From a bacterium (GTDB taxonomy: Bacteria > Patescibacteriota > Microgenomatia > UBA10105 > UBA927): a DNA stretch of 54,288 nt. The position numbers and the translations under genes are program-made. Positions within the stretch are counted from its first letter, which is position 1. The number at the start of each line of letters is the position of its first letter. The stretch spans positions 1 to 54,288 of the forward strand of contig JAKAFY010000008.1 of assembly GCA_021817785.1 (NCBI GenBank), in the 5' to 3' direction. The notes beneath the pieces were generated by a model. The model made no database searches, was not told the DNA's origin, and saw nothing but the letters and a program-made list of their open reading frames with translations. Below are positions 1 to 54,288 of the stretch, piece after piece.

Positions 1-1790
1 CGGGGAAAAAGCCGCCGGAACCGCGCCATGACGCGCGAACGCATGTCTACCCGGCGTATGGGCACAGCAGTCTGCCCGAAAAATAATCGCCATACCACGA
101 GCGCTCTTCCTAGATCTTCAGGAACCACGATATCCGCATGTGTTGTATCTGCTGGCGGTGTATATTCCACGGAAGCTTTGGAGGCTGAAACGGGTCCGCG
201 GGGCCGATCAGTATTCGTATGCATCAGCGGTCTAATCAATTCCGCTAGACGGTCCCGGACGACATGCACGAATCGTTGTAGTGCTTCTTTAGCGCGCATG
301 GGATTTAAGCGCTTTTTGTCAGACGCCATAACCGCGGCGCTTTCCGGCATCCCGTCAGGAGAGGCGGGTTGTTTTGCAATGGTTGGTTTCCCCAAAAATA
401 CCTGCAAGAGCCGCTTTCCCACAAACGTGCGCATATGTTCAAACCGCGCATGTAATACCTCCGTAAATACGTGGCGGGATACTGATTCCTGCGGCGGAGC
501 GGGAGCTGCGGATAGTTCCGTGTCCGTTTGACGCTCCAGCAGAGCGAACCAATACAGCGCCGCATGCGCCCCTGACGGAATCGCATCGTGGTACCGCACG
601 ATGGTTTGGGAAATAAACCATTCTGCCATCGCGTTCCGGATCGTGCTCTCGGGCGAGTCGGTCGTATACCTGTCTGTGGCAGGCGGTATCGTGTCCCGTT
701 TTGTTATGACCGCATGAATCTTTCCGTCTTTCGGTAAATGGATATGAGGATTATCCGCGTGCTGTTGGCGGCTCACGTGTTTCTCTTTTATATTGTTCGT
801 TTCGTGGTCGGTAAATACACGCAGTTTTTCTACAATAGTCTCGTGAAGGAATTTCCCGGCTTCTGTCATGGAAATCAATGGATCGTGTATCAGAAAATTC
901 TGGTGTCCGGACTCGGGGTGCGTATTGAACGGTGCAGACTCCCGCACATATTCCTGTTGCATGACAAATCCCGTCGCTACCACGCGGATACTTTGTTCGT
1001 TTACGCGGCCGTATTCCACCAAAAATGAAGCATACGACTGTTCTTCCCGTTGATCATGCTGCACGGATATTTCATGTAACTCGGCGATGTGCCGTATCAG
1101 CTGCTCACTTTCCTGATAGGTAAAATCCCGTCCGGTGGCAGCAAACAGATCAACCTGTTTTGAGGTAACATCACCATCGGCATTTTTTTCCCAAACCTGG
1201 ACATACCGGACAGCATCGGGATGGGAAAGCACGCTCACAAATCCCGTCGCTTCTCCACGCACGAACGCATCCTGCATGTTCATCTGCGCCCGTTCTTCCT
1301 GCGGATTGTACGCATCAGGATTCCCGACATAGGCCGCGTATTCCCGTGTGTGTTCCCACAATTCCCGGAGCGTAATCAGCCGGTCTCCGTATTGGGTCGC
1401 CAGCTCCGTCGTGCCATCCGCGGTTTCTACGGGTATCCAGTGCACAACCGTTTCCTCATGATGAGATTCTCTTTTTTCATACGAAAGATCCTGGGCAAGC
1501 CGTTTCGTAAATCGTTCCCGGGCTTCAGTCTGTATTTTTTCCGCACCCCAATCCGGATGTTCTTTGACAATCTCCGGCTCTATAAAATGTGTAAGTGAAT
1601 ACGAAGCGGCATCGGAGCTGAATGAGTGATCGCCGCGCCACACGGGCGTATCTGATTCATCCACTGCGTCACGTATGACCGGAATCCCCCGGGCGATCAT
1701 CCGCTCCTGGTAACGAGTTGCTGTGGCATCCCGGGATACCGTGGGTCTGTATCGCTCAAAACGGTCGGTGATGGGTGCTGGCTTTTCCAT
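1..1790 (-). CDS. hypothetical protein, C-terminus runs off the window edge (at least 596 aa)
   Basis: Absent from the ORF track because there is no stop inside the window. Reading the reverse complement from ATG at 1790..1788 gives MEKPAPITDRFERYRPTVSRDATATRYQERMIARGIPV... I translated 1441..1790 codon by codon and the rest more coarsely and met no stop. All track ORFs in 1..1800 are short and in other frames. No family recognised. Confidence 0.55.
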   Translation of the reverse strand, partial: MEKPAPITDRFERYRPTVSRDATATRYQERMIARGIPVIRDAVDESDTPVWRGDHSFSSDAASYSLTHFIEPEIVKEHPDWGAEKIQTEARERFTKRLAQDLSYEKRESHHEETVVHWIPVETADGTTELATQYGDRLITLRELWEHTREYAAYVGNPDAYNPQEERAQMNMQDAFVRGEATGFVSVLSHPDAVRYVQVWEKNADGDVTSKQVDLFAATGRDFTYQESEQLIRHIAELHEISVQHDQREEQSYASFLVEYGRVNEQSIRVVATGFVMQQEYVRESAPFNTHPESGHQNFLIHDPLISMTEAGKFLHETIVEKLRVFTDHETNNIKEKHVSRQQHADNPHIHLPKDGKIHAVITKRDTIPPATDRYTTDSPESTIRNAMAEWFISQTIVRYHDAIPSGAHAALYWFALLERQTDTELSAAPAPPQESVSRHVFTEVLHARFEHMRTFVGKRLLQVFLGKPTIAKQPASPDGMPESAAVMASDKKRLNPMRAKEALQRFVHVVRDRLAELIRPLMHTNTDRPRGPVSASKASVEYTPPADTTHADIVVPEDLGRALVVWRLFFGQTAVPIRRVDMRSRVMARFRRLFP

Positions 1791-1908
1791 AAAAAAACCT
1801 CTTCGTTCCCGAAGAGGTCATTCGTTCTATCGTATATACACACAATCCGGCTCTACGCCTGTGACGTGTGAACGATGTTCCTACGAACTAACGCACCTGC
1901 TCGGGATT

Positions 1909-2005
1909 TACCCGAACAAATTTTTGTAAAAAAATTTGCACGGGTGAGTAGAGAAGAGTTCCGGACTGTACCCGAACAAATTTTTGTAAAAAAATTTGCA
2001 CGGGT
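1909..2005. repeat. two direct copies (1909..1945 and 1969..2005, 60-bp period) of a 37-bp imperfect palindrome TACCCGAACAAATTTTTGTAAAAAAATTTGCACGGGT
   Basis: The two copies are identical by direct reading. Each has arms ACCCGAACAAATTTTT / AAAAATTTGCACGGGT that are complementary except for a 2-nt mismatch. The repeat lies between the pduO-like stop (2069) and the start of the edge ORF (1790). Confidence 0.9.
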
Positions 2006-2068
2006 TTACCGTTGCGGCACAGTTCCCGATTCACACGGGATTCCTCCTGTCTCTTTGCTGGTACACTT

Positions 2069-2620
2069 TTACTGCTTTTTTCCGTTGCGGTCAATACCGC
2101 TCCAAAGGATCTCTGTTATTCCTTCTTCTTTATTGACAAATCGCGCAAGCATAAACAGCAGGTCGGATAACCGATTGAGGTATGTCAGGATTTCTTTGTC
2201 GACATTGTTTTTCTGATTATACGCTACGGTTTGCCGTTCGACCCTGCGGCAGACAGCCCGAGCCAAATGAATTTCTGAAGCAAGGCGCACGCCGCCGGGG
2301 AGGATGAAATTCCGGAGTGCCGGAAGGTCTTCCTCCAGCAAATCAATGCGCGCCTCCATTTCCTTCACCCGGGCCGGTAAGGCGGATACATCCGTCGACC
2401 AACCCGCCAGGTGACTTCCTATGGTAAACAGGTCAGATTGTATGGAAGCCAAAAATCCCCGAACGTCTGCCGATTCCATCTCCGAAGCAATGAGTCCGAT
2501 CCAGGAATTCAGCTCATCGATGGATCCGTAGACATCCACGAGTTCTTCGCATTTCAACACGCGTTTTCCGCCAAAGAGTGATGTGGAGCCGGTATCACCG
2601 GTGCGGGTATAAATCGGCAT
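2069..2620 (-). CDS. pduO: ATP:cob(I)alamin adenosyltransferase, PduO type
   Basis: 183 aa. The N-terminus MPIYTRTGDTGSTSLFGG...VYGSIDELNSWIG and the length are typical of the PduO/MMAB-type adenosyltransferase family. It sits 14 nt downstream of nrdJ on the same strand. Confidence 0.85.
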   Translation of the reverse strand: MPIYTRTGDTGSTSLFGGKRVLKCEELVDVYGSIDELNSWIGLIASEMESADVRGFLASIQSDLFTIGSHLAGWSTDVSALPARVKEMEARIDLLEEDLPALRNFILPGGVRLASEIHLARAVCRRVERQTVAYNQKNNVDKEILTYLNRLSDLLFMLARFVNKEEGITEILWSGIDRNGKKQ

Positions 2621-2634
2621 ATACTATATATATT

Positions 2635-5067
2635 CTAACACTCGGAGTATCCGCAGCTATAACATTTCTTGCACGACTCTTCGAACACCAGACTCCCCTC
2701 CCCGCAACTCGGGCAGAGATCCACTGTTACCATCCGGCGCGCCGTAGCAAATACCGGCTGAGGCTGGATAGAGACGGGCGCCTCGGCAGCCACCGGCGCC
2801 GTATGACCGTTGGTGACGGACATCGTTGCATGTCCGTTTCCATTGGTGGCCAGGCCGACCGTGGTCATGCCGTCCCCCGCTCCGGCTACTACAGCGTGGT
2901 TGCGTTGTTTAAAAAATCCGAAATGCCGGTCTATGGCTTTGGCGATTGCATCCGGCAAACTCCGTACACGGTTCTCACCGAAGCCCAAACTTCTGGCTCC
3001 TCCGATCCCGATCAGTTCCGCCGCCACTTTATGGATGCGTTCCGTCGGAGTCACCGGTGAGGAAATCCGCAATACCAGAGAAATCAGTCTTCCGAGCGCT
3101 TCCGCCATTGCGGTGACATCGCTTCCCGCTTTGCCGACGTTCACGAACAACTCATGCGGGTGTCCGCCGCCATTGGTGTTGATCGTGATATATGCCTGCC
3201 CCATCGGCGTTTCCATCTGATACGTCGACCCATGTACGACCGCCGGACGCGGCTTCACTTCGGGAGCGGCTATCTGTGTGACTACCGGCTTTGGAGCTTC
3301 CTCTTTCCTCACCAATACACCCTCCCTGCTTCCCTCGCGCATGTATGCTATCCCTTTGCACCCCAAATCGTAGGCGAGCGTATACAGGCGTTTCACATCC
3401 TCTACGGTATGGGTGCGGGGAGCGTTCACCGTTTTGCTTATCGATGCATCCACATACTGCTGGATGGTTGCCTGTACCCGCACGTGATCTTCCGGGGAAA
3501 GGTCGTTGGCGGACACAAAATATGCCGGACGTTCTTCCTTCGTGGGTTCCCGCCCGTGTTGTTCTTTGAATGCGAGGAACCATGCATCGTATAACGGGTG
3601 GCGGATAGTATGTTCTCCCAGGCGGTCCCGGCGTAAAAATTCAAATTCATATACCGGCTCTATGCCGCTGGACACTCCTGCCATAAGCGATGTTGATCCG
3701 GTGGGAGCCTGTTGCAATACCATAGAGTTTCGTATGCCATACCGTTTCATCAGTTTTTTGAGCCGGTCCGGCAACTTGCGGATAAAGTATCCTTCGACGT
3801 GCTTTGCTTTATCTATTTTCGGAAACGGGCCTTTTTCCTTTGCGAGATATATGGAAGACTCGTATGCCGCGTCCCGGATCGTCCGGTATATTTTGTCGAT
3901 CACCTTGAGACTTTCTTCCGATCCGTACCGCAGTTTCATTTTGATTAGGGCATCCCCCAATCCCATCGTTCCCAATCCTATACGGCGTTCCCCGTGGAGC
4001 TGCACCTCTTTGATCTGGTCAAAAATATACGTATCCGCGTTGATGATGTCATCCTGAAACCGGACGCCGATTTTGGCAATCCGGGCAAGCCGGTCATAAT
4101 CCATCTCCCCGTTTTCTCCCACAAGGACGGACAGGTTGATAGACGTTAAGTTACACACCCCCCAATTGGGCAATCCTTCCTCGCCGCAGGGATTCACGCA
4201 GTTGACGTATTCGAAATAATTATTATTGAACTGCTTGTTATACCGTTCCATGAACACGACTCCCGGTTCCGCGCTTTTCCATGCGGCCTGGGCAATCAGG
4301 TCCCAAAGTGCCCTGGCCTTTACCGTTTTTTTGACAATCGGCGTTTTCCCCAGTGCGATCCAGTTCGGCAGGTATCCGTCCCATTTTGCATCGTAATCCG
4401 GATCCTTGGGATCCGGGAATTTCAGATCCCAGTCCGCATCGTTTTTGACGGCCGTCATAAAATCATCGGATACGCATACGGAAAGGTTAGCACCGTTAAT
4501 TCGTGCCAGATCCTGCTTGACGGTGATAAATTCTTCGACATCCGGATGCCAGTCCCACAGCATAAGCATGAGTGCCCCCCTACGGCTTCCTCCCTGTTGG
4601 ATGATGTCACGGGTAGCTACGGAAAAAAGTTCTGCCCAGTTACAGGGACCCGAAGAAAATCCGTTTACTTTCTGCACCCTGCTGCCGCGCGGCCGCAAAC
4701 TGGACAAATTGATGCCGACGCCGCCGCCCCGGGACATAATCTCTACCATGTTAGACAGGGTCGACAATATCCCCTGACGGGAATCATGGGGACTGGGGAT
4801 CACAAAACAGTTATAGAACGTTACCTTGTATCCGGTACCCGCTCCCGAAAGGATCCTGCCTCCCGGCACCAACACAAAGTCTTTCATCGCCTGGTAGTAT
4901 TCTTCTTCCCAATGCGCCTGGTCCGCTTTCTTTTCCACCTTTGCGATTGCCCGGGCGACCCGTCTCCACATCTCTTCCGGCGTCTGCTCTACGGCAGCGC
5001 CGCTTTCGCTTTTCAATGCGTATCGATCTAAAAATACTGTGTTGCGGATGCCGGTAAAGTTATCCAT
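2635..5067 (-). CDS. nrdJ: adenosylcobalamin-dependent (class II) ribonucleotide reductase
   Basis: 810 aa. It has the N-terminal FLDRYALK motif, an RNR core (NCFV, CNLTSINL) and a Cys-rich C-terminal tail CPSCGEGSLVFEESCKKCYSCGYSEC. It lies 5 nt downstream of nrdR. Confidence 0.9.
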   Translation of the reverse strand: MDNFTGIRNTVFLDRYALKSESGAAVEQTPEEMWRRVARAIAKVEKKADQAHWEEEYYQAMKDFVLVPGGRILSGAGTGYKVTFYNCFVIPSPHDSRQGILSTLSNMVEIMSRGGGVGINLSSLRPRGSRVQKVNGFSSGPCNWAELFSVATRDIIQQGGSRRGALMLMLWDWHPDVEEFITVKQDLARINGANLSVCVSDDFMTAVKNDADWDLKFPDPKDPDYDAKWDGYLPNWIALGKTPIVKKTVKARALWDLIAQAAWKSAEPGVVFMERYNKQFNNNYFEYVNCVNPCGEEGLPNWGVCNLTSINLSVLVGENGEMDYDRLARIAKIGVRFQDDIINADTYIFDQIKEVQLHGERRIGLGTMGLGDALIKMKLRYGSEESLKVIDKIYRTIRDAAYESSIYLAKEKGPFPKIDKAKHVEGYFIRKLPDRLKKLMKRYGIRNSMVLQQAPTGSTSLMAGVSSGIEPVYEFEFLRRDRLGEHTIRHPLYDAWFLAFKEQHGREPTKEERPAYFVSANDLSPEDHVRVQATIQQYVDASISKTVNAPRTHTVEDVKRLYTLAYDLGCKGIAYMREGSREGVLVRKEEAPKPVVTQIAAPEVKPRPAVVHGSTYQMETPMGQAYITINTNGGGHPHELFVNVGKAGSDVTAMAEALGRLISLVLRISSPVTPTERIHKVAAELIGIGGARSLGFGENRVRSLPDAIAKAIDRHFGFFKQRNHAVVAGAGDGMTTVGLATNGNGHATMSVTNGHTAPVAAEAPVSIQPQPVFATARRMVTVDLCPSCGEGSLVFEESCKKCYSCGYSEC

Positions 5068-5072
5068 ATTAT

Positions 5073-5528
5073 TTATTTCTTTTTTAATAATTTTTTTAAT
5101 TCGCCTTCAAAATCTTCAAGTTCGACGAAATGCCGGAATACACTGGCAAATCGTATATACGCTATCTTGTCTATCTTTTTTAACCGCTTGGCCACCAATT
5201 CTCCTATTTTATTGCTTTTCACCTCTGTCGTATTCCCTCCGATCAGTTCCCGCTCTACCTCATCAACAATCCGTCGCACATCCTCCGCCTTTAACATGGT
5301 TTTTCCGCTTGCCCTCCAGATCCCTCTCGCCAGTTTATCCCGATCGAACGGCTCCCGCCGGACGTCTTTTTTGATGACGGTAATCGGGACGGTTTCTATG
5401 CGTTCGTATGTCGTAAACCGTTTGCCGCATTTTTCACACGTCCTCCGCCTTCGGGTCACGGCCAGATCCTCGCTGTCCCTCGTTTCTATGACTTCTGTAT
5501 CGGTATTCGTGCAGTATGGACACTTCAT
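5073..5528 (-). CDS. nrdR: transcriptional repressor NrdR
   Basis: MKCPYCTNTDTEVIETRDSEDLAVTRRRRTCEKCGKRFTTYE is a zinc ribbon, followed by an ATP-cone. The track ORF begins at TTG 5588. I place the start at ATG 5528 because NrdR proteins begin MxCPxC and the 20-aa extension would overlie the NrdR box and promoter. Confidence 0.9.
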   Translation of the reverse strand: MKCPYCTNTDTEVIETRDSEDLAVTRRRRTCEKCGKRFTTYERIETVPITVIKKDVRREPFDRDKLARGIWRASGKTMLKAEDVRRIVDEVERELIGGNTTEVKSNKIGELVAKRLKKIDKIAYIRFASVFRHFVELEDFEGELKKLLKKK

Positions 5529-5565
5529 TTCTTCTGTATAAACGTTTCTCCCGTGAAAACAAAAG

Positions 5566-5618
5566 GCACTATATATGGTGCCAATCAAAATCCTAAGACA
5601 CTAGCACTAGGGAGTCAA
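5566..5618 (-). promoter_or_regulatory. putative nrdR-nrdJ promoter with two NrdR boxes
   Basis: Box 1 at 5566..5581 is GCACTATATATGGTGC, a near-perfect 16-bp palindrome matching the NrdR-box consensus acaCwAtATaTwGtgt as I recall it. Box 2 at 5598..5613 reads TCCCTAGTGCTAGTGT on the minus strand; one half-site is good and the other degenerate. The centres are 32 bp apart. On the minus strand there is TTGACT (5618..5613), a 17-nt spacer and TAGGAT (5595..5590), so box 2 fills the spacer and box 1 lies just downstream of the -10. Confidence 0.6.
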
Positions 5619-5829
5619 CTAGCAACTTCTATATCAAAATATCCAAATTTTCACGACCAGCCTCAGGACATATTGTTTGAGGGAAAAGTACGGTGAAAAT
5701 ACAGCGCGATATCAGGTTCGTTGCCAAACAACCGTATCGCTGAACATCACCGGTATTCAATCCTGCCGTTGGGATATGCTCGGATATTCCCGGTCAGACA
5801 ATCCGCTTCGGAACATACGGATACAGAAA

Positions 5830-6393
5830 TTATTTTATCCGCCGGAGCAGTTCCTGTACGTTGGTAAACAATCCGTTTAACGCATCGGTCGGCAATCCAA
5901 GACCGGACAATACCTCTTTGTGCTTTTCGAGCGACAGCATCATTTTTTCGATGACAAATGCCGGCGGTGTTTTCCCGACTTTTCCGGCTGTCTCCAGCAT
6001 CGTTACTGCCTTAGTGCGCGCGGCAAGAGCCTCGGACAGGATTTCATGGGCCTCTTCCTTTTTCCCCATTTCCGCGAGACTTATTCCCATGCTGAGTTTT
6101 TTGTCCGCCTGCAATATATAAAACTCCGCTTTATTGACGGGGTTAGATATCAAAAATTCGATGATCCTGTCACGGAAATTCTTCAGAACATAGAGCGGAT
6201 TATCCGGCAACATCCCGGGGTACGGCAGCACGTACTCTACAGGCTTTGGCATCGGTGTGGGTGTCGGCGTGGCAAGAGCTACTGCGACATGCGCGGTCTT
6301 TACCGCATAGACTGTCGTGGCAAATGACGAAACTTCCGGGGCGGAAAGAAATAATATGAGGAATACCCCTATCCATAATATATATCGTTTCAT
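5830..6393 (-). CDS. secreted or membrane-anchored protein, DUF5667-like
   Basis: 187 aa with an N-terminal signal/TM segment MKRYILWIGVFLILFLSAP. The motif LPDNPLYVLKNFRDRI resembles the DUF5667 family common in CPR genomes. AAGGAGG lies 8 nt upstream of the ATG. Confidence 0.5.
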   Translation of the reverse strand: MKRYILWIGVFLILFLSAPEVSSFATTVYAVKTAHVAVALATPTPTPMPKPVEYVLPYPGMLPDNPLYVLKNFRDRIIEFLISNPVNKAEFYILQADKKLSMGISLAEMGKKEEAHEILSEALAARTKAVTMLETAGKVGKTPPAFVIEKMMLSLEKHKEVLSGLGLPTDALNGLFTNVQELLRRIK

Positions 6394-6429
6394 ATGCCGT
6401 TCCTCCTTATAATACTGTGTCCATTGTAC

Positions 6430-6987
6430 TCAATTCCCCGTGTCTTGCAAGACGCGGACTATTGTGTCGGGAGTCATATCAAGCCTGGTACAGATTTCCC
6501 GTTCCAGGGATTTTACCAAAGGGTACGCAGCATCCAATTCGGCGACGGCGCGAGGCGGCAGATGTTCCGCCCGCCATAATGCAAACCGCTCGTCAACCGT
6601 CATGACGGTATGTTTTACCATTTTGTCGGAAAGATACAGCAATTTTTCTTCCCATGTGTTGGGCGCCGTCCCCCTATCGAGTATGGTATGCAATGGATGC
6701 GTTCTGACCAGGTTTGCCACTTCATCATATCCCGCCGCCAAAAGCACCCGGACGGCTGTATCGGGATGCCGTTCTCCGGGTAACTTCGGTATGGATTTGT
6801 CTATGTCGTGCACCAGCGCTGCTGCGGCAAGAAGCGGAATCGCTATCCGTACCGACGTATCTTTACGCATGAGCTCGCGGGCAAACCACACGGCGAGGCG
6901 TGACACCCAAAGACTATGCACGCGCTTTGCTTCGGGCAAATCATAGGTCTCCCACAATTGTTTTGCTTCATGCGCTGTTGGTATCAT
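6430..6987 (-). CDS. HD-domain phosphohydrolase
   Basis: 185 aa with H...HD signature elements (RVHSLWV ... ALVHDIDK). Confidence 0.65.
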   Translation of the reverse strand: MIPTAHEAKQLWETYDLPEAKRVHSLWVSRLAVWFARELMRKDTSVRIAIPLLAAAALVHDIDKSIPKLPGERHPDTAVRVLLAAGYDEVANLVRTHPLHTILDRGTAPNTWEEKLLYLSDKMVKHTVMTVDERFALWRAEHLPPRAVAELDAAYPLVKSLEREICTRLDMTPDTIVRVLQDTGN

Positions 6988-7486
6988 GTTCTGCGTTTTC
7001 CTTCCCCTTTTTTATAGCACATCGCCAGGCTCTCTGCTAATCCGATATATTCACCATACCCGATAGTGAATACGCCGCTGCGGATAAACAACGGGAAAAT
7101 AATCAGGAGTATGCCCAGTGCGGGAGATATCGGTTATTCTGTCTAGGCCGATAACGCTGACCGTCCGCCGGAGTGAATACAAACCGCACGGTCTGGCCTC
7201 ATACAACGGATTTATATTCAATAATCGGATAGAAAATATACTCGATGAAATGGAGCCACCCTATCCTGATGTACGGAATATATACCACTATCACACCCTA
7301 TAATTTATGACCGTATTGCCCGCTTTAGGAGATAACTATAGGGCGCAGCAGGAGAGACAGTGTTCTGAAACCGGATGAGCATATCCTATATAAAATTCCC
7401 TACCCGTACGGCCGCGGAATTCATGCGCTCCGAAAATACGCTATACAAGGGTGAACCATTCAGGGGACGCCAATCCAAAACCAGGG

Positions 7487-8113
7487 TCATTCCATGCTCT
7501 TTGGCTGACCGTTTACCTTGTAATACCCCAGCGCCTGAAGGACTATTTCCAGCGTTTGGCCCGGGCCGTGGGAATAGGTATTGATGATGAGGTCATAATG
7601 CTTGGGATCCCAAAAATCATCCGTATCGTACATGCGTTTCCATTTGGACAAATTCGCTTCCTCCCGGACCCGCAGGTGCTGCTTTGCCTCATCGACCGAT
7701 ACATTATCGCGGTTGACGATGCGGTCGATACGCAGCGAGTCATCACACATCAGAAGCACTTTCAGGACATGGGGAATTTTCCGCGCGTTCCATCCGGCTA
7801 TCCAACTTTCTATCGCCATATGCACCGCGGGGTCGGAAATTTTTTTGCGCATCGCATCGTCTATTTCATGATCGACATTATCTCCGTAATCCGTAGCCAG
7901 ATGGTGGGTACGGTCGCCGGGGTCATGCATCCCGTTTTCTATCGCGTATTTCCGGCTCCACTCTCCCCCGGAAAAAAAATCCCACCCGAGTGGTTCTAAA
8001 TACGGCCGGAGATTTTTAAGCAATGTGGAACGGCCCGCCCCGGGAGGACCCGAAATTGCCAGACTTGCGTACTTTAACGGGGAAGACCGCTTACCGACGT
8101 TGGAATCCGCCAT
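7487..8113 (-). CDS. P-loop kinase, cytidylate-kinase-like (archaeal-type CMP kinase family 2-like)
   Basis: 208 aa with Walker A ISGPPGAGRST. The length and layout resemble small nucleotide kinases. The substrate is not determinable from sequence. Confidence 0.55.
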   Translation of the reverse strand: MADSNVGKRSSPLKYASLAISGPPGAGRSTLLKNLRPYLEPLGWDFFSGGEWSRKYAIENGMHDPGDRTHHLATDYGDNVDHEIDDAMRKKISDPAVHMAIESWIAGWNARKIPHVLKVLLMCDDSLRIDRIVNRDNVSVDEAKQHLRVREEANLSKWKRMYDTDDFWDPKHYDLIINTYSHGPGQTLEIVLQALGYYKVNGQPKSME

Positions 8114-8194
8114 GCACCTATTATAAAGCCGCGCATGTATTCGTCAAGCAAGGTAATTATTGACAATAGGTCATAAATTTCGGCATACTATCGT

Positions 8195-8773
8195 ATGCAA
8201 ATCCGCTACCTTCCGGTCTCCTGGAGCGAATATCACTCACTTTCCCAAAAGGTATCCGCCACGATTTTAGCCCACGATAAACCGTTTGATATTATCGTCG
8301 CTATCGGCCGCGGAGGGCTGACATTCGGCCATCTGTTATCGGATTTTCTCCGTATTCCCATAGCATCCATTACGATCCAAAGCTATACGGACATACAAAA
8401 ACAGGGAGAGGTGGAGATTACCGACGGACTGTCGCGCCGCATAGAAGGCAAACGGGTATTGCTCGTCGATGACATCGCAGACACCGGAAAAACATTGGTC
8501 CGCGCCGTATCCTATCTCAAAGAATTCTCACCCAAGACGGTTACCACCGCCACGTTGTTTTATAAACCGCATTCGACAGTGCGACCGGATTACTTTGCCA
8601 GACAAACGACCAGATGGATCCTGCAACCGTTTGAGGTTACCGAGTGGGTCTATACGTTTACGAAAAAAATGACCGCGGAGGGCAAATCCAAAAAAGAAAT
8701 TCAGACGTTTCTGGAACAATTGGGGTACAACGAACAGCAAATCAAATTCGTCCGCCGCCATCATCTCAAATAA
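8195..8773 (+). CDS. purine phosphoribosyltransferase (hypoxanthine/xanthine-guanine PRT-like)
   Basis: 192 aa with the PRPP-binding motif VLLVDDIADTGKTL. Confidence 0.75.
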   Translation: MQIRYLPVSWSEYHSLSQKVSATILAHDKPFDIIVAIGRGGLTFGHLLSDFLRIPIASITIQSYTDIQKQGEVEITDGLSRRIEGKRVLLVDDIADTGKTLVRAVSYLKEFSPKTVTTATLFYKPHSTVRPDYFARQTTRWILQPFEVTEWVYTFTKKMTAEGKSKKEIQTFLEQLGYNEQQIKFVRRHHLK

Positions 8774-8774
8774 T

Positions 8775-10283
8775 TTATTGCGGTTTGTTGAGGACAATCG
8801 GGCGGATTCTGCTCATGGCTTCCAGACTGTACCGCACGCCCTGCACGCCGGTTCCGGAGTGTTTCACCCCGAGGAACGGAAAATGATCCGGCCCCCGCTG
8901 CGGACTGCCGTTTATCTGAACCGTCCCCACGTGTAGTTTGCCGGCAAACACAATCCCCGTCCCTTCGTCTTTGGTAAACACACTCGCCTGCAGTCCGTAG
9001 GAAGAATTATTGATGATCGTCACCGCCTCATCAAATGAGTTCACATCCACAAACGACACGACCGGTCCGAACGTTTCTTTGGCAATGACCGGCATCGTGG
9101 GTAATACGCCGGTGAGTATTGTAGGCTCAATCATGGCTCCCGTGCGTTTCCCGCCCATGACAATCGTCGCGCCGTTTTTGACCGACGCTTCTATCACCTC
9201 TTCTATGTGCCGGGCTGCCGATTCCGATATGACGGGTCCCACCAGTTTCGTATCCGGACTCCGCGGATCTCCCGCTTTCACCATCTCCGGCATGAGCTTG
9301 AGCATCATTTCCACAAGCTGTTCCCGTATCGCTTTGGTGGTCAGTACGTATTTTATCCCCGTGCACCGCTGCCCGCTGTAGGCAAATCCGCCTTTGATTA
9401 TTTCATGCGCGGTTACCCCCATATCCGCATCCGGCATGACCACTACCGGATTATTGCCGCCGCATTCAAACAGCAACGGTTTCATCGGGGCCTTCCCGGC
9501 TATCGCAAGCCCAGTATCGCTGCTTCCGGTAAATGCCACCATGGACACGGCATCGTGCCGCACCACATAGTCCCCGATCACATCTCCCGTTCCGGTTACC
9601 GCGGTGATCACACCTTTGGGTACACCTGCTTTTTCGAATATGCGTACCAAATGCAAACCGCTTATCCCTCCCATGGTGGGGGGTTTTACGACGACGCTGT
9701 TGCCCATGAGAAGTGCCGGCGCAATTTTGCTGGCAGATAAATTTACCGGATAGTTAAACGGCGCGATAGCCAGTACTACTCCGTGGGCGACGCGTTCGAC
9801 GATCGCGATTTTCCCTTTTTCATATCCGGGGAAATTATCGCTGTCGATCGTTTCTCCTCGGAGTGCTTCTGCCTCATCGGCAAAATAATCGATAAGATCC
9901 GCGGTGCGCACGATTTCACTTTTCGCCTCTCCGGCGCTTTTGCCGATCTCCCGGATCATCACATTGGTCAGATATTCTTCAAACTGACGGATCCAGTCGG
10001 CGGCAAGATGCATAACCGACACCCGTTTATACAGCGGGGTGGCTTCCCATGCCGGCTGGGACGATGTTGCCGCGGCCATAACCGCATCGATTTCTTTTGG
10101 CGTCACGACGGGTAAATTTCCGACGACCGACCCGTCTATGGGCGATGCTACGGGGACCGTTTTTCCGCTTTCACCGGGTTTCCATGATGTTCCGTCAAAA
10201 TACAAATAGGTCGGCGGGGTTTTGTGGTCGCTTATGGGTTCAAAAAAATCAGCAGGCATACCGGGTAGTGAAATTGTTACCAT
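8775..10283 (-). CDS. aldehyde dehydrogenase, GapN-like (non-phosphorylating glyceraldehyde-3-P dehydrogenase-like)
   Basis: 502 aa ALDH fold with FTGSSDTG, FECGGNNP and the catalytic-Cys context GQRCTGIKYVL, which resembles GapN. The substrate assignment is tentative. Confidence 0.7.
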   Translation of the reverse strand: MVTISLPGMPADFFEPISDHKTPPTYLYFDGTSWKPGESGKTVPVASPIDGSVVGNLPVVTPKEIDAVMAAATSSQPAWEATPLYKRVSVMHLAADWIRQFEEYLTNVMIREIGKSAGEAKSEIVRTADLIDYFADEAEALRGETIDSDNFPGYEKGKIAIVERVAHGVVLAIAPFNYPVNLSASKIAPALLMGNSVVVKPPTMGGISGLHLVRIFEKAGVPKGVITAVTGTGDVIGDYVVRHDAVSMVAFTGSSDTGLAIAGKAPMKPLLFECGGNNPVVVMPDADMGVTAHEIIKGGFAYSGQRCTGIKYVLTTKAIREQLVEMMLKLMPEMVKAGDPRSPDTKLVGPVISESAARHIEEVIEASVKNGATIVMGGKRTGAMIEPTILTGVLPTMPVIAKETFGPVVSFVDVNSFDEAVTIINNSSYGLQASVFTKDEGTGIVFAGKLHVGTVQINGSPQRGPDHFPFLGVKHSGTGVQGVRYSLEAMSRIRPIVLNKPQ

Positions 10284-10447
10284 CGCGTCGTACGCGGTGG
10301 AAATTTCGATATCCTTTCGTATTACGAAACGCTTGTACGATTCCAGGATACGGATTCATGTATGCGCGGCTCAAAAAAAACGCATATCGGAATGCTATTC
10401 CCTGGTCATAGAACCAGTATAGTCGCATCGAACAAAAAAGTGCAACC

Positions 10448-11182
10448 CTATGTAACCACCCGCTTGACGATAACGGCGGTCATATTTTCCTCGGACCCGT
10501 TGGTATGCGCCGCCGTCAAAAGCGATACGACCGCATCGGTTACCCCGTCCGTCGTAGACCCCGTCCGGGATACGGATGCCTGTATATCCGATCCGGTGAT
10601 ATAATCCCCGGCTCCGTCGGTTGCAAGCAGCAAGACATCGCCATGGCTGAATGTTCCGGTGACAAATTCCGGCACGAGCCCCAAGCGGCGGATGCCGAGC
10701 GCCTGCCCGGGTATCGCCTGAAACGCCGGTTTATCCCTGGTGAGCTTTCGTATGTCCCCGCCGCGAGAAAGCCATGCGCTCGAGTCCCCTGCGCTCCCCA
10801 ACCAATAATGTTTGGGGCCGACCATCAGAACCAGAAGCGTCGTCGCCAACCCGTCCGTGAATCCCTCCTCCCGGTGCTTTTGCCAGATGGCGAGGTTGGT
10901 AGAACGGAAAATGCGTTTCATGAATAATTTTTTATCAAGCCAATAGTACCGGTGCTGGCGGATATGCTTATATGCCCACACGGCCGTTTCGCAGGCGAAT
11001 TTCGCGGCGGTTTCTCCGTGAGGAAGACTGCTGACGCCGTCGGCCAGTACAAAACATTCATCGTTAAAGTTCAAAAAATAATCTTCCTGCAATTCCTGTT
11101 GCCCCGTCAGCTGACTGGCAGCAAACAATACGGTCTCTTTCGGAGATTCGTTTCGAAGCGCGTATGGATCCGGAAAACGCAT
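10448..11182 (-). CDS. PP2C-family Ser/Thr protein phosphatase
   Basis: 244 aa with the motifs LADGVSS, GSAGDS and LLLATDGAGDY, plus a C-terminal ENMTAVIV. Confidence 0.75.
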   Translation of the reverse strand: MRFPDPYALRNESPKETVLFAASQLTGQQELQEDYFLNFNDECFVLADGVSSLPHGETAAKFACETAVWAYKHIRQHRYYWLDKKLFMKRIFRSTNLAIWQKHREEGFTDGLATTLLVLMVGPKHYWLGSAGDSSAWLSRGGDIRKLTRDKPAFQAIPGQALGIRRLGLVPEFVTGTFSHGDVLLLATDGAGDYITGSDIQASVSRTGSTTDGVTDAVVSLLTAAHTNGSEENMTAVIVKRVVT

Positions 11183-11191
11183 AAACGGAAA

Positions 11192-11803
11192 TTATGTAGC
11201 AGCAGCGTATCGCTTTTCCACCTCTGCCCAGTTGACGACGTGCCACCAGTTCTTTATATAGTCTGCGCGCACATTCTGATATTTCAGATAATATGCGTGC
11301 TCCCAGACGTCAAGCGTCAGGATCGGCGTTTTTCCTTCTGACACCGGACTGTCCTGGTTTGCCGTATCCAGTATGGTCAATGCCCCCCGGTCGACGACAA
11401 GCCACGCCCATCCGCTGCCGAAACGACCCATTCCCGCTGCGGTAAATTTTTCCTGAAATGCCGCGAATGAACCGAATGTCGTGTCCATGGCCTTTGCCAA
11501 CGCGCCTCCCGGACCATGCACTTCCCCGCTTGGAACACCCATGATCTGCCAGAACAGACTATGGTTTGCGTGTCCGCCGGCGTTGTTTCGTACTTTCGTC
11601 CGTATGGCTTCCGGCACCCTCGTGAGATCCGAAATTAGCGTCTCTACCGGAAGGGAAAGCAGCGCATCATTTCCCGCCAGGGCGTCATTTAAGTTCTTCA
11701 CGTACCCGGCGTGGTGCTTATCATGGTGTATCTGCATGGTGCGCGCGTCGATAAACGGTTCCAATGCGTCGTATGCGTATGGCAAATCAGGAACGGTAAA
11801 CAT
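11192..11803 (-). CDS. Fe/Mn superoxide dismutase
   Basis: 203 aa. [25 protein letters not shown] and DVWEHAYYL are hallmark motifs. Metal specificity is not resolved. Confidence 0.92.
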
Positions 11804-11845
11804 ATATGAAAGACCTCCTACTACTATATATTATATAATGTTCCT

Positions 11846-14062
11846 ATGGTCATTCCTAGGATGCCGTTTCTCAAAACACTGGCAGCATCGGTACCGCGGT
11901 CGTGGAAGCCGTATATATTCTGGTGTATTCCTATACTGCTGCTTGTGGGATTTTACTGGTTTATTCTGCGCGACCTTCCTTCCCCTGCCAAACTCAGCAG
12001 GTATGATGTGCCGTTGGCCACCAAAATTTATGACCGCAACGGAAAATTGCTTTTTGATATTTTCGTCGGCCAGAATCGGTCGCCGGTCACGCTAAACGAC
12101 ATACCCAAATATTTACAGGAAGGTACGATCTCCATAGAAGACAAAAATTTTTATAAACACGGCGGTATCAACCCCATCGGCGGAATCCTCCGGGCCATAG
12201 CAGCCTCCGTATTCAGCCATCAGCTGCAGGGAGGGTCCACCATCACACAACAATTGGTAAAATCCGCGCTGCTTACGCCGGACCGGACGGTTATCAGGAA
12301 AATAAAAGAACTCCTGCTGGCTCCCATCGTCGAGTTGTTGTATTCCAAAGATAAAATTCTGGAAATGTATTTAAATACTGTTCCATACGGCGGAACCGCA
12401 TGGGGCGTCGAAACCGCGGCGGAAAAATACTTTGGGAAATCCGTCAAACAACTAACACTCGGGGAATCCGCGCTTCTGGCCGGCCTGCCGCAGGCACCCA
12501 CACTCTATTCCCCGTTCGGCGCACACCCGGAATACGCCAAAGAGCGCCAAAAGGAAGTGCTTACCCGTATGGTGGAGGATCACTATATCACGCAAAAACA
12601 GGCGGACGACGCCTATGCGGAACCTTTGAACTACAAACAGGAAACCGGGATACAGGCTCCGCATTTTGTCATGTATGTCAAAGAACAACTGGTCAATACG
12701 TACGGAGAAGCGTTAGTAGAACGCGGGGGCTTAAAAGTGACCACCACGCTTGATCTCGATCTGCAAAAATATGCGCAGGCTACGGTAGCGGCGGAAGTCG
12801 CAAAAATCAAGTATATGGATGTCGGTAACGGGGCGGCGCTTATTACGCATCCGGCGACCGGGGAAATACTCGCCATGGTTGGCAGCACGGATTATTTTGC
12901 ATCTCCTTCCGGATCATTTAATGTGACGACCGCGCTCAGACAGCCCGGTTCATCCATTAAGCCCATCAATTACGGCATCGGTATCGATAAGCACATCGTG
13001 ACTCCGGCAACCATGTTTTTGGACATTCCCTCGTGTTTCGCCAATCAGGCCGGCCAGCCGCCGTATTGCCCTAGAAATTATGACGGGAAATTCCGCGGCC
13101 CGGTACAGTTGCGGTTTGCCCTCGGTAACTCGCTCAATATCCCAGCGGTTAAAATGCTCTATCTTAACACCGTGCGGGACATGGTCGCGTCCGCATCGGC
13201 ATTTGGTTTAAACACGCTAAAAAATCCGGAACAATACGGATTGTCACTTACCTTGGGCGGCGGAGAGGTTCACATGACGGATATGGCCACGGCATTTTCC
13301 GTGTTTGCCAACGGCGGCGTCCGGCACGATCTTGTTTCCATCTTAAAAGTTGTCGACAAAAACGGCAAAGTTCTCGAAGAATACAAAGATCCGAATCTCG
13401 GAAAAGACATCCCGTCACAGCTGCTGCAGACCGGCACCCGGGTCGTGTCTCCGGAAACCGCGTTTCTTATTTCTCATATCCTGCTGGACAACAATGCCAG
13501 ACAGGATGATTTTGGTCCGAATTCAGCCCTCGTCGTCCCCGGACACGCAGTATCGGTAAAGACCGGCACAACCAACGATCTCCGCGACAACTGGACCATA
13601 GGGTATACCCCGCAATATCTGGTCGCAACCTGGGTGGGAAACAATGACAACAGTCCGATGAACAGTGCGCTGGTTTCGGGCATCACCGGGGCAGCTCCCA
13701 TATGGAACAAACTTATGCAACATGTATTACAGGGACAACCGGACATCTGGCCCAAAAAACCGGACACTGTCGTGGGGGCACAAATCTGTACAACGACCGG
13801 TCTGTTACCTCCCAACCCTGATCCGAATGCCGGAGACAAAGGCTGCCCGACGCGATTTGAATATTTCATCAAAGGCACCGTTCCCACCCAACGGGAAAAT
13901 CTCACGCAGACCGTCGCCATCGACAAAACCACAAACGACCTGGCGAGTCCGGGACAAACGGATAATATAGAAATGCAATCCCATCAGGTCGTCTCCGACG
14001 GCATCTCCAACTATTGTCTGGATTGCCAGCATACCCAGGACAAACCGGTGATTATCAAATAA
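11846..14062 (+). CDS. class A penicillin-binding protein (PBP1A-type transglycosylase/transpeptidase)
   Basis: 738 aa with an N-terminal TM segment. GT51 motifs are EDKNFYKHGG and GGSTITQQL; transpeptidase motifs are SSIKP and KTGTTND. The start could instead be the second ATG at 11861. Confidence 0.9.
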   Translation: MVIPRMPFLKTLAASVPRSWKPYIFWCIPILLLVGFYWFILRDLPSPAKLSRYDVPLATKIYDRNGKLLFDIFVGQNRSPVTLNDIPKYLQEGTISIEDKNFYKHGGINPIGGILRAIAASVFSHQLQGGSTITQQLVKSALLTPDRTVIRKIKELLLAPIVELLYSKDKILEMYLNTVPYGGTAWGVETAAEKYFGKSVKQLTLGESALLAGLPQAPTLYSPFGAHPEYAKERQKEVLTRMVEDHYITQKQADDAYAEPLNYKQETGIQAPHFVMYVKEQLVNTYGEALVERGGLKVTTTLDLDLQKYAQATVAAEVAKIKYMDVGNGAALITHPATGEILAMVGSTDYFASPSGSFNVTTALRQPGSSIKPINYGIGIDKHIVTPATMFLDIPSCFANQAGQPPYCPRNYDGKFRGPVQLRFALGNSLNIPAVKMLYLNTVRDMVASASAFGLNTLKNPEQYGLSLTLGGGEVHMTDMATAFSVFANGGVRHDLVSILKVVDKNGKVLEEYKDPNLGKDIPSQLLQTGTRVVSPETAFLISHILLDNNARQDDFGPNSALVVPGHAVSVKTGTTNDLRDNWTIGYTPQYLVATWVGNNDNSPMNSALVSGITGAAPIWNKLMQHVLQGQPDIWPKKPDTVVGAQICTTTGLLPPNPDPNAGDKGCPTRFEYFIKGTVPTQRENLTQTVAIDKTTNDLASPGQTDNIEMQSHQVVSDGISNYCLDCQHTQDKPVIIK

Positions 14063-14069
14063 CTCCTTC

Positions 14070-16652
14070 TTGTTTCGAGCCTATAGACTGTGGTATAAAA
14101 ATGGCGTGAGAACGCCCCGCAGACAATCACCATCACCAAAACCATCATTACCCCTCATCGCGCAGCTCGTCCTTTTGTGTATCCTTTTCTTTGTTGCTAT
14201 CGGCGACGGCGTACGGATCATCGCCTCCTTTCTCATACATGTCGTTCCGGCGATCATACAATTCACCCGTCCGATATTGTCCGAAACGGTGGCTGCCGTA
14301 CAAACGTGGACCCGCGAAAAATTTTCATCGATGTCCCGACGCCCGGCCCGGTCACGGGAAAAACGGTACGGTAAAAAAAGCAAACATACTTCCGTTTCCT
14401 GGCAACATTCGGGTATTGTCCGCGCATATTTGTCGGTGCGAAAAACGATCACATCATGGCGACCTCCCCGCATATCTATACCGGAGGTATCCCTGCCGCA
14501 TATCCGTGTTCCGGACATGTCGTTTCCCCGTCTTACATTGCCGCACATTGCTATTCCCCGATTGTCCTTTCCCCGTCTGACACTCCCCGTTCCTCATTTT
14601 GCAATCCCCGCCTGGCATCTGGTCCGCCCCCGCGCGACAAAAAAACCATCTGCGCCTCCCGTCATACCCGTACGCCAGACCCCCCGAATTCATATCAAAT
14701 CATTTGCCATCGGCATCGGCCTTACCCTGGTCGTTATTTTTATCCCGTACAACGCATTTCTTTTCCTGCGCTCGCTTCCCAATCCGCAGCTGTTGACCCA
14801 GCGGGATCTGGAAGTCAGCACCAAAATCCTGGACCGGAACGGACAACTACTCTATGAGATATATACAGACCAGAACCGGACGCCGGTTGCATTGTCCAAT
14901 ATCCCCTCCTACGTTAAAGACGCGACGATTGCCATAGAAGACCGGGACTTTTATCACCATCTGGGATTTTCCCTGCGGGGCATTGTACGGGCAGCGAAAG
15001 AAATTACGGTAAACAAACAGGTGCAGGGCGGTTCGACCATCACCCAACAGCTCATCAAATCCGCGCTGCTTACGCCCGACGTTAACGTTGTCCGTAAAAT
15101 CAAAGAAATCATCCTGGCGTTCTGGGCGGAACGCATTTACACCAAAGACCAGATATTGGAAATGTATCTGAACCAGGTGCCGTACGGCGGAACCGCCTGG
15201 GGTATCGAAAGCGCAGCACAAACATATTTTCATAAAAACGTATCGGAATTGACCCTTGCCCAGGCTGCACTTCTGGCAGGTCTTCCCGCCGCGCCCACGG
15301 AATATTCCCCGTTTGGATCGCACCCGGAAAAAGCAATCGAACGCCAGCGGGAAGTGCTGCAAAGTATGGTCGAAGACGGCGCGATCACACAAAGCATGAT
15401 GCAGAACGCACTGCAGGAAAAATTACAGTTTGCCACTCCGCAGGTTCCTATCCGGGCGCCCCATTTTGTCATGTACATCAAAGAACTCCTGGAACAAAAG
15501 TACGGACCGCGCATGGTCGAACGGGGCGGACTCCGGGTTACCACGTCTCTGGATATAAACATCCAGGACAAAGTTCAGCAAATCGTAAAGTCCAATATCG
15601 ACGCGCTCACCGCCTATCACGTCGGCAACGGCGCGGCACTGGTCACCGATCCCAGGTCGGGACAGATTCTGGCCATGGTCGGAAGCCGCGATTATTTTGA
15701 CCGCGCCCATGACGGCAACGTCAACCTGACGCTGAGTTTGAGGCAGCCGGGATCTTCGATCAAGGTCGTAACCTACGCGGAAGCGCTTGAACGGGGGATG
15801 ACCGCCGCGACATTGATTGACGATGCACCCATCGTCTACCGCCAGGCGGGAAGTCCGCCCTATGCGCCGGTGAACTATGACGGCAAGTTCCATGGTCTTG
15901 TTCCGCTGCGGGCCGCTCTGGCCAACTCATACAACATTCCCGCGGTCAAAACGCTTGCGGCAATCGGCGTTCCGGCTATGATGCAAAAAGCAAAACTTAT
16001 GGGCATCGACACATGGAGCCCGGATCCCAGCCAATACGGACTTTCTCTGACGCTCGGCAGCGCGGAGGTCACCATGCTGGATATGGCGGAAGTGTACGGC
16101 ACGTTGGCCAACATGGGCAAACGCGTAGACTTAAATCCCATTCTGGAAGTCAAAGACTATGCCGGAAATATTCTGGAACACACGCCTCCCCCGGTGGGCG
16201 TGCCGGCTGTCAGTCCTGACGTGTCCTGGATACTCTCGGATATTCTTTCGGATAACGCGGCGCGTACCCCTGCGTTTGGTCCGAACTCCGGACTCGTCAT
16301 CCCGGGAAAAACCGTCGCGGTCAAAACGGGCACCACCAATGACAAACGGGATAACTGGGCGGACGGATATACGCCGTCGTATGTAGCAATCGTTTGGGTA
16401 GGAAATAATGATAATTCTCCCATGAATCAGGCGATTGCGTCCGGAATTACCGGAGCCACTCCCATTTGGCATGACATCATGGCCGAATTACTGAAAGACC
16501 GTCCGGATGAAACAGAACCCAGGCCGGACACCATCGTATCGCTGCCGTGTTATTACAACCGGGTAGAATATTTTGTCAGCGGGACCGAACCCCCCGGGGG
16601 CCGCTGCGTTCCGATTCCGACGATCACCCCGACACCGACTCCTGCCCCCTAG
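14070..16652 (+). CDS. class A penicillin-binding protein paralogue with a ~210-aa N-terminal extension
   Basis: 860 aa. The GT51 and TP motifs (EDRDFYHHLG, GGSTITQQL, SSIKV, KTGTTND) are collinear with the upstream PBP. The track start is TTG 14070 and the true start is uncertain (e.g. ATG 14331). The extension carries hydrophobic segments and proline-rich repeats. Confidence 0.85.
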   Translation: MFRAYRLWYKNGVRTPRRQSPSPKPSLPLIAQLVLLCILFFVAIGDGVRIIASFLIHVVPAIIQFTRPILSETVAAVQTWTREKFSSMSRRPARSREKRYGKKSKHTSVSWQHSGIVRAYLSVRKTITSWRPPRISIPEVSLPHIRVPDMSFPRLTLPHIAIPRLSFPRLTLPVPHFAIPAWHLVRPRATKKPSAPPVIPVRQTPRIHIKSFAIGIGLTLVVIFIPYNAFLFLRSLPNPQLLTQRDLEVSTKILDRNGQLLYEIYTDQNRTPVALSNIPSYVKDATIAIEDRDFYHHLGFSLRGIVRAAKEITVNKQVQGGSTITQQLIKSALLTPDVNVVRKIKEIILAFWAERIYTKDQILEMYLNQVPYGGTAWGIESAAQTYFHKNVSELTLAQAALLAGLPAAPTEYSPFGSHPEKAIERQREVLQSMVEDGAITQSMMQNALQEKLQFATPQVPIRAPHFVMYIKELLEQKYGPRMVERGGLRVTTSLDINIQDKVQQIVKSNIDALTAYHVGNGAALVTDPRSGQILAMVGSRDYFDRAHDGNVNLTLSLRQPGSSIKVVTYAEALERGMTAATLIDDAPIVYRQAGSPPYAPVNYDGKFHGLVPLRAALANSYNIPAVKTLAAIGVPAMMQKAKLMGIDTWSPDPSQYGLSLTLGSAEVTMLDMAEVYGTLANMGKRVDLNPILEVKDYAGNILEHTPPPVGVPAVSPDVSWILSDILSDNAARTPAFGPNSGLVIPGKTVAVKTGTTNDKRDNWADGYTPSYVAIVWVGNNDNSPMNQAIASGITGATPIWHDIMAELLKDRPDETEPRPDTIVSLPCYYNRVEYFVSGTEPPGGRCVPIPTITPTPTPAP

Positions 16653-16661
16653 TATCGAAAG

Positions 16662-17117
16662 TTATTCCACAACAACAATGTAGGCGACATCCGTGGGTTT
16701 TATATGATTATGATATTGCCACGTCCCGACTTTGACGAACGTATAGGCATACGTGCCGCCCTTTGCGACGCTTTGTAGCTCATCAAATCCCGGAAGTAAT
16801 TTATGGGTAGGATGGACGCCCGACGCAACCCACATATTGGTAGCGCTGTCATTTCGAAACGTCACTGCCGTTCCTTTTTTGACGGTCACCCGTTCCGGAC
16901 GAAATCCCGTGTCCGTATAGGAAACGACCACCGTTCCTTCCGCAACCATATTGCCGCTTGCGGTAGTTCCCGCCTGATCAGGCGTACCCTGTGCTGTCGG
17001 CATCGTTTGAGCGGAGGGGACAGACGGCTTCCGTGCCGTATTGGTTCCCTTAACATAATACCATCCTGCTCCCACTCCGACTGCGATGACGACGACTGCT
17101 ACTAATGCTTTATTCAT
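16662..17117 (-). CDS. membrane-anchored cupredoxin-like domain protein
   Basis: 151 aa with an N-terminal TM segment, a Thr/Pro/Gln-rich linker and a beta-rich domain (VTVKKGTAVTFRNDS...GTYAYTFVKVGTWQYHNH) resembling EfeO-type cupredoxin-like domains. There is no Cys ligand. Confidence 0.5.
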   Translation of the reverse strand: MNKALVAVVVIAVGVGAGWYYVKGTNTARKPSVPSAQTMPTAQGTPDQAGTTASGNMVAEGTVVVSYTDTGFRPERVTVKKGTAVTFRNDSATNMWVASGVHPTHKLLPGFDELQSVAKGGTYAYTFVKVGTWQYHNHIKPTDVAYIVVVE

Positions 17118-17147
17118 AGTCTATTGCCCTTTCTACCCCGGATTATA

Positions 17148-17186
17148 CCAAAAACCCCGACAAACGTCGGGGTTTTATGGTTTTTT
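17148..17186. terminator. intrinsic terminator hairpin, usable on both strands (mainly for the RRM gene on the minus strand)
   Basis: The stem CCCCGAC (17155..17161) pairs with GTCGGGG (17166..17172) around the loop AAAC. It is flanked by an A run on the left (TTTTT on the minus strand) and TTTTATGGTTTTTT on the right. Confidence 0.7.
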
Positions 17187-17233
17187 GTACGAAGTAACGA
17201 AGTAACTTTCGTTGCTACGCTACGTACTATAGC

Positions 17234-17500
17234 TTACTGACGCGGTCGTTCTTCACGAGGACGTGCCTCATTGACGACGAGCGGTCGGCCGTTAACGTCT
17301 TTGCCGTTAAACATTTCGATCGCTTTTTTGCTCTCTTCATCAGAGCTCATTTCGACGAATCCAAAACCGCGTGAGCGGCCTGAATATTTATCAGAAATGA
17401 CTTTTGCTGACACGACGGTTCCGGCTTGTGCAAAAGTTTGCGCCAAGTCATCACTGGTCATGTTGTAAGGAAGATTTCCCACAAACAAATTGATTGCCAT
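17234..17500 (-). CDS. RNA-binding protein with a single RRM domain
   Basis: 88 aa with an RNP2-like LFVGNL and RNP1 RGFGFVEM. Confidence 0.9.
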   Translation of the reverse strand: MAINLFVGNLPYNMTSDDLAQTFAQAGTVVSAKVISDKYSGRSRGFGFVEMSSDEESKKAIEMFNGKDVNGRPLVVNEARPREERPRQ

Positions 17501-17644
17501 ATTGGAATTCCTTTCCCCTTAGGTCTTGAAGGATACCTACCCGCCTAAGGAAGGCTACGATGAGAAGACTCCTTAATGCACTCGGTCACACTTTGTTCCC
17601 AGGACAACTACGGAGTATACCATACAACGCCGTTTTTTGCCATG

Positions 17645-18091
17645 TTACCAGCCGCGTTCCTGGTAGAGAATTCCCCGTTGCCACGCGACAATCGCCGCGC
17701 GGATATAGGGCACCGTATTGTCCGGCAAGGCGTCCGCGGCATACCATCCCACATCGTCGCATTTGTCAGGCTCGCAGATAATGGGCGTTCCTCGCCACTC
17801 GGTCACGAGAAAAAACAAATCCATCCGCACGTCTTCTTCCCGCCGATGCATCACATGCACGAGTGTTGGGTGTTTGGGGTCGATCACAATCCCCACTTCT
17901 TCCTGCACTTCCCTGGTAAGACAGGTCATCATCTTTTCGTTTTCTTCCTCGTGTCCTGCCGGCAGGCTGTACATACCCGGCATGTAATCGGTTCCTTTCC
18001 GCCGGGCAAGCAATATCTTCCCGTCCCGGACGATCAGTGGATATGGACATACGATCATGGTAAACCGGTCAGTGGAAAAACGATGGTTCAT
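17645..18091 (-). CDS. NUDIX hydrolase
   Basis: The Nudix box is GHEEENEKMMTCLTREVQEEVGI. I chose the start at ATG 18091 because it forms an ATGA overlap with the stop of the upstream EamA-like gene. The track ORF begins at 18133. Confidence 0.8.
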   Translation of the reverse strand: MNHRFSTDRFTMIVCPYPLIVRDGKILLARRKGTDYMPGMYSLPAGHEEENEKMMTCLTREVQEEVGIVIDPKHPTLVHVMHRREEDVRMDLFFLVTEWRGTPIICEPDKCDDVGWYAADALPDNTVPYIRAAIVAWQRGILYQERGW

Positions 18092-18972
18092 ATGCTCACA
18101 AAGGCCAACACAACGATTCCGATAAGCGTACATACTACACCCAGCCGTTGCCGCATGCTCAATGGTTCGCGGAATAATACGACCGAAAGCAGGGCAGAAA
18201 ACGTAGCGTAGGAACCGGCAATCGGAGCTATTACCGCAACAGCACCGATACCAATACCTATGTTATAGCTTATTTCCGCGATGATGGTGGATGCAATCGC
18301 AATGGCTATGGGTATCAACACCGCGTTGGAGCGTACGGGATTTTTCACGATGACCCGGGGCCGCAGGATAAATATTATGACAGCTACCGGGAGTGACAAA
18401 AAGTATGTGGGCCAAAACCACCCCATGATGACAATCGGTATTTTGATAAACGACCCGCAGATACTCCACGCTATCATCGCCAGCACGGCATATAGATACC
18501 CGATAACCTGCGTGCGTCCGGAACCTGGCACGATGTTCTGACGCAATGTCAAAAGCAGCAGTCCGCAAAATATGACAAGAATCGCGCCGGTCTGAATCGG
18601 GGTTATCTGTTCATGGAGAAATATGATAGACAAGACAACAGCCAGTGCGCTCCATGCCCCTGCGATTGCGACGACGAGCGTGGGATTTATGCGCACTGCA
18701 GCCTGTATAAAAAAATAATACCCGATGCCGGAAGCGATACCGGTACACAATGCAATCGCGATCGCATATAAAGGAGCGTGAAGCATCGGAGCGATAAAAA
18801 ACGGGGCTGCGGCTGTGTACAACAATGCGCGCACGCATAACGACCAGAATGTCACGGCAGTCGGGTCATGCTTTCGCGCAGCGACGACTCCGAACATGTC
18901 GCCCACTCCCCACCCGATATATGCGATGAATGCGAATATAATTGCGGTCACATCCGCCATTGTATCACTCAT
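18088..18972 (-). CDS. EamA/DMT-family transporter
   Basis: About 10 predicted TM helices in two repeats and about 295 aa. I place the start at ATG 18972 (MSDTMADV...); ATG 18960 is also possible. Confidence 0.6.
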   Translation of the reverse strand: MSDTMADVTAIIFAFIAYIGWGVGDMFGVVAARKHDPTAVTFWSLCVRALLYTAAAPFFIAPMLHAPLYAIAIALCTGIASGIGYYFFIQAAVRINPTLVVAIAGAWSALAVVLSIIFLHEQITPIQTGAILVIFCGLLLLTLRQNIVPGSGRTQVIGYLYAVLAMIAWSICGSFIKIPIVIMGWFWPTYFLSLPVAVIIFILRPRVIVKNPVRSNAVLIPIAIAIASTIIAEISYNIGIGIGAVAVIAPIAGSYATFSALLSVVLFREPLSMRQRLGVVCTLIGIVVLAFVSI

Positions 18973-18990
18973 CCGGTATGATAGACTCTG

Positions 18991-20685
18991 ATGGGAAAAC
19001 AGCGCATGAAAAAACATACACTTGCTTCGGTCGTATCCGCATGTTTAGGTATCGCACTTGTCTTCCTCGTCATCCGTCCGCTATTTGTCCCGTACCTGTT
19101 GGGCACGGCCGACGGATTTGCGCACATGTATCGCCTCGTCAATTTCGATGCCGCATTGTCCCAGGGTATTGTTCGTCCGCGGTGGATCGCCGGAGCGGCA
19201 TTAGGGTATGGCGCGCCGCTGTTTATCTTTAATTATGCCGTCCCGTATTATATCGTTGATGCGATCTATCGCATTGGATTTTCCATACAGACGTCATCAC
19301 AAATCTACGCCGCCATTACTCTTATGGCCTCCTTTGGCGCAATGTATCTTTTGGTTCGACGCTTGTGGGGCACGTGGGCGGGGGTGGTTTCCGCAGCAGT
19401 CTACACGTTTGCTCCCTATCACCTGATCACGACGTATTCCTACGCGGCATGGGGCGAAATGCTGGCGTTTGTATTTCCGCCGCTCATCCTCCTCTGTTTG
19501 TATACCGCCGACCATGTTCCGGCAAGTGAGCGCCGGCAAAAAAATATTTGGTATACCGGGACAGTTGCCTTGTGGGTGCTTTTTATCCTTACCCATAATA
19601 TTTCCTCATTTATGATGTCTCCCGTCATTCTGTTTTTGGCCTTCATACTGGGCAAGTGTACATGGGCTTCCTTCGTGTATCTTATGCGGATAGCGGTGCT
19701 GGTTGTGCTCCTTTCCTGTTTTTTCCTTCTTCCGGCGGTCATGCTTACCGGTACCATAAACATCCCTGCACTGCTTGCCAAAGAAATCGCGCTGCGCACC
19801 GATTATATGATCCCCCTCACGCAGCAGATGCGTACGTCTTATGCCGTTCTGTTCGGGCAGCATATTGTGTATAAAGAATTCACAATCGGAGTACCCATCA
19901 TTATGGTGCTCTGTTTTGGGGCGCTGATGCTCGTATGGAACGGCGTCAAAAAACGCGTGTCCCCCGCGGACTGGTCGCTCGTAGTACTTCTTATCCTTTC
20001 CCTTATGTTGGTCGATCCGTTCTTCCGGGCACTTTACGTGTTCCGTCCGCTGCAATACGTCCTGTATCCTTACCGGTTTCTTTTTCTGGCAACGTTTTCG
20101 GGAAGCGTCCTTTCGGGATATCTCTTCCGGAAATCTGTTGTTGCGGGAGTACTCCTCATCGTGCTTGCCGTGCTGTTTGGCTATCCGTTCACACATCCGT
20201 ATATCGAACTCTTTCCGTTTCCGCCGTCCTATTTTTCCCGGCCGCAGATGGTAGGCTACGCTGTCCCGACGCTGAAAACCATGGGCACCGCGGAATTCCT
20301 TCCTGCTACCGCGGACATGGATTTCCTAAAACAGGAAGAACACCAGTACCTTGCCCACGGCACGCTGCCGGAAAAATTCATACTTCCCGTCGGAGCAGGG
20401 AGTGTCTCTAACCCCGTCATCCGGCAGGAAACGCTCTCGCTTGCCGTCCATGCCGTAAAAGACACATCACTTACGGTGAGTACGCTCTATTATCCGGACT
20501 GGAAAGCAACGGTAGATGGAGCGTCAGTCCGGGTCGGCCATGATCGGCAGGGCCGGATCGTACTTGCCGTGCCTCGGGGCGCGCACACGGTCAAACTCTA
20601 TTTCGGCTATAGTACGGTTGAATATATCGGAGGTGTCATGAGTATCATCGGTATCGTCCTTTTTATCGCATCGCTTTTCCTATGA
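18991..20685 (+). CDS. polytopic membrane protein, GT-C-like (PTPS-related/YfhO-like family)
   Basis: 564 aa with many TM helices. The N-terminal loop motif GTADGFAHMYRLVNFDAALSQGIVRPRW is typical of that family as I recall it. Confidence 0.5.
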   Translation: MGKQRMKKHTLASVVSACLGIALVFLVIRPLFVPYLLGTADGFAHMYRLVNFDAALSQGIVRPRWIAGAALGYGAPLFIFNYAVPYYIVDAIYRIGFSIQTSSQIYAAITLMASFGAMYLLVRRLWGTWAGVVSAAVYTFAPYHLITTYSYAAWGEMLAFVFPPLILLCLYTADHVPASERRQKNIWYTGTVALWVLFILTHNISSFMMSPVILFLAFILGKCTWASFVYLMRIAVLVVLLSCFFLLPAVMLTGTINIPALLAKEIALRTDYMIPLTQQMRTSYAVLFGQHIVYKEFTIGVPIIMVLCFGALMLVWNGVKKRVSPADWSLVVLLILSLMLVDPFFRALYVFRPLQYVLYPYRFLFLATFSGSVLSGYLFRKSVVAGVLLIVLAVLFGYPFTHPYIELFPFPPSYFSRPQMVGYAVPTLKTMGTAEFLPATADMDFLKQEEHQYLAHGTLPEKFILPVGAGSVSNPVIRQETLSLAVHAVKDTSLTVSTLYYPDWKATVDGASVRVGHDRQGRIVLAVPRGAHTVKLYFGYSTVEYIGGVMSIIGIVLFIASLFL

Positions 20686-22256
20686 TCATGCCCGTGCTCA
20701 TCACCCTCCTTGGCGCATTGTTCCGGTTTACCAATTTGAATTGGGACATGGGAGGCAGACTGCATCCCGATGAAGCCCTCATCGTAAACGGCGCACTCGC
20801 GATCAAATATTTTTCACAATTATTCCCGGGGTTCCATGACTATAACGGATATTCCGTATACCTTCTGAAAACGTCCTCGCTGATTACCTCATTCATACTC
20901 AGGTCACCATACTGGTCTGCGTCCCCGGAGGGAGTCACCCTCGTCGGCCGGTTTCTTTCGGCCCTCCTCGCCACGCTTTCCATTCCGCTCGTCTACGCAC
21001 TGGCGAAACGGATATGGAACAAGCCGGTCGGCATACTCGCGGGAGTATTGTTTGCCTGTACCCCGCTTCTTATACAGCTTTCCCATTTTTATACCACGGA
21101 AAGCATACTTATATTTCTGCTGCTGCTCCTTCTTCACGGTGCCGTTTCCTATACCAAAAAACCGCATATCGGATCCTGCATATCTATGGCTATCCCGATG
21201 GGTCTGCTTCTTGCCACAAAAAATACGGCGTATCTCTTTCTCCCGATCCCCATAGGCATCATTCTTATCACCGGATCTCGGCATAGATATGTATTCTTTG
21301 TGTCACTTGCGTTACTTGTACTCATAAGCTTCTTTATGGGTTCTCCGTATTCGTTTCTAGATAGCGCCGGCTACCTCACCCGCTCGCGGTATGTAGCCGA
21401 TGTCGTCGGCGGCAGGCTTCTTATGGACTGGACCATGCAGTTTCAGGATTCGGCGCCGTTTTTCTGGATTCCCAATCTTCTTTTCGCGTTCGGGCCTGCG
21501 GCGGCGGGCATCATCGGCGCCATCAGCATGCTTCTGCTCCGGAAAACATGGAGGAAATGTTCTGTTATCCCGGTGTTTTCCCTCTGGACTGTTTCCTATC
21601 TCGTATTTCTTTCCGTCACCTATCTGAAATTTATCCGCTATAGCGCCCCACTCGCGCCGTTTCTTGCGTTGTTTACGGCGAAATTGGTGTGGGATATCCG
21701 CAATACGCCGATAGGAAAAAGTATTGGAACGGTATGTGTCGGCACACAAATCCTGTGGGCTATCATGTTCTTTCACATTTACCTTATCCCCAACCCAAGC
21801 CTTACCGCAGCTATATGGATAGCCAGGCATGTACCACCGCACTCGGTTATCCTTACGGAAACATGGAACAGCATCATCCGGTTTGACCGGCCGCCGCTCA
21901 CCACCCAGCAATATGGCTTCCGTTCGTTTAACGGATATGCTGCCGACACCCATGACAAGCAACTCTTCCTGGCTTCGCAACTCGAACATTCCGATTATGT
22001 CGTGATTGAAAGTCCGAAAGTAAAAAATACCATTTCCCGACTGCGCGGCAGGTATCCGGCAACGCATGCGTTTTATACGGATCTGGATAGCGGCAAACTG
22101 GGATTTACAAAAGTTGCCGAATTCTCTTCCTATCCCCAACTCGGGCCTTTCGCGGTAAACGACACGTTCGCCGAAGAAACATGGTATGACTTCGATCACC
22201 CTACCGTCACGGTATATAAAAAATCAGTACCGTTATCCGCGGGACAATATCCATAA
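20682..22256 (+). CDS. polytopic membrane protein, GT-C/ArnT-PMT-like (DUF2298-like) glycosyltransferase candidate
   Basis: 524 aa with many TM helices and a first-loop motif GGRLHPDEALIV. It has an ATGA overlap with the upstream gene. Confidence 0.5.
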   Translation: MIMPVLITLLGALFRFTNLNWDMGGRLHPDEALIVNGALAIKYFSQLFPGFHDYNGYSVYLLKTSSLITSFILRSPYWSASPEGVTLVGRFLSALLATLSIPLVYALAKRIWNKPVGILAGVLFACTPLLIQLSHFYTTESILIFLLLLLLHGAVSYTKKPHIGSCISMAIPMGLLLATKNTAYLFLPIPIGIILITGSRHRYVFFVSLALLVLISFFMGSPYSFLDSAGYLTRSRYVADVVGGRLLMDWTMQFQDSAPFFWIPNLLFAFGPAAAGIIGAISMLLLRKTWRKCSVIPVFSLWTVSYLVFLSVTYLKFIRYSAPLAPFLALFTAKLVWDIRNTPIGKSIGTVCVGTQILWAIMFFHIYLIPNPSLTAAIWIARHVPPHSVILTETWNSIIRFDRPPLTTQQYGFRSFNGYAADTHDKQLFLASQLEHSDYVVIESPKVKNTISRLRGRYPATHAFYTDLDSGKLGFTKVAEFSSYPQLGPFAVNDTFAEETWYDFDHPTVTVYKKSVPLSAGQYP

Positions 22257-22985
22257 TCCGGCAGCCGCTACCGCGGTCCACGCCGTGAGTGGCGTTATTG
22301 CAACGATGCTTAATTGTTTATCCAGAGAAAAGAGTCGGGGCATGTTATTGAGGAGAGACGCATAAAATAAAACCGGCAATATGAGGAGATAATCAAATCG
22401 CACCGTCTTCACAGGACTGAGCCATAAAAACATAAGTGTCGTCACCAAACCTACCAGGTACCACCCCAAAAAATTCTGCCATGGGATTCCAAAATATGCG
22501 CTCCCCCGTTCCCAGTGCCACAGCCGTACGGTGTGCACTGCTACCGGATCTATGATGAAATCTACGGATACGAGAATCAGCGGGATAAAAACGACCTCCC
22601 ACCAGTACGGCATTGCAAATGCCGAGACGATAATGACGGCAAGGTTAAATGATACATATTTAAATATGACCCAGGCAAACGATATTTCTATGGGGTATAC
22701 CCCAAGCAACCGGATGTTTGAAGCGAAAAAGGCATGATTCGTATCATATCTGTACGTGACCCCAAATACGTTATATGGAGTTTTCAGACTCATGAGTTCC
22801 GCAGCAGTGCTCAGGATGTACGTTACACCCAACAGGTACAAAATATGGGGTCCGTACAAATACAATCCATGGGCGACAATCGCAATCAGGGCAAATACGG
22901 CAAAGTAAATAAACTTCCTTGTAAACCGCTGTACCAGAAACGGCGCCAGAGAAAGAACACCGATGACAATTGCAGTGCTATCCAT
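22233..22985 (-). CDS. integral membrane protein, DUF422 ('carotenoid biosynthesis protein')-like
   Basis: About 250 aa and multi-TM. The motif FGIPWQNFLGWYLVG resembles that family. I place the start at ATG 22985, which overlaps the stop of the upstream gene by 1 nt (TGATG); the track start is 23054. Confidence 0.4.
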   Translation of the reverse strand: MDSTAIVIGVLSLAPFLVQRFTRKFIYFAVFALIAIVAHGLYLYGPHILYLLGVTYILSTAAELMSLKTPYNVFGVTYRYDTNHAFFASNIRLLGVYPIEISFAWVIFKYVSFNLAVIIVSAFAMPYWWEVVFIPLILVSVDFIIDPVAVHTVRLWHWERGSAYFGIPWQNFLGWYLVGLVTTLMFLWLSPVKTVRFDYLLILPVLFYASLLNNMPRLFSLDKQLSIVAITPLTAWTAVAAAGLWILSRG

Positions 22986-23437
22986 CAGCGCATCACCTTT
23001 GCAAATACCATAGAGGCGACCAACACCGTTACCCAATTTGCCCCCAACCACCACCCCAGGAGTGAGAGCGGCACGTTAAACAGCAGATACATGGGAAACG
23101 ATGCGAATACGATGGAAAGCCCTACCATGATGTCGGTAAACCCGACTACCTGTGCCCAGTACTTTTTTCCGAAAAGCGGCTGCATAAATTCAAATACGGC
23201 AGACAGCGTGCACCCGGTCACATAGGTGAAAAGCAATGATATCACGAAAAATGAAAGCGGCGGCGGACCGGATGACGTCATCATAAGCTTGCTCCATAAA
23301 CCGGAAAGTGCCGGATCCTGGTAATATTTCATCGTAAAGAAAATCTCGATCTGCATGACGATTTCTGCAATCACGACATACCAAAATCCCGAGATAAGGA
23401 TCTTTTTCCACTGCAATGTTTTCATCCATGCACTCAT
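22985..23437 (-). CDS. hypothetical membrane protein
   Basis: About 150 aa with 4 hydrophobic segments. I place the start at ATG 23437 because AAGGAGG lies 5-6 nt upstream; the track start TTG 23455 is less likely. Confidence 0.55.
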   Translation of the reverse strand: MSAWMKTLQWKKILISGFWYVVIAEIVMQIEIFFTMKYYQDPALSGLWSKLMMTSSGPPPLSFFVISLLFTYVTGCTLSAVFEFMQPLFGKKYWAQVVGFTDIMVGLSIVFASFPMYLLFNVPLSLLGWWLGANWVTVLVASMVFAKVMR

Positions 23438-23451
23438 AACATCCTCCTTTT

Positions 23452-24264
23452 TCAATCCATAAACGTATGGCTATGGATTATAGTTTGTAACGCGGTATGC
23501 AGCGCTTTCGGCGCTGCACACACCGTATAAAGTGTAGACACTTTTGTCATAGGATTGCTGTAATCCATCGTACGTCCGATAAAGTCCGTAAACTGCCCGC
23601 CCGCTTCTTTTATGATAATCTCCGGCGCGACGTTATCCCATATTTTCGTCGTGCGGTTCAACCACGCGCCGTATTTGCCGGTGGCCACCGCCATCTGGTC
23701 AAAGCAGCTGTTGCTGCTCCGCATATTGCGTGCGCGCATGGAAATGTCGACAAAAAGCGCTGCTTCCTTTTCCGTATCGTGCGGCTTATCGGGATACGCA
23801 TCAAGCGCATAGGCAATAAGCGCGTGGCGTAGTACCGGGTCATCGCTCACGCGGATAGGCGTGTCGTTGCAAAACGCCCCCTCCCCTTGTTCCGCGTAAT
23901 ACAATTCGTCAAATGCGGGCAAAAGCACTCCTCCGGCAATCGGTTCCGCCCCGCGCAACAGCCCCACCATGACGCCATACATCGGGAGTGCTTTGGCGAA
24001 ATCGCTCGTGCCGTCTATGGGATCGATGACCCAGGTCATTTCAGACCCGTTGTCCACACCGCGCGTTTCTTCATCGATGATATTGTCTGTAGGATACGAC
24101 TCACGAATCCGGGAAACCAAAAGTGTGCTTATGGCGATATCCGTTTCCGTCACCACCTGATTCTGGTCCCCGCCCTTTATGGACGCTATCGCTTTTCCGT
24201 ATCCCTCTTGGGCGATCTTGCCGGCATCCTCTAGCAAAGAAGTGATAAAGGATCGGTACTTCAT
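23452..24264 (-). CDS. inositol monophosphatase family protein (SuhB-like)
   Basis: 270 aa with the motifs WVIDPIDGTSDF and EETRG. Confidence 0.85.
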   Translation of the reverse strand: MKYRSFITSLLEDAGKIAQEGYGKAIASIKGGDQNQVVTETDIAISTLLVSRIRESYPTDNIIDEETRGVDNGSEMTWVIDPIDGTSDFAKALPMYGVMVGLLRGAEPIAGGVLLPAFDELYYAEQGEGAFCNDTPIRVSDDPVLRHALIAYALDAYPDKPHDTEKEAALFVDISMRARNMRSSNSCFDQMAVATGKYGAWLNRTTKIWDNVAPEIIIKEAGGQFTDFIGRTMDYSNPMTKVSTLYTVCAAPKALHTALQTIIHSHTFMD

Positions 24265-24265
24265 A

Positions 24266-24571
24266 CTATCGGCCGAATCCCATAAACAAAAGTGCCAGCG
24301 CTACCGCGGTGACGGCCCCGAACGCGAGGACGGTTTGGAGAAACAACTGTACCGCGGCTTTCTTCTTTCCGTCGAAATACAACACTGTGGGAGTATAACA
24401 AAACACGTATCCCATCACGGCGGCAGATAGAGTAAAAAGACAGATGACGGCAAGCGGAGCCATGAAGCTCGGCCCGTGCGGGGCATAACGGGTTCCGTAA
24501 TACATGACGAAACTGATAAACGTTATATACAGACCGGCGACAAGCGCATTCAGAACGGGATTTTTTGTCAT
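24266..24571 (-). CDS. small hypothetical membrane protein (3 TM)
   Basis: 101 aa, hydrophobic. It is separated by 1 nt from the downstream IMPase gene. Confidence 0.5.
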   Translation of the reverse strand: MTKNPVLNALVAGLYITFISFVMYYGTRYAPHGPSFMAPLAVICLFTLSAAVMGYVFCYTPTVLYFDGKKKAAVQLFLQTVLAFGAVTAVALALLFMGFGR

Positions 24572-24613
24572 TACCTACATTATATACCCTGATTCAAATA
24601 CAAACTCGAGTCG

Positions 24614-24642
24614 ATTTAATCGAGGGTAAAACATGGTATAAT
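24614..24642 (+). promoter_or_regulatory. candidate promoter for the tRNA gene (extended -10)
   Basis: TGgTATAAT at 24634..24642 is a perfect extended -10, with a weak -35-like TTTAAT at 24615..24620. This would give a leader of about 109 nt before the tRNA. Confidence 0.3.
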
Positions 24643-24757
24643 ACCAAAGTTCTTTTACATTCCCCTGCTTGTCCGCCGAAGTACTCACGCCAGTCGGGAC
24701 GAAGGAGGATAGCTCAATGGGAATGTAATTGAATAATGACTTTAACAAGTTAATAAT

Positions 24758-25038
24758 TCCCCTGTAGCTCAACGGTAGAGCGGCTTCCTGTCGGTTAGGC
24801 AGCTTTTCGTAGTAATACGGATTGAAAAATCGGGCTAATTCGGGAAACCCCGTCATATTTGACGGATAATCCCGAGCTAAATTGATGTACTAAATGGTAC
24901 GTCATAAATGTGTAGAGACTATATACCCGAGTCTCGTCCTCGACGAAAGTTAGGACGGATATGAGATAGTCCAGACCTTTTGGTAACAGAAGGATTACTG
25001 TAAGAAGAAGGTTGCTGGTCCGAATCCAGCCGGGGGAG
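24758..25038 (+). tRNA. tRNA-Asn(GUU) interrupted by a group I intron (exons 24758..24791 and 25001..25038)
   Basis: The joined exons fold as a 72-nt cloverleaf. Acceptor stem is TCCCCTG/CGGGGGA, D arm GCTC-AACGGTA-GAGC and anticodon stem GCTTC/GAAGA (with a 27:43 mismatch). The anticodon loop is CTGTTAA, the T arm GCTGG-TCCGAAT-CCAGC and the discriminator G. CCA is not encoded. Confidence 0.75.
24792..25000 (+). ncRNA. group I self-splicing intron, small (209 nt), no ORF
   Basis: The 5' exon ends in U (24791), which can form a wobble with G24799 in a P1 helix (24788..24792 with 24798..24802). UUA at 24795..24797 can pair with the first 3 nt of exon 2 (P10), and the last intron nucleotide is G (25000). 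Core-like strings are AATCCCGAGCTAAAT (24868..24882), GTGTAGAGACTA (24910..24921) and a P7-like pair GACTAT (24917..24922) / ATAGTC (24966..24971). There are also GNRA-capped hairpins. Confidence 0.7.
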
Positions 25039-25078
25039 CAATTTTAATTTAGAGCGTCAGAACAATACAAAATTCGTT

Positions 25079-25831
25079 TTACTCATTCTCCGACGTAACG
25101 TTTGAATCTGCCACTCTTGTTGGTTTAGAAATTACGGTGATATTGGGTCTACCTTTAAAAGCGCGTTTATATATCCTTGCTCTCTGTGGATCCGGCGCTA
25201 TAAATTCAATCGCACACTTTGGGTCAATTGATGTAATAAAGTCATACATATCTCTCATAAATTTCCTGCTTGTCTCTAAAGAACGTCCATCCATTGTGGA
25301 AGAAAGCTTCGCTTCAAAAGCTCGGTCAGCGGCTTTCTCAAGAACTTTATTAGCAAGAGCCCCGAGTGCTTTACGTTGATTAACTGCTCTGCCAACTATT
25401 CTTAATACATTTGTTGCTTTGATTACGCGTTTCAACTTAGCCGCATCTTTTTCAAACGCAAACGATATCGTCATAATCTTTTCAGGCAAATTTGTTGTTT
25501 CCTCTCTTGGTTCCAAGATGGAGCCGCCCGAATGATAAGCCATGTTGTAGCAAGAAAAGGCAACTGCTCTTCCCAAGTGTTGAAAACCAAACGTCATTCT
25601 TGTTGGTTCAACGTATCCTGCTGTTAATATTTGTTTAGGCATTTTTTCCTCAAATCTTCTTTTGGGTATCAAGAATGGAGTGTCAAGCCTTCTGACTCTA
25701 TCGAACGCACTGACGCCGATGAAGCCTCTGATTTTATCCAACTCGTGATCATGAGGAGATCGTTCTGCATCTAAGACACGACTTAGCCCCTCTACTTTAT
25801 GTGTTTGTAAAAATTGATGAGATTCTTGCAT
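25079..25831 (-). CDS. hypothetical protein (no family recognised)
   Basis: A 250-aa ORF with an ATG start, located 40 nt from the tRNA 3' end. It is soluble-looking and Lys/Arg-rich, with no motif that I can name. Confidence 0.5.
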   Translation of the reverse strand: MQESHQFLQTHKVEGLSRVLDAERSPHDHELDKIRGFIGVSAFDRVRRLDTPFLIPKRRFEEKMPKQILTAGYVEPTRMTFGFQHLGRAVAFSCYNMAYHSGGSILEPREETTNLPEKIMTISFAFEKDAAKLKRVIKATNVLRIVGRAVNQRKALGALANKVLEKAADRAFEAKLSSTMDGRSLETSRKFMRDMYDFITSIDPKCAIEFIAPDPQRARIYKRAFKGRPNITVISKPTRVADSNVTSENE

Positions 25832-26030
25832 AAAAGCAATATGTTGATCTATTTGTTCTAATTATACATATTAAGCAAAAGATTGATAAAAGTTTCGAAT
25901 ATCGTCCATTGTCCGGAGCAAAATAGATACGATCTAATCCATTCTATTGTTCGGGCGCTGGTTTGTCGTAGAGCAAATTGACTCTAGAGAAGGTCTTTTT
26001 ATAACTATATTAGTTTGATATTATTTGAGT

Positions 26031-26393
26031 ATGGATTCAAATAAGGAAATTGCTCTCTCATTTCTCCGTATGTCAACTTCGGGAAGTATTGACGAAGCAT
26101 ATGGGAAATATGTTAGTTCTAACTTTCATCACCATAATCCATATTTTCATGATGATGCCGCGTCTCTTAAAGAAGGCATGAAGGATAATAAAAAAAGATT
26201 TCCAAATAAAATCTACAAGGTAATACAAGCGCTTGAGGATGGAGATTTAGTTGCAGTTCATGGATTGGTGAAACTCTCAGAGAAGATGCAAATAGCAGTT
26301 GTTCATATTCTTCGTTTTGAAAACGGTAAGATAGTTGAGATGTGGGACATTGGACAACAAATACCTAAAGATGCTGTAAACAGTATGTTTTAG
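26031..26393 (+). CDS. SnoaL-like / NTF2-fold protein
   Basis: About 120 aa. The pattern ...EIALSFLRM...YVSSNFHHHNP...GDLVAVHG...ILRFENGKIVEMWD is typical of SnoaL-like polyketide-cyclase-fold proteins. I used ATG 26031; the track uses TTG 26025. Confidence 0.65.
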   Translation: MDSNKEIALSFLRMSTSGSIDEAYGKYVSSNFHHHNPYFHDDAASLKEGMKDNKKRFPNKIYKVIQALEDGDLVAVHGLVKLSEKMQIAVVHILRFENGKIVEMWDIGQQIPKDAVNSMF

Positions 26394-26457
26394 AAATTGC
26401 TGCAACTCACCTACTGAATAGATTCGACTTTGATAGTATCAAATAGGTACACATAAA

Positions 26458-26829
26458 ATGAAAAGACCAATATTCTTAACAATATGGCTCGTTATCATGC
26501 TTCTATTCTCTGTCGCGCTTTCTGTTGACTCGCTCACATATCTTCCCATGATACGTCTTACGAAAAACTACATCAGTCTTATTGGGATAGTTGCTGGTTT
26601 TGCGCAGATTGTAGCGTTAATCTGGCTTCTGCGATGGAAAAGGTCAGGCGTTACGCTTTTACTATCTTCTATGATTGTCGTGTTTCTCATCACGGCAATA
26701 AACGAATTTTACGTTACGTCCAATATGAACCAAATACTGATCAGTCTGTCGCTTGTCCTACTCGTAAACATCATCATGCTTGGCATTTTATACTTGGCTA
26801 TAAAGCCGGTTTGGAAAAAATTCACATAG
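26458..26829 (+). CDS. hypothetical membrane protein (4 TM)
   Basis: 123 aa and strongly hydrophobic, with an ATG start. Confidence 0.45.
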   Translation: MKRPIFLTIWLVIMLLFSVALSVDSLTYLPMIRLTKNYISLIGIVAGFAQIVALIWLLRWKRSGVTLLLSSMIVVFLITAINEFYVTSNMNQILISLSLVLLVNIIMLGILYLAIKPVWKKFT

Positions 26830-27086
26830 AGATTGGGAGACAATAAACGACAGTCTTTTCCGCAGCACACAGAGAAGCTGACAGCAACAGATCTGATGTA
26901 TCGGTATTACGGAAGTCTGAACTAGAAAAAACGACCTGTGGCAGCTGCTCTGGTCTGAAGATGCAGAGTTTTCCGACTCCTCTCATACGCTTGTTGCCAA
27001 CGGCAAACCCAAAATTATTCAGTCATCCAACACGTTCCTTAGTAATATTAAGCTTCGTGAGTAGATGATGCGGATGTTATAGACTT

Positions 27087-27401
27087 TTACAAAACGCTGC
27101 GGCTTCTTGCTTTTTGAGAATTACTAATAACCGCCCAGGCAGCCATAATAATACTTGGGTAGTCTCCCTTAATAAAATTCTTCGGATTAGGTGTGAGCAT
27201 TAATATTGCAATTCTGTTTGCTTCCTGTAACTTAATCATGGCGCCATTTTGATCCCTATCGAATTTACGAGCAGCTTGAAATGCAATCCGTCGATATTGT
27301 GGATTGTTAACACATTGTAATACTAATCTAAGATTTTTTCCCGTCGAGCAGAACCTTTTCTTTTGTCTGAAAGGGAAACGCCTGTAGCTAAAACATCTGC
27401 C
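27087..27401 (-). pseudogene. start-less open frame of 104 codons, possibly a 5'-truncated gene remnant
   Basis: The minus-strand frame is open from the TGA at 27404..27402 down to the TAA at 27089..27087. It reads ...NNPQYRRIAFQAARKFDRDQNGAMIKLQEANRIAILMLTPNPKNFIKGDYPSIIMAAWAVISNSQKARSRSVL. There is no ATG, GTG or TTG before the ATG at 27239, which would leave only 50 aa. It lies in a 709-bp stretch without track ORFs. Confidence 0.3.
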
Positions 27402-27538
27402 TCATTAAATTTTCTCACGTTGTATATTATATGCCGGTATACACATTTTTGCCATAGAATTGGAAATCTGATCCCAATTACTTCTACTCAAACAAAGATT
27501 TCATATTCCCCATTCCATCTTCTTGATATACTATTTCG

Positions 27539-28276
27539 GTGAAAACAAAACGTTTCGTACGTGTGGCAGGGTGCGTACTTATATCCGCTCTGTTATGCAG
27601 CTATATTTTGTTTCAGATCAGCAAATCCAGGACTTTTCAGTTTTTCGGAGGACTCACCTACCGGGTTGCTACCGATCACAAGGTAGTAGCGCTCACCTTT
27701 GACGACGCCCCCACGCTGAAGACGGCGGACGTCTTGGCTATCCTAAAACAAAAACACGTTGTGGCGACGTTTTACGAAATCGGCAAGGAAATAGAACGGT
27801 ATCCGGAAATCGCAAAAGCGGTAGTCGCTGCGGGCATGGAGGTTGGTAATCACTCCTATTCTCATCAGCGGTTTCTTCTTACATCGCCCTCGTTTGTTCA
27901 GTCCGAAGTGCAAAAAACAAACGACCTCATACGCAGTACCGGTTACAAAGGAGACATTACCTTTCGCCCGCCAAACGGTAAGAAGCTTTTTTCGCTTCCG
28001 TGGTACCTGCACCAGCACGGCATACAAACCATTATGTGGGATGTGGAACCGGACACCTATCTGCCGACAAACCAAACAGAAGATGAACAAACTACATTCT
28101 TGGTCGGCTATACGGTTGCCAACGTTCGGCCGGGATCGATTATCCTCCTACATCCGTTTTGTGATACGTGCGGGGGCGATCGGCGCGCAATCGGACAAAT
28201 TATAGATGACTTACAATCCAAGGGGTACAAATTTGTGACCATATCCCAGTTACTTGCATCTAGTACTCAACACTAA
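27539..28276 (+). CDS. polysaccharide deacetylase (NodB homology domain)
   Basis: 245 aa with an N-terminal TM segment and the NodB motifs TFDDAP and HSYSHQ. The start codon is GTG. Confidence 0.85.
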   Translation: MKTKRFVRVAGCVLISALLCSYILFQISKSRTFQFFGGLTYRVATDHKVVALTFDDAPTLKTADVLAILKQKHVVATFYEIGKEIERYPEIAKAVVAAGMEVGNHSYSHQRFLLTSPSFVQSEVQKTNDLIRSTGYKGDITFRPPNGKKLFSLPWYLHQHGIQTIMWDVEPDTYLPTNQTEDEQTTFLVGYTVANVRPGSIILLHPFCDTCGGDRRAIGQIIDDLQSKGYKFVTISQLLASSTQH

Positions 28277-28345
28277 CGATTGCATATGCAATATTAAATT
28301 TTCTTAAACCCGATTATGTGGTCATATCTCTGATATACTACACGC

Positions 28346-28768
28346 ATGCTACGCTGTACTCCTTTTCTTCTGTTTGACGGCAACTGTGCCGAGGCCATGA
28401 CTTTTTACCACGCATGCCTCGGCGGCAAATTAACGCTTACCAAACTTGCCGACACTCCGATGAAAGATATGTTTCCGAAAGAAAAATGGGAACGACTCAT
28501 TCATGCGAATCTCATAAGCGGCGATATTGAAATTTCCGCCACGGATTGGATGGCATCTCCCACATTTGATCCGGTGCAGGGAAACACCACTGCAATATTC
28601 GTGATTGGTGAAGGGCTTGAAGAACTAAAGGTGGTTTTCGACAGACTTAAAGACGGGAAAAATAATGCGAGGCTTCAAGAACTTCACGAAATGCCATTTG
28701 GAACATATGGACAGTTTTACGACAAATTTGGCGTTCAGTGGATTTTCAAAGGAGGGGCAAAAAGATAG
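28346..28768 (+). CDS. VOC/glyoxalase-fold protein, PhnB-like
   Basis: 140 aa. PFLLFDGNCAEAMTFY...GTYGQFYDKFGVQW is characteristic of the PhnB-like family. Confidence 0.75.
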   Translation: MLRCTPFLLFDGNCAEAMTFYHACLGGKLTLTKLADTPMKDMFPKEKWERLIHANLISGDIEISATDWMASPTFDPVQGNTTAIFVIGEGLEELKVVFDRLKDGKNNARLQELHEMPFGTYGQFYDKFGVQWIFKGGAKR

Positions 28769-28859
28769 ATTCTCTCCACTTCCATGATTTGAAGCAAAAA
28801 TAAAAAATGTACCCTCTGAAAATTTGCATAAAAGCGACAGCAGAGTACAATATTATCGC

Positions 28860-29189
28860 ATGAAATCAAGGCAGCAGAAATTGACAGTTGTCAGCGCTGT
28901 GACGGGAATAGTTTTCGGAATTTCCGGCGGTCCTGCCTATATTCTCATTATATGGGGGACGGTAGCTTTCGTTTTTGGGTATTATTCTATGTCTCAAAAA
29001 GACGCATTAGTAAATGGATTCCTTTTCGGATTTCTAGCATCATTTTTCTTCATGTGGCATGGGTACGCAGGAAACGCTCCCGCCATAACAAGAACTCCTT
29101 TCTTCGGTGGGCTTGGTGCTTTTGGAGGAACTTGTGGACTTCTGTTATCTCTTATCGGAAATCTCGCTTCCAAACATTTCAAAAAGTAA
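28860..29189 (+). CDS. hypothetical small membrane protein
   Basis: About 109 aa from ATG 28860 (the track uses TTG 28824), with 3 hydrophobic, Gly-rich segments. Confidence 0.4.
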   Translation: MKSRQQKLTVVSAVTGIVFGISGGPAYILIIWGTVAFVFGYYSMSQKDALVNGFLFGFLASFFFMWHGYAGNAPAITRTPFFGGLGAFGGTCGLLLSLIGNLASKHFKK

Positions 29190-29426
29190 GTCCACAAACA
29201 TTCGGTTGAGTATATTCTTAACGACTTAGTCGGGAAGGTTGACTAACCTCATCACGTGAATTTATAGGTTCTAGCTCCGCCTATCAGGGAAAGCAATATG
29301 CCATTAACAATGTATTAAAGTTCGATCAAGGCTATAAAGCGAGGGACAAATATGTTAACTTCGAAAAAATTGCACCTTCAGACAAGGAGAGTAATTACAT
29401 TGTTTAGTGGTTCCTTATGCGGACTT

Positions 29427-30119
29427 TTATGGCGTAGGCGACACATATGGACCTGTTGGGGGTTCTGCGGTCACCGATACATCATCAAACCACACCTCAC
29501 CATCCTCAAGAAAAAACACGTGGGCTTTCATACATAAGAAATCCTGTGACGCAATAAATGTTGTGATTGCAGGTTCATACCCGTGTACACCAAATGGGAA
29601 ATTTGCATATCCTTCCCCATTCGGTTCAAGATAACTTTCACCATTTGTATCAAACATTTCGACTCCAATACCAAATCCCGTATTCAACCGCGGATATACA
29701 TTTACAAATTTCTTTGCCTTCGCCCATCCGGAAACCGTTATTTTGGTGCCAGCCTTCCCGCTCAAAGGAATAACCTGAGTTAGTGACCTCACGTATTCAT
29801 CTGGGGGTACTACATATCTTCCCATATGAAACGAACACGATCCGGCATGACTTTCCCCTTTTGCGCAGTCTGACATATCAGTCGGCTGCAAATTACTACT
29901 CCGTTGCCATCCCGTCGGAGTAAGCGGATCACCTGCATTCGTTTCAAATGACGGATTTATTACATAATTCCGCCCAACCTGTATCTGCGTTTCTGATGGG
30001 CTCGTGCACGTGTTACGGAACTTCGCTATATATGCAGGAGAATTTGTTGGCAATGTCGTAACAAGCGCCATCACCATCGCGATAAGCGCCTGAATGAGTG
30101 AGGTAATATAGGCAAGCAT
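29427..30119 (-). CDS. secreted protein with a carbohydrate-binding-module-like (CBM4/9/22-like) jelly-roll domain
   Basis: From ATG 30119 there is a signal/TM segment MLAYITSLIQALIAMVMALV. Then come NPSFE...GWQR...VSGWAK...VWFDDVSV, which resemble CBM_4_9-type domains. The track start TTG 30200 is less likely. Confidence 0.45.
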   Translation of the reverse strand: MLAYITSLIQALIAMVMALVTTLPTNSPAYIAKFRNTCTSPSETQIQVGRNYVINPSFETNAGDPLTPTGWQRSSNLQPTDMSDCAKGESHAGSCSFHMGRYVVPPDEYVRSLTQVIPLSGKAGTKITVSGWAKAKKFVNVYPRLNTGFGIGVEMFDTNGESYLEPNGEGYANFPFGVHGYEPAITTFIASQDFLCMKAHVFFLEDGEVWFDDVSVTAEPPTGPYVSPTP

Positions 30120-30412
30120 AAAACATCTATCCGTAGTAAGTATGTCAGCGTGCGCATTCGCGTGCAAGATTTGCGTTACGTAAATAGGAAAAATTATCAA
30201 TGAATTTATGTATCCCGTTACATATTACACTAAGAACTAACGCTGTGTTTAGAAAAATTCCAGACTGGTTAAAGCCATGAGTGAACTGACAGACAATCAT
30301 ACCTAAATCGGCTTCCCGTAATAAATACGATCATTACTTACCTCCAAGCCGCTTTCCTTTGATTCGCACGTGCCCGCATTTGTAATAAGTTGCAGTATAA
30401 TCATATGTAGTC

Positions 30413-30781
30413 ATGGATATTTCTACCTTCTTAGCCAGATTTTGGGGTAGTCTGTTTCTAATCCTTGGTTTATCTTCAATGGGTGCTAAATTCCTTGGAC
30501 GAGTGATTCAATATACCGAAGATAAAACCATTACGGTGTCGACCGGATATATTACGTTCCTATTAGGTCTTGCTACAGTTGTTGCACATAATCTATGGGT
30601 TGCTGACTGGAGAGTTGCGGTCACTATTTTAGGGTGGATTACGTTACTAAAGGGAATAGAAAAAATCACATTTCCTGATCGAGTGAACAAAAAAGCCCAA
30701 ATGTTTAAAGGAAAACAGACTGTGTGGGGATTTGTTATCTTTGTAATCGGCGCTGGGTATTTTTGGATGAGCTTGAAGTAG
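30413..30781 (+). CDS. hypothetical membrane protein
   Basis: 122 aa with 4 hydrophobic segments and an ATG start. Confidence 0.45.
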   Translation: MDISTFLARFWGSLFLILGLSSMGAKFLGRVIQYTEDKTITVSTGYITFLLGLATVVAHNLWVADWRVAVTILGWITLLKGIEKITFPDRVNKKAQMFKGKQTVWGFVIFVIGAGYFWMSLK

Positions 30782-30819
30782 CACTGCTAAAGAGCAGACA
30801 AAGCAGGCGCTAACACCCC

Positions 30820-31410
30820 CTAGTGAGAAGGCGTATATCTGTATTTAGCTCGTCTATACGTAATTTCCGCAATTATTACAATCTTTGCACACAACACGCC
30901 TGTGGGATACAACCACGTTATCAAAGAGTATCGTTGTAGCGATGCGATAGATAGACTATGCTTTAGAGCATCAAAATACATAGAACCCAAGGACTCGCTT
31001 TTGGGTGCGTTCCATGTTTTGCGCATTGTCGGAAGGAATCCTAGGATATCCGTGAACGTTGCCAATATCACCGAAAGAAGCACATTTTGGGCGAGTATCC
31101 AAGGCACGATTGAAAGTACTGCCAACGCCAAACAGACCGTATCAAACTTCGTGATATCGGACGTTCCGTAAAAAAAGGAAAGAACGAGCACAAAGAGCGT
31201 ATAAATCGAGGTCACGCCGGTCGCCCATGCGCCTGGACCTCCCCCGCCGTGTAACTGACCAAGAAATCCGATGATGGTGAGGATCGTCCAAATAAGCCAG
31301 GTATAAATATGGGGTTTAGTGTTACCCCGAAATATATCGCGGATATAGAGAAACGCGCTCCCGGCAGCAAACAGCGCCGCAAGCAATCCGAGAAATATTT
31401 TTATATTCAT
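30820..31410 (-). CDS. hypothetical polytopic membrane protein
   Basis: 196 aa with about 6 TM segments and an ATG start. No family recognised. Confidence 0.5.
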   Translation of the reverse strand: MNIKIFLGLLAALFAAGSAFLYIRDIFRGNTKPHIYTWLIWTILTIIGFLGQLHGGGGPGAWATGVTSIYTLFVLVLSFFYGTSDITKFDTVCLALAVLSIVPWILAQNVLLSVILATFTDILGFLPTMRKTWNAPKSESLGSMYFDALKHSLSIASLQRYSLITWLYPTGVLCAKIVIIAEITYRRAKYRYTPSH

Positions 31411-31710
31411 AGCATCTATAAAATCAACGAGGGCGGTAATTCATCGGGTCCAATCTGATATGTGCGTCGTTCAATTTATTCCAACTTCGTATGTATACTA
31501 TCACGATTCATCTACTCAATTCCGCATTCTAACGTTATATTCGTATACGATGAAATCCCTGAGATGGGATGGTACCAGACTTTACATGTATATTAAACGT
31601 AAACAATTATTAACGAATTCAATCACGACAAACAAAACCAAACTTAGATTATTCATTCATGTCATTCGCTTCATTTATAAATAGATGAATTTATTTGATA
31701 CAATACTTCC

Positions 31711-32022
31711 ATGACAACTCATACCATTTCCGGAGGCGTCGTACACACTGTTCCCGAGGATTTGCGAAATGCACTATCCCATGATACTAAGGCTCTTACA
31801 CTTTGGGAAAGCCTCACGCCGCTTTCCCGTAACGAGTGGATTTGCTGGGTGGAGTACCCCAAAAAAGAAGAGACCAGAAAAGATCACGTTAGACGGGTTG
31901 TAAGTGAGTTGAAAGACGGCATGCGACGGCCCTGTTGTTGGATCGGCTGCATCCACCGGACGGACAAAGCAATCAGCCCATCGGTCCGGGGAATACTGAA
32001 CAAACGGAAACATATTGTCTAA
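31711..32022 (+). CDS. YdeI/OmpD-associated family protein
   Basis: 103 aa. PEDLRNAL...WESLTPLSRNEWICWV...KKEETR is typical of that family. Confidence 0.65.
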   Translation: MTTHTISGGVVHTVPEDLRNALSHDTKALTLWESLTPLSRNEWICWVEYPKKEETRKDHVRRVVSELKDGMRRPCCWIGCIHRTDKAISPSVRGILNKRKHIV

Positions 32023-32034
32023 CACGCTCTTCAT

Positions 32035-32319
32035 ATGACTATAAAAACCTGCACAAACGGACATACCTTCGAAAAAACCAGCTCATGTCCTGTTTGCCCT
32101 ATCTGTTCCCGCGAGGAAATGCAGAAAAAGTACGGGGACGAATTTCCCAAACTCGCAGCACCCGCGCTTCGAGCGCTCGATCGCATCGGCATCACCAAAC
32201 TGTCTCAGCTTACCAAATATTCAGAAAAAGAATTATTGGCACTTCATGGATTCGGTCCAAGTTCCCTAACGCCGTTACGGCATGCACTCCGTCAAAAAGG
32301 GCTAACGTTCAAAACATAA
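32035..32319 (+). CDS. small Zn-ribbon plus helix-hairpin-helix protein (RNA polymerase alpha-CTD-like HhH)
   Basis: 94 aa with CTNGH...CPVCPIC followed by ALRALDRIGITKLSQL...LLALHGFGP. Confidence 0.45.
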   Translation: MTIKTCTNGHTFEKTSSCPVCPICSREEMQKKYGDEFPKLAAPALRALDRIGITKLSQLTKYSEKELLALHGFGPSSLTPLRHALRQKGLTFKT

Positions 32320-32651
32320 CGACCAAACGACACATGTTATAAGGAACGAACGAAGCAGCGGCGTACCGTGGATGACTATAGATTTTCATCCGAGAACGTC
32401 TGCGACCCGCCTCAACCGCATATCGTCGTTATCTCCCCACGTATCTCTCAATACCTCTATGGGTAGCCCGGAAGTACTCTATGAGACATCCGTTCCTGTC
32501 GGAAAAGAACACTATTTTGCGGATATGCTCGCAAAAGAACATATCATCAAAGCTTCGTTTGTAAATTCTACGGGACGTATCCGATAATGGGAGACGCACA
32601 GGGCAACATGTATGGCACGAATACGGGACATCATCATATAATAGAGACACC

Positions 32652-33218
32652 ATGGATAAAGGCACTCACAAACTCTCCCCCGCACAACAAACCGATCTGC
32701 TCAACACGCTGAAAACCCGTTTTGAAAAACATATGAAGCGCCATATGGGTCTTGACTGGTCGGCAATTCAAACGAAGTTGGAGACCCTCCCCAAAAAACT
32801 ACAGTCTCTCTATGATATGGAACTAACCGGCGGCGAGCCGGATGTCGTGGGGTTTGATAAAAAAACCGGTGAATACGCGTTTTATGATTGTTCGGCGGAA
32901 AGCCCTGCGGGCCGCAGAAATCTCTGCTATGACCGCGAGGCATTGGAAAAACGGAAATCATTTAAACCCAAAAATACGGCCATGGATATCGCGGCCGCCA
33001 TGGGCATAGAACTGTTGACGGAAGAGCAGTACAGCATACTGCAGCATCTTGGTGCGTTTGACACCAAAACCTCGAGCTGGTTATACACGCCTGCGGAGGT
33101 GCGGAAACTCGGTGGAGCCATATTCGCCGACCGCCGCTACGACCGCGTTTTCATCTTCCACAACGGTGCGGATTCGTATTACGGCTCCCGGGGCTTCCGC
33201 GGAGTGCTCAAAGTCTGA
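32652..33218 (+). CDS. DUF4256 domain protein
   Basis: 188 aa. TGGEPDVVGFDKKTGEYAFYDCSAESPAGRRNLCYDREALE...FDTKTSSW...GFRGVLKV matches my memory of the DUF4256 family. Confidence 0.65.
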   Translation: MDKGTHKLSPAQQTDLLNTLKTRFEKHMKRHMGLDWSAIQTKLETLPKKLQSLYDMELTGGEPDVVGFDKKTGEYAFYDCSAESPAGRRNLCYDREALEKRKSFKPKNTAMDIAAAMGIELLTEEQYSILQHLGAFDTKTSSWLYTPAEVRKLGGAIFADRRYDRVFIFHNGADSYYGSRGFRGVLKV

Positions 33219-33270
33219 ATCGTATCCGGACATACCGCAACCTTTTCTCCGCTTTTGATATAATCGCTCC

Positions 33271-33720
33271 ATGCCGACCGACCCGAAAGACAGCTACCAA
33301 CTTGCGGTGAAAGTATTTCTCGAAAAAGACGGAAAATTCCTGATGCTCAAAGACGGCTTTGGCCAATGGGATATCCCCGGCGGGAGACTGAAAGCAAGCG
33401 AGTTTGAGACGCCGTTCGAACAGATTATTGCCCGGAAATTATCCGAGGAGTTGGGAAACGATTGTACCTATACGCTCGGAAAACCGATTGTCTTTATGCG
33501 CCACGAACGCAGAGAGGCTGCCCCGGGCAACCCGACGGTCCGTATTTTCGCCATAGGATATCAGGCGTCTTTGACACGAGGCACTATCAGACTGACTAGC
33601 CATCATACGGAACTGATGTGGGCGGATCCTTCGGATGTTACCCCCGAGCAGTACTTTACCGGCGGATGGCTAAAAGGCGTTCAGGACTATATAGCACTTC
33701 GGAACGGAAAGAAAATATAG
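33271..33720 (+). CDS. NUDIX hydrolase
   Basis: 149 aa with a Nudix-box-like GGRLKASEFETPFEQIIARKLSEELG. Confidence 0.65.
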   Translation: MPTDPKDSYQLAVKVFLEKDGKFLMLKDGFGQWDIPGGRLKASEFETPFEQIIARKLSEELGNDCTYTLGKPIVFMRHERREAAPGNPTVRIFAIGYQASLTRGTIRLTSHHTELMWADPSDVTPEQYFTGGWLKGVQDYIALRNGKKI

Positions 33721-33768
33721 GCTCACGTGATATGCGTGTATCCCGTCATTTGCGCGCGCCCGTCATCG

Positions 33769-34449
33769 TCATTTTTTGGCTTTCGTATCTTTGATGATCA
33801 TCCCGTCCAATAATTCTATCGTGCGGTGTGCGAGTTTTGCGTATTCCGGCTCATGCGTTACCATGATGATGGTAAGTTTTTCTTCCCGGTTTAACCGCAT
33901 AAATATATCCAATACGATTTTTGACGATGCGGTATCCAGATTTGCGGTCGGTTCATCCGCAAAAAGTATTTTCGGGCGGTTGATGAGCGCCCGGGCTATG
34001 GCCACACGCTGCTGCTGGCCGCCGGAAAGCTCATTCGGATAATACTCCATCCGGTCTTCAAGTCCGACTATCGACAATAATTCCTGCGCACGCGTGCGGC
34101 TTTTGTCATCCAGATCCCCCAATGCCATGGCCGGCAGCAACACATTTTCAAGCGCGGTAAATTCGGCCATCAGGGCATACTCCTGAAATACGTACCCCAG
34201 AAACGACAGACGGAAATATGTTTTCTGCGTATCGGACAGGGCCAGTATGTCCGTTTTATGTATCGAAATCGCTCCAGAAGTTGGCGTGTCGAGAAGCCCC
34301 AGCTGATGCAGAAGTGTCGACTTGCCCGATCCGCTTCTGCCGGTAAGCGCCACAAACTCGCTGTCCGCGACGGTAAACGACACTCCCTGCAATGCGGGAG
34401 TCGGCACTTTTCCCTGATATATTTTTTTTACATTTTTTACGTCAATCAT
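33769..34449 (-). CDS. ABC transporter ATP-binding protein (MacB/LolD-type)
   Basis: 226 aa with Walker A GRSGSGKST, signature LSGGQQQR and Walker B ILFADEP. Confidence 0.9.
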   Translation of the reverse strand: MIDVKNVKKIYQGKVPTPALQGVSFTVADSEFVALTGRSGSGKSTLLHQLGLLDTPTSGAISIHKTDILALSDTQKTYFRLSFLGYVFQEYALMAEFTALENVLLPAMALGDLDDKSRTRAQELLSIVGLEDRMEYYPNELSGGQQQRVAIARALINRPKILFADEPTANLDTASSKIVLDIFMRLNREEKLTIIMVTHEPEYAKLAHRTIELLDGMIIKDTKAKK

Positions 34450-34456
34450 ATGTCCA

Positions 34457-35674
34457 TTACCCCCAGATCGCTTTCAAAATTTCCTGCCTTGCCACCAATC
34501 GGGCCGGGACATAGCCGGCCAACACGCCAGCCACGATGAGGCTTACCACGCCGAAAAATATCGTACTTCCTCTGTGCACAAGCGACAGGTACCCGAAATC
34601 TACGTCTATGGGGTGCGCGGCAAGCGTGGGTGTTAATACGCAAAACACGATAACCGATCCGATGACGACCCCGCACACCGCGTAAAATAACGCCTGGAAA
34701 ATATACGACAGGACGATGATTTCCTGTTTTATGCCGATCGCCTTTAATATGCCGATCTGGCGTCTCCTGCTTATGGCATTGACGTATATCAATACGAAAA
34801 TGGTGATCGAAGCCACCAGCACGCTTATCGCACTTACGATGACGGAGATAAGATTCAGCGCGCTTAAAAACGACTTGAACGATCCCAACAAGTCCAAATA
34901 ATTCTGGATTTTCAGCGTCGGCTGCAGATGTGCGATTTTTTTCTGGTATGCTTCAATGGGAGCCCTGTTGAGATCTGTCTTTACCAATATCTGCGACGCG
35001 CTGTTATACACATCGAGTACCGATTCTGCCTCCCGGGCCGTAATAAACGTCTCAAAAATGCCGATCGCGTCGTTATAAATTCCCTTGATCGTATAGGTGC
35101 GCATGACGCCGTTTGCATAGGTGATGCGCACTTTATCTCCCACGTTTGCACCCCCTAAATCGCTCGGTGCTGGCACATTATATCCGCCCGCCAGTGCAGA
35201 GCTAAGCACTATTTTGTCCGTGTCGGTATCAGACAGGTATTGTCCGCGCAGCATCATCGTCGATATCGTTAACACGCTTTTCTCACGCGTCGGATCTATG
35301 CCGATCACTGCCCCGGACACGGTTTTTAACTGGCCGTTTTTATCTTTATCAAACGAAAGCGCTCCGCCCAGTGTGTACCGCCGGGTCGTTGCGGCAACTC
35401 CCGGGATCTGCTGGATTTCCGACTGCACCTCATTCTGATTGAGGATGTATTGTTTTATTTGCGGCTTCTCCTGCGGGCTTACCGTTATATACGACGCGTA
35501 TGAGTCAATAATCGCCTTAAAAAATAATCCCTGCAGCCCGAACAGGATGCCGGAAATAAACATCATGTTCAGAAACGAAAGCGACAGGATAAAAATAAGC
35601 AGCACAGAGGTCGATTTGCTGCCTTTCCGGATGGATTTGTATGCGATAAACGCCGCGGTATGTATATCACGCAT
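34457..35674 (-). CDS. ABC transporter permease, FtsX/MacB-type
   Basis: 405 aa with an N-terminal TM segment, a large extracytoplasmic domain and a C-terminal 3-TM FtsX-like module. Confidence 0.8.
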   Translation of the reverse strand: MRDIHTAAFIAYKSIRKGSKSTSVLLIFILSLSFLNMMFISGILFGLQGLFFKAIIDSYASYITVSPQEKPQIKQYILNQNEVQSEIQQIPGVAATTRRYTLGGALSFDKDKNGQLKTVSGAVIGIDPTREKSVLTISTMMLRGQYLSDTDTDKIVLSSALAGGYNVPAPSDLGGANVGDKVRITYANGVMRTYTIKGIYNDAIGIFETFITAREAESVLDVYNSASQILVKTDLNRAPIEAYQKKIAHLQPTLKIQNYLDLLGSFKSFLSALNLISVIVSAISVLVASITIFVLIYVNAISRRRQIGILKAIGIKQEIIVLSYIFQALFYAVCGVVIGSVIVFCVLTPTLAAHPIDVDFGYLSLVHRGSTIFFGVVSLIVAGVLAGYVPARLVARQEILKAIWG

Positions 35675-35676
35675 AA

Positions 35677-36843
35677 TTACTGTGAGACTGCGATATGATC
35701 CCCCGCGGCAAGCCCGCTGACGATCTCTGTTTTCGTCAATCCTTTGAGCCCCACCGATACGCGGGTCAGATCCTGTGCCCGTTTTCCGGCCAGACGGACA
35801 AACGTTGCATTATTTTTCTCTATAATGGCCTCGTTGGGAACGGCCAGGACAGATTCCTTCCGCCCGGTTTCTATGGTGATCGACGCGGTCATATTGGGTT
35901 TTATGTCGGAAGGCACGGACGGAACGGAAATATAGACGGAAAAATCTACCGTCCCCTGCGTTTTGGTGCCAGCCGCATCTATATACTCCACGCTTCCCGG
36001 GAATGCTTGGTTCGGCAGCGCATCAAAAACGATTGCGGCTTTCTGCCCGACCGCTAAGCGCGGAATATTTACCTGGTCCACCGTCGAAACCAACACGGGA
36101 TTACGGAAATCGGCTATCATGAGAACCGATGCTGAGGCAGACACCTGATCATGTATTTTTGCCGCAAGGTTGATGATTGTCCCCTGGATTGGCGCAGTCA
36201 CGGTGACGCTTTGCGTCTCATTGTATGCCTGTAACGAGCTTGCGAGTGCCGCCTGATCCTTTGCGATCACCTGCTGTTGGTTTTTATATTGTGCCTCAGC
36301 TGCCAGCCAATCATCCTGTGCCGTCGTAAATTCCGTCAGAACCCGGTTCGTTGTGTTCGGCGTGCCATCCCCGTGCTGGTACGTGCCGTTTGTAGCAAGG
36401 TCGGTATATTTTTTCCAGGCCGCGTACATCGTCGACTGCAGACTATACAGTGTTGCTGAGTCCACAGCCACCGTGCTCTGATCCGCTAGATATGCCGCAT
36501 AGGCCGCTTTTTGTTTGTCCGGCGTGGCACTGCTTTCGACATGAAACAACGGGTCTCCCTTTTTTACTACTGCTCCGTTGGTAACAAAAAGCGAAGTGAT
36601 GACCCCGTTTGTCGGCGAGATAATAGGTGTTTGCGACGCGATCGTATAGGTGCCATTTACTAAAACCGTGTTGACGATGTTTTCCCGTTTGACGGTATAG
36701 ACGGCGCCCGAATTTGTCTGGGATAGAAATAACGGAAGGAAAACAACGGAAAGTACCGCCAGAGCAATACCTATGCTCGCCAGCTTGTGTTGTTTAACCA
36801 CTATAAAAAAATTATTTATACGCATCTTATGTAAGCATATCAT
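35677..36843 (-). CDS. HlyD/MacA-type membrane-fusion (periplasmic adaptor) protein
   Basis: 388 aa with an N-terminal TM segment, lipoyl-like and coiled-coil regions and a C-terminal beta-barrel segment. The start could be ATG 36825. Confidence 0.7.
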   Translation of the reverse strand: MICLHKMRINNFFIVVKQHKLASIGIALAVLSVVFLPLFLSQTNSGAVYTVKRENIVNTVLVNGTYTIASQTPIISPTNGVITSLFVTNGAVVKKGDPLFHVESSATPDKQKAAYAAYLADQSTVAVDSATLYSLQSTMYAAWKKYTDLATNGTYQHGDGTPNTTNRVLTEFTTAQDDWLAAEAQYKNQQQVIAKDQAALASSLQAYNETQSVTVTAPIQGTIINLAAKIHDQVSASASVLMIADFRNPVLVSTVDQVNIPRLAVGQKAAIVFDALPNQAFPGSVEYIDAAGTKTQGTVDFSVYISVPSVPSDIKPNMTASITIETGRKESVLAVPNEAIIEKNNATFVRLAGKRAQDLTRVSVGLKGLTKTEIVSGLAAGDHIAVSQ

Positions 36844-36850
36844 GTCATTT

Positions 36851-36906
36851 GCACCGTGGTAAGGACAATTGTTTTTGATGCATCGTATATTCGCACCGCG
36901 CTAAGG
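36851..36906. repeat. direct repeat GCACCGnGnTAAGG (36851..36864 and 36893..36906) upstream of the ABC efflux operon
   Basis: Two 14-mers read directly from the sequence, identical at 12 of 14 positions and 42 bp apart. They sit in the divergent intergenic region between the MacA-like gene and a NUDIX gene. Confidence 0.6.
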
Positions 36907-37134
36907 TCGTTTCAATAATAATTTTTTTATAATGACTAGATCAGCAGAGAAACACCTTTAGTCACAGGCGTGATTTTCCTCTATAGAGAATTTGGACCTG
37001 ATATACTATATGCATACGAGAAACCGTACGGTATTTTATCCGGTGCGCAGCATAATCGGAAACAGATTGCTGCCATCGCATACCATAAATCAGCATGCCC
37101 ATAAGGAATAATTGTGTATCAAAATACGCACCGT

Positions 37135-37551
37135 ATGACTGATAACAAGACAAAAACATATATCGACAAACTTGCATTTATCGACATCAAAGATAAAAAG
37201 GTTCTCTCGACGATAAGCCGCGGGAAAGACACGTGGTATATTCCGGGCGGGAAACGCGAGGAAAACGAAACGGATCATCAGGCGCTTATCCGGGAAATTA
37301 AAGAGGAGCTTTCCGTAGATCTTCTCCCCGATTCTCTCCTGCATTACGGCACGTTCGAAGCCCAGGCGCATGGCAAGCCGGAAGGAACCATCGTCAGGAT
37401 GACGTGTTATACGGGAAAATTTTCCGGACAATTATGCGCCTCGGCAGAGGTTATCGAATACAAGTACGTCGATTACTCCTGGAAATCCAACAGCTCACCT
37501 GTAGATCGGATCATTTTCGATGATCTCTATACAAAAAAGCTCATCGGATAA
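37135..37551 (+). CDS. NUDIX hydrolase
   Basis: The Nudix box is GGKREENETDHQALIREIKEELSV. I used ATG 37135; the track uses GTG 37114. Confidence 0.8.
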   Translation: MTDNKTKTYIDKLAFIDIKDKKVLSTISRGKDTWYIPGGKREENETDHQALIREIKEELSVDLLPDSLLHYGTFEAQAHGKPEGTIVRMTCYTGKFSGQLCASAEVIEYKYVDYSWKSNSSPVDRIIFDDLYTKKLIG

Positions 37552-37573
37552 CCATGCCCCGATACTTCGGATA

Positions 37574-39037
37574 TTATTTCCCGATGTGAGAATCTTTCTG
37601 TCGGCAGGCACACGCGGGATCTACGGAGTAGACCTTTACCCAACCGTATTTTTTTATAATCGTTGTCGCGAGGGTCGTGCAGAGCGGGGCGAATGATTGT
37701 TGTGATGCAAAGGATTGGAATCTCCCGGCTCCGACTAAATTTGTATCGAAATAATCACGTGTCGTCGCGCTATATGAATCGATGAGCACGAGATGCTGCT
37801 GGGAAAGTGACTTGTTTGCACACACTGCATCGTAAACAGATGTATAGCGGAATACGAACGGAAAACGAAGTGCGTTATTTCCTGTGTAATACGAAAGTAT
37901 CCAGGGATGGAGATGATATACCGACGTTCTCACAAATATCTGTTTGAGATAATCAGCTTCATATCGGACTTCTGCGCGATAATATTTATTGAACGCGTTC
38001 GTCGATACTTGCGGGATGACGGGAATGCGCAGGAGCATGAACATTCCCAACACGGCAGCACTAAAGAACAGGGGTATGACTCGGTGTTTCTTCTGCAATA
38101 CACGGATAAACCAAAAAGACAGTAGGTACACCAACCACAATATGGGATAACTGTACCGGTCTTCCGTCTCCGGAAACAGGACGTGCGAGACTGTATACAA
38201 CGTAAGATATAGCGTCATGATGACATATTCTGTGTATCCGCGTTTTATAAAATAAAATGCACCCACACACATCCAGAGCAACACACCGGGCCAAAGGAGA
38301 AAATGCGGCGGCATCGGCGCTCCTAACGGCAATACTTCAAATGTTCGGCGAAAAAAATGCATATCGGGAATTTGTGTGGCTTTAAAACTGATTTCCGCCG
38401 TAAAGATATTATGTATCCCCACAACCAACACCCAATACAGTACGTTGGTGCCGATGGTAAGAAGCTCATAGCGGATGTATTTCCACCGCTTGTATACAAT
38501 GTCCGCCACCAAAAACGACACGGAAAGGAGCATTCCTTCTACCCGCACGAAAAAACTGATTCCCGCGAGAAGTCGCGCAGCCACTGGTCGCTTATTGATT
38601 TCCAGCCAGAAAATAACAAGCGTCAGAAGCGTAAATGCGGGATTATTTACCACGCGCAGATGTGTGAGGTATACATAGATATTGGTTATAAATAGCGCAA
38701 ATAGGACAATGGCGTGGTCTCCGTAATACTTCTTGGCTATGCGCCAAAACAGATACGCCGAACATGCAAACTGCAGGATGTTCAGCAGTGCGGCGCCCGT
38801 AATTCCAGGATAAGGCAGGGGCAATAGTTTTTCGCACACGGCGACAACCAGTGGCCAGAAAGGCGGAATTTGAAAATTTCGCGGATGCAGCGCAAGAATA
38901 TCCATCCCTTCGGGCAGATATCCGAAAAAATCCGCGTCCACAACCACAAAATAATTTCTGTGGATTATCAGAAACGTGGTGATAAGCACCAGTACACAGA
39001 TAATATATGCGTTGATATGTTTTACTATTCTACCCAT
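37574..39037 (-). CDS. large polytopic membrane protein (possible GT-C-like glycosyltransferase)
   Basis: 487 aa with at least 10 TM segments followed by a soluble C-terminal part. No definite family recognised. Confidence 0.4.
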   Translation of the reverse strand: MGRIVKHINAYIICVLVLITTFLIIHRNYFVVVDADFFGYLPEGMDILALHPRNFQIPPFWPLVVAVCEKLLPLPYPGITGAALLNILQFACSAYLFWRIAKKYYGDHAIVLFALFITNIYVYLTHLRVVNNPAFTLLTLVIFWLEINKRPVAARLLAGISFFVRVEGMLLSVSFLVADIVYKRWKYIRYELLTIGTNVLYWVLVVGIHNIFTAEISFKATQIPDMHFFRRTFEVLPLGAPMPPHFLLWPGVLLWMCVGAFYFIKRGYTEYVIMTLYLTLYTVSHVLFPETEDRYSYPILWLVYLLSFWFIRVLQKKHRVIPLFFSAAVLGMFMLLRIPVIPQVSTNAFNKYYRAEVRYEADYLKQIFVRTSVYHLHPWILSYYTGNNALRFPFVFRYTSVYDAVCANKSLSQQHLVLIDSYSATTRDYFDTNLVGAGRFQSFASQQSFAPLCTTLATTIIKKYGWVKVYSVDPACACRQKDSHIGK

Positions 39038-39098
39038 ACAACTGGTATTTCATGTGTGCTCCGGCATACGGGTGTTATCCGGAGTTTTTATATATATT

Positions 39099-40184
39099 TC
39101 AGAATTTGATTATAAGCATTCCCGGCGCATAAAAGTGATACTGTACGATGACGGCGGTATTTATACAATACAGACAGAAAACGATTGCAAACGGCACGTA
39201 CTTCCACTTCCCAGCAAGCCACTCAAATGCCGCGGCATACAAAAATAGCAGCCCTATGCCAACAATCTGTAAATTTCTGACATGTAATACGGGCACCAGC
39301 ATATTGACCACATACGTGCTATACAGCGACAGCGCGGCCAGCACCACGGGCGGCACGCTCCACCATCCGCGTTTTTTGTGATAAAGCAGCACACTCCCGC
39401 CGATACATAACAGCGAAAGGAACAGCACAAAGAATTCCTGTTTATGCGCCGCTCCCAAAAAATACGGAATAAAAAATGAAGGAACGGTATATGGCTGTAT
39501 CCACGCAATACCCCGTATACCCGCCCCGATTTCCCAGTACGGAAGCCACGCTGCCGCATATACAACGATGCTTATTAGGAGAGGTGGCAGGAACCCTTTG
39601 TGCATTCCGACGCGCTGCTGGAGCCGGGGTAACATCCATATCAACAACAGTAGGCAACACAGTGACCCGGCATACCATACGAATCCATAGTCCAAAAATA
39701 ATCCGACGACATGGACGATCGCAAAAGAAATCAGTACCGGTAAACTGGCGTCCAGCGTCAGAAGATACAGTGATGCAAGCATCAGTGTCACCAGCGCGGT
39801 ATACGGGCGGATCTGCCAGTCAAAAATGACACTGTATCCGGATACACTATACGCCAAAAGCAGCATGGTGCCGTATCGCTCCGACAGGTACCGCCTCCCC
39901 AGCGCGTACAATAACAGGGCATTGACGACATACAGGACCAGGGTACTTGTCCGTAGTCCGATTGCAGATGTCGAACGGATGACTGCGGACCATGTTTTAA
40001 GAAACAGTGAATATCCGGGGGGGTGCGTTACATTGATCGCCCCGGAAACGATAGTCGATACTGGGAGTTCCATATAGCTTACGGAGTCCCGTTCATCTGC
40101 CCATAACGGCAGCGCTACGACAAGATACATCCGCACCATGAGTCCAATCAAAATAATAAGCGCTATGCCAACATACCGCATCAT
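39099..40184 (-). CDS. polytopic membrane protein, ArnT/PMT (GT39/GT83)-like candidate
   Basis: 361 aa and multi-TM, with an acidic first-loop motif LWADERDS as in GT-C enzymes. Confidence 0.45.
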   Translation of the reverse strand: MMRYVGIALIILIGLMVRMYLVVALPLWADERDSVSYMELPVSTIVSGAINVTHPPGYSLFLKTWSAVIRSTSAIGLRTSTLVLYVVNALLLYALGRRYLSERYGTMLLLAYSVSGYSVIFDWQIRPYTALVTLMLASLYLLTLDASLPVLISFAIVHVVGLFLDYGFVWYAGSLCCLLLLIWMLPRLQQRVGMHKGFLPPLLISIVVYAAAWLPYWEIGAGIRGIAWIQPYTVPSFFIPYFLGAAHKQEFFVLFLSLLCIGGSVLLYHKKRGWWSVPPVVLAALSLYSTYVVNMLVPVLHVRNLQIVGIGLLFLYAAAFEWLAGKWKYVPFAIVFCLYCINTAVIVQYHFYAPGMLIIKF

Positions 40185-40265
40185 CTCACCATTGTACTAT
40201 TCCGCGTGTGTCCCATAACACCTCGGCATTGTAAACCGCGCCTGCCGTGTTGCTATACTATATTT

Positions 40266-40763
40266 ATGAAATATCAGGAAAAGAAATACCTCGTCGACAC
40301 GCTCACGGAAATCCAATCAGCACTCGTCAGCAGACACGCGCAAAAGGAACCGGAGATCGTCTCCACTCATTATTATGCCCAACATGACGGGAACGATGTC
40401 GTCAAACTCGTATCGTTCAGGGATAAAAACGAGATTCATGTGCTCTCAGAATCACAGGGAAAATATACGCTCAACGCACGCATCCCCGTTTCGGATATCG
40501 ACGCCGGACTATCGTGGCTTAAACACAAAGGATATGCCACGGTCAATATCGTTACCATGTCCCAAACGGATTATCAGTACAAAAACGGTATTGTCGGGTT
40601 GTACGTGATAGACGGCAATCTATGTTCCGTCATTCTGGACTTTCCTGCGGGGAAGCACGAAGAGATTGCAGCGGAATTTGGGCTGGATCCCGCCCGAACG
40701 ATCGCTATCCCCTATAACAAACTACTCGAGTCGATGGGAAAATTGAGATCCAAAACGCTGTAA
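40266..40763 (+). CDS. CYTH-like domain protein (CyaB/thiamine triphosphatase fold) candidate
   Basis: 165 aa from ATG 40266 (MKYQEKKYLV...). The N-terminal E-K-K pattern and the beta-rich layout suggest a CYTH domain. This call is weak. Confidence 0.4.
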   Translation: MKYQEKKYLVDTLTEIQSALVSRHAQKEPEIVSTHYYAQHDGNDVVKLVSFRDKNEIHVLSESQGKYTLNARIPVSDIDAGLSWLKHKGYATVNIVTMSQTDYQYKNGIVGLYVIDGNLCSVILDFPAGKHEEIAAEFGLDPARTIAIPYNKLLESMGKLRSKTL

Positions 40764-40859
40764 CACCCTGGGACACGGGGACGGCAACACCCCGCTTCGC
40801 ATCCACTGAAAGAATATTCCCCCCGCCGTTGTATTACTCACAGAAAGGGGGTGAATACG

Positions 40860-41213
40860 ATGAAACTATCTACGATAACAGTAGCCATTACCGCGCTCGC
40901 ACTGGGCGGCGCTTTACTCTATCCTGGCGTGGCTCTCGCCTATCGGGGAGACCCGAATATCAAAGGTCCGAACTACACGGAGGAACGCCATACGGCCATG
41001 GAGCAAGCCTTTGCGTCCAACGATTACAGCGCATGGAAAGCCCTTATGGGCAATCGCGGTCGGGTGACACAGGTGATCACCGAAGACACATTTGCACAAT
41101 TTGCAAAGGCGCATGAACTTGCTGAAGATGGACATCCGGAGGAAGCGGCTGCCATCCGGCAGGAACTTGGTTTGGATATGCATACCGGCACGGGAGGAAT
41201 GAGAAATAGATAA
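40860..41213 (+). CDS. small secreted hypothetical protein
   Basis: A signal peptide MKLSTITVAITALALGGALLYPGVALA is followed by a helical acidic domain. A G-rich SD lies upstream of ATG 40860. Confidence 0.5.
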   Translation: MKLSTITVAITALALGGALLYPGVALAYRGDPNIKGPNYTEERHTAMEQAFASNDYSAWKALMGNRGRVTQVITEDTFAQFAKAHELAEDGHPEEAAAIRQELGLDMHTGTGGMRNR

Positions 41214-41317
41214 CGCACAAACCGCATACGCCGCATCCTTCATGACTTCGGGGATGCGGCGTATCGGAACAGGGATGAAAGAAATCCCGGAACCCGGGTG
41301 TATTACAATAACACAGT

Positions 41318-41863
41318 ATGCCGACCAAACAATCCATTTCCGATGAGGCACTGGTAATCGAGACGCGGGCACGAAACAAGGAACGGTATGCCGTCCTGGT
41401 AAAACGATATGAGGAAAAACTTATGCGCTACGCGACCTACATCGTCCGCGACCCGCAAAATGCGCGGGACGTCGTGCAGGAATCGTTTATCAAAGCCTAT
41501 ATCAACCTCAATGCATTTGACGCGACCAAACAATTTTCGAGCTGGCTGTATCGCATCGTACACAACGAAGCATTAAATAGCGTGAAAAAACATCACAAAG
41601 AAATCCATGCGGCTTGGGACAAAGATTGGGAAAGCGAAGAAAATATAGAACATGAGTTTACAAAAAAAGAACTCATTGCCCGCATTCACACCTGCCTGTA
41701 TGCCATGCCCGTGCTATACAGAGAACCGTTATCCCTGTACTATTTGGAGGATAAGTCGTATGAAGATATCAGCGACATCCTGCGGCTTCCCATGGGGACC
41801 GTTGCCACACGTATAAACCGCGCGAAAGCGCGTATGAAAATCATATGTCAAAACAATCCATAA
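41318..41863 (+). CDS. ECF-type sigma-70 family RNA polymerase sigma factor
   Basis: 181 aa with region 2 (DVVQESFIKAY...WLYRIVHNEALN) and region 4 (SYEDISDILRLPMGTVATRINRAKARM). Confidence 0.85.
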   Translation: MPTKQSISDEALVIETRARNKERYAVLVKRYEEKLMRYATYIVRDPQNARDVVQESFIKAYINLNAFDATKQFSSWLYRIVHNEALNSVKKHHKEIHAAWDKDWESEENIEHEFTKKELIARIHTCLYAMPVLYREPLSLYYLEDKSYEDISDILRLPMGTVATRINRAKARMKIICQNNP

Positions 41864-42345
41864 CGATTACCGATTCCGTCATGCATACGATCCGCGCTCG
41901 GAGGGTCTCTATGCGTCCGCGTATATACTTTATCGCCGGGTCAGTCCTTATGATTTTTGGCGTTGCCGCCTCTATCGCAAGTTCCGTATTCCTCATAAGC
42001 CTCATGCGCTTCCTGCTGAAAACCCATGGACCCATGGGGGCCTACCGCCTGTCGCAACTCCTATCCGCATTCCCCTGGTGGGCCCCTGTGCTTGCTGCAT
42101 GTACCATCATTTCCGGGATTCTGATGCTCAAACGATATGACTTTTCGTACAAACGGAATTTTTTGTTTATCAGCATCGGGTTTGTGCTCGCGGTTATCGC
42201 TGCGGGGTGGGTTATCGATGCAGCAAACGTGGATGCCATTTGGTTCCGCCAGGGTCCCATGCGGGGCATTATGCGCCAATATATGCAGCAAACCAGTGCC
42301 CCCTTTCCCACCGGCCCAGGCATGCACAGACCAGTCTCCCCTTGA
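41845..42345 (+). CDS. membrane protein, possible anti-sigma factor
   Basis: 166 aa with 4 TM segments. It overlaps the end of the ECF sigma gene by 19 nt. The role is inferred from position only. Confidence 0.4.
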   Translation: MSKQSITITDSVMHTIRARRVSMRPRIYFIAGSVLMIFGVAASIASSVFLISLMRFLLKTHGPMGAYRLSQLLSAFPWWAPVLAACTIISGILMLKRYDFSYKRNFLFISIGFVLAVIAAGWVIDAANVDAIWFRQGPMRGIMRQYMQQTSAPFPTGPGMHRPVSP

Positions 42346-42371
42346 CAATATATTAGTATTTGCTAATATAT
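42342..42371 (+). promoter_or_regulatory. promoter with palindromic operator for the first ArsR cassette
   Basis: TTGACA (42342..42347), 16 nt, then TAATAT (42364..42369), with the ATG at 42376, so the mRNA would be leaderless or nearly so. A perfect inverted repeat ATATATTAG-N6-CTAATATAT spans 42348..42371. Confidence 0.55.
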
Positions 42372-42375
42372 ATGC

Positions 42376-42642
42376 ATGACCTACGATATCTATGCCGCCT
42401 TCGGGAATGAAGTCCGCGCCAAACTCATTTTGTGTCTTGCCAAAAAAGCAAAAAATGTCACGGAGCTTATCAAAACATGTAGTCTGTCCCAATCCGCGGT
42501 ATCGCAGCATCTCCACAAACTGAAACAATCCGGCATCGTGAAGACAAAAAAAGAAGGGAAAACCGTCTGGTATTCGTTATCAAATAAAAAAGCTGTTGAT
42601 ATCAGCACATTATTAGTACAACTTTCAAAGGAGGTACGATGA
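42376..42642 (+). CDS. ArsR/SmtB-family transcriptional regulator
   Basis: 88 aa with a winged HTH (VTELIKTCSLSQSAVSQHLHKLKQSGIV). Confidence 0.85.
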   Translation: MTYDIYAAFGNEVRAKLILCLAKKAKNVTELIKTCSLSQSAVSQHLHKLKQSGIVKTKKEGKTVWYSLSNKKAVDISTLLVQLSKEVR

Positions 42643-43265
42643 ACATCGCCTATTTCAGGAAAAGCACATTTGACCGCAAACAAACAGTAGACAACGTCCG
42701 CACGCAGGCCCAAAAGTTCGGACTTACCGTCTTGGGGACTACGGAACTGCCGGGTGGAAACGGTACGATTCTTCATGTCTGCAATCCGACTTGGATGGGC
42801 AATCTCGTAGCCTCAGATGCAAATCTTCTGGGATTGTTACCATGTGCTATTGCAGTCCTCACCAAAAATGATGAAGTGAGGATCGGCGTCGGCAGCCCGA
42901 CGGTACTCGGAAGTATTTCCCAACACCCTGCCATTGCACAACTGGCCAGTGAAGCCGATAAAACACTCAAAGAGCTCATCCATGCGTCTGCCGGCGTCCA
43001 ACCGTTAAAACCAAGCGGCGTAAAATTATACTCCACCACGACCTGTCCCTACTGCAAAGCAGAGGCAGCCTGGCTGGATGAAAAAAAGGTGGCCTACAAA
43101 GAAGTCCACGTCGACCTGGACCAAAAAGAGGCGGAAGATATGGTGAAAAAAACCGGACAAATGGGAGTACCGGTCACCGCCATACAATACGAAGGAGGCG
43201 AGGAAGAATATATTATCGGATTTGACCGCGCACACCTTACACAAACATTGGGGATTACCCCTTGA
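42639..43265 (+). CDS. DUF302 domain fused to a glutaredoxin/NrdH-like domain
   Basis: 208 aa. The N-terminal ~125 aa are DUF302-like (TILHVCNP...LLPCAIAV...VRIGVGSP). The C-terminal ~80 aa form a thioredoxin fold with CPYC (KLYSTTTCPYCKAEAAWL...GVPVT). It has an ATGA overlap with arsR. Confidence 0.7.
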   Translation: MNIAYFRKSTFDRKQTVDNVRTQAQKFGLTVLGTTELPGGNGTILHVCNPTWMGNLVASDANLLGLLPCAIAVLTKNDEVRIGVGSPTVLGSISQHPAIAQLASEADKTLKELIHASAGVQPLKPSGVKLYSTTTCPYCKAEAAWLDEKKVAYKEVHVDLDQKEAEDMVKKTGQMGVPVTAIQYEGGEEEYIIGFDRAHLTQTLGITP

Positions 43266-43276
43266 AAGGAATATAT

Positions 43277-43483
43277 ATGACATTACGAAATGAAGGATCT
43301 TTGGATCGGATCATACGGATTAGCATCGGAATCCTGGCGCTTATCGGAGGATTTGTTTTCCTGTCCGGAGTTGCACAGACGGTCGCCTATGTCGTGGGCG
43401 TCATTGCGCTTGTTACGGGAATCATCGGCTTCTGCGGACTATATGCCATCCTTGGCATCTCCACCTGCCGAACAAAAAGATAA
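43277..43483 (+). CDS. DUF2892 (YgaP C-terminal-like) small membrane protein
   Basis: 68 aa from ATG 43277. N-E-G-S-LDRIIRISIGI is followed by two TM helices. Confidence 0.65.
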   Translation: MTLRNEGSLDRIIRISIGILALIGGFVFLSGVAQTVAYVVGVIALVTGIIGFCGLYAILGISTCRTKR

Positions 43484-43532
43484 CCTATGCTCCGGATTCG
43501 CAACGACGCGAGCATATGCGGGTTCTTTATTT

Positions 43533-43566
43533 AAGTATTGACTTAATTAAGTAAATACTTTATTAT
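43533..43566 (+). promoter_or_regulatory. promoter with 28-bp palindromic operator for the second ArsR cassette
   Basis: AAGTATTGACTTAATTAAGTAAATACTT (43533..43560) is palindromic except for one position pair. TTGACT (43538..43543), 17 nt, TATTAT (43561..43566), then 7 nt to the ATG at 43574, which implies a leaderless transcript. Confidence 0.6.
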
Positions 43567-43573
43567 ACCGCGT

Positions 43574-43900
43574 ATGGATATATTTTCTGCTCTCGCGGAA
43601 CCCACACGCCGAAACATTGTCGAGTTACTGGCTACAAGCGGCCAGATGTCCGTCTCAGATATCTGTGACAAATTCCCCATCAGTCACCCCGCGATTTCTC
43701 AACATCTCAAAGTATTACGCGATACCGACGTGGTTTCGGTAGAAAAACGTGCGCAACAGCGCCTGTATGCCATCAACCCGCTCGCGGTTGATGAACTTGA
43801 AGTGTGGATTACAAACATACGAAAACAATGGTCCGACCGATTGGACCGCCTGGATACGCTATTACAAAAAGAAAAACATAAACAACATTTACATAAATAA
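43574..43900 (+). CDS. ArsR/SmtB-family transcriptional regulator
   Basis: 108 aa with FSALAEPTRRNIVELL...SHPAISQHLKVLRDTDVV. Confidence 0.88.
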   Translation: MDIFSALAEPTRRNIVELLATSGQMSVSDICDKFPISHPAISQHLKVLRDTDVVSVEKRAQQRLYAINPLAVDELEVWITNIRKQWSDRLDRLDTLLQKEKHKQHLHK

Positions 43901-43909
43901 GGAGGGTCT

Positions 43910-44392
43910 ATGATGGATCCCAAAAAAGAATTATTGTTAACGCGTGAATTTGACGCGCCTCGGGAACTCGTCTGGAAAGCATGGACGGACCCCAAGCTCG
44001 TTGCCCAGTGGTGGGGCCCCAACGGCGTCACTATTCCCGTCTGCGAATTCGACGCGAAAGTCGGAGGTGATCTTCATATCGTTATGTTAGCCGGAGAAGC
44101 ACTGGGCCCCATGAAGGGCCAGCGCTGGCCGATGCACGGCACGATTACCGAAATGGTTGCGCCGGAAAAACTTGTATTCACTTCAACCGCCCTTGAAGAC
44201 CCAGATGGCACGCCGAATATGGAAAACATCGTTACCGTACTATTCGAAGAACGCAACGGAAAAACGATCGTAACCGTGCATGTCCTGGTCACTCACGCCA
44301 CAGAAAAAGCCGGGCCAGCACTCGCCGGCATGTCGATGGGTTGGAACCAACAGCTGGACAAGCTCGTTTCTTTGTATCATACATTTACCTAA
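43910..44392 (+). CDS. SRPBCC-superfamily protein, AHSA1 (Activator of Hsp90 ATPase homologue 1-like) domain
   Basis: 160 aa with LTREFDAPRELVWKAWTDPKLVAQWWGP. AAGGAGGG SD lies upstream. The ArsR plus AHSA1 pairing is common. Confidence 0.85.
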   Translation: MMDPKKELLLTREFDAPRELVWKAWTDPKLVAQWWGPNGVTIPVCEFDAKVGGDLHIVMLAGEALGPMKGQRWPMHGTITEMVAPEKLVFTSTALEDPDGTPNMENIVTVLFEERNGKTIVTVHVLVTHATEKAGPALAGMSMGWNQQLDKLVSLYHTFT

Positions 44393-44546
44393 AGACGGAT
44401 TCGATTCCACGATCATCCGGAGGTTGTTGCACGGAACGCGTAAGCTGCATGGAATACGCTTCCCGCATACTGTGCTTTGTTGACATGCTATAAAACATAT
44501 AGTACTCTATATTTTATAGTAGTCATATATCTGGTAGAATACCCAT

Positions 44547-45164
44547 ATGCCATACGATACACTCGCATCTCAGCATTCACTCGATACGACGGTTGCCGCC
44601 CTCCAAAAAAAGGGTGTGCAGGTTTATGTAGCAGATACGAAAGCCGCTGCACTCGACCTGATTAAACAGCTTATCCCCAAAGGGGCATCGGTGATGAACG
44701 GCTCCTCCAAAACACTGGAACAGGTAGGCTATGCGGAATACCTCAAAGAAGGAACGCACGGATGGGTAGATCTTCATAAATCCGTGACCGACGAACCGGA
44801 TGCCGCCAAAAGGGCGGAGCTTCGCAAAAATGCGATCACGTCAGAGTACTATCTTGGCAGTGTCCACGCGCTCACCGAACAGGGAGAGTATATCGTCGCG
44901 TCCAACACAGGCAGCCAGCTGCCCCACATCGCATTTACGTCACCAAATCTTATATTGGTCGTCGGAACGCAAAAAATCGTTCCATCCATGGCGGACGCGA
45001 TGAAACGCCTGGAAGAATACATTGTGCCGCTCGAAGACAAACATATGCAGGAGCTCTACGGCACGGGCACACAGCTTAATAAAATCCTCATCGTAAAAAA
45101 TGAAAACCCCATGCTTAAACGTCAGATCTATTGTATCCTCGTCAAGGAACCCGTCGGGTTCTGA
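44547..45164 (+). CDS. LUD-domain (DUF162, LutC/YkgG-like) protein
   Basis: 205 aa. GSVHALTEQGEYIVASNTGSQLPHIAF...LVVGTQKIV matches my memory of stand-alone LUD-domain proteins. Confidence 0.7.
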   Translation: MPYDTLASQHSLDTTVAALQKKGVQVYVADTKAAALDLIKQLIPKGASVMNGSSKTLEQVGYAEYLKEGTHGWVDLHKSVTDEPDAAKRAELRKNAITSEYYLGSVHALTEQGEYIVASNTGSQLPHIAFTSPNLILVVGTQKIVPSMADAMKRLEEYIVPLEDKHMQELYGTGTQLNKILIVKNENPMLKRQIYCILVKEPVGF

Positions 45165-45167
45165 TAT

Positions 45168-45188
45168 CCGGGCGTTCTCGGGTTTTTT
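45168..45188 (+). terminator. candidate intrinsic terminator after the LUD gene
   Basis: The stem CCGGG (45168..45172) pairs with CTCGG (45177..45181), including one G-U pair, around the loop CGTT. It is followed by G and TTTTTT (45183..45188). Confidence 0.45.
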
Positions 45189-45272
45189 CGCCGGCGGCAC
45201 CCTTCTTCGGCCCACTTCGTATTATTTCTAACAGACAGACACGGCAATCCGGAGTATGATCTGAGCCGACGT

Positions 45273-45821
45273 ATGAAACAGGCTTGCTGTTATTTCGCGG
45301 TGGCGCTGTGTGTCATCATCCTGGGTTCCCAGATATATATCATCAATCGTCTCAATACACAGACGAGATTCGCCCCTGAGGTATCTACCCTTCCCTCTCC
45401 TGTTTCCGCGGTCACACCTTTCGTCTCACTGACTCAGCCTACGGCTGCATCCCCATCAGGAGGACAGGAAGAACAACTCATCCTGAAACGGGAAAATCCT
45501 GCCGCCTGTTCGTTTACCGATGCTGCAGAATTTACCCTCGATACTTCCTATATGATTACCCGCATCCGCACCTGGTATTCCTGGGGACAAAATGAAGAAA
45601 ACACTCCGTACACCATTGTCCGGGACGACCGCACGGTCGCTTCCGGCACGCTGACGCGCAAAGATTGTGATCCCTATCAGCATCAGTGGTGTGTCGCTGC
45701 TGATTATGGATTCAATAAGCCGCTTACTGCCGGCACCTATGTCCTCAAAGTGCCCAAAGCCCAAATCTGCCAAAACAGCATGAGCGGAGGGAAAGGGATG
45801 ATTTACGTGTGGGGAAAATAG
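45273..45821 (+). CDS. hypothetical membrane-anchored or secreted protein
   Basis: 182 aa with an N-terminal TM segment (CCYFAVALCVIILGSQIYII), a Ser/Pro linker and a Cys-containing globular domain. Confidence 0.5.
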   Translation: MKQACCYFAVALCVIILGSQIYIINRLNTQTRFAPEVSTLPSPVSAVTPFVSLTQPTAASPSGGQEEQLILKRENPAACSFTDAAEFTLDTSYMITRIRTWYSWGQNEENTPYTIVRDDRTVASGTLTRKDCDPYQHQWCVAADYGFNKPLTAGTYVLKVPKAQICQNSMSGGKGMIYVWGK

Positions 45822-45965
45822 TCTAAATGTGCGACGATCTATCCCCGCTTCTTGTGTACACAAACTCCTTACTCCGGAAAAAGACAGGCTTCAATTCCTG
45901 TGTATGTTACTAACGAGTGGGTGCTATGCCGGAAATTATGCGTACTTTTGATATAATTCATCGTA

Positions 45966-46319
45966 ATGAATAGCCCCAAGAAAAATATCAGTGACATCCC
46001 CTCGGAACTCAATCACAAAGATACCACCCACAGGAAACGCCTTATCCGCGTAGATGAACATCACAAAGGGGATATCGCGACCATGAATTACGCGTGGCTT
46101 GAACCCGGCAAACAACTGGATACACACCTCCATTCCGACGGGGAGGAATTTTATTATTTTCTGGAAGGCTTCGGCACCATTCTGGTGGGCGACGCATGGA
46201 TCCCGGTTACACCAGGTGATTTTGTTACCATTCCCGTTGGCGCGCACCATAGTATTAAAAATACAGCCCAAAAAAATCTCGTATTCCTCACGATACGCAC
46301 CGTGGCATCTCCGTCGTAA
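45966..46319 (+). CDS. cupin domain protein
   Basis: 117 aa with the cupin motifs LDTHLHSDGEEFYYFLEG and VTIPVGAHHSIKN. Confidence 0.85.
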   Translation: MNSPKKNISDIPSELNHKDTTHRKRLIRVDEHHKGDIATMNYAWLEPGKQLDTHLHSDGEEFYYFLEGFGTILVGDAWIPVTPGDFVTIPVGAHHSIKNTAQKNLVFLTIRTVASPS

Positions 46320-46368
46320 CTTTACAGCGCATGAATATCATGGTATTGTAATTTATCTTACAAATACT

Positions 46369-46863
46369 ATGAATAAAAATCTGCTCATCGGCATACTTGT
46401 CAGTGTCGTCGTACTGGAATCCGGATATCTTCTCTATCGGCATTTCGCTAAATCACCTATCGCCATGGTAAACCAGGGCCGCCCGAATGCGGACGCATCA
46501 GGAGTGAGAAAAGACGGCCCCCAGGGCGCTCGCCCGGCTATGCTCAGAAAAGGTGACAGCCTCTCCGCATCCCCCATCAAACAATTTGCCTACCAAATTG
46601 CACCCGGAACCATATCCGATGCGGCCAAGCAAAAGCTTACGGGCTTTGCCATAACATCTATAACCAATCCGGATGGGTCTATAAGCGTCTCTCTGACCCC
46701 CAAAGACTCCGAAGATCAGCATCAGCAATACACGGTAAAAACAGGACAAGTGCTGTATTTCATCGAACAAACTCCGATGGACGACAAAGCGGATTCCGAC
46801 AGAGATCTAAACTACAGGGATGATTATGGCATCATCACCGATGCCAACGGCATCGTACAATAA
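46369..46863 (+). CDS. hypothetical membrane-anchored protein
   Basis: 164 aa from ATG 46369 (MNKNLLIGILVSVVVLESGYLLY...). The upstream 90 codons of track ORF 46099..46863 overlap the cupin gene in another frame and are discarded. Confidence 0.5.
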   Translation: MNKNLLIGILVSVVVLESGYLLYRHFAKSPIAMVNQGRPNADASGVRKDGPQGARPAMLRKGDSLSASPIKQFAYQIAPGTISDAAKQKLTGFAITSITNPDGSISVSLTPKDSEDQHQQYTVKTGQVLYFIEQTPMDDKADSDRDLNYRDDYGIITDANGIVQ

Positions 46864-46901
46864 ATAGACATTCCAAATCCCCATTGCTATACTTTGAATA
46901 T

Positions 46902-47453
46902 ATGGCAAAAAGCGCAGTATGGCTGACCCTCGTTCTTCTCGTCACGTTCGGCTGTGGCTTGGTGTATATCTCCGGCCAGCAGATACTCCGGCAAAATGCT
47001 AACGACCCGCAATTGCAATTAGCAGAGGATATCGCGGCCACCCTCGCAAAGGGTAAGCCGGTATCTTTACCGACGACGTTTACGCCGGCGGTTGATATCG
47101 CCACCAGCCTTGCCCCATATGCCATCATATATGACGATCACGGGGCTCCCCTTGCATCCACGGGATTGCTGCACGGGAAAACTCCCTCTCTCCCACCCGG
47201 GGTGCTTGCGTATACGAAAGAACAAAAACAGGACCGCATCACGTGGCAACCGGAAACTGGTGTGCGAAGTGCCATTGTAGTCACCCGCGTCTATGGAGGC
47301 CAGGGAGGATATGTATTAGTCGGACGGTCGTTGCGGGAAATAGAACTTCGCGAACAACGGCTCTTTTTCTTTGCCGCGTGTGCCTGGGCAGCTTCCATAC
47401 TTACCATTGGGCTGGGATATGCCCTGTCCAAAGAAAAGCGTACGAAGCGTTAA
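46902..47453 (+). CDS. hypothetical membrane protein (N- and C-terminal TM)
   Basis: 183 aa from ATG 46902 (MAKSAVWLTLVLLVTFG...). Confidence 0.5.
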   Translation: MAKSAVWLTLVLLVTFGCGLVYISGQQILRQNANDPQLQLAEDIAATLAKGKPVSLPTTFTPAVDIATSLAPYAIIYDDHGAPLASTGLLHGKTPSLPPGVLAYTKEQKQDRITWQPETGVRSAIVVTRVYGGQGGYVLVGRSLREIELREQRLFFFAACAWAASILTIGLGYALSKEKRTKR

Positions 47454-47592
47454 TCTGCGATTATCGTCCTATAGTCTTCATTGACCGCCACGGGATTTTT
47501 TGATATACTACGGTATTCGAAAATGGCCGTGTTTCAGGTAGACCCCTTCGGTATTTGCCCAATCACTCCGTTGACGAAATTCAGCCGACACT

Positions 47593-49419
47593 ATGCAGAA
47601 CGATATCAGAAACATCGCGATTATTGCCCACGTGGACCACGGGAAAACCACGCTTGTGGACGGCATGCTCAAACAAACACATACCTTCCGTGAAAACCAG
47701 TCGGAGATGACTGCGACCACTATATTGGATAGCAATGATCTCGAACGGGAAAAGGGCATCACGATTCTGGCCAAAAACACCTCGGTCATGTACCACAATA
47801 CCAAAATGAATATTATCGACACGCCCGGACATTCGGATTTTTCCGGAGAAGTGGAACGCGTCATCAATATGGCAGACGGAGCGCTCCTTATCGTAGACGC
47901 AGCGGAAGGTCCGCTTCCCCAGACACACTTTGTATTGCAGAAAGCCATGGAACACAACCTCACCGTCGTCGTCGTGATCAATAAAATAGACAGAAAAGAC
48001 GCGCGGCCGAAAGAGGTCCTCAACGAAATAGAGGAGTTGTTCCTCCGTCTCGCATCCCACGAAGGACATTTAAATTTTCCGGTACTCTACGCCATAGGCC
48101 GCCAGGAAAAAGCATGGGATCACCTTCCGGAAAACTTTGAAGAACCGGGAAATTTACAACCGCTGTTTGAAGCAATTATCAAATATATCCCCGCGCCGCA
48201 GGGAGACCCGGATAAACCGTTTAAAATGCTTGTGACGACACTGGACTTCGACAGTCACAAGGGCAAATTTGCAATCGGAAAAGTCTCACAGGGCAGTGTC
48301 AAAAAAGGCGATCCGCTCGTCATTCTCGACGAGAATACGCCGAAAGGAACGTTCCGGATAGAAGAAGTATTCACGAGTGTCGGCCTAAACCGGGTTCCGG
48401 CAACCGTCGGAGAAACCGGCGACATCATCGCCATTACCGGAAGCAATGATATATCGATCGGACAAACCGTGTCTGATCCGAAAGATCCTACGGGATTTCC
48501 TAAAATACACTTGGAAGAGCCTACCCTGAAAGTTCTTGTCGGGCCCAATACGTCCCCGTTTGCAGGCAGAGAATCTAAATTCGGTACCCCGACGCAGCTT
48601 GCGGACCGGTTGACCCGGGAACTGCAAACCAATATCGGGTTAAAGATCGAACCGAGCCAGACCGGCAACGGGTTTTTGGTGTCAGGGCGCGGTGAACTTC
48701 ATATCGCAGTATTACTCGAAACCATGCGGCGCGAAGGATTTGAATGCCAGGTCGGCAAGCCGGAAGTTATTTTGAAGGAAATCGACGGCGTCACCCACGA
48801 ACCATATGAGGAACTTACGATAGAACTCGATTCCAGCCTCATCGGGATTATCACCGAAGAGATGGGTAAACGGCATGGGGAAATGATCGATACCCACACG
48901 AATGATAAAAATATCACCAAAATGGTCTACAAAATATCGACCCGCAATTTATTGGGATTCCGCGGAGACATCATGACGAAAACCCGCGGGTCGGGCATTA
49001 TTGCTACACGGCTCATCGGTTATTTCCCGCTGACCCCCAAAAAGGCAAAAGTGAGAAACGGCGTGTTGATTTCGCTTGAAACCGGCAAATCCACGGGATA
49101 TGCACTGACGACCGTTCAGGAACGCGGAAAATCCATGATCGGACCAGGAGTGCCCGTGTATGAAGGAATGATCATCGGCGTCAACAATCGCGCTGAAGAT
49201 ATAGACATCAACGTCTGCAAAATCAAGAAACTCACTAACATCCATTCTGCCAACGCAGACGTAGCCATCCAGCTGGATCCGCCGTTGGAAATGAGTTTGG
49301 AACAGGCACTGGATTTCATCGAGGATGATGAATTATTGGAAATTACTCCCCTTTCGTTGCGACTGCGGAAAATCCATCTTTCAAAGACAAACCGCGTTCG
49401 ATCCGCACGCACGGCGTAA
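47593..49419 (+). CDS. typA: translational GTPase TypA/BipA
   Basis: 608 aa with IRNIAIIAHVDHGKTTLVD, DTPGHSDF and NKID, plus EF-G-like domains and the BipA C-terminal region. Confidence 0.92.
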   Translation: MQNDIRNIAIIAHVDHGKTTLVDGMLKQTHTFRENQSEMTATTILDSNDLEREKGITILAKNTSVMYHNTKMNIIDTPGHSDFSGEVERVINMADGALLIVDAAEGPLPQTHFVLQKAMEHNLTVVVVINKIDRKDARPKEVLNEIEELFLRLASHEGHLNFPVLYAIGRQEKAWDHLPENFEEPGNLQPLFEAIIKYIPAPQGDPDKPFKMLVTTLDFDSHKGKFAIGKVSQGSVKKGDPLVILDENTPKGTFRIEEVFTSVGLNRVPATVGETGDIIAITGSNDISIGQTVSDPKDPTGFPKIHLEEPTLKVLVGPNTSPFAGRESKFGTPTQLADRLTRELQTNIGLKIEPSQTGNGFLVSGRGELHIAVLLETMRREGFECQVGKPEVILKEIDGVTHEPYEELTIELDSSLIGIITEEMGKRHGEMIDTHTNDKNITKMVYKISTRNLLGFRGDIMTKTRGSGIIATRLIGYFPLTPKKAKVRNGVLISLETGKSTGYALTTVQERGKSMIGPGVPVYEGMIIGVNNRAEDIDINVCKIKKLTNIHSANADVAIQLDPPLEMSLEQALDFIEDDELLEITPLSLRLRKIHLSKTNRVRSARTA

Positions 49420-49512
49420 CAACCGCTTCTTCAGTTGTCTTTCCGGTACAACGACCATAACTCCATGAAGGTATGTTTATTCTCTATTGCTTTCGGGGAT
49501 AACAGGATATCT

Positions 49513-50604
49513 TTACTCTAGATAATCCTTTAATTTCTTGGAGCGGCTGGGGTGACGCAGCTTCCGCAGTGCTTTCGCCTCGATCTGACGGATACGCTCG
49601 CGGGTGACACCAAATTGCGCACCGACTTCTTCCAATGTCCGTGGTCTGCCGTCTTCCAGGCCAAACCGCAATATCAGCACTTTTTTCTCTCGGTCGGAAA
49701 GTGTTGCCAGTACTTCTTCCATGTGCTCCTTCAGAAGCTGCCGGGACGTCTGATCGTATGGTGTTGGACCCGGGTCGGAAATAAAATCACCGAGGTGGGA
49801 ATCTTCTTCGTCCCCGACAGGTGTTTCCAAGCTCGTCGGTTCCTGGGAAACTTTCATAATTTCGCGCACCTTGATCACGTCCACTTCCATCGCTTTTGCA
49901 ATTTCTTCCGGCGTCGGCTCGCGTCCCAAATCCTGCATCAGCCGGCGGCTGATCCGGGCAAAGCGGTTGATCGTTTCTACCATGTGAACGGGGATTCGGA
50001 TGGTGCGTGCCTGATCGGCGATCGCCCGGGTAATTGCCTGGCGAATCCACCAGGTGGCATACGTCGAAAATTTGTATCCCTTACGCCAGTCATATTTTTC
50101 GACAGCCCGGATAAGCCCCTGATTTCCTTCCTGGATAAGGTCCAATAAACTCATGCCGCGGCCGATATATTTTTTCGCTATGGATACGACCAGCCGCAGG
50201 TTGGATTCGATAAGCTTTTTTTTGGCTTTCCGGTCGCCCTTTTCGTATCGTTTGGCCAGACTGATTTCATCGGCAAAGGTAAGGAGCGGGATCCGCCCGA
50301 TTTCTTTCAGGTACATGCGGACAGGGTCGGAAATTCCTTCATCACTGGCGCGTACTAACGCCTCTATTTCTTTTTCCAGATCGGCAATGCTTTTCCGCGC
50401 TTCCTGTTCCACGTCGGCAGACGTCGTTTCAAACACATCCACGCCGCTTCTGATCAGCTGATCATACAGATGATCCAGATCTTTGATGTGGTCTTCCGGT
50501 TTGGGGAACAACGTCAGAATATCTTCCTGTGTGACAAATCCGTTGGACTTGCCTTGTTTGATGAGGTTGACGGAATTATCCGCCACGGTTTTGGCTTTTT
50601 GCAT
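49513..50604 (-). CDS. rpoD: primary RNA polymerase sigma factor (sigma-70, RpoD)
   Basis: Regions 1.2 to 4.2 are present ([63 protein letters not shown]). I place the start at ATG 50604, which has GGAGGA 6 nt upstream; the track start is 50676. Confidence 0.9.
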
Positions 50605-50705
50605 AGTATTCCTCCGAGAGCCTGGGTCTGCTACAGACTCATGGCTTCGCTTCTCGCCTCTCGGGCGACCCGCCAACTGAGGCGGAATAGCCTATTTTAC
50701 CTTAT

Positions 50706-52490
50706 TTATCCGCCTTTTTCCAGACTCGAAAGGTCGGCGGCTACGTTCCGCAGTTCTTCCTGAAGCGCATCCTGCCGGTCAGTTGATACTGTTTTATCAC
50801 GCAATAACGCCGTTATGTCCTCCATGTGTTTCCGGAATCCCAGTCGTTTAGCCTCCAATACTGCTTTTTTCCACTCGCGGGGGAACCGTTCGTCGTCGTC
50901 CAGAAATCCGGAAATGTCGGATAAAAACGCCTCATCAAACGTCGGCGTAAGCTCAGGAGGCAGCGCATCGGCAAACGCTTTTGTCGCAAATGCGGCATGG
51001 GTGTTGAGATACGAATGCAGTTCTTTTAGGATGGACCGCACCGCCGGATAATGAAACGAATCCGGCGGCATTTCGTTTTGGAGTTCGATAAAAAGCTGCG
51101 GAGTCTTCCCCTGCACCAAAAGACTCAACAGATATAATTCCGCCTTTTCCACCCTCGTCAACGTTGCTTCAGCGTGGTCTGTATCTTTTTTGACCTCTCC
51201 CAGCGGCCGTCCTTTGGCTGCACGGACGCGAGTCAGCCCCTCCTGCACCGTTTCGTCGGATACGGCAAGCGCCTGGGCAAGCGCGCGGACATAGTGGCCC
51301 TGGACGATGGGGTTATCTATTTTGGTGAGTATGGGCAGCAACTCCTCGGATATTTTTTTCTTTCCGTATGACGTTGCTCCGTCATATCGTTTGAGTGCGG
51401 ACGACAAAAAATAATCATAAATGGGGACGGCTTCCTTTACCGCCTTTTTTAACAAGCCGGGATTTTCCCGGGCGGCTTCATCCGGATCCTTGCCGGACGG
51501 GATGGAAAGGACGCGCATATCAAATCCGTTTTTTTCCGCGATATCTATTCCGCGACGGGCGGCCGCGTCACCGGCCATGTCGCTATCCAGCGCAAATACC
51601 AGCCGGTCGGTAAATCTCCGGAGCAAACGCGCATGGTCTTCCGTTACTGCTGACCCTTTGATCGCCACGACATTTGATATTCCCGCCTGAAACGAAGAAA
51701 TCACATCCAGTTCCCCCTCCATGATGATTGCTTCATTGGCTTTTTGAATCGCATCTTTGGTTACATCCAGTGCGTACAGGACTTTCCCCTTGGTATAGAC
51801 GGGCGTTTCTGACGTATTGATATACTTGGCTTCTTTTGCGTCCGGATCAAAGACCCTGCCGGAAAACCCAAGCACGTTGCCCCGATGGTCCTTGAGGGCA
51901 AACATCACCCGTCCGCGGAACCGGTCATAGTATCCGCGGCCGCCCCGGATAGCCAATCCTGCGCGTTCCAGCAGGGAGTCGTCGTACCCCTTTTTCCGGA
52001 GAAAACTTGCCAGTCCGTCCCAGTCGTTGGGGCTATATCCCAATGAAAACGTTTCTATGGATTTATCCGATATCCCCCGGTGCTTAAGATAGCTCCTCGC
52101 ATGGTCGCCGATCGCATGATTGGTAAGTAGGTAATGATAGTATTCGCCGGCTAAATGATTTACCTCGAGAATTTTCTGCCGGAGTTTTGCTTCGGGAGTA
52201 TCGGCAAACCGCCGTTCTAATTTGACACCAGCCCGTTCCGCAAGCGTTTCCAATGCTTCGGCGAAATCCACATGGTCAAACAGCATGACAAAATCAAATA
52301 CGCTCCCGCCTTTCCCGCATCCGAAACAGTGGAACGTCTGCCGGTCGGGAGACACCATAAACGAGGGGGATTTTTCCGTGTGGAACGGACACAACCCCTT
52401 AAAGTTTCTCCCCGCGTTTTTGAGCGTCACGCGTTCGCCGATGACGTCTACAATATTTAACCGCGCTTTGATTTCATCTATGTCACTCAT
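50706..52490 (-). CDS. dnaG: DNA primase DnaG
   Basis: It has a zinc finger (CPFHTEKSPSFMVSP...FHCFGCGKGG), a TOPRIM domain (IIMEGELDV...DSDMAG) and a helical C-terminal domain. I place the start at ATG 52490 (MSDIDEIK...); the track uses TTG 52511. Confidence 0.9.
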   Translation of the reverse strand: MSDIDEIKARLNIVDVIGERVTLKNAGRNFKGLCPFHTEKSPSFMVSPDRQTFHCFGCGKGGSVFDFVMLFDHVDFAEALETLAERAGVKLERRFADTPEAKLRQKILEVNHLAGEYYHYLLTNHAIGDHARSYLKHRGISDKSIETFSLGYSPNDWDGLASFLRKKGYDDSLLERAGLAIRGGRGYYDRFRGRVMFALKDHRGNVLGFSGRVFDPDAKEAKYINTSETPVYTKGKVLYALDVTKDAIQKANEAIIMEGELDVISSFQAGISNVVAIKGSAVTEDHARLLRRFTDRLVFALDSDMAGDAAARRGIDIAEKNGFDMRVLSIPSGKDPDEAARENPGLLKKAVKEAVPIYDYFLSSALKRYDGATSYGKKKISEELLPILTKIDNPIVQGHYVRALAQALAVSDETVQEGLTRVRAAKGRPLGEVKKDTDHAEATLTRVEKAELYLLSLLVQGKTPQLFIELQNEMPPDSFHYPAVRSILKELHSYLNTHAAFATKAFADALPPELTPTFDEAFLSDISGFLDDDERFPREWKKAVLEAKRLGFRKHMEDITALLRDKTVSTDRQDALQEELRNVAADLSSLEKGG

Positions 52491-52520
52491 GGCGGATGCA
52501 GAATAGCACAAATGCGAAGT

Positions 52521-52991
52521 TTAGCGAAGTATCGGAAGCGTGTGAGGCGCCACTCGATACGTAAGATAAAGTGACACTGCCTCACCATGATCAAATGCGA
52601 GATCATCAGGCGGGGGCAACTTGCGTATCGGTACCCAAGATATCTCTGTAGATTCCCAATCATTTTCACCGGTTTTCCGAATAGGATTCACAATAAAATA
52701 GAATGCAACATTTTGTCGATCTTCATGTGGTCGATGAGGGTCAGTTTTAATAAAAAATAATGACAGCACTTCTCCTTCCCAGCCGGTTTCTTCTTTAAGT
52801 TCCCGTAATGTGCAGTCAGCTGCGGTTTCATCGCGGCTAAGAAACCCCGAAGGTAGTGACCATTTTCCACCTTCGGAAATTTTTGGTGATCGTTTCACTA
52901 AGAGAAGCGATTCATCTTTTTCCACAATCGCATGAACCACGACATGCCGCAAATTCGCCTGCTTTCCATTTTCAAACGTACAGGTAATCAT
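52521..52991 (-). CDS. NUDIX hydrolase
   Basis: 156 aa with the Nudix box SGFLSRDETAADCTLRELKEETGWEG. It has an ATGA overlap with the upstream ROK gene. Confidence 0.8.
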   Translation of the reverse strand: MITCTFENGKQANLRHVVVHAIVEKDESLLLVKRSPKISEGGKWSLPSGFLSRDETAADCTLRELKEETGWEGEVLSLFFIKTDPHRPHEDRQNVAFYFIVNPIRKTGENDWESTEISWVPIRKLPPPDDLAFDHGEAVSLYLTYRVAPHTLPILR

Positions 52992-53818
52992 ATGAATCCG
53001 TTGTATGCCAACCCGCCGAAGAGCCCCGGCTCGGATAATTCTGCCCGCATGACCTTTGGGATGTCAAATATGGGAAGCAGGTACGTTAATTCTTTTTGCA
53101 ACGGAGCGATAAATTTATCAAAGCTCTGTGCCACTCCGCCGCCGATAACCATGATCTCTGGAGACCACAGCACAATCATGTTTGCCAGGCCAACCGCAAT
53201 AAGTTTTGCGTATCTCCCCCAAACATCGGGGTCCGTACATACTTCGGCTGGCATGCCGAATAATTTTTTAAATGCAGTGCCCGAAGCATACGATTCGTAG
53301 CAGCCGCGTTGTCCGCAGCTCCAGACATCCGTTTCACAAACATTGACGATCTGGTGCGCGGGTTCCAATCCGTATATATGAGGAACTATTGTTTTATTAT
53401 GGATGAGTCCCCCGCCGATCCCGGAACTGATGGTGAGGTATCCTACCTGATCATACAGTTTCCCTGCGCCATATACTGCTTCCCCAAGTGCTGCAATATT
53501 GGCATCGTTTTCCAACAACAAAGTGGCCTTGGGAAATGCTTCGGACAGGGGCGCGAATATGCTTTTGCCCCACCAGGTATGTTTTTGACCCCACACCAGA
53601 AGAGTGCCCTGTTTTCGGTCAACGGAACCCGCTGCGGCAACCACAATTTTATCCGCGTGCTGCGTATGTTTTCGTACAGCACCAACTATCGATACCATCT
53701 CCTTGTCAAACGCATCGGATGTTGCAAAGCGCTCAATTGCCGAAAAAGTTTGACCATCTGAAGATACCCCCACCCGGGTGGTTTCACCGCCGATATCTAC
53801 GCATACCGTCATCGCCAT
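52988..53818 (-). CDS. ROK-family sugar kinase (glucokinase-like)
   Basis: 276 aa with an N-terminal ATP-binding CVDIGGETTRVG, GIGGG, and the Cys/His motif CETDVWSCGQRGCYE. Confidence 0.75.
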   Translation of the reverse strand: MAMTVCVDIGGETTRVGVSSDGQTFSAIERFATSDAFDKEMVSIVGAVRKHTQHADKIVVAAAGSVDRKQGTLLVWGQKHTWWGKSIFAPLSEAFPKATLLLENDANIAALGEAVYGAGKLYDQVGYLTISSGIGGGLIHNKTIVPHIYGLEPAHQIVNVCETDVWSCGQRGCYESYASGTAFKKLFGMPAEVCTDPDVWGRYAKLIAVGLANMIVLWSPEIMVIGGGVAQSFDKFIAPLQKELTYLLPIFDIPKVMRAELSEPGLFGGLAYNGFI

Positions 53819-53854
53819 ACTGCATGATTGTACGGTTTCCTGTATACTACTTCA

Positions 53855-54112
53855 ATGAATACCGTGCACACGATTGTCGGCTTGCTCGCGTCTACCACTG
53901 CGTCGCTCATCTTTTTTCCGCAGGTACTTACCTCCTACAAAAGCAAAAAAACAAAAGACCTTTCGTGGTCGGGAATATATATCGGACTCGTAAACGGCGT
54001 GCTCTGGATTATCTACGGCGCGATGAAGGGCGATCCGTTTATTTATGTCACCAATACTATTTTATTTATCGGGGCCTTTTTGCTGTTGCTCCTGAAAAAG
54101 CGGTACGGCTAG
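53855..54112 (+). CDS. SemiSWEET / PQ-loop sugar transporter
   Basis: 85 aa from ATG 53855 with 3 TM segments and the PQ motif FFPQVLTSYKSKKTKDLS. It is divergent from the ROK kinase gene. Confidence 0.7.
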   Translation: MNTVHTIVGLLASTTASLIFFPQVLTSYKSKKTKDLSWSGIYIGLVNGVLWIIYGAMKGDPFIYVTNTILFIGAFLLLLLKKRYG

Positions 54113-54125
54113 TGGTCACACGCAA

Positions 54126-54288
54126 TTAGGCAGATCCGCCCAATGTTCCAGCAATCCATCCGGTTGACCATGCCCAGGATAAATTAAATCCTCCAACCTG
54201 GCCGTCTACATTGAGAATTTCCCCCGCGACAAACAACCCCTTTGCTTTTTTGGATTCTAACGTGGCGATGTCAATTTCCGACGTTTCG
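54126..54288 (-). CDS. C-terminal fragment of an HI0933/BaiN-like flavoprotein (N-terminus beyond the window)
   Basis: The reverse-complement translation is ...ETSEIDIATLESKKAKGLFVAGEILNVDGQVGGFNLSWAWSTGWIAGTLGGSA*, with the stop at 54128..54126. This C-terminal motif is typical of HI0933-like FAD proteins. It is not in the track because it is edge-truncated. Confidence 0.65.
   Translation of the reverse strand, partial: ETSEIDIATLESKKAKGLFVAGEILNVDGQVGGFNLSWAWSTGWIAGTLGGSA

Follow-up and report, generated by a model that had tools for sequence, protein, structure and literature searches.

A group I intron, very probably able to splice, interrupts the anticodon of a patescibacterial tRNA-Asn gene

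The 54,288-nt stretch of DNA that was analysed here (contig JAKAFY010000008.1 of assembly GCA_021817785.1, from an uncultured, ultra-small member of the Patescibacteriota; hereafter the window) contains a tRNA-Asn(GUU) gene that is interrupted within its anticodon. We conclude with high confidence that the interruption is a genuine group I intron and that it is very probably competent for splicing, catalysis being expected from what is known of related introns. The intron is 209 nt long, has no ORF and occupies positions 24792..25000 of the plus strand, as do all RNA features described below; its boundaries follow from intron-less alleles of the gene. The Rfam model RF00028 (Intron_gpI) matched 24777..24993 (+) over its full length (model positions 1-253) at 61.8 bits (gathering score, 50; E 2.4e-13), and this was the sole gathering-level RNA match in the 54-kb window. 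A permissive rescan of 24600..25200 revealed no competing RNA family up to E=10 that would assign a different, non-intron RNA to the locus. An ORF-less 209-nt group I intron had been proposed previously in a sequence-only reading of this DNA, and both the Rfam match and the absence of an encoded protein are in agreement with that proposal. The 281-nt precursor folded at -105.5 kcal/mol (z = -5.64), and none of 200 shuffled sequences did as well.

The host gene consists of two exons. Exon 1 (24758..24791) provides the 5' strand of the acceptor stem, the D arm, the 5' strand of the anticodon stem and the loop bases C32, U33, G34 and U35, while exon 2 (25001..25038) provides U36, A37 and A38, the 3' strand of the anticodon stem, the variable loop, the T arm, the 3' strand of the acceptor stem and the discriminator G73. 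The CCA end is not encoded. When joined, the exons form a 72-nt cloverleaf that ARAGORN called as tRNA-Asn(gtt), with a 7-bp acceptor stem including U1-A72, a 4-bp D stem accompanied by G18 and G19, a 5-bp T stem, the anticodon loop CUGUUAA and the anticodon GUU. U1-A72 and G73 are established identity elements of tRNA-Asn. Both are present in the ARAGORN drawing, as the sequence-only reading had indicated, and G73 is found in all 92 intron-bearing tRNA-Asn hosts of the intron family described below.

The intron is located between the anticodon bases U35 and U36, so that the splice reads CUGU/c...g/UAA. A scan of metagenomes for the spliced junction identified 62 contigs with an uninterrupted tRNA-Asn gene, and comparison with relatives and with these intron-less alleles allowed us to place the junction exactly. 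The intron-less gene on one of these contigs, L183, is identical to the joined exons of the window at 72 of 72 positions (34 of 34 within exon 1). Five other intron-less loci (L164, L142, L138, L173 and L122) retain the adjacent 101-aa gene with 61-67% amino acid identity, and are therefore syntenic empty sites. The last base of exon 1 is T and the last base of the intron is G, while the first base of the intron is C and the first base of exon 2 is T. As the bases differ on both sides of the junction, a shifted splice cannot yield the same product, and 24791/25001 is unique. Judged by the uninterrupted, 72/72-identical allele, the splice junction is thus fixed at this position. The split between anticodon positions 35 and 36, as read previously from the letters alone, agrees with L183 and with the mapping anchored on the P1 helix that is described below; likewise, the tRNA-Asn(GUU) identity of the joined exons, the exon coordinates and all quoted sequence strings proved to be correct.

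Near-universally, elongator tRNAs carry T54-U55-C56 in the T loop. The T loop of the window gene, UCCGAAU, has a C at tRNA position 55 (base 25020) instead. This oddity, which had also been remarked upon before, is real and it recurs in relatives: a C55 loop (UCCGAAU or UCCGAGU) is present in 16 of the 92 intron-bearing tRNA-Asn genes, four of which represent the window and its duplicate assemblies, and it is also present in the identical intron-less allele L183 and in 6 other intron-less contigs. We therefore regard C55 as a tolerated variant of the lineage and not as a sign of decay.

The intron of the window comprises P1-P9 plus P6a and no further domains. Its helices were evaluated against 96 distinct introns of the same family, and in each case the window positions are given here together with the support from these relatives. 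In the P1 hairpin (24788..24802), the exon bases CUGU and the first intron base C (24788..24792) pair with GGCAG (24798..24802) around the 5-nt loop GGUUA. None of the four pairs that involve exon bases varies among the relatives (96/96), and this includes the U-G wobble at the splice site (U24791-G24799); the fifth pair covaries (CG 69, GC 10, AU 6, UG 6, UA 2, GU 1). The P2 hairpin (24806..24821; 24806..24811 with 24816..24821) is closed by a GUAA tetraloop; all six of its pairs change on both sides, and 91.7% of its cells in the alignment are paired. The 5' strand of P3 (24830..24834) pairs with its 3' strand (24926..24930); by the pair counts in the family alignment, three of these five pairs are compensatory and 99.4% of the cells are paired. 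P4 (24840..24844 with 24871..24875, spanning 24840..24875) encloses J4/5 and the P5 hairpin (24850..24854 with 24861..24865). P4 is invariant and 99% paired, four of the five P5 pairs covary, and both helices were recovered by RNAalifold. The invariant P6 (24876..24877 with 24910..24911, within 24876..24911) leads to P6a (24883..24890 with 24897..24904), in which 8 of 8 pairs covary; between the two lies a conserved symmetric UAAAU/UAAAU internal loop, the A residues of which are invariant (alignment A2).

In known group I introns, P7 forms the guanosine-binding site. The P7 strands in the window are GACUA (24917..24921) and UAGUC (24967..24971), the latter immediately preceded by J8/7 (AUGAGA). 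Both strands are invariant and 99.8% paired across the 96 relatives, and the helix forms a pseudoknot with P3. Since it never varies, we infer P7 from its homology to other group I introns and not from covariation. The P8 hairpin (24931..24960) has a GAAA-capped tip (24945..24948) and, in the register that applies to the family, pairs 24931..24933 with 24958..24960, continued by 24935..24939 with 24953..24957. The corresponding RNAalifold columns (187-191 with 219-223) covary strongly, and the inner extension of the hairpin is common to the window and its two nearest relatives, L082 and L099. The P9 hairpin (24976..24993; 24976..24982 with 24987..24993) again carries a GUAA tetraloop, with covariation in 7 of 7 pairs and 95.2% of the cells paired. 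The intron ends with the terminal (omega) G at 25000, which is a G in 96/96 relatives and agrees with the boundary derived from the intron-less allele. Altogether, the window copy has preserved all core helices intact, together with each position that is invariant in the family. The core strings AATCCCGAGCTAAAT (24868..24882) and GTGTAGAGACTA (24910..24921), the P7-like pair GACTAT/ATAGTC (24917..24922 with 24966..24971) and the GNRA caps (GUAA on P2, GAAA on P8 and GUAA on P9) were all found where the sequence-only reading had placed them, and the same is true for the P1 helix with its wobble pair and for the terminal G.

For the analysis of covariation, the 96 distinct introns, each with its four exon bases, were aligned with MAFFT without fitting any structure. 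RNAalifold recovered P1, P2, P3, P4, P5, P6a, P8 and P9 from this alignment, with 28 of 46 pairs being compensatory. In the hand-drawn P1-P9 fold including the P7 pseudoknot, 89.8% of the cells were paired, as compared to 31-46% when the partners were slid by 1-3 columns. The covariation score of this fold was 0.401 versus 0.147 for shuffles, and a score as high was reached in 0 of 500 shuffles. P2, P3, P5, P6a, P8 and P9 covary, whereas P4, P6 and P7 never vary. It should be noted that covariation is therefore neutral on the latter three helices, which rest on homology. A P8 register drawn from the window row was rejected for the family, with only 52.8% of the cells paired; the conserved register starts right after P3. 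A local hairpin that RNAalifold drew in the place of P7 (columns 166-180) was disregarded, because RNAalifold cannot draw pseudoknots.

To delineate the intron family, GTDB species representatives (one genome per species) were scanned for two core strings of the window intron. This revealed 117 loci with the same intron subtype, nearly all of them in metagenome-assembled genomes (MAGs) of Patescibacteria/CPR. The carriers include Woese-, Gottesman-, Davies-, Levy-, Curtiss-, Roizman-, Ames-, Collier-, Shapiro-, Yanofsky- and Jorgensenbacteria. Some of the loci carry the title 'uncultured Gammaproteobacteria', which we take to be a placeholder label. The genes that neighbour the window locus have homologues in Microgenomates-type MAGs, and the source is therefore probably a bacterium of the Microgenomates group; GCA_027424485.1 is a public assembly that matches the window. 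Splice sites were mapped with the invariant P1, in which exon CUGU pairs with GCAG, as the anchor, and closure of the anticodon stem was required. A mapping from every T/G pair near the exon ends proposed by ARAGORN was discarded, as it produced nonsense hosts because ARAGORN accepts pseudo-tRNAs that are spliced inside P9. With the P1-anchored procedure, 106 of the 117 loci could be mapped, 88 to tRNA-Asn at the same site as in the window and 18 to tRNA-Asp; the remaining loci either looked like tRNA-Asn by eye (most of them) or were cut. Together with the window and its three duplicate assemblies, this amounts to 110 mapped sequences, namely 92 in tRNA-Asn(GUU) with the junctions CUGU/...G/UAA and 18 in tRNA-Asp(GUC) with the junctions CUGU/...G/CAC. 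The introns of the family range from 174 to 242 nt, with a median of 195 nt in the tRNA-Asn hosts.

The Asn and Asp copies constitute separate similarity groups, as the nearest neighbour has the same host for 91 of the 96 introns. Where both occur together, which is the case in seven genomes, the Asp copy resembles Asp copies from other genomes (0.72-0.98) more closely than the Asn copy of its own genome (0.64-0.75), and the split between Asn and Asp copies is therefore old. The two groups also differ in P10. A contiguous GUG opposite the exon-2 bases CAC, which amounts to a 3-bp P10, is found in 12 of the 18 Asp hosts, and such a P10 is mostly missing in the Asn hosts. Thus, the guide in the Asp branch appears, from these sequences, to be adapted to P10 formation. 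For the window itself, a P10 between 24795..24797 and the first three nucleotides of exon 2 had been suggested. This pairing of UUA with UAA (25001..25003) is possible, but it comprises only 3 bp with a one-base offset from P1, and a 3-bp P10 in either register is found in just 17 of the 92 Asn hosts, which is about the chance level and provides no evidence for the helix. Altogether, the window intron belongs to a large lineage directed at the CUGU of tRNAs with a GUN anticodon; most of its members reside in tRNA-Asn, and an old sister branch is found in tRNA-Asp.

The lineage is patchy in its presence, as reflected by the intron-less syntenic alleles and by the few members that bear an HNH endonuclease. 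In three relatives (L079, L104 and L121), an ORF of 108-118 aa is located within the P1 loop. These ORFs match PHROG families of HNH endonucleases with E-values of about 1e-30; the Pfam support for HNH is marginal only. The window intron, with its P1 loop of 5 nt, contains no such ORF. The occurrence of P1-loop HNH ORFs together with syntenic empty alleles fits a lineage that has been gained and lost, and in which most copies have shed the endonuclease.

The sequence-only reading had suggested that no tRNA-Asn host of a group I intron was described. This is not the case. In a survey of 80,413 bacterial genomes, Williams 2020 (bioRxiv 10.1101/2020.01.27.920355) extended the tRNA host settings of these introns from 4 to 21 and reported a high intron frequency in metagenomic assemblies from unnamed phyla. 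That study provides counts and a model, without structural, evolutionary or experimental analysis, and its seed alignment includes Pam37.Asn.4Ug and Wba81.Asp.4Ug. Pam37.Asn.4Ug has the same host (tRNA-Asn GUU) and the same site as the window intron, which itself has the features of the Asn.4Ug class, namely a tRNA-Asn product, insertion after the fourth base of the anticodon loop, U at -1 and a terminal G. However, Pam37.Asn.4Ug belongs to another structural subtype, is longer, has extra insertions and is only 51% identical to the window intron over the aligned columns. Wba81.Asp.4Ug, on the other hand, corresponds to one of our loci (L027, Candidatus Woesebacteria GW2011_GWF1_31_35, CP011214.1) and is of the same subtype as the window intron. 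The two introns agree in the P1 CUGUC/GGCAG, in their core strings, which are identical, and in their set of helices, and they are 69% identical in sequence, but the host of Wba81.Asp.4Ug is tRNA-Asp(GUC) with the 3' exon CAC. Lui et al. 2021 (PMC8172020) likewise remarked on the frequent invasion of CPR tRNAs by group I introns. The host and site were thus already catalogued in 2020, and this kind of intron is common in these bacteria, so that the locus opens no new category. In the literature that we searched, no splicing assay or structural study of the Asn/Asp intron subtype was found.

The resemblance to the Azoarcus- and Anabaena-type introns that the sequence-only reading had pointed out was borne out by a profile search. 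Six classical seeds from Williams' alignment, with Leu, Arg, fMet and Ile2 hosts, were combined into a profile that relies on sequence only; it matched 24836..24977 with an E-value of 9.3e-6 (nhmmer), and this was its single match in the window. The classical IC3 introns of tRNA-Ile(CAU) in Azoarcus (structures in PMC13168695), of tRNA-Leu(UAA) in Anabaena and other cyanobacteria, of tRNA-fMet and of tRNA-Arg(CCU) have in common with the window intron a length of about 200-250 nt, a location in the anticodon loop, P1-P9 without large peripheral domains, GNRA-capped P2 and P9, and the sequence of the P4/P6/P7 core. They differ in their hosts and in their insertion after loop bases 2, 3 or 5 instead of 4. 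For these classical introns, self-splicing is established by experiment. Moreover, the window subtype has signatures of its own, namely GCUAAAU...UAAAUGU in P6 and ACUAUAUACC in J7/3-P3, and it occurs in Patescibacteria and not, like the classical IC3 introns, in cyanobacteria or proteobacteria. On the basis of architecture and sequence similarity, it probably belongs to subgroup IC3.

With the sequence, homology, covarying fold and exact junction of the intron at hand, its catalytic activity can be proposed by analogy with characterised group I introns. The tRNA-Asn gene would be transcribed as a 281-nt precursor, in which the anticodon-loop bases C32-U35 would pair with the intron guide GCAG to form P1, the U24791-G24799 wobble marking the 5' splice site. 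The P3-P9 core would adopt its fold, including the P4-P6 stack and the pseudoknot of P3 with P7, and free guanosine bound at P7 would attack after U24791. G25000 would then replace the guanosine, and the freed 3'-OH of exon 1 would attack after G25000, thereby joining the exons as CUGUUAA to give the mature tRNA-Asn and releasing the intron.

A variant of this scheme, which does not exclude it, is that the intron is functional but requires a protein helper in the cell, such as a chaperone or a maturase-like protein. Many group I introns do need helpers in vivo, and the short P1 (5 bp) and weak P10 would be in keeping with such a need. However, the closest characterised relatives, the tRNA introns of Azoarcus and Anabaena, self-splice in vitro, and the window intron encodes no protein. 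We therefore consider a requirement for a helper to be improbable, though it is the alternative that fares best. It is less probable still that the intron is a group I relic that no longer splices, and that the window copy is a tRNA pseudogene while another tRNA-Asn gene elsewhere in the genome serves translation. This view could draw on the C55 in the T loop and on the intron-less alleles of related organisms, which imply that the lineage can do without the intron. Nevertheless, the preservation of all core helices and family-invariant positions speaks against a relic, and so does the identity of the exons to those of the intron-less allele L183. Furthermore, the introns of L082 and L099 are only about 80% identical to that of the window, whereas the respective exons are 100% and 97% identical, and the fold is the same. 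Such divergence of the introns alongside conservation of the exons and the fold indicates purifying selection on structure, and we infer that the window copy is under selection for splicing. Splicing of an intact intron from a functional tRNA-Asn gene thus remains by far the preferred explanation.

Two minus-strand open reading frames overlap the gene. One of 93 aa (24575..24856) lies opposite the spacer, exon 1 and the 5' portion of the intron, and the other of 40 aa (24919..25041) lies opposite exon 2 together with the 3' portion of the intron; neither of them matched a Pfam family. We give very little credence to the idea that the 93-aa frame is a real gene and that the RNA signals are incidental. 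It does start with ATG, its stop lies 3 nt ahead of the minus-strand gene that follows, and of three public assemblies one (L003) annotates it as a gene and two do not. However, in most relatives its tblastn matches are limited to residues 1-35, the stretch encoded opposite the conserved RNA of exon 1 and the 5' core; matches beyond residue 35 were found only in the closest relative L099 (residues 3-82) and, weakly, in a few others. In addition, the RNA evidence from RF00028 and covariation is overwhelming by comparison. Many relatives likewise have long antisense open frames opposite the intron, with little conservation at the protein level outside the overlap with the RNA. We therefore regard these frames as inherited together with the homologous RNA and the 93-aa ORF as spurious, an artefact of RNA conservation. 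The 40-aa ORF is likewise taken to be spurious. This is in line with the earlier suggestion that the tRNA-Asn locus was hidden under a spurious ORF.

The weakest alternative is that the locus is a tRNA-Asp(GUC) gene whose 194-nt intron sits at the canonical 37/38 position. It rests on the output of ARAGORN -i for the raw sequence ('tRNA-Asp (gtc) i(37,194)') and can be dismissed with near certainty. This output forces the intron into a eukaryotic/archaeal position, takes the intron base C24792 as anticodon base 36, and leaves out of account the terminal G and the U-G pair of P1. It is also at odds with the intron-less allele L183, which reads GUU, and the genuine Asp hosts of this intron subtype differ in their anticodon stem (CUUCC...GGAAG) and have CAC as the 3' exon. 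Intron-aware searching with ARAGORN, as the sequence-only reading had recommended, thus did call a tRNA with an intron, but with the wrong label, Asp(gtc), and with the intron misplaced. In its default mode, ARAGORN found no tRNA in the window, and the tRNA-Asn gene is therefore hidden from routine annotation. According to the tRNAscan-SE 2.0 paper, that tool was not designed for the detection of group I introns in tRNAs. A promoter and terminator scan gave nothing informative. A promoter-like site at 24729..24757 was no better than in shuffled sequences and is too near to base 1 of the tRNA, and a candidate terminator at 24788..24802 was rejected, as it is P1 followed by Us. A duplicate of the tRNA 3' end would have marked the low-GC stretch downstream as an integrated island, but none was detected within the window. 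The locus had no blastn match in a phage collection, and the window is therefore not phage.

For the genomes of this group, the consequences are first of all practical. As the intron mode of ARAGORN mislabels the gene as tRNA-Asp and gene callers can put a false protein over it, these genomes can seem to be devoid of tRNA-Asn, which distorts inferences on completeness and codon usage. A wider view, which we put forward tentatively and with somewhat less than even confidence, is that of a Patescibacteria-wide lineage whose 4-base guide GCAG targets the CUGU common to GUN-anticodon tRNAs, which would have spread into tRNA-Asn and, in the distant past, also into tRNA-Asp, with co-adaptation of the guide there to form a GUG P10, and of which mobile HNH-bearing members remain. 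If this view is true, all asparagine decoding would hang on a group I ribozyme in those genomes that have a single tRNA-Asn gene, and the recurrent C55 would mean that the respective organisms do without the near-universal U55/pseudouridine-55 contact. The present locus is a well-resolved example of a large, uncharacterised intron lineage in bacteria with reduced genomes, for which it brings together an exact junction, a covarying fold, empty-site alleles and endonuclease-carrying relatives.

We found introns of this family in more than one tRNA host: in 9 genomes, both tRNA-Asp and tRNA-Asn are occupied by homologous introns (locus pairs L006/L048, L008/L025, L026/L091, L036/L101, L064/L060, L070/L094, L083/L106, L084/L089 and L023/L118). 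A contiguous GUG P10, matching the 3' exon sequence CAC, is present in 12 of the 18 introns of the tRNA-Asp branch, whereas P10 is mostly absent from the tRNA-Asn hosts.

Among the 96 distinct introns aligned, the symmetric internal loop UAAAU/UAAAU of P6 (24876..24911 in the window) is nearly invariant, and the loops of P2 and P9 are mostly GNRA, of the GUAA type. The P6 internal loop may represent a subtype-specific tetraloop docking site. The final 9 bases of the window intron (24992..25000, GGAUUACUG), for which the family consensus is GGATTnnTG, resemble the end of exon 1 (24782..24791, GGCUUCCUGU), and this explains why the blastn alignment of exon 2 runs 9 nt into the intron.

The genes upstream of the window tRNA encode two large multi-pass membrane proteins (18991..22256), a Caroten_synth-family protein (22233..23054, minus strand) and an inositol monophosphatase-family protein (23452..24264, minus strand). 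Precomputed Pfam matches for the matching assembly assign one of these two membrane proteins, of 524 aa, to PMT_2 (glycosyltransferase family 39-like). Between 24000 and 32000 the G+C content falls from about 0.51 to 0.40-0.43, the fall beginning at the tRNA. The low-G+C stretch holds accessory-looking genes, namely a SnoaL-like gene (26025..26393), a polysaccharide deacetylase gene (27539..28276), a glyoxalase-like gene (28346..28768) and several ORFs without an assigned family. A search of the window for a second copy of the tRNA 3' end found none, so the window gives no direct indication that an island has integrated here.

In two relatives with ORF-bearing introns, L079 (987-2711, minus strand) and L121 (5036-6610, minus strand), a large serine recombinase gene terminates directly against the intron-bearing tRNA-Asn, at the 3' end of the latter. 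The L079 protein, which was the one tested against Pfam, has the domains Resolvase, Recombinase and Zn_ribbon_recom. This gene order suggests an integrative element with tRNA-Asn as its attachment site in these genomes; the window has no counterpart of the arrangement. The introns of L079 (469-807), L104 (3002-3358) and L121 (4516-4842) each carry, in the P1 loop, a plus-strand HNH endonuclease ORF of 108-118 aa that matches PHROG phrog_2255 (E about 1e-30) and overlaps the P1 and P2 strands at its 3' end. These three members of the family are probably capable of homing.

Lastly, the window T loop (25019..25025) has C at position 55 (25020), which is near-universally U. C55 occurs in 16 of the 92 intron-bearing tRNA-Asn genes, of which 4 come from the window or from its duplicate assemblies. 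Among the 62 intron-less contigs, 7 have it. The carriers, with the T loop UCCGAAU or UCCGAGU, include the window, L183 (which is intron-less) and the loci L039, L040, L049, L051, L053, L057, L082, L099, L101, L106, L116 and L118. The C55 T loop looks like a recurrent variant that is tolerated within the lineage.
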